20,000 nucleotides of DNA from an uncultured virus (IMG/VR IMGVR_UViG_3300042477_000341) (Duplodnaviria > Heunggongvirae > Uroviricota > Caudoviricetes), in the IMG/VR virus record IMGVR_UViG_3300042477_000341; one strand, given 5' to 3'. Below are positions 1 to 20,000 of this stretch, piece by piece. Each line of letters opens with the position of its first letter. Position 1 is the stretch's first letter. A program made the position numbers and the translations under genes. The notes below the pieces were generated by a model, which did no database searches, was not told the DNA's origin, and was given only the letters and a program-made list of their open reading frames with translations.

Positions 1-19
1 CAATCTTATTTAATTCCAT
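1..19 (-). CDS. 5' end of a gene running off the window (MELNKI...), leaderless
   Basis: ATG at 19, 6 nt downstream of an extended -10 (TGG-TATACT, 26-34). Confidence 0.5.
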
Positions 20-35
20 AACCTTAGTATACCAC

Positions 36-470
36 TTATTCTTTTATCTTATTCTTTGCATTACACACTGAAGCGTTGTATACATATAGGCCTAGTCCAT
101 CTTCAAACTTATCATAAAATCCAGCGTTTCCTGCCGATTTTCTTGCAGTATCCACCAGCAATACACCCTTAGCAATCCATAGCTCTCTTTGAGGTGGATT
201 GGCTATAAACCATCTATCTGTTAATAGCCTTTGCCTTTCTGCTATTTTTAAGACCTCTTGGCTATCATGTGGCAACCTTGACCTAAAAGCCTCTAAGAAA
301 TCATATATTATGTCCAAAGATTCTATCTTCATCTCTTCCCAGTCTTCTCTGGTATAAGTAGACATTCTATCTTTCATTACACTTAGCTCTTCTGGAGGTG
401 TATCAAAAGACTTCCATAGTTCTACGCATGATGTTCCCTCTTTTGATAAAATCTCAGAATATTTTTCCAT
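36..470 (-). CDS. Stand-alone TipAS-like (MerR antibiotic-recognition) domain protein
   Basis: YTREDWEEMK, PHDSQEVLKIAERQR..RWF and FYDKFEDGLGLYVYNA resemble TipAS helices; no HTH. Confidence 0.6.
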   Translation of the reverse strand: MEKYSEILSKEGTSCVELWKSFDTPPEELSVMKDRMSTYTREDWEEMKIESLDIIYDFLEAFRSRLPHDSQEVLKIAERQRLLTDRWFIANPPQRELWIAKGVLLVDTARKSAGNAGFYDKFEDGLGLYVYNASVCNAKNKIKE

Positions 471-471
471 T

Positions 472-624
472 TTATTTTTTTATAATCCTTTTGATCTGAC
501 ATAAACAATCAGGGCATTCCCCTATATAAAGCATTTTGCCTGAATCCAGGGCTACTATCTCGTTTAGCTTACCGACCACATTTTTTTGACACAAAACACA
601 ATAGGCGCTAACTGTTACAGTCAT
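472..624 (-). CDS. 50-aa zinc-ribbon microprotein (DUF5679-like), not in ORF track
   Basis: Hand translation MTVTVSAYCVLCQKNVVGKLNEIVALDSGKMLYIGECPDCLCQIKRIIKK; two CxxC; ATGA overlap with upstream stop. Confidence 0.75.
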   Translation of the reverse strand: MTVTVSAYCVLCQKNVVGKLNEIVALDSGKMLYIGECPDCLCQIKRIIKK

Positions 625-758
625 AGGTCATATTTAGACTGGCTTATTGGAACGTATTGAGCAGGTGTCTCTTCTTCATCAGGCTCTTCGTGCCACAGCA
701 CATGCATTGACATAAACTTTTCTTCCACCATGCAGTAGCATATAGGACAACTGGTCAT
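621..758 (-). CDS. 45-aa C2H2-like microprotein (start revised from 830)
   Basis: MTSCPICYCMVEEKFMSMHVLWH...; ATG at 758 overlaps TGA of the 755-895 ORF (ATGA). Confidence 0.65.
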   Translation of the reverse strand: MTSCPICYCMVEEKFMSMHVLWHEEPDEEETPAQYVPISQSKYDL

Positions 759-895
759 GCAAGGATCTCTACAGGTATCATAGCCATACATCTTGTACAG
801 TGTTGATATGTCCTGCCCGTAAATGGGCACGATCCAGCAGCAACCAATACGTGATCTTTAAATCGACATATAATAGATTTAATTAAGTTCTTCAT
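755..895 (-). CDS. 46-aa Cys/His microprotein, not in ORF track
   Basis: MKNLIKSIICRFKDHVLVAAGSCPFTGRTYQHCTRCMAMIPVEILA; ATGA-coupled on both sides. Confidence 0.7.
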   Translation of the reverse strand: MKNLIKSIICRFKDHVLVAAGSCPFTGRTYQHCTRCMAMIPVEILA

Positions 896-1122
896 ATCCA
901 TACACCTTTTTCTGCTTCTCGTCTCCATAGTAAGTAAGATTTAATATAAACTATGGCATAGGCTATTGCTGAGAGAATAAATCCATACTGATTAGTAATT
1001 AAGGCATATGCTATCCATAATACCTCATTAAATAAAAGAACAAACCATCCCCAGATAGTTTTACGACCTACAAAGAATATACCTGTGACTCCGATTGCTG
1101 CTAATACATATGACCACATCAT
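892..1122 (-). CDS. Small 3-TM membrane protein, PnuC/semiSWEET-like half transporter
   Basis: Three hydrophobic segments; GRKTIWGW and NQYG..W pattern. Confidence 0.55.
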   Translation of the reverse strand: MMWSYVLAAIGVTGIFFVGRKTIWGWFVLLFNEVLWIAYALITNQYGFILSAIAYAIVYIKSYLLWRREAEKGVWI

Positions 1123-1406
1123 TTAGCTTCGGCCTCTTTTTCTCTAGCCCATTGATCTTCCCATAGGCCCATCAATGATTCATTGCCAATGTCGTCAAAG
1201 TAATAACGCTTGGCGTTACTATTATATGTCCAGCCATACCACATATCGCCTTCAGACCATGTTAGATTAGTTGGAGTATCATTCTCTTCGTATTGCTTAA
1301 GCATGCGTAGCAATTCATCATTCTCATGCACAACCGCTTCAATCGCCTCTCTAAGGCGTTTAGGACGCATAAGGTATCTTTCTACAAATTCAATTAACAT
1401 CTTCAT
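1119..1406 (-). CDS. Hypothetical protein (start probably ATG 1406 or 1400)
   Basis: ORF track 1119-1436; start revised because the upstream 1390-1500 ORF occupies the 5' part. Confidence 0.7.
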   Translation of the reverse strand: MKMLIEFVERYLMRPKRLREAIEAVVHENDELLRMLKQYEENDTPTNLTWSEGDMWYGWTYNSNAKRYYFDDIGNESLMGLWEDQWAREKEAEAK

Positions 1407-1500
1407 CTGGATCCTTTTCCCATGTAAGCTTTCCATCTTTATAGACAGGCCAGTAGCCGAGTGGACGCCAGTCCATTTTCATAATCTTGGGCTCTCTCAT
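1390..1500 (-). CDS. 36-aa leaderless microprotein, not in ORF track
   Basis: MREPKIMKMDWRPLGYWPVYKDGKLTWEKDPDEDVN; ATG 6 nt from a TATACT -10. Confidence 0.7.
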   Translation of the reverse strand: MREPKIMKMDWRPLGYWPVYKDGKLTWEKDPDEDVN

Positions 1501-1506
1501 ATATTT

Positions 1507-1535
1507 AGTATACTATATTTGAGCGGTATCGTCAA
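1507..1535 (-). promoter_or_regulatory. Sigma-70/SigA promoter
   Basis: TTGACG-17nt-TATACT. Confidence 0.75.
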
Positions 1536-1540
1536 TGCTT

Positions 1541-1825
1541 TTATACCCAATATTTAATTATAGCAGTTGCTGCAAGAATAGACCATATTATATTAAACCA
1601 GATAATTGTTGGCAATGTTTTAACTGTTGATGACCAAATTAAAGATAAACTGGTTATTAAAGCAATTATGTAAAGCCACCAAATCTGTGTGTTAAATAAA
1701 AGCCCTGGAATAATAATTGCTACCTTAGTCATAAATGCAAAGAACTCAACAGTATTAGGTTTATTCCAGTAAGACTTATGTCCCATACCACGGAGCGTAG
1801 TTATCCATTGTGTTCTAAATTTCAT
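1541..1825 (-). CDS. Small multi-pass membrane protein
   Basis: About 3 hydrophobic helices; ATGA-coupled to the halogenase stop. Confidence 0.7.
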   Translation of the reverse strand: MKFRTQWITTLRGMGHKSYWNKPNTVEFFAFMTKVAIIIPGLLFNTQIWWLYIIALITSLSLIWSSTVKTLPTIIWFNIIWSILAATAIIKYWV

Positions 1826-3336
1826 TTCACATACTCCAAAAACTCTTTATGATCTATGCACAGTTCAATCATATTGTCCCGTAAAAAAAGAAATTGATTA
1901 TACAATTCAATAGAATCTTTATATTCAGCTAAATTGTCAATATAAGTGGCCGCTATAGATTTATTTATTAAGTTTAGCCCAGACCCCACGGCAAGCCAGC
2001 TTACGGATTGCCACACATCTTGATTGTCAAGATCATTAGGAAGTCTATCTTTCCAGGTGTTAATCTTTTCTTTTATCTTTTCTGGCGCATTTTCATAAGA
2101 AAATTTTTGCCAGAATTCAGTATCTTTTCTTAATGTCATATAATGAAAATATATAAAATTAGAAATAATTGTATTAAGATTAAGTATATTTTTATTGAAC
2201 TTTTCTCTTAAATCATCTGAGCTGCCAATAATGTGATCTGCGTTATTAAAAAATGTCCCTATCTGAACCATGCTTACAAAAATAGAAGTTGCCTCTAAAG
2301 GCTCTATAAAGTTTCCTGCTAATCCGATTGCGACACAGTTATTTACCCAGGTTTCTTCGTAGCAACCAGCATCAAACTTAAATCCACCCTTATCTTTTCT
2401 AGGATACGTTGGAGCATAACCTAACATACTTTCTATTTCTGCTACTGCTTCTTGCTCTGAAATTAAAGATGAATCGTATACGTAGCCACACCCGAACCTA
2501 TTCTGCAATGGGATCTTCCACATCCATCCATACTTCATTGCGATTGCTTCTGTATATGGTGGAATTTCATCTGTCATATTAGTAAAAAATGGTATAGCAG
2601 CGTCCACTGGTAAAAATTCTTTATAGCTTTTCCATTTTGAATTAAATGTTTTGCCAATAATAAGCCTATGAAATCCACTGCAATCAAAAACAAAATCACA
2701 TTGAACTGATTCATTGTTTTCTAAAACTAAAGACTCTACATAATTTTTGTCACTTAGGCCTACTGTTTTTATTTTGCCTTCTACAATTTTAATTCCACGA
2801 CTTAGCGCAACTTCTTTTAGTTTATTTGCTAGCTTTGTGGCATTAAAGTGAACTGATATACCTGATAAGTTTTCAAAATCTAAAAGTTTATTTTTATGTT
2901 TTTTTGCTCTAAATACAATAGGAACTTTATTTTTTTCTGAAACATTTTCTGGAAAGTCTACTTCTTTTAAACCATTGTTTATCGCAATGCTTGCTACTTT
3001 TGCTGCACTAGGATTTAAATGGCTATAAAAAGCATTGCCAATTTTTGAATCGTTATAAAACCCATGGTAGTAGAAATTATTATCATTGTTCCAATTAGTA
3101 AATTTAATTCCATTCTTTATTGTTGCATCACAATCTTTTACTAAATCTGATATTGATATTCCTAAATCTTCAAGGAATTGAACAAGCATTGGAGTAGAGC
3201 CTTCTCCTGCACCTAGTATGCCTATTTCTGCTGACTCTATAACAGTAATGTTGTCATTTGGTAATTGTTTTTTTGCATACAAAGCGGTTAACCATCCAGC
3301 AGTTCCACCACCTACAACTACTATGTTTTTTGGCAT
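1822..3336 (-). CDS. Flavin-dependent tryptophan halogenase-family protein (PrnA/RebH/VirX1-like)
   Basis: VVVGGGTAG FAD motif, GAGEGS, ATIKNGIKF (catalytic Lys position), DCSGF, WMWKIP (WxWxIP), FIEPLEATSI; ATG 3336 overlaps upstream TAA. Confidence 0.92.
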   Translation of the reverse strand: MPKNIVVVGGGTAGWLTALYAKKQLPNDNITVIESAEIGILGAGEGSTPMLVQFLEDLGISISDLVKDCDATIKNGIKFTNWNNDNNFYYHGFYNDSKIGNAFYSHLNPSAAKVASIAINNGLKEVDFPENVSEKNKVPIVFRAKKHKNKLLDFENLSGISVHFNATKLANKLKEVALSRGIKIVEGKIKTVGLSDKNYVESLVLENNESVQCDFVFDCSGFHRLIIGKTFNSKWKSYKEFLPVDAAIPFFTNMTDEIPPYTEAIAMKYGWMWKIPLQNRFGCGYVYDSSLISEQEAVAEIESMLGYAPTYPRKDKGGFKFDAGCYEETWVNNCVAIGLAGNFIEPLEATSIFVSMVQIGTFFNNADHIIGSSDDLREKFNKNILNLNTIISNFIYFHYMTLRKDTEFWQKFSYENAPEKIKEKINTWKDRLPNDLDNQDVWQSVSWLAVGSGLNLINKSIAATYIDNLAEYKDSIELYNQFLFLRDNMIELCIDHKEFLEYVK

Positions 3337-3539
3337 TACTTTCTGCCCCATTTAACTTTGTTCCATCCACGCTCATGAAAGTAATAAAGGATTGTTTTTG
3401 TAATTACCTCAAAGCTTGCGATTGCTCCTGCTGTAACTGGTTCTTTAGTTATCAACCAAGATATAACAAATGTATCTGCCGTTCCTATTAAACGCCATGT
3501 AACAGCCTTTAGCGCTGATCTTTGCTTAGATACATTCAT
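3336..3539 (-). CDS. DUF2061-family small membrane protein
   Basis: RSALKAVTWRLIGT...YYFHERGWNKVKWG signature; start probably ATG 3539. Confidence 0.85.
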   Translation of the reverse strand: MNVSKQRSALKAVTWRLIGTADTFVISWLITKEPVTAGAIASFEVITKTILYYFHERGWNKVKWGRK

Positions 3540-3584
3540 GATGGCCACTCAATATTATTTGGCTTAGTAACAAAGTTCCAGACT

Positions 3585-4340
3585 TTAGATGCCCATCTCT
3601 TTACGTTTTTGCGTAGCACTAATAGCTTCAATTTCTGCTCCTAACGATACTTGTTCAATCTTATACCCTACATCACGTCCATAAACAATGTTGGTAATGT
3701 TAGGCATCTTAATTACCATTGCTTTATCCATAATAGGATCCTGAGATATGTATCCCTTTACCTGCTCAAAGTCTAGTGGATCTTTATCGGTAGTCTTATA
3801 AGTATTTCTTACACCAAGCATTACCTGATCTGTCCTGTTCCCCGCCTCTTCATACAAAGCGTGATGTCCTTCATGCCAAGGCTGATATCTACCAAGCATC
3901 AAAGTGGTTGGCTGTCTCCAGTCATGTAGTTCAAAATCAATACATGCAATTCTTGCTGCAACGTTATACTCTGTCATGTCGTCAAACATTAAATCTGGAT
4001 TAGCGGGTGTTTCCCACATAGCAGTTGTATCTGGAAAATCTCTAACTGGCTTTCTATTCATCCAAACAACTTTATCTGGATCACCAAATGCTGCTCTTGT
4101 CTCTGCCGTTGGATTAACAAAGTCTACAACAACATGATATCCTTGATTAGACAGTAGTCTAGATAAAGCACCCATTCTACGGGCCTGCTCTAGTCTGTCC
4201 TCTGGGCTAAAACCTAAGTCTTTATTTAACTCTGCTCTTACTGCGTCTGCATTTAAATGAACTGCATTAATTCTATCCGCTAGTTCTTTTGCAAAAGTAG
4301 TTTTTCCAGCTCCTGGGAGCCCTATAACTTGTATGATCAT
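3585..4340 (-). CDS. cysC: Adenylylsulfate kinase (CysC-like) fused to an HxGH nucleotidyltransferase domain
   Basis: P-loop GLPGAGKTT; LNADAVRAELNKDLGFSPEDR APS-kinase motif; C-terminal GRYQPWHEGH. Confidence 0.8.
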   Translation of the reverse strand: MIIQVIGLPGAGKTTFAKELADRINAVHLNADAVRAELNKDLGFSPEDRLEQARRMGALSRLLSNQGYHVVVDFVNPTAETRAAFGDPDKVVWMNRKPVRDFPDTTAMWETPANPDLMFDDMTEYNVAARIACIDFELHDWRQPTTLMLGRYQPWHEGHHALYEEAGNRTDQVMLGVRNTYKTTDKDPLDFEQVKGYISQDPIMDKAMVIKMPNITNIVYGRDVGYKIEQVSLGAEIEAISATQKRKEMGI

Positions 4341-4346
4341 ACTTCA

Positions 4347-4375
4347 ATTATATAATAATTTATTAGGTCTGTCAA
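4347..4375 (-). promoter_or_regulatory. Consensus SigA promoter, leaderless cysC-like gene
   Basis: TTGACA-17nt-TATAAT, 6 nt before ATG 4340. Confidence 0.85.
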
Positions 4376-5064
4376 GAGTCAATTCTCCAATAATTTGCAT
4401 TTTTGTATAAATCATCATCTATTTTATTGTATTTTCTAATCAAATCTTTTTCTTTATCTGAAAGCTTATTAAATAAATCAGTAGATTCAAAATTTAAAAA
4501 AGACTTAGAGGTCTCTGACCTTGGATTTGCATGAAACATTCCTAAATCACGAAATATTTTTTTCTGTATTACTAAATCTTTACCAGATATATCTTTTATA
4601 TCAAGGAATAGGTTTACCCTATCTTTTCTTTCATTAAACAAGTCATAGTTAAATATCCTTCTATTGCCGTAAATTTCAAACCTATTTAATTCATGATGCA
4701 AAAAAGATCTAGCTTGAAAATTTGGAAAAACTGGGTCGTGATTTTGGAACTCTATTAGGTTTTCTACTGTCAAAGCGCTAGAGTTATAGTTTTCTTTTAA
4801 ATTTCCCTCGTTATCAAGACAAATAACATGAGCAAAATAGCTAACGGCATGCTCAACTGGGTCTCTTAATGCGCTTATGACATATGTCTTTTCATCTATT
4901 CTTGAATGCCAGCCATTGTGCGAATCGTCATTCCACATCATTAACTCAATGCCACGTTCATTTAACTGCCTCCTCATTGGAGAAAGAACATTTCTTCTTA
5001 TATACCTACCGCCAGTTTTCATGGTATGCAAAAAATATACTTTATTATATTTCAAGGGTGCCAA
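4372..5064 (-). CDS. PAPS-dependent sulfotransferase (Sulfotransfer_2-like)
   Basis: 5'-PSB-like FLHTMKTGG; 3'-PB-like LRDPVEHAVSYF; C-terminal NKIDDDLY. Confidence 0.8.
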   Translation of the reverse strand: MAPLKYNKVYFLHTMKTGGRYIRRNVLSPMRRQLNERGIELMMWNDDSHNGWHSRIDEKTYVISALRDPVEHAVSYFAHVICLDNEGNLKENYNSSALTVENLIEFQNHDPVFPNFQARSFLHHELNRFEIYGNRRIFNYDLFNERKDRVNLFLDIKDISGKDLVIQKKIFRDLGMFHANPRSETSKSFLNFESTDLFNKLSDKEKDLIRKYNKIDDDLYKNANYWRIDS

Positions 5065-5691
5065 TTACTTATACTCTCCCCAAGGTAGCTTTTTAACTTT
5101 TGAATTTGGATTATGGTTAACATTGTTTGGAATTACTGTCTTAAAAAAAACATCTTTTACTGAATCAGGTAGATTCTTTAATGTCTTTATGTCCTCCATT
5201 ATTTTATGGCCTAGCGGAACAAGATTAACATAAAGCATTATCATAAAATCTTCATCTGATCCAGGGTAGGGTGGCCTTGAGTGATAGTCTTCATCCCCTT
5301 TAAGGAATACTGCAGAATTATCTTTACACTCCATGTCCGTGTCTTCTATTGTCAGTGGCCAATTTAATGTTGTTTCAATTGTTATGTCTAGGGTATATAT
5401 GGCATAAAAATTATCAACATGATTATCAAGCCTTGGAACCGATTCGCCTTCTTTTTTATACTTAATGCATTGAGTATAGGCTATGTCTAAATCCTCAATA
5501 CCCGTCTTTTCTCTTGCCTTGTTTATAATCTTATTATGCAAATCTTCTGGGAAGTCTATCAGGTTCCAATATCTACCATAATACGGAGCGTAGTTAAAGT
5601 CCTTAGATTTTTCCATATGTTCGTAGACATAGTTTTTTATTCCCGTATACGTTTCTTGATCAAATATATTTTCAACATAAAAGGATTTCAT
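5065..5691 (-). CDS. 2OG-Fe(II) oxygenase-like protein
   Basis: Y...LDNHVD (HxD), WPL, distal HSR. Confidence 0.7.
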   Translation of the reverse strand: MKSFYVENIFDQETYTGIKNYVYEHMEKSKDFNYAPYYGRYWNLIDFPEDLHNKIINKAREKTGIEDLDIAYTQCIKYKKEGESVPRLDNHVDNFYAIYTLDITIETTLNWPLTIEDTDMECKDNSAVFLKGDEDYHSRPPYPGSDEDFMIMLYVNLVPLGHKIMEDIKTLKNLPDSVKDVFFKTVIPNNVNHNPNSKVKKLPWGEYK

Positions 5692-6389
5692 TTGTACTCT
5701 TTCCTTGCCCAGAATATATTTCTGTAGGCATCAAATAGCTTGGCAGATACTGCTCTTTTGTTATTTGCGCTTCTCTTCTTGTCTATAGGGACAACTTCCA
5801 TTTTGTAAGGTTCCCTCTTAAATGGAATTACTTGGGCTATAGGTGTTCCAGCCTCAATCATTCCTTCAAAATTATCGTTCTTTAGGTTAAATGGCAAGTT
5901 TATTTTTTCATAATATTTATCTGTATCAACTATTCCTGAAAGGACTACAATCTGATTGTCTCTATGCATTGGGGGTATAATCAAACAAGAATACCCTGGC
6001 TCTGTTTTAATCATCCACTGGTTTTCAATTTTAAGCTGATGCCCTAAAGTATTATCTGGGTGACCCTGAACTTGAAACTCAACATGTTGAGTAAGAACTT
6101 TTCCGCTTTCTTCATCACCTTCTGTTCTCCAGTGAAAGAATGGTCCTGTTTCTGTTTGTTCGCAGTAGATGTCTCGTCCTAATAAAATTAAATAACCTGC
6201 TGTCATCGAATCAAATACGGGAACACACTTTTTAATAGTAACAAATGCTTCATCGATACTTGGCTTTTTATCGTTATTCAAATATGACTTAGCATTCTTA
6301 TACCACTCTGGTATAAGCTTACTTGCAGGAGTTGGGTTATAAAGAGATTCGGTGTCGTCAATTATTGAAAAATATATTTTTTTAGCCAT
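5688..6389 (-). CDS. Conserved phage hypothetical protein (DUF6065-like beta-rich fold suspected)
   Basis: PEWYK, TIKKCVP..D, WMIKTEPGYS, GIVDTD, GTPIAQVIPFKR. Confidence 0.75.
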   Translation of the reverse strand: MAKKIYFSIIDDTESLYNPTPASKLIPEWYKNAKSYLNNDKKPSIDEAFVTIKKCVPVFDSMTAGYLILLGRDIYCEQTETGPFFHWRTEGDEESGKVLTQHVEFQVQGHPDNTLGHQLKIENQWMIKTEPGYSCLIIPPMHRDNQIVVLSGIVDTDKYYEKINLPFNLKNDNFEGMIEAGTPIAQVIPFKREPYKMEVVPIDKKRSANNKRAVSAKLFDAYRNIFWARKEYK

Positions 6390-6395
6390 GCATCT

Positions 6396-6424
6396 ATTCT
6401 ATCTAATGTATGCAATATAGTCAA
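6396..6424 (-). promoter_or_regulatory. SigA promoter, leaderless
   Basis: TTGACT-17nt-TAGAAT, 6 nt before ATG 6389. Confidence 0.8.
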
Positions 6425-6428
6425 TAGA

Positions 6429-6518
6429 CTATATTGGTGAATCTAATATTTCGTCTACTGCATCATCTATCGTTCTTCCGCCGTGCTCTGATGAACAGTT
6501 TCCACAATTCTTACACAT
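6429..6518 (-). CDS. 29-aa Cys-rich microprotein, not in ORF track
   Basis: MCKNCGNCSSEHGGRTIDDAVDEILDSPI with AAGGA SD. Confidence 0.55.
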   Translation of the reverse strand: MCKNCGNCSSEHGGRTIDDAVDEILDSPI

Positions 6519-6534
6519 ATTTATCCTTAAAGTA

Positions 6535-6560
6535 ATATGGCCCCATTTCTGAGGCCATAT
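6535..6560. terminator. Stem-loop (possible terminator or processing site)
   Basis: ATATGGCC...GGCCATAT inverted repeat just after stop 6569; weak U-tract. Confidence 0.45.
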
Positions 6561-6568
6561 CTATTTAG

Positions 6569-6769
6569 TTATACTTTTTTAGGTCTGCCTTTTCTTGGTG
6601 GCTTTGGGTCTAGCGATGTTTCTCTTCGTATGCCATGCTTATTTTGGTCTATCTTAATTCCAGATCTTGTTCCTTGTTTAGGATACTTTCTTGGTGTTTC
6701 TCGACTTGTGACCGCTCCTGATGGCTCAGAAACTGGTGGTGTTGCCATACCTGTTCCGTTTTCACTCAT
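6569..6769 (-). CDS. 66-aa basic protein with AT-hook-like C-terminus
   Basis: ends PKPPRKGRPKKV. Confidence 0.7.
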   Translation of the reverse strand: MSENGTGMATPPVSEPSGAVTSRETPRKYPKQGTRSGIKIDQNKHGIRRETSLDPKPPRKGRPKKV

Positions 6770-6911
6770 TGATAAATTGTCTTGTCTGCTCAGGTGTTGA
6801 AGTCATGTTTAATGTTAAACCTGATTCACCATCTCTTGAAACATCAGTGATAGTAACTGGAACAATACCAGTCTCGCTACCGAATGCTTCGCATCCACAT
6901 TCAATACACAT
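6762..6911 (-). CDS. 49-aa microprotein with N-terminal CxxCxC, not in ORF track
   Basis: MCIECGCEAFGSETGIVPVTITDVSRDGESGLTLNMTSTPEQTRQFINE; TAATG coupling. Confidence 0.7.
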   Translation of the reverse strand: MCIECGCEAFGSETGIVPVTITDVSRDGESGLTLNMTSTPEQTRQFINE

Positions 6912-7060
6912 TAGACGCCTCGGTTTGCCCAGGCGTTCGCCCAGTAATCTACTACAGCGTCCGCATTTGATGCTGGTGCTGGTGTTTCTGCCTTTGGCTT
7001 TGCTTCTTCTACAACTACCGTTTCAACAACTGGTGTTGGATCAATATCTTTTTCTGACAT
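6911..7060 (-). CDS. 49-aa microprotein, not in ORF track
   Basis: MSEKDIDPTPVVETVVVEEAKPKAETPAPASNADAVVDYWANAWANRGV; starts 2 nt after upstream stop. Confidence 0.7.
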   Translation of the reverse strand: MSEKDIDPTPVVETVVVEEAKPKAETPAPASNADAVVDYWANAWANRGV

Positions 7061-7062
7061 GA

Positions 7063-7224
7063 TTACTTACCGTTGTTTCCGAGACCTGCGCCATCTTGTG
7101 ATGACTTGTCTGCTGCTGCTGGGAATGATCCTGTAGCTGGTGAGTAATCTCCAGATGCATCGATTGAGTTTTTTCCTGCTGGCTTTGTTTCGTTAAATCC
7201 TGTTAAGTTAATTCCGTCTGACAT
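7063..7224 (-). CDS. 53-aa Gly/Ala/Ser-rich microprotein, not in ORF track
   Basis: MSDGINLTGFNETKPAGKNSIDASGDYSPATGSFPAAADKSSQDGAGLGNNGK; strong SD AGGAG. Confidence 0.75.
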   Translation of the reverse strand: MSDGINLTGFNETKPAGKNSIDASGDYSPATGSFPAAADKSSQDGAGLGNNGK

Positions 7225-7281
7225 TTTGTTTCTCCTATAGGTTATTTATTTAAGCGGGACTAGTATTCCGCTCATCCCTCT

Positions 7282-7290
7282 ATTATAGCA
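7282..7290 (-). promoter_or_regulatory. Extended -10 promoter of the microprotein operon
   Basis: TGC-TATAAT, followed by a leader hairpin and AGGAG SD. Confidence 0.65.
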
Positions 7291-7299
7291 TTTAGTTGA

Positions 7300-7422
7300 T
7301 TAGGACCTGTATCGCTCATGCCAGCAGTCATCGCATATATCTATGATAGGGCCTTCTGGCTTTGAAGTAAGTCTGGTTGCTTTTTTACCGCATCCCGCCA
7401 TTTCACATAATCCGCTAAACAT
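7300..7422 (-). CDS. 40-aa zinc-finger microprotein, not in ORF track
   Basis: MFSGLCEMAGCGKKATRLTSKPEGPIIDICDDCWHERYRS; TAATG coupling. Confidence 0.7.
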   Translation of the reverse strand: MFSGLCEMAGCGKKATRLTSKPEGPIIDICDDCWHERYRS

Positions 7423-7568
7423 TATTTAATGCCATTTTTAGCAGGGCCTTGTTTATAGGGGCCTAGGTCAGCCTTAATTGACCCATCTTTTCTAATTCTA
7501 ACTATTCTGCCATCTTTAATAATTGTTTTATTAAAAGGGTGTTTTGTTTTGCCTTTTTTATCAGCCAT
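7422..7568 (-). CDS. 48-aa basic microprotein, not in ORF track
   Basis: MADKKGKTKHPFNKTIIKDGRIVRIRKDGSIKADLGPYKQGPAKNGIK. Confidence 0.7.
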   Translation of the reverse strand: MADKKGKTKHPFNKTIIKDGRIVRIRKDGSIKADLGPYKQGPAKNGIK

Positions 7569-7701
7569 TACTTTTTTCTATTATCCTTACTATATATCTT
7601 ATTACTTCGTTTGGTCTCCATTCTGGAGGCAATTCTAGACCACTTATCTCGTTAGAGATCTGTCGCCTAATTCTTTCATCTTGATATTCTTCTATGCTCA
7701 C
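7561..7701 (-). CDS. 46-aa microprotein (GTG start), not in ORF track
   Basis: MSIEEYQDERIRRQISNEISGLELPPEWRPNEVIRYIVRIIEKSNG; TAGTG coupling. Confidence 0.55.
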   Translation of the reverse strand: MSIEEYQDERIRRQISNEISGLELPPEWRPNEVIRYIVRIIEKSNG

Positions 7702-8468
7702 TAAATTAAATTCTCTTTAATCTTTTTAAGTAATATGTCTCTAGTTCTGCTTTTGCTAAAAATTTTATATGAATCAACTAATGGCATTTTATATCCAAAC
7801 ATATGTTTTGCGTTAATACATTTTCTTGAATAAGTGTCTATCTCTTTTGTTAATTCAAATCTTTTAAGAATTATTTTACGATCAGTTAAAAAGTTTACGT
7901 AAAATATTGGCTCATCTTTTTTGAAATGAAGCTCACCTTCATTGCCGTAAAGCTGTAACTCTACATTTAAAGTTCTAAACCATTTACCTATATCAAACTG
8001 TCCACTTGTTAAAAATCCATACTTCATATACTCTACTTGTTGCAGATAAGGACTGGTGAGCATAACCTCTACTGGTTCTTCTGCAAACATGTGAAGTCTA
8101 TATGAGAATTCAATATTTGGTCCAACAGTCATGGTCTGGTTTCTTGGTGGGTAGCATGCGACAAAAGATTCTGATAATGGATTAATCTCTATTTGGTTTA
8201 AATCAGTTGATGCAGCCTTATATGAATAACTTGAATCAAAAGGCCAAGGCCACGAATAAATATTTTTGCTTAGATTTTTAAATGCTGGACATTTTATAAA
8301 AGAATCGACCTCTTTAGTTTCAGACTTTATATCAAATTGAGTCCAGTGTTTAAATACATTAGTAGGTTCATGATACATCATGTTCCAGTTTCCTACAAGG
8401 CCGTCGTCTTCTGCTATTGAATGCGGAGCCCAGTAAACAACTATCGGGCCTTTATTTTCTTTTTTCAT
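7701..8468 (-). CDS. Conserved phage hypothetical protein, possibly distantly related to 5688-6389
   Basis: FIKCPAF, SGQFDIGKWFR, KDEPIFY; start revised to ATG 8468 because the track start lies inside a terminator. Confidence 0.75.
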   Translation of the reverse strand: MKKENKGPIVVYWAPHSIAEDDGLVGNWNMMYHEPTNVFKHWTQFDIKSETKEVDSFIKCPAFKNLSKNIYSWPWPFDSSYSYKAASTDLNQIEINPLSESFVACYPPRNQTMTVGPNIEFSYRLHMFAEEPVEVMLTSPYLQQVEYMKYGFLTSGQFDIGKWFRTLNVELQLYGNEGELHFKKDEPIFYVNFLTDRKIILKRFELTKEIDTYSRKCINAKHMFGYKMPLVDSYKIFSKSRTRDILLKKIKENLI

Positions 8469-8479
8469 GTACTTCTTTC

Positions 8480-8520
8480 TGTTAATAAAGGGGGGCAAGA
8501 TTAATCCCGCCCCCCTTTTT
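8480..8520 (-). terminator. Intrinsic terminator (possibly bidirectional)
   Basis: AAAGGGGGGC-GGGATTAATCTT-GCCCCCCTTTATT immediately after stop 8527. Confidence 0.8.
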
Positions 8521-8526
8521 AAGCAT

Positions 8527-9585
8527 TTACTTCTTTAGTGCGACCTTTAGCTTAGGGAACTTCTTGTTCCACTTTGTAGCAAGGGCGTTGTATTCCTTGA
8601 CATAGGTAGCCTTAGCAATATCTGCTGCTGCCTTATCAACGATAGCCTTTGCTGCTGCTGCATCTGCTGCTGCCTTGTCTGCTGCACGAGCAGTCTTTTC
8701 GGCTGCCAATGCTGCTTCTGCAATTGCCTTAGCGGCATTTGCTGCTGCAAGTTGAGTTGTCAAGGCTGCAACGTCTCCAGCCAAATCACGTACTGCAATA
8801 ATCTTTACAGATGATGCAGATGGTGTGCTGAATCCTGTTACTGCTGTTGCCATATCAGCTGTTGCTGCATAGAATACAATTGTTACTGGGCCAGTTGCTG
8901 GGGCAACAAACTTAACGTCTGCTGATCCAAAATTGGTTAGTGTTGCGCCTGTTGTTACAGTTACTGTATCAAGGGTTGCGCCATTAGCAATTGCATTTAG
9001 GGTCTTTCCAGAAATCTTATTTCCGAATACATCCTGTGCTGTTGCTGTTACTGTTACTGATGTTCCTGCAGGAGCAGAATCTACGCCAGTTACGGCAATC
9101 TTGTCGATTAGAGTAGATGTTCCCTGTAGGTAATATGTTACAGTTGTGCCCAAGTTAGTAACTGCTACTGAGCTTACTGCTGTCGTTTTAGTATATACAT
9201 AAAACGTTGCGGTTGTACCTGTACCAACATTCTGTGTCCATGTTGCTGAACCTGAAGATGCTGTTACTGGTGCTGTAGATGTAGCAAATGCTGACACAAC
9301 TACTGCGTTAGTTGCTGAAACAGTTACTGCTGTTCCTGTATCAACTGTTACTACAAACTCAACTACATCTAGTGAATCAACAGAGTTATCTGTTGGAACT
9401 GAAATTGTAATTGGAGTTGCTGCTGATGTTCCAGCAGTTTGTGCTGTCCATGTCGGACTTGCTACCGTACCTGTATTCTTCTTTACAGAAGTTACAACCA
9501 TTGGCGCAGCACTTGCAGGTGTTGCTAGTGTACCCATGGCAATGGCTGCAACCATTGCTAGAGCGATTTTCTTAAATGACTTCAT
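8527..9585 (-). CDS. Secreted Thr/Ala/Val-rich Ig-like surface protein with C-terminal Ala-rich coiled coil
   Basis: Sec signal MKSFKKIALAMVAAIAMGTLATPASA; VTVTATAQDVFGN Big-domain-like motif; SD AGGAG. Confidence 0.75.
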   Translation of the reverse strand: MKSFKKIALAMVAAIAMGTLATPASAAPMVVTSVKKNTGTVASPTWTAQTAGTSAATPITISVPTDNSVDSLDVVEFVVTVDTGTAVTVSATNAVVVSAFATSTAPVTASSGSATWTQNVGTGTTATFYVYTKTTAVSSVAVTNLGTTVTYYLQGTSTLIDKIAVTGVDSAPAGTSVTVTATAQDVFGNKISGKTLNAIANGATLDTVTVTTGATLTNFGSADVKFVAPATGPVTIVFYAATADMATAVTGFSTPSASSVKIIAVRDLAGDVAALTTQLAAANAAKAIAEAALAAEKTARAADKAAADAAAAKAIVDKAAADIAKATYVKEYNALATKWNKKFPKLKVALKK

Positions 9586-9633
9586 TTAATTTATTCTCCT
9601 TATTTCTTCTGCCTCTTATGTGAGCACAGAAAC

Positions 9634-9834
9634 TTAGTGTAATTCATGTATCTTTACATGAAACGAGCAGGGATCTCCGCCTTCTTCCCATTCTTGCATT
9701 TCTTCATCTGACATTGGTGGACCATCATGTGTATCACAAAATACATCTGATACCCATCCACGATCATAACCATTCTTAAGCCATATTTCAAACTCTAAAT
9801 GATTAGCATCTGTAGAATCAAATTCTAGATCCAT
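9634..9834 (-). CDS. Hypothetical acidic protein
   Basis: ORF overlapping the thioredoxin end; CDTHDG..DPC. Confidence 0.7.
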   Translation of the reverse strand: MDLEFDSTDANHLEFEIWLKNGYDRGWVSDVFCDTHDGPPMSDEEMQEWEEGGDPCSFHVKIHELH

Positions 9835-10127
9835 TCGGACAACTCCTTTAATAAAAGATGTTTAGGCTTTGCCCCAACAATCGTTTTAACTGGTTGACCA
9901 GACTTAAATAATACCATAGTTGGTATTGAATGTACAGAGTATTCTTCCATTTTTAATGGATTTTCATCAACATTTAACTTACCAACCAGTAGGCCCGTAT
10001 CACTTGATATCTCATCAAGTATCGGGGAAAGCTTTTTGCATGGTCCACACCATTCAGCCCAGAAATCAACCAATACTAAATCATTTGTTGAGACTATGTC
10101 ATTAAATGAATTATCAGTTATGATCAA
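9825..10127 (-). CDS. trxA: Thioredoxin
   Basis: VDFWAEWCGPCK active site; SIPT cis-Pro loop. Confidence 0.95.
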   Translation of the reverse strand: MIITDNSFNDIVSTNDLVLVDFWAEWCGPCKKLSPILDEISSDTGLLVGKLNVDENPLKMEEYSVHSIPTMVLFKSGQPVKTIVGAKPKHLLLKELSEWI

Positions 10128-10128
10128 T

Positions 10129-10341
10129 TTACTTATCTTTCAGGGCTTCTGCTGCGGCATTGAATCTATTCATAAATTCCTGAACAACCCAATATGTAGT
10201 TTGCGTAGCATTTTCTCTTAAAGCCTTAGAAGTTTCTTCTGTCTTTTGCTCTTCTGTAGCAGCGTTATACCATTTCTGATACAGTTCATTTGCTAAATCA
10301 GCAACAATGCCTTCTAATACTGTTACTTGCTCCTCAGCCAT
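10129..10341 (-). CDS. Hypothetical helical protein
   Basis: Tightly packed ORF between the subtilase and trxA. Confidence 0.7.
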   Translation of the reverse strand: MAEEQVTVLEGIVADLANELYQKWYNAATEEQKTEETSKALRENATQTTYWVVQEFMNRFNAAAEALKDK

Positions 10342-11293
10342 TCAAGGCCGCCTGTAGATTAATAAGATTTCCCTTGCTAATCTTTGAGCTTTTTGTAATA
10401 GAAGAAGTCCTTGAAATTAAACTATACATTTCTGAATAGCTTAAGTTAGACTTAACAGACTTAACAGTTGCCCACGAAGTTGCTCCGACTAGAACAGATG
10501 CTGAAGTTCCTGCAAAATTAGTTTTCTTTGCATTTAGCCCGTATAAAACTGTTGTTCCACGAGCATAGAAGTCTAACAAAAGTGGGTCATAGTTTGAATA
10601 AAATCCAATAGATCCTGATGGCAGTGTTGCACCCATTGTAATTGCTTCAGGGATACATCCAGGCCAGTTTACTCTTTGATAGTCGCTATTATTTCCTGCT
10701 GGAAAAAATACGCCGACACCTAGTGAGTTTAAAGACTTTACTTTATCAACGGTAGTTGGTGTTTTTGGACAGTAATCTGTTCCAACAGCACCTACATTGT
10801 GTGAGCCTTGTGCCATTGCAACTGATTGAATATTAAACTTAGACTGATTGTTAATAACCCACTGTAGGGCATTATAAACAGTTGCTTCATTAGTATATTC
10901 TCTTGCACCGTTTTCACGTTGACCAACAATTCTAATAAATACAATTTTTACGTTAGGGTTTGTCTGAATAGCTTGATCTGCCATAAGTGTGCCATGATCA
11001 AATCCGCCAAGCAGAAGTCTTGATACAGGCAATGTCGCTGACCCAGGACCTTCCATAGATGTTTGTCCATTAGGGCAACGTGATGTAGAGCCTTCAATAA
11101 TTTCAATTAAGCATACCTCATACACTACACGGTCTTTAATCTTTTGTTGTGACATGTCAATACCTGAATCCAGGATTGCTATTGTAGGTGCTGGCAAAGA
11201 TGTGTTCTTAAGATTACTCTTAGGAGCAGCAGTTGCCGTGATTGGTGCAGTAAGCATTAAGGCCACTAGAGCCATAGTTATTTTTTTATTCAT
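10334..11293 (-). CDS. Secreted subtilisin-like serine protease (S8)
   Basis: Signal peptide; triad IAILDSG / DHGT / GTSAS; oxyanion AGN. Confidence 0.9.
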   Translation of the reverse strand: MNKKITMALVALMLTAPITATAAPKSNLKNTSLPAPTIAILDSGIDMSQQKIKDRVVYEVCLIEIIEGSTSRCPNGQTSMEGPGSATLPVSRLLLGGFDHGTLMADQAIQTNPNVKIVFIRIVGQRENGAREYTNEATVYNALQWVINNQSKFNIQSVAMAQGSHNVGAVGTDYCPKTPTTVDKVKSLNSLGVGVFFPAGNNSDYQRVNWPGCIPEAITMGATLPSGSIGFYSNYDPLLLDFYARGTTVLYGLNAKKTNFAGTSASVLVGATSWATVKSVKSNLSYSEMYSLISRTSSITKSSKISKGNLINLQAALNG

Positions 11294-11300
11294 AGTACCT

Positions 11301-11330
11301 ATTCTACTAAATATTGACAGATTGTCAATA
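11301..11330 (-). promoter_or_regulatory. SigA promoter with palindrome over the -35
   Basis: TTGACA-16nt-TAGAAT, 7 nt before ATG; perfect inverted repeat TATTGACA-gat-TGTCAATA at 11312-11330. Confidence 0.7.
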
Positions 11331-11332
11331 GG

Positions 11333-11512
11333 TTATTCTTTGTCTAAATTATCTAATTTAGCCTTATACCATTTACCAGCGTCAAGATCTGTTGGTGGCT
11401 TCATCCCTTGAGATTCTAATAGATTAGTTAAGCTTTGTGAATACAACTCAACCATCATTTCAAGTCTTACCATATGCATTTCAAGTAATCTTAATCTTTC
11501 TGACTTTCTCAT
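11333..11512 (-). CDS. 59-aa hypothetical protein, not in ORF track
   Basis: MRKSERLRLLEMHMVRLEMMVELYSQSLTNLLESQGMKPPTDLDAGKWYKAKLDNLDKE; ATGA coupling. Confidence 0.7.
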   Translation of the reverse strand: MRKSERLRLLEMHMVRLEMMVELYSQSLTNLLESQGMKPPTDLDAGKWYKAKLDNLDKE

Positions 11513-11868
11513 TCCATTGCCTCTCTGTCTACAGGGGTAGGCGCTGTTGCAACGCTACCACAACTAACACATTCCATATCCAAGAAATATGTAGCAATTT
11601 CAAAATCTTCAAAAATAACCTTAAGGCTCCATATTTGTGATCCACAAGGACACACATGAGTCGGAGTCCCTCTTATATCCATAGACCTATCATAGCTTTC
11701 TGGACGAAGATTTAAAATGTCGTCAGTGTGTTTTCCTTCTCGCTCAACATCTTCTTTGTCTACTAAAAATATTTCATAGGTTTGCAGAAACAGTTGAATC
11801 TTATCTTTAATCCTTGCATACACAAAGTATGAGAGTAACAGGGACAAAATTAATATGATCCATTTCAT
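11509..11868 (-). CDS. Membrane-anchored zinc-ribbon protein
   Basis: N-terminal TM; PTHVCPCGS...ECVSCGS; leaderless (TATAAT 11875-11880). Confidence 0.75.
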   Translation of the reverse strand: MKWIILILSLLLSYFVYARIKDKIQLFLQTYEIFLVDKEDVEREGKHTDDILNLRPESYDRSMDIRGTPTHVCPCGSQIWSLKVIFEDFEIATYFLDMECVSCGSVATAPTPVDREAME

Positions 11869-11882
11869 ATTACTATTATACC

Positions 11883-12440
11883 TTAAACTTGGATGTATGT
11901 ATAGGGGGCAGCTACGCTCATATTAAACTCAGTTGCTGCTTCTAATGCAGCCTTTAGTCTAAGTCTAGGGTTTCTTTGCTTCTTTGTTGCATGCAAGGCT
12001 CCAAGCGCTATCATTCCACCACTGCCTTCCGCCATATAATTTACAACATTCTCTCCAACATGAAAGTCTTCATCTATGGTAAAGAGCCTTCCGCAAACTC
12101 CAACTATAAAAATACCGCCTGAGTCTTCTTCTGATGATGAGCCAATACTTCCGTATCCACCATCTTTAAATGCAACTTTAACAGAATCAATAAATTTAGT
12201 TCTCATAAACTTATCTAATCCAGAATTAGTTTTTGTTGGAGTATATTTTGGTGGAGTCCACGAGTATTGAAGAATCTGACCCATTCTAAAAGAATCAGTA
12301 AATGCAATGCCATACTGCCCAACTTTAAAAACTTTAGGCTCTTTTCTTGACAGGATCCAGCCAGTTTTATCATCTGATGCGGCGTGATCGGAACCCATAT
12401 ATACGGTTCCGTTTTGGGCGATAGCAACAATACAGGTCAT
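11883..12440 (-). CDS. Proteasome beta-subunit/HslV-like Ntn hydrolase
   Basis: N-terminal Thr (MTCIVA), GSD, KVF, AEGSGG..ALGAL; leaderless (TATACT 12447-12452). Confidence 0.85.
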   Translation of the reverse strand: MTCIVAIAQNGTVYMGSDHAASDDKTGWILSRKEPKVFKVGQYGIAFTDSFRMGQILQYSWTPPKYTPTKTNSGLDKFMRTKFIDSVKVAFKDGGYGSIGSSSEEDSGGIFIVGVCGRLFTIDEDFHVGENVVNYMAEGSGGMIALGALHATKKQRNPRLRLKAALEAATEFNMSVAAPYTYIQV

Positions 12441-12464
12441 ACTACCAGTATACTAAATGAAAAA

Positions 12465-12779
12465 TTATCTGTCCAACTCATCCATATGGTGCTCAAAATG
12501 AGCTAATTCTATTACAGTTGCTTCAAGCTCAGCCTTAATCCCAATCAATTCCTGAATGGCATTATAGTACTTATCTTTCCATTCATTTAGTTCTTTTTCA
12601 ATCTTATACAACTCTATTTTAAGATCTCTTAAGTCTAATTTTAAATGGTCTTGCTCACGCTCAGAACGCCTTATTCTTTCTTTTTTGTTGTCTCTAAATC
12701 CCGCCACAAGCGCTGTTCCCATACCAGAAACAAGAGCGGCAGATATAGCCATTACGACAGATAAGTAGTTTATTTCCAT
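12465..12779 (-). CDS. N-terminal TM plus coiled-coil protein
   Basis: Hydrophobic N-terminus then heptad-rich charged region; TATAAT at 12789-12794. Confidence 0.7.
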   Translation of the reverse strand: MEINYLSVVMAISAALVSGMGTALVAGFRDNKKERIRRSEREQDHLKLDLRDLKIELYKIEKELNEWKDKYYNAIQELIGIKAELEATVIELAHFEHHMDELDR

Positions 12780-12819
12780 GATAAACTAATTATACCGTGA
12801 AATAAGTGCTAATTAAGAG

Positions 12820-13056
12820 TTAAACAAACAGTTCTGAAGCGGCAATATCAGCGCCGATATATCTCTTTTTAACAATAAATTCTTTTACTGCTTCTGGCCC
12901 TAGTTGCCTACCAGATAGAATAATAACCCATCGTGGCTCAAATTTATTAGCTATGCATGTTTCACACAGAAATAGATTAATTGGGAGCAATGATGATTTC
13001 TTTACAGAAAGCTTATTCTTGCTTTTGTTGCAGCAATAACACAATATTTTTTCCAA
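12820..13056 (-). CDS. C4 zinc-finger protein
   Basis: CYCC...LCETC. Confidence 0.7.
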   Translation of the reverse strand: MEKILCYCCNKSKNKLSVKKSSLLPINLFLCETCIANKFEPRWVIILSGRQLGPEAVKEFIVKKRYIGADIAASELFV

Positions 13057-13057
13057 T

Positions 13058-13390
13058 TTAGATTCCTTTTCCTAGTACATTTTGGCTGGGTACGCCTTCT
13101 AGTTCACATCTTACCCCGTAAGATTCAATTACTTTTTTAACTTTTTGAAGATAGTCAATAACCATTTCCTTTTTATTTCCAGTAAACTGAATAAAGTTAT
13201 CTTCATATAGCCTTAAGCAAAGAAACTCAGGATACTTTACAATATCCATTTGCAAGCCAGTCACTGGTCTTTTTATACCTCGTACTGCATCGGCCATTAC
13301 TTTGTTGTAGAACACTGGTTTGTTGGGTTCTCCAGTCCATTGGTTAATTCCATATTTAAAATGGTTCTTATCTTTATTTATGAATTCCAT
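13058..13390 (-). CDS. Hypothetical protein
   Basis: ORF packed downstream of whiB. Confidence 0.7.
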   Translation of the reverse strand: MEFINKDKNHFKYGINQWTGEPNKPVFYNKVMADAVRGIKRPVTGLQMDIVKYPEFLCLRLYEDNFIQFTGNKKEMVIDYLQKVKKVIESYGVRCELEGVPSQNVLGKGI

Positions 13391-13691
13391 TTTTAGACCT
13401 TATCCTTTTCCAAACATCTGCTGTCTTATGTACATTCCTTGATTTATCTATTGCTCCAGAGTTTAAGTAGATCCCGCCCCATACTCCTTGCTCATCATTT
13501 TTTACCCCAGCTTGGTAACACATCTTTGAAACGGGGCAAGAAAGGCAAGCCTCATCAATACTTTTTGCTATATTTATATCTGCTTCATATTTATCATAGA
13601 ATAAATTTGTGTCCATCCCCCTACAAATACCAAGGTGGAACCAATCAAGATCATCTTCATCTACGCCTAATTCATTTAAAATGTCTGACAT
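13374..13691 (-). CDS. whiB: WhiB-family Fe-S transcription regulator
   Basis: GICRG..D...F, CLSCPVSKMC, GVWGG. Confidence 0.92.
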   Translation of the reverse strand: MSDILNELGVDEDDLDWFHLGICRGMDTNLFYDKYEADINIAKSIDEACLSCPVSKMCYQAGVKNDEQGVWGGIYLNSGAIDKSRNVHKTADVWKRIRSKNGIHK

Positions 13692-13905
13692 ATTTTGCTG
13701 GCAACTTCCATATTCCGTTTTCGTTAACAGGAATTCTCTCTGTAACTCCCCATTGATTCTTTCGGAACATACCCTTTACATCAGTAAATCCGCCTGCAGA
13801 CTGTTTCCAAATTAGTAAATCATAGTTTTCCCAAAAAGATTCTTGATTTTTTGTCTTTGATCTTTTCATAAAAACCTCTACACCTTTAAGTGTAAGATTA
13901 AGCAT
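13672..13905 (-). CDS. Hypothetical protein
   Basis: ORF with SD AGGA overlapping the whiB start. Confidence 0.7.
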   Translation of the reverse strand: MLNLTLKGVEVFMKRSKTKNQESFWENYDLLIWKQSAGGFTDVKGMFRKNQWGVTERIPVNENGIWKLPAKYVRHFK

Positions 13906-13942
13906 TTCTTTCCTATCTAGTAAGTCCGCCTAGATTGCTTTG

Positions 13943-14015
13943 CTGGCCCACTAGGACTCGAACCTAGGACCTAGAAGTTAACAGCTTCCCGCTCTGCCTG
14001 CTGAGCTATGAGCCA
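13943..14015 (-). tRNA. tRNA-Asn(GTT)
   Basis: Cloverleaf: acceptor TGGCTCA/TGGGCCA, anticodon arm GGAAG-CTGTTAA-CTTCT, T-loop TTCGAGT; no encoded CCA. Confidence 0.93.
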
Positions 14016-14041
14016 AAGAAGAAACCGCAGTCTCTTGTATT

Positions 14042-14071
14042 ATTATACATTAAAAACTACGGCTCTGTCAA
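14042..14071 (-). promoter_or_regulatory. SigA promoter for tRNA-Asn and the whiB operon
   Basis: TTGACA-18nt-TATAAT. Confidence 0.75.
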
Positions 14072-14076
14072 GGATT

Positions 14077-14226
14077 TTATTTGTTTTTTTCTGTTATTTT
14101 AATTATATTAACTTTTTTAATTTCATCGTCGATATTAAATATGTCTGATACATAGTCTTTGGCGTCAGTTTCGTTAAAAGCCTCTACTTCTGCTTCTACT
14201 TCTAACTTAACCCTGTAGGTATTCAT
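14077..14226 (-). CDS. 49-aa hypothetical protein, not in ORF track
   Basis: MNTYRVKLEVEAEVEAFNETDAKDYVSDIFNIDDEIKKVNIIKITEKNK; TAATG coupling to the endolysin. Confidence 0.75.
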   Translation of the reverse strand: MNTYRVKLEVEAEVEAFNETDAKDYVSDIFNIDDEIKKVNIIKITEKNK

Positions 14227-14801
14227 TACTTACCGCAGGTTGGGCAAACTTTTGGCTGAGATTTAGCAGTCTTTTTTGCTGGAGCAGATGTAGCAGATGA
14301 ACCCTTAAACTTTGGGCGACCAAATCCTACGATTGAAATCATTACTCCAGCCTTGTTCTTCTTATAAGCACGAAGTTGTTTGCAAGTCTCTCCACCGTTT
14401 CTTTGGCTTCCTTTTTTCTTTGAAGAAGTGTTTCCTTCAATACACCAAACAGTTCCATCTTCATTGTCTTTTACAACAATTCCAACGTGAGAAATTCTAT
14501 CGACGCCATCTGATGGGAAATCAAAATAGGCAATATCTCCTGGCTCTGGATCTGCAATGTCTCCATCGATCCATGCCCCAGCCTTCTTAAATGCTGCGGC
14601 TCCTCCTGGGGTGTAGACAGTATTAGGAATCTTTACTCCCGCTTCATTTGCACACCAGTTAACAAATGATCCACACCATGGCTGAAAGTTTGCTTTCATA
14701 AAAGCGCCATATTTTGTCTCGTTATCTTTAGGACCTTCAATAGTTCCTAGTTCTGCTGTAGCAACTTCAATTAAACGTGCTGCTGTACCTTGGTCTGCCA
14801 T
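14226..14801 (-). CDS. CHAP-domain peptidoglycan hydrolase (putative endolysin)
   Basis: PWCGSFV (Cys), PGDI, SHVGIV (His), IEGNT. Confidence 0.9.
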   Translation of the reverse strand: MADQGTAARLIEVATAELGTIEGPKDNETKYGAFMKANFQPWCGSFVNWCANEAGVKIPNTVYTPGGAAAFKKAGAWIDGDIADPEPGDIAYFDFPSDGVDRISHVGIVVKDNEDGTVWCIEGNTSSKKKGSQRNGGETCKQLRAYKKNKAGVMISIVGFGRPKFKGSSATSAPAKKTAKSQPKVCPTCGK

Positions 14802-15211
14802 TAGTCTTTATCCCAATCTGTGTCTACTGGTTGCTCTTCTGGCATTGCTCCGTCTGGCTTTGCTGCTAGTCGTGCTGCAGTAGCATCAATCTCTGCTTCG
14901 AGCTTTTTATCAGCCTGTGTATTCTTTGCATCTACTTCTTTATTTGCTATCTGTGCTGACATAATATCCTTAGCACCAGATTGACCAATTAATAGGCCTG
15001 CAAGTGTTCCTGTAATAAATGTTGCAACAGAACCAAGCACATTAAAGAACATCTTATCGTTCTCTGACTGTCCGCCAATTGGTTGTGTTACGAAAATTAG
15101 AGCATACAGAATGCCCAATGATGTGCACAAAAGAATTGTGCCTAATGTAATTCCTAAAATAAATTTTAATCTAGCATCTAGATCCTGTGGACTTAGTCTT
15201 TCTTTAGCCAT
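14801..15211 (-). CDS. 2-TM membrane protein (holin-like candidate)
   Basis: Two TM helices with a charged tail; adjacent to the endolysin; start revised to ATG 15211. Confidence 0.6.
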   Translation of the reverse strand: MAKERLSPQDLDARLKFILGITLGTILLCTSLGILYALIFVTQPIGGQSENDKMFFNVLGSVATFITGTLAGLLIGQSGAKDIMSAQIANKEVDAKNTQADKKLEAEIDATAARLAAKPDGAMPEEQPVDTDWDKD

Positions 15212-15422
15212 TTGGTGTACCCGTCTTGTCTTCTGCAATTGGATCTTTACCAATTACATCTTTAGTGCATGTGCCTGTCGCTTCACAAATTGGAGGATTG
15301 CATTCAGCTTTTTCCCAATTATCAGGGTTTTGGCATGGGTATCTGTAAAAACCTTGATATCCGCAGCTAGTTAATGATAGCATTAATAGCCCTGATAAAG
15401 CAATAGCAGTTATTCTTTTCAT
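15204..15422 (-). CDS. Small Cys-rich lipoprotein (72 aa)
   Basis: MKRITAIALSGLLMLSLTS-C lipobox; four further Cys; start revised to 15422, 6 nt after TATAAT. Confidence 0.8.
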   Translation of the reverse strand: MKRITAIALSGLLMLSLTSCGYQGFYRYPCQNPDNWEKAECNPPICEATGTCTKDVIGKDPIAEDKTGTPNG

Positions 15423-15436
15423 ACCTCTATTATACC

Positions 15437-15634
15437 TTATTCTTCGTCTTTTCTGAGAGGTATGGTAATTAGCCAAATTACAGTGACTATTACTGTTGCT
15501 ATGCCGACTACATCCTGTGCTGTCCCTGTAAGGGTTAGCCAGGCTATAAAGAACCCAAGGAGGGTCCATAGTTGGGCTATGCTTTCCTTTACTGCTTCCC
15601 ATATCCAATTAAAGAAACCTTTAATTATTTTCAT
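15437..15634 (-). CDS. Small 2-TM membrane protein
   Basis: Two hydrophobic helices; TAATG-coupled to the large surface protein. Confidence 0.7.
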   Translation of the reverse strand: MKIIKGFFNWIWEAVKESIAQLWTLLGFFIAWLTLTGTAQDVVGIATVIVTVIWLITIPLRKDEE

Positions 15635-17577
15635 TATATCCTCCTTGTCATGGCTGCTGCCACTATATTTCCTGCAATAATTACTGGCACTACAACCTCT
15701 TGTGCTTTTTCTCTTTGATCATCCGTCATATCTTTACCCCATTCTGATGGGCTAAATAATTTCTCAAAATCAATATCCGTAATAGCTCCAATTGGGTCTG
15801 ATAAAAATGCTTCTGTGGCAACCTCTGTTGTTGCATCTGCTAATGTATATGGCATTGGAGCACTAGCGTTTTCTTTAATTCTATCACCGAATTCTTCTAG
15901 AGCTGTTGCTAAATTTTTATCAGTAGCAGCTAATGCTGCCACCTTTGCTATTTCTGATGCTCTAATTCCAAGTCCTTCCGCAACAGCCGCTTTTTGTTCT
16001 GGAGTTAATTTAGTTAATGTATCTTTGCTTGTTAAATCTGCAATTAGGTTTGCTGTCTCTTCTGTGATAGTATTGGTAGATGGTTCTTCAGAAGGTTCAG
16101 CAGGAGTTGGCTCTGGTTCAGGAGTTGGCTCTTGATCTATATCCGATGGCTGAGGTGAAGGCTCTGGTGAAGGCTCATCAGTGGGCTCTGTCTCAGGAGT
16201 TGGATCTGGTGTCGGTTCATCTGTGGTTTCAGAATCTGGAGTTGGAGTGGAATCGTCTGGTTCAGTTTGTTCAGGTGATGGCTCAGGAGAAGGTTCAGGC
16301 GTAGGATCAGTTGTTGCATCTGGAGTTGGCTGCGGTTGATTTGCCATAGCAGCAGCTATTGCTGCAGCAACTCTTTGTTGTTCTTCAAATTGCCAAGTTT
16401 CATTATATAATTCCCATGCATCATCTATTGCATTATTTAAATTAATAATAGATTGATCATAAGTTGACTGTGTATTATTTTTAGCAGCTAATGCATTTGC
16501 TGTATTTGTTACTGCAGTATTATAGGTATTAGTCTTAGTTGTTAATGTTTGACTGTATGTGGTTAATGTAGAATTTGCTGTATTGTATGTAGCAAGCTTA
16601 GTATTGTAATCTGTCTGTGCCGTCGCCTGTGCAGTTATTGCTGCATTGTATGCATCAATTTGTGATTGCGTTGCACCTACGCCATAAGAAAATGTATTTA
16701 AATTACAACTAAATCCTATACCCCATCCTCCAGTATAAGCACATCCCGCACCAGTCCACCCGCCTGGAATTGACCAGCCAAGGTGATACGAGCCTGGGCC
16801 GCCACCGTTATACCACCATATTTCTACATCTAAAGTTTTATCTTGACTAACATCATAAACTGGTGAGTAAGGACTCCATGTCGATCCTTGTTCTACCCAG
16901 TTATCAACGGCAAGGTTTCCGTCCACATACATCCTAAAACCATCATCTGTATATCCTGCAAAATATACTGAAGTCCAGTCTGAAGGAACTGTAATTTTTC
17001 CAGTAAACTTAACAATGATATCTTCGTAATATCCGCAAACTGGGAGGTTCATTGAATTTGAATTCCATATACCAGTACATATAACAGATCCAGTCACTGC
17101 TTGGCTACCATTTCTTAATAAGGTATAAACAGTATATTCCAGTCCCTGATTACCAGCGGATTGAACAGTAGATTGCGTTGTTTGTAGATTTATGTTTGCT
17201 ATATCTAATACATCTTGAGCATCGTTTTTATCTTCTAAGGCTGTAGCAACTGTTACCGTTTGCCCATCTACTGCTGATTGAGCTGTTGTTTTTTCAGACA
17301 ATGCTGTTGTTTCTGCTTCTACCGCCTCATTATATGCAGCATATGCGCTATCCCTAGCAGATTTTGATGCTACTGCTGCATCGTATTTGTCTTCTGCTAT
17401 ATCTATTAAGGCTCTAGTATCTGCCTCTTCTGTAAGATTTGTTACCTTTTCGTTTAGTTCTGCTATCTCTTCAGCGGCAACTGAAAGTGGATCATCGCTA
17501 TAAGCAGGTGTGAGAAATAGCCATCCAAACATTAAAATGAATGCTAATGATAATCTCCATGCTTTAGTCCTAGTCAA
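15634..17577 (-). CDS. Secreted or membrane-tethered PA14-domain protein with coiled coils and Pro/Glu/Thr linker
   Basis: Signal peptide; PA14 motifs FTGKI, TDDGFRMYVDG, WYNGGG; PEPSPEP repeats; hydrophobic C-terminus; TTG start with AGGAG SD. Confidence 0.8.
   Translation of the reverse strand: MTRTKAWRLSLAFILMFGWLFLTPAYSDDPLSVAAEEIAELNEKVTNLTEEADTRALIDIAEDKYDAAVASKSARDSAYAAYNEAVEAETTALSEKTTAQSAVDGQTVTVATALEDKNDAQDVLDIANINLQTTQSTVQSAGNQGLEYTVYTLLRNGSQAVTGSVICTGIWNSNSMNLPVCGYYEDIIVKFTGKITVPSDWTSVYFAGYTDDGFRMYVDGNLAVDNWVEQGSTWSPYSPVYDVSQDKTLDVEIWWYNGGGPGSYHLGWSIPGGWTGAGCAYTGGWGIGFSCNLNTFSYGVGATQSQIDAYNAAITAQATAQTDYNTKLATYNTANSTLTTYSQTLTTKTNTYNTAVTNTANALAAKNNTQSTYDQSIINLNNAIDDAWELYNETWQFEEQQRVAAAIAAAMANQPQPTPDATTDPTPEPSPEPSPEQTEPDDSTPTPDSETTDEPTPDPTPETEPTDEPSPEPSPQPSDIDQEPTPEPEPTPAEPSEEPSTNTITEETANLIADLTSKDTLTKLTPEQKAAVAEGLGIRASEIAKVAALAATDKNLATALEEFGDRIKENASAPMPYTLADATTEVATEAFLSDPIGAITDIDFEKLFSPSEWGKDMTDDQREKAQEVVVPVIIAGNIVAAAMTRRI
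16080..16335 (-). repeat. Low-complexity Pro/Glu/Thr/Ser coding repeats (PEPS/PTPD)
   Basis: Repeated PTPEPSPEPSP-type units in the translation. Confidence 0.75.
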
Positions 17578-17628
17578 CTATAACTCCTAAACAAACACTA
17601 TGTCTGCTTAGTTAATTATATCATTGAA

Positions 17629-17817
17629 CTATTTAGGATTGTCTGTTTTATAAAACCCGTTACCTTTAAACTGTATGCCGAACGGTGTAAAGTGTCTTGT
17701 CATATTTGCTTCACACTCTACGCATGTGTATCCTGGATCATTATCATTAATAGATCTATGTACTGACATTGTTGGATGTGCATCATCGTATGAACATTTG
17801 TATTCGTATACTGGCAT
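17629..17817 (-). CDS. FmdB-family zinc-ribbon protein
   Basis: MPVYEYKC...CVEC...FKGNGFYKTD. Confidence 0.9.
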   Translation of the reverse strand: MPVYEYKCSYDDAHPTMSVHRSINDNDPGYTCVECEANMTRHFTPFGIQFKGNGFYKTDNPK

Positions 17818-17836
17818 TTTTATCCTTTAATTATAA

Positions 17837-17917
17837 TGAGCAGTTTCGGGACATACTCAGGTCCATCCTGCGGGTAACGGCCCGCTATCTGCGACTTCCC
17901 AGTGACGGGGTGCAGAT
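17837..17917 (-). ncRNA. Candidate structured RNA (two hairpins plus H-type pseudoknot) in the FmdB-gene leader
   Basis: ATCTGC/GCAGAT stem; GCGGG/CCCGC hairpin; GGAC/GTCC stem whose loop TGAGTA pairs with downstream TGCTCA; TATAAT at 17922-17927. Confidence 0.65.
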
Positions 17918-17929
17918 TTCTATTATACC

Positions 17930-18346
17930 TTACTTGATTTTAATTGCTTTAGGCTTTTTTTCTTCTGGAACAATGCGATCAACATTAATATGTAGCATGC
18001 CGTCCTTTAGCTCTGCACCAGATACTTCCATGTATTCACCTAGAGCAAAAGATCTGACGAACTTTCTACCAGCAATACCCTTGTGAACAATTTCTGCATC
18101 TGTAACCTCTACAATTTCACCCTTAATGATAAGCGTTCCATCTTCTACTGAAACACTGACATCTTCCTTGGTAAATCCTGCAATAGCAAGCGATAACCTA
18201 TATGTATCTTCATCTAATTTAAGAAGATCATATGGAGGATATGATTGAGAGTTGATTTTGTGTGCACTATTTAGACGGGCTAGGTCCCTGTTAAAGCCAA
18301 TAAAAAAAGGATCATTAAATAGATCCATTGCGAATTGTGTTACCAT
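17930..18346 (-). CDS. Small heat-shock protein Hsp20 (IbpA-like)
   Basis: SYPPYD, LAIAGF, HKGIAGRKFVRSF, AELKDGML, PEEKKPKAIKI. Confidence 0.95.
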   Translation of the reverse strand: MVTQFAMDLFNDPFFIGFNRDLARLNSAHKINSQSYPPYDLLKLDEDTYRLSLAIAGFTKEDVSVSVEDGTLIIKGEIVEVTDAEIVHKGIAGRKFVRSFALGEYMEVSGAELKDGMLHINVDRIVPEEKKPKAIKIK

Positions 18347-18347
18347 G

Positions 18348-18417
18348 TTATTCCCCTTTCAAGCGAATAAATTAATATACGGACCCTCTATTGAGCAGTC
18401 CGTATACTATTATAGCA
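18348..18417 (-). promoter_or_regulatory. Extended -10 promoter plus two-hairpin 5' UTR occluding the hsp20 SD
   Basis: TGC-TATAAT 18409-18417; stem TATACGGAC/GTCCGTATA; TTATTC-GCTTGAAAGGG-GAATAA then C-ATG. Confidence 0.6.
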
Positions 18418-18434
18418 AAATATTTATATCTTGT

Positions 18435-18839
18435 CTATTTCTTCTTAGCCCTTACTTTAGCAAGTGCTTCAAAGTCCTTTACCTTGGTATCCCCTAGGTA
18501 TCCCCAAGCATATCCATCGGCAATCATTTGTTCATTGACTGATACTTTAGATCCGTCTAGGAATAACCACCCAAGAATACGCCCGTATTTTTCTGATGAG
18601 TCCATTTTTTCTGTTTTAATAACAACAGTCTTAGATGCATCAATTGCTTTCTTTAAATACTCTTTAGATTCAAGGCCAAGCGCTTTTTCCATTTTGTCTG
18701 TGGTACGGCTTTCAGGAGTATCTATTCCCGCTAACCTAACTCGTGAGCTAAATGAGATATCAAATCCAAGATCAATATCTACATCGATGGTATCTCCGTC
18801 TACAACCTTTGTAACCTTTTTAACGTAGTACTCAAACAT
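18435..18839 (-). CDS. Thermonuclease (SNase-like)
   Basis: VVDGDTI, RVRLAGIDTPE, EKYGRIL, VNEQMIADGYA. Confidence 0.92.
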   Translation of the reverse strand: MFEYYVKKVTKVVDGDTIDVDIDLGFDISFSSRVRLAGIDTPESRTTDKMEKALGLESKEYLKKAIDASKTVVIKTEKMDSSEKYGRILGWLFLDGSKVSVNEQMIADGYAWGYLGDTKVKDFEALAKVRAKKK

Positions 18840-19036
18840 TACTTAGCCTTCTTAGTTGGCGCTTTCTTAGCCACCTTCTTGACTGGTGCCTTTTTAGCTG
18901 TCTTTTTTGCAGGAGCCTTCTTGGCTACCTTCTTTGCTGGAGCTTTCTTGGCTGGTGCTAAAATCTCATCTATGTTTACAGAATAGACATCTTCTTTAAC
19001 TCCAAAAAAATCCTTAAGCTTTTTTAAAACGTTCAT
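18839..19036 (-). CDS. Histone H1-like Lys/Ala-rich protein
   Basis: Repeated KKAPAKK/KKVAKK units; SD AAGGAG. Confidence 0.75.
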   Translation of the reverse strand: MNVLKKLKDFFGVKEDVYSVNIDEILAPAKKAPAKKVAKKAPAKKTAKKAPVKKVAKKAPTKKAK

Positions 19037-19091
19037 CTTGTTCTCCTTATTTTTTGTACTGCTTATGATTAGTATAGCATTTTTTTATTTG

Positions 19092-19162
19092 AGCGGATGA
19101 TGAGAATCGAACTCACCCCTTCTGCTTGGAAGGCAGAGGCACTACCAATATGCAACATCCGC
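19092..19162 (-). tRNA. tRNA-Gly(TCC)
   Basis: Acceptor GCGGATG/CATCCGC, anticodon arm TCTGC-CTTCCAA-GCAGA, discriminator U. Confidence 0.93.
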
Positions 19163-19166
19163 ATTG

Positions 19167-19239
19167 TGCCCTCGGCAGGAATCGAACCTGCGACGCAGAC
19201 CTTAGAAGAGTCTCGCTCTATCCCCTGAGCTACGAAGGC
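19167..19239 (-). tRNA. tRNA-Arg(TCT)
   Basis: Acceptor GCCTTCG/CGAGGGC, anticodon arm AGACT-CTTCTAA-GGTCT, T-loop TTCGATT. Confidence 0.93.
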
Positions 19240-19244
19240 ATAGA

Positions 19245-19565
19245 CTAATCATTTGGAATATCTCGATCCAGATCCATTTCAATCAATCCCATTTCTTTTG
19301 CAAGCTTTTGGCCTTCTGGGCTTAAGCTAATAATTGCTTCTAAATCTTCATTGTACTCAATATGGGCAAGACCTTTTTCATACAAATCCATTAAAGACTT
19401 ATCTACATATTCTATATGTGATTGCCAAAGCTCTGGAGCCAACTCTTTTGCACTATCACTAATTGAATAAATTATTTCTCCGCTTTCATCAACACCTTCA
19501 AAACTTACGGCACCTATTTCTAAGTAGTATGCAAGCCTTGCATCATTTGCTTCGTCTTCTGTCAT
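19245..19565 (-). CDS. Acidic hypothetical protein inside the tRNA cluster
   Basis: ORF with SD GGAG; C-terminal LYEKGL...LSPEG is winged-helix-like. Confidence 0.7.
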   Translation of the reverse strand: MTEDEANDARLAYYLEIGAVSFEGVDESGEIIYSISDSAKELAPELWQSHIEYVDKSLMDLYEKGLAHIEYNEDLEAIISLSPEGQKLAKEMGLIEMDLDRDIPND

Positions 19566-19577
19566 ATTGTCTCCCTG

Positions 19578-19651
19578 TGCAACAAGTAGGACTTGAACCT
19601 ACGATTACCGAATTATGAGTTCGGGGCTTTAACCAACTAAGCTATTGTTGC
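19578..19651 (-). tRNA. tRNA with CAT anticodon (elongator Met or Ile2)
   Basis: Acceptor GCAACAA/TTGTTGC, anticodon arm CCGAA-CTCATAA-TTCGG; 1-72 paired and no 3 G-C run, so not an initiator. Confidence 0.88.
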
Positions 19652-19661
19652 CTAGTTGTCT

Positions 19662-19691
19662 ATTATAACGTGCCGTCTTCATTTTTGTCAA
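19662..19691 (-). promoter_or_regulatory. SigA promoter for the tRNA cluster
   Basis: TTGACA-18nt-TATAAT about 10 nt upstream of the tRNA(CAT). Confidence 0.7.
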
Positions 19692-19911
19692 TAGTTTCTT
19701 CTACTATTTGCTGAACATAATCTGAAAAATGTTTTCTTATGTTACCCATTGGCCTGTGGCCAGCGAGTTTCCATATTCTTTTATATTCGATTACATTAGA
19801 AAATGTAGTCGGGCAAAGAACTATTCCATTATATTCTTTTAATACAGTGGGTAGTGGTACGTGTTTTCCACAGCACTTACATTCTTTTGCTTTTTCTTGA
19901 TACGTGCTCAT
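19663..19911 (-). CDS. Hypothetical Cys-containing protein
   Basis: CKCC...LCP; ATGA coupling. Confidence 0.7.
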   Translation of the reverse strand: MSTYQEKAKECKCCGKHVPLPTVLKEYNGIVLCPTTFSNVIEYKRIWKLAGHRPMGNIRKHFSDYVQQIVEETIDKNEDGTL

Positions 19912-20000
19912 ATTATTTGCATCCTGTCCATTGCGTCTTTTAAATTTTCTGGCATTCTCGGAGCCCTAATCATATTATAAGAATTTGTTTCTCCGTCTGC
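19908..20000 (-). CDS. 3' end of a gene entering from beyond the window
   Basis: Open frame ...ADGETNSYNMIRAPRMPENLKDAMDRMQII-stop overlapping the next ATG. Confidence 0.55.
   Translation of the reverse strand, partial: ADGETNSYNMIRAPRMPENLKDAMDRMQII

Follow-up and report, generated by a model that had tools for sequence, protein, structure and literature searches.

A compact covarying pseudoknot behind phage hsp20 genes and at other gene ends in phages and bacteria

The window analyzed here, a 20,000-nt stretch of DNA from an uncultured virus, carries on its minus strand a compact H-type pseudoknot of ~ 28 nt (PK, 17837..17864). Comparison of its copies established PK as a conserved, covarying fold that is portable among unrelated phages and some bacteria. 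In the window, it ends a cassette that, judged by gene order in relatives, is a modular RNA tied to the 3′ end of phage hsp20 with interchangeable downstream genes. PK probably marks and protects the ends of messages rather than controlling the next gene. Our preferred reading, to which we assign a probability of about 40%, is that PK is a transcript-boundary knot, a leaky terminator combined with a 3′-end guard, which here would close a promoter-driven RNA of ~ 80 nt.

The pseudoknot and its covariation

The window is part of a phage-like genome. Its minus strand carries long ORFs and four tRNAs, and the Pfam matches include WhiB, CHAP, nuclease, Hsp20, and zinc-ribbon genes. The WhiB gene, together with the lake origin of the matching RNA runs, suggests a freshwater actinobacterial phage. 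Reading along the minus strand, the gene for a small heat-shock protein (hsp20, 17930..18346; Pfam HSP20, E 4e-18) is followed by a −10-like TATAAT hexamer without a −35 consensus (17922..17927), a 5′-terminal hairpin with an internal loop (H1, 17887..17917), an optional GC hairpin whose loop ends in a (C/G)YUA-like sequence (H2, 17870..17885), and PK, which occurs once in the window, 65 nt from the hsp20 stop. An A/U-only tail and a Shine–Dalgarno-like AAAGGA (together 17823..17836; AAAGGA at 17828–17823, 8 nt past PK) then lead to a gene for an FmdB-like zinc-ribbon protein (17629..17817, start at 17817), whose match to Pfam Zn_ribbon_8 (E 5e-5) is below the curated cut-off. Stem 1 of PK has 4 bp (17864–17861 / 17852–17849) and loop 1 is CU; the loop segment 17859–17854 pairs with 17842–17837 to give stem 2 of 5 bp, loop 2 is a single nucleotide, and loop 3 ends in AAAC.

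An earlier note had described these helices (its P1 and P2 are our H1 and H2), the TATAAT hexamer, the pseudoknot, and the Shine–Dalgarno sequence, and all were found where it had placed them on the minus strand. It was also right about a GC-rich island in an AT-rich genome: the 82-nt element is 58.5% G+C compared to 37.3% for the window, a value reached by 0.19% of 82-nt windows and at only two other places in the window. Neither a tRNA nor a canonical hairpin terminator was found at the element, as the note had maintained, and its failure to assign a family was borne out by the Rfam 15 covariance models, none of which matched the element (best local E 0.89, an unrelated snoRNA) or its relatives. 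Likenesses of the cassette to hammerhead, HDV-like, pistol, and ROSE RNAs were dropped after inspection by eye and the Rfam check.

When folded alone, H1 and H2 were more stable than their shuffled counterparts (z −2.9 and −2.8), whereas the whole 82 nt folded no better than shuffles (z −1.1) and PK was invisible to nested folding (z −1.0). Support for PK comes from covariation and not from nested-folding energy. In a random 90 of the 250 listed fixed-length phage matches, taken with no pairing filter, 95.8% of 810 cells were paired and compensatory, two-sided changes were present at eight of the nine PK pairs; none of 500 shuffles, and no slid register, came near this level of pairing. For stem 2, 98% of cells in the 90 sequences were paired and four pairs had two-sided changes. 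The loop pairing of TGAGTA with TGCTCA proposed in the earlier note is therefore real and covarying, with five supported stem-2 pairs rather than six. When the stem-1 pairs were left free, they were Watson–Crick in 131, 131, 130, and 92 of 131 listed matches (shuffle maxima 131, 74, 52, and 61), and freeing the middle of stem 2 gave 107 and 109 of 110 listed (maxima 88 and 93). The outer stem-2 U-A pair, by comparison, was Watson–Crick in 63 of 124 listed matches when freed and in 64.3 in shuffles, and is unsupported; a fifth stem-1 pair likewise had no pairing support. The letters at the PK junction also covary (C-U in 182 and A-G in 18 of 203 listed copies), hinting at a tertiary contact. 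A descriptor of PK recovered at least 337 unique copies in the retrieved loci and one in shuffled loci. These and all other collection counts are samples, that is, copies among the matches listed.

PK occurs alone, outside the cassette, in hundreds of unrelated phages and in bacterial genomes. Cultured phages that carry it, unannotated, infect Lactobacillus (phig1e), Arthrobacter (Amigo), Mycobacterium (Labelle), Roseobacter, and Synechococcus, and a crAss-like phage carries it as well; 8 of 12 annotated-phage regions passed the PK descriptor, and 107 of the 119 bacterial genome matches listed passed a three-pair check. Two PK variants had no match in 28 Gb of Escherichia coli genomes, where a query of 33–34 nt catches near-identical copies only. 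Among 80 listed genome records, none was named as a gammaproteobacterium and two were betaproteobacteria, while Saccharibacteria were frequent, all counted with no background for comparison. Searches of the open-access literature found no description of PK or the cassette in phages or bacteria; subscription papers may hold one. PK had no match in three of the six supplements of Fremin 2023 (PMC10690425), and PK or H1 may be among the 10,006 candidates of that study. The one paper that bears the PK 3′ letters in RNA spelling, 10.1101/2024.06.23.600130, was a chance match.

The hsp20 cassette and its exchangeable parts

The first set of relatives came from 573 loci with an FmdB relative, of which the best 80 were compared; the regions upstream of these relatives consisted of a constant PK core and variable parts. 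TATAAT, which was not included in the H1 search pattern, preceded H1 in all 107 unique contexts listed, at a distance of 6 nt in 105 and 7 nt in 2, with a spacer of variable sequence and with no −35 consensus. This fixed spacing is good comparative evidence for a −10-only promoter that starts at H1, in agreement with the earlier description of the RNA as promoter-driven, and the transcript start is predicted at about 17917–17915. The lower end of the span first given for the element, 17837..17927, stands; its upper end takes in the −10 hexamer, and the RNA would begin near 17917.

PK follows H1 in 101 of 104 unique H1 copies (H1 matches listed plus the first set). H1 is lineage-restricted and nearly invariant in sequence. 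Its outer stem was unchanged in 76 of 76 copies when left free in the pattern, and its single covarying pair was C-G in 65, U-A in 7, and a mismatch in 4; it is a mismatch in the window. Because the outer stem is invariant and only one pair covaries, the H1 fold is plausible but less proven than that of PK. The stretch from H1 to PK was represented by 59 distinct segments among those listed, which held H2-type hairpins, a hairpin of another kind (H3), the two together, or only 3–6 nt, six of the segments being no longer than 6 nt. H2 stems change in sequence among relatives yet stay paired, and in some relatives PK lies 6 nt past the hsp20 stop without H1 or H2. The view of the three helices as one fold had to be abandoned, since H2 is replaced or missing in relatives. 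The tails of the cassettes averaged 1.4 G+C in 11 nt, with at least 5 U in 8 in 28 of 62 unique listed tails; the tail in the window has no hairpin.

Two variants deserve mention on their own. H3, absent from the window and seen between H1 and PK in six loci and others, is a candidate module made of a 4–5 bp hairpin with a purine-rich loop and a UAAAY linker, with a possible second pseudoknot of 3 bp. In four loci of the hsp20 type without H1, a −35/−10 pair ends 8–9 nt before PK, which places PK at the predicted transcript start.

Of the genes on the two sides of the cassette, the upstream one is constant. hsp20 lay upstream in 86 of the 88 unique H1 cassettes listed with 800 nt of upstream sequence, and by a stricter motif test, an hsp20-like ORF stopped within 30 nt of TATAAT in 81 of 88. 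The next gene in these 88, a set partly chosen for FmdB, was a nuclease in 37, FmdB in 26, another gene in 22, and none in 3. Even among the best 80 fmdB loci, a nuclease gene stood between PK and fmdB in 15, and 6 had neither hsp20 nor PK within 1.5 kb. The tie to the FmdB gene proposed in the earlier note thus gave way: the cassette follows hsp20, the downstream gene varies, and PK adjoins many unrelated families. Two other suggestions of that note, an exonuclease-blocking pseudoknot and a phage sRNA, are still in contention. A cis-regulatory RNA specific to fmdB (a riboswitch, for instance) or a self-cleaving ribozyme would suit an element of riboswitch-like size with conserved unpaired letters 8 nt before a Shine–Dalgarno sequence. 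It is nevertheless the least probable of the readings considered here, since the downstream genes are interchangeable and functionally mixed, PK does not overlap the Shine–Dalgarno sequence, the middle modules are optional, and no Rfam riboswitch or ribozyme matched.

Contigs from lake RNA libraries, which may be derived from DNA, covered hsp20 in all four runs examined (of 24). In two of the four, they ran over PK into fmdB, with strand, level, and ends unreadable from the contigs. In one relative's lake contig, the U-G pair of stem 2 is replaced by C-G.

The hsp20 leader itself (18348–18370, minus strand) is a candidate for a ROSE-like RNA thermometer by the definition in PMC3669281. A U(U/C)GCU word pairs with the hsp20 Shine–Dalgarno sequence, leaving a bulged G, and the pattern occurs in 84 of 88 related loci listed; this leader had no Rfam match. 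Immediately after a promoter-like site (18437–18409) is a strong hairpin at 18372–18410 on the minus strand (z −7.2), whose fold is kept in relatives with different stem sequences and which is probably the 5′-terminal hairpin of the hsp20 message. Long-range pairing between the hsp20 leader and the PK loop was rejected, as a matching word was present in only 8 of 69 leaders.

Position of PK relative to genes and transcripts

Genomic context was scored in 203 listed PK copies with long flanks, using a simple ORF rule with a minimum of 60 aa. PK was outside ORFs in 199 copies and within a same-strand ORF in 4. It lies on the coding strand at least 4–5 nt beyond the stop codon, typically by 5–14 nt, and the stop-to-PK distance peaks at 6–14 nt. 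In 106 of the 203 copies, PK was within 30 nt of a stop, in 93 within 40 nt of a start, and in 43 both; 59 of the 106 stop-near PKs had no ORF start within 60 nt downstream. The first paired base was at least 4 nt past the stop in 91 of 92 distinct genes, mostly 5–10 nt, and in annotated phages, six of the eight copies that passed the descriptor began 5–11 nt past an annotated stop. The genes upstream of PK include those for Hsp20, capsid, ribonucleotide reductase, rIIB, and terminase, and those downstream include nuclease, PhoH, kinase, endolysin, helicase, and integrase genes; on both sides, most are without a family.

As a transcript-boundary knot, PK would fold on leaving RNA polymerase and pause the enzyme; the pause and the U/A-rich tail would release part of the transcripts, and the rigid knot would then guard the new 3′ end, or the end left once a following tRNA is excised. 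In the window, two transcripts would end at PK, the hsp20 message and an H1-H2-PK small RNA of ~ 80 nt whose promoter is TATAAT, and read-through past PK would supply fmdB at a lower level. A 5′-end stabilizer of the short RNA is the simplest guess for the role of H1 and H2. There is precedent in preQ1 pseudoknots, one of which, of the same size as PK, stabilizes an RNA polymerase pause (10.1101/350447), while adding an evopreQ1 knot at the 3′ end made an engineered RNA work better in human cells (10.1101/2024.08.05.606586).

We favor the transcript-boundary reading because of the fidelity to the upstream gene and because of the U-tracts, tRNAs, and promoters found downstream of PK. A U-tract (at least 6 U in 8) directly 3′ of PK was present in 43 of 284 listed copies, representing 41 distinct upstream contexts, compared to 2 before PK, 4 at +40 nt, and 10.4 ± 2.6 (maximum 18) in local shuffles. 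Extended −10 motifs were enriched downstream of PK (9 versus 2.3 ± 1.7), which would leave PK out of the downstream transcript. In 9 of the 203 listed loci, a tRNA starts 4–12 nt past PK; these cases are not independent, since eight are tRNA-Asp and seven follow a gene of the phrog_1221 family. In Arthrobacter phage Amigo, PK stands behind the SSB gene and a tRNA begins 2–3 nt after it.

Several observations run against the transcript-boundary reading. With respect to termination, 241 of the 284 listed PKs have no strong U-tract, and the tail in the window has only 5 U in 8; the lake contigs that cross PK into fmdB point the same way. PK was near a downstream start only in 40 of the 203 listed copies. 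Promoter-like sites were also enriched upstream of PK (15 versus 3.6 ± 2.0). In 10 of these upstream sites, from 284 listed PKs, the −10 box is 5–21 nt before PK, which would place PK at the 5′ end of the RNA; this argues against a terminator and suits a barrier to decay from the 5′ side. Among 394 listed copies, there was no sign of a general promoter directly ahead of PK. With respect to a 3′ guard, the invariant loop-1 C and AAAC exceed what such a guard needs and match the letters with which coremin RNAs block 5′-to-3′ machines (PMC6546385). On balance, the comparative data show a boundary element whose direction they do not fix, and the readings as boundary, decay barrier, and ribosome roadblock are not mutually exclusive.

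The spacing from the stop codon would also be expected of a roadblock that stands just outside the ribosomal entry channel at termination, where it could block sliding and re-initiation as a translational insulator, or pause the ribosome at a sensing codon in leader peptides. PK-to-start distances that peak at 17–20 nt are consistent with this, and coremin variants are described as stalling scanning ribosomes and promoting frameshifting, the Watson–Crick type without its second hairpin (PMC10520033, PMC10321173). The same stop spacing is expected if the knot simply must stay folded, however, and no recoding signal was detected: the upstream frame was open in 16 of 92 cases versus 10 and 17 for the other frames, stops were UAA in 64 of 92, and slippery heptamers numbered 18 versus 13 in a control window. 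A stimulator of readthrough or frameshifting was rejected on the same counts. PK in the window is also 65 nt from the hsp20 stop, and a roadblock leaves the tRNAs and U-tracts after PK unexplained. Overall we regard it as unlikely.

The sensing-codon variant of the roadblock draws on bacterial leader ORFs. In 24 of 104 listed genome copies, a short His/Cys leader ORF extends into PK, and in 21 of the 24 PK lies 8 nt past the last Cys codon. These conserved ORFs of ~ 20 aa end in His-Cys-x-x-Gly(-Cys), and with PK they precede Rrf2, cupin, ferritin-like, reductase, and permease genes in Omnitrophota, deltaproteobacteria-labelled, and other genomes. The arrangement is a candidate Cys- or metal-sensing attenuator. 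A likeness to the cobalamin riboswitch, both in H1 and in the sequence preceding bacterial PKs, was discarded, as there was no Rfam match and the letters that precede the bacterial PKs are Cys codons.

The autoregulatory pseudoknot of T4/T2 gene 32 is likewise a phage H-type fold in an intergenic region near a Shine–Dalgarno sequence. By analogy, a protein of the host or the phage (ribosomal protein S1 or an SSB, for example) could bind PK or H1 and thereby enhance or repress translation of the downstream gene. An SD-like word was present in 68 of the 93 start-near PKs, H1 is almost constant in sequence, and the gene 32 pseudoknot, too, has no Rfam model according to PMC10690425. In contrast to the gene 32 knot, PK is not upstream of SSB genes and follows SSB where annotated, as in Amigo, where the next feature is a tRNA. 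A PHROGs comparison of 69 downstream proteins gave no match to an SSB/gp32 family, 49 of them having no match of any kind, and the hosts belong to many phyla. A protein site therefore has a slim chance of being the explanation.

Two further patterns of placement were noted. Two to three PK matches within 1.5 kb stand behind consecutive short genes in ten loci, one of which has a pair of PKs 31 nt apart; PK may mark modular gene units. In Firmicutes phages and prophages, PK is often found between the minor-capsid genes and the capsid scaffold gene, with seven loci noted.

Likeness to coremin and other known RNAs

Of the known RNAs that we compared, PK is closest to coremin (xrRNA-C), an Xrn1-resistant RNA found in beny-, cucumo-, and other eukaryotic RNA viruses; in sequence and pairing PK is a relative of this class and not a member. 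As described in the coremin papers, the motif needs a 4-bp hairpin, a YG(NN)AD loop (YGAD or YGNNAD), an AAACUAC linker, and a second hairpin (PMC6546385, PMC10520033), and its structure is called unsolved there. Like PK, coremin has a 4-bp first stem, a pyrimidine as first loop base (PMC6546385; PMC10520033), an A before the last loop base, and a short linker ending AAACU-R-C, and it is placed between genes or where a 3′ UTR begins. Unlike coremin, PK has an 8-nt loop with U at position 2 where coremin needs G, a 5-bp Watson–Crick stem 2, and no second hairpin, and it occurs in DNA phages and bacteria. The counts reflect both sides of this comparison. Three pairs of stem 1 were near 100% and the fourth was Watson–Crick in 92 of 131. 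The linker AAACU was mostly kept (AAACUGC in 327 and AAACUAC in 41 of 406 listed copies), with several scan patterns fixing these letters. G was found at loop position 2 in none of 406 listed copies, and the freed position was U in 118, C in 5, and A in 1 of 124. A second hairpin after the linker, as in xrRNA-C and the Watson–Crick coremin (xrRNA-WCC), was present in 32 of 406 listed copies compared to 25.2 ± 3.5 in shuffles and 56 at +60 nt, and there was none in the window. The likeness may reflect either common descent or convergence toward a compact, rigid fold.

xrRNA-WCC resembles PK in its canonical stem 2, in which GAG pairs with CUC, in its A-rich linker, and in its position a few bases past the stop (PMC10321173). 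PK shares the Watson–Crick pairing of loop with linker, in its 5-bp stem 2. It differs from xrRNA-WCC, which has a 4-nt loop, needs G as loop 1, has a 3-bp stem 2, and requires the second hairpin for Xrn1 resistance (PMC10321173); the 8-nt loop of PK started with C in 90 of 90 copies, a letter fixed by the search patterns so that G variants could not be found. The words "phage" and "bacteri" do not occur in PMC10321173.

These likenesses suggest that PK might be an xrRNA of the bacterial world in which the longer Watson–Crick stem 2 replaces the second hairpin, stopping 5′-to-3′ decay by RNase J so that the downstream RNA survives. The stem, first-loop pyrimidine, penultimate loop A, and linker would all agree with this, both loop letters being fixed by the descriptor. 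A natural 7-nt loop that differs by one U from the PK loop was Xrn1-resistant in the coremin context (PMC10520033), and a natural Watson–Crick coremin lies 8 nt into a 3′ UTR, the same position as PK (PMC10321173). Against it stand the missing loop G, the lack of the second hairpin needed for Xrn1 resistance, the failure of ordinary frameshift pseudoknots to stop Xrn1 (PMC10321173), and the U-tracts after PK, which a decay barrier leaves unexplained. Among 70 PK-bearing genomes (from 80 listed loci, with the pairing check passed and one locus per genome), 47 had a full-length RNase J match, a figure that has no background rate; 23 had none, including all seven labelled Omnitrophota, although these metagenome-assembled genomes may be incomplete. 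As RNase J was not found in any of the seven, PK does not seem to depend on it. We consider the decay barrier possible but doubtful.

Other compact pseudoknots are more distant. Luteovirus-type frameshift pseudoknots (BWYV, PLRV) resemble PK in their compact H-type fold, in the conservation of the first base of loop 1, and in an A-rich loop that follows stem 1 along its length (PMC10321173). They differ from PK, which lies outside ORFs and has no slippery-site or open-frame signal. The preQ1-I aptamer is similar in size, H-type topology, and A-rich 3′ loop, and is a precedent for RNA polymerase pausing (PMC11625349; 10.1101/350447). In PK, however, the 3′ strand of stem 1 is preceded by A and a variable base rather than the UC/AC specificity motif (PMC11625349), stem 2 is fully paired and leaves no pocket, the flanking genes are unrelated to queuosine, and there is no Rfam match.

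Tentatively, the readings can be joined in a wider proposal drawn from these comparisons, in which PK would be the prokaryotic counterpart of coremin xrRNA: a mechanical barrier of ~ 28 nt without a second hairpin, present in phages of many phyla and in bacterial chromosomes, that may halt RNase J and ribosomes arriving from the 5′ side and double as a pseudoknot terminator. In lake actinophages, it would have become the base of a promoter-driven small RNA with exchangeable modules behind hsp20, and in some bacteria that of a His/Cys leader-peptide attenuator. PK is a very common, strongly covarying element without an Rfam model or an open-access description that we could find, and its likeness to coremin ties phage gene expression to a decay barrier of RNA viruses. 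As a fully Watson–Crick relative with hundreds of natural variants, it should be an easier target for structural and mutational work than coremin. Should PK prove to end transcription, it would represent a terminator built on a pseudoknot, which hairpin predictors miss; should it prove to stop RNase J, it would count as a naturally occurring xrRNA of bacteria. In either case, it would be a compact part with which to stabilize or insulate transcripts.

Elsewhere in the window, a 647-aa protein encoded at 15634–17577 on the minus strand combines a PA14 domain (E 1e-5) with a signal-like N terminus and a long linker rich in Pro, Glu, and Thr. Three sites on the minus strand (4347–4375, 14042–14071, and 19662–19691), all on the coding strand, are perfect 12/12 matches to sigma-70-type promoters, in contrast to the −10-only site before H1.
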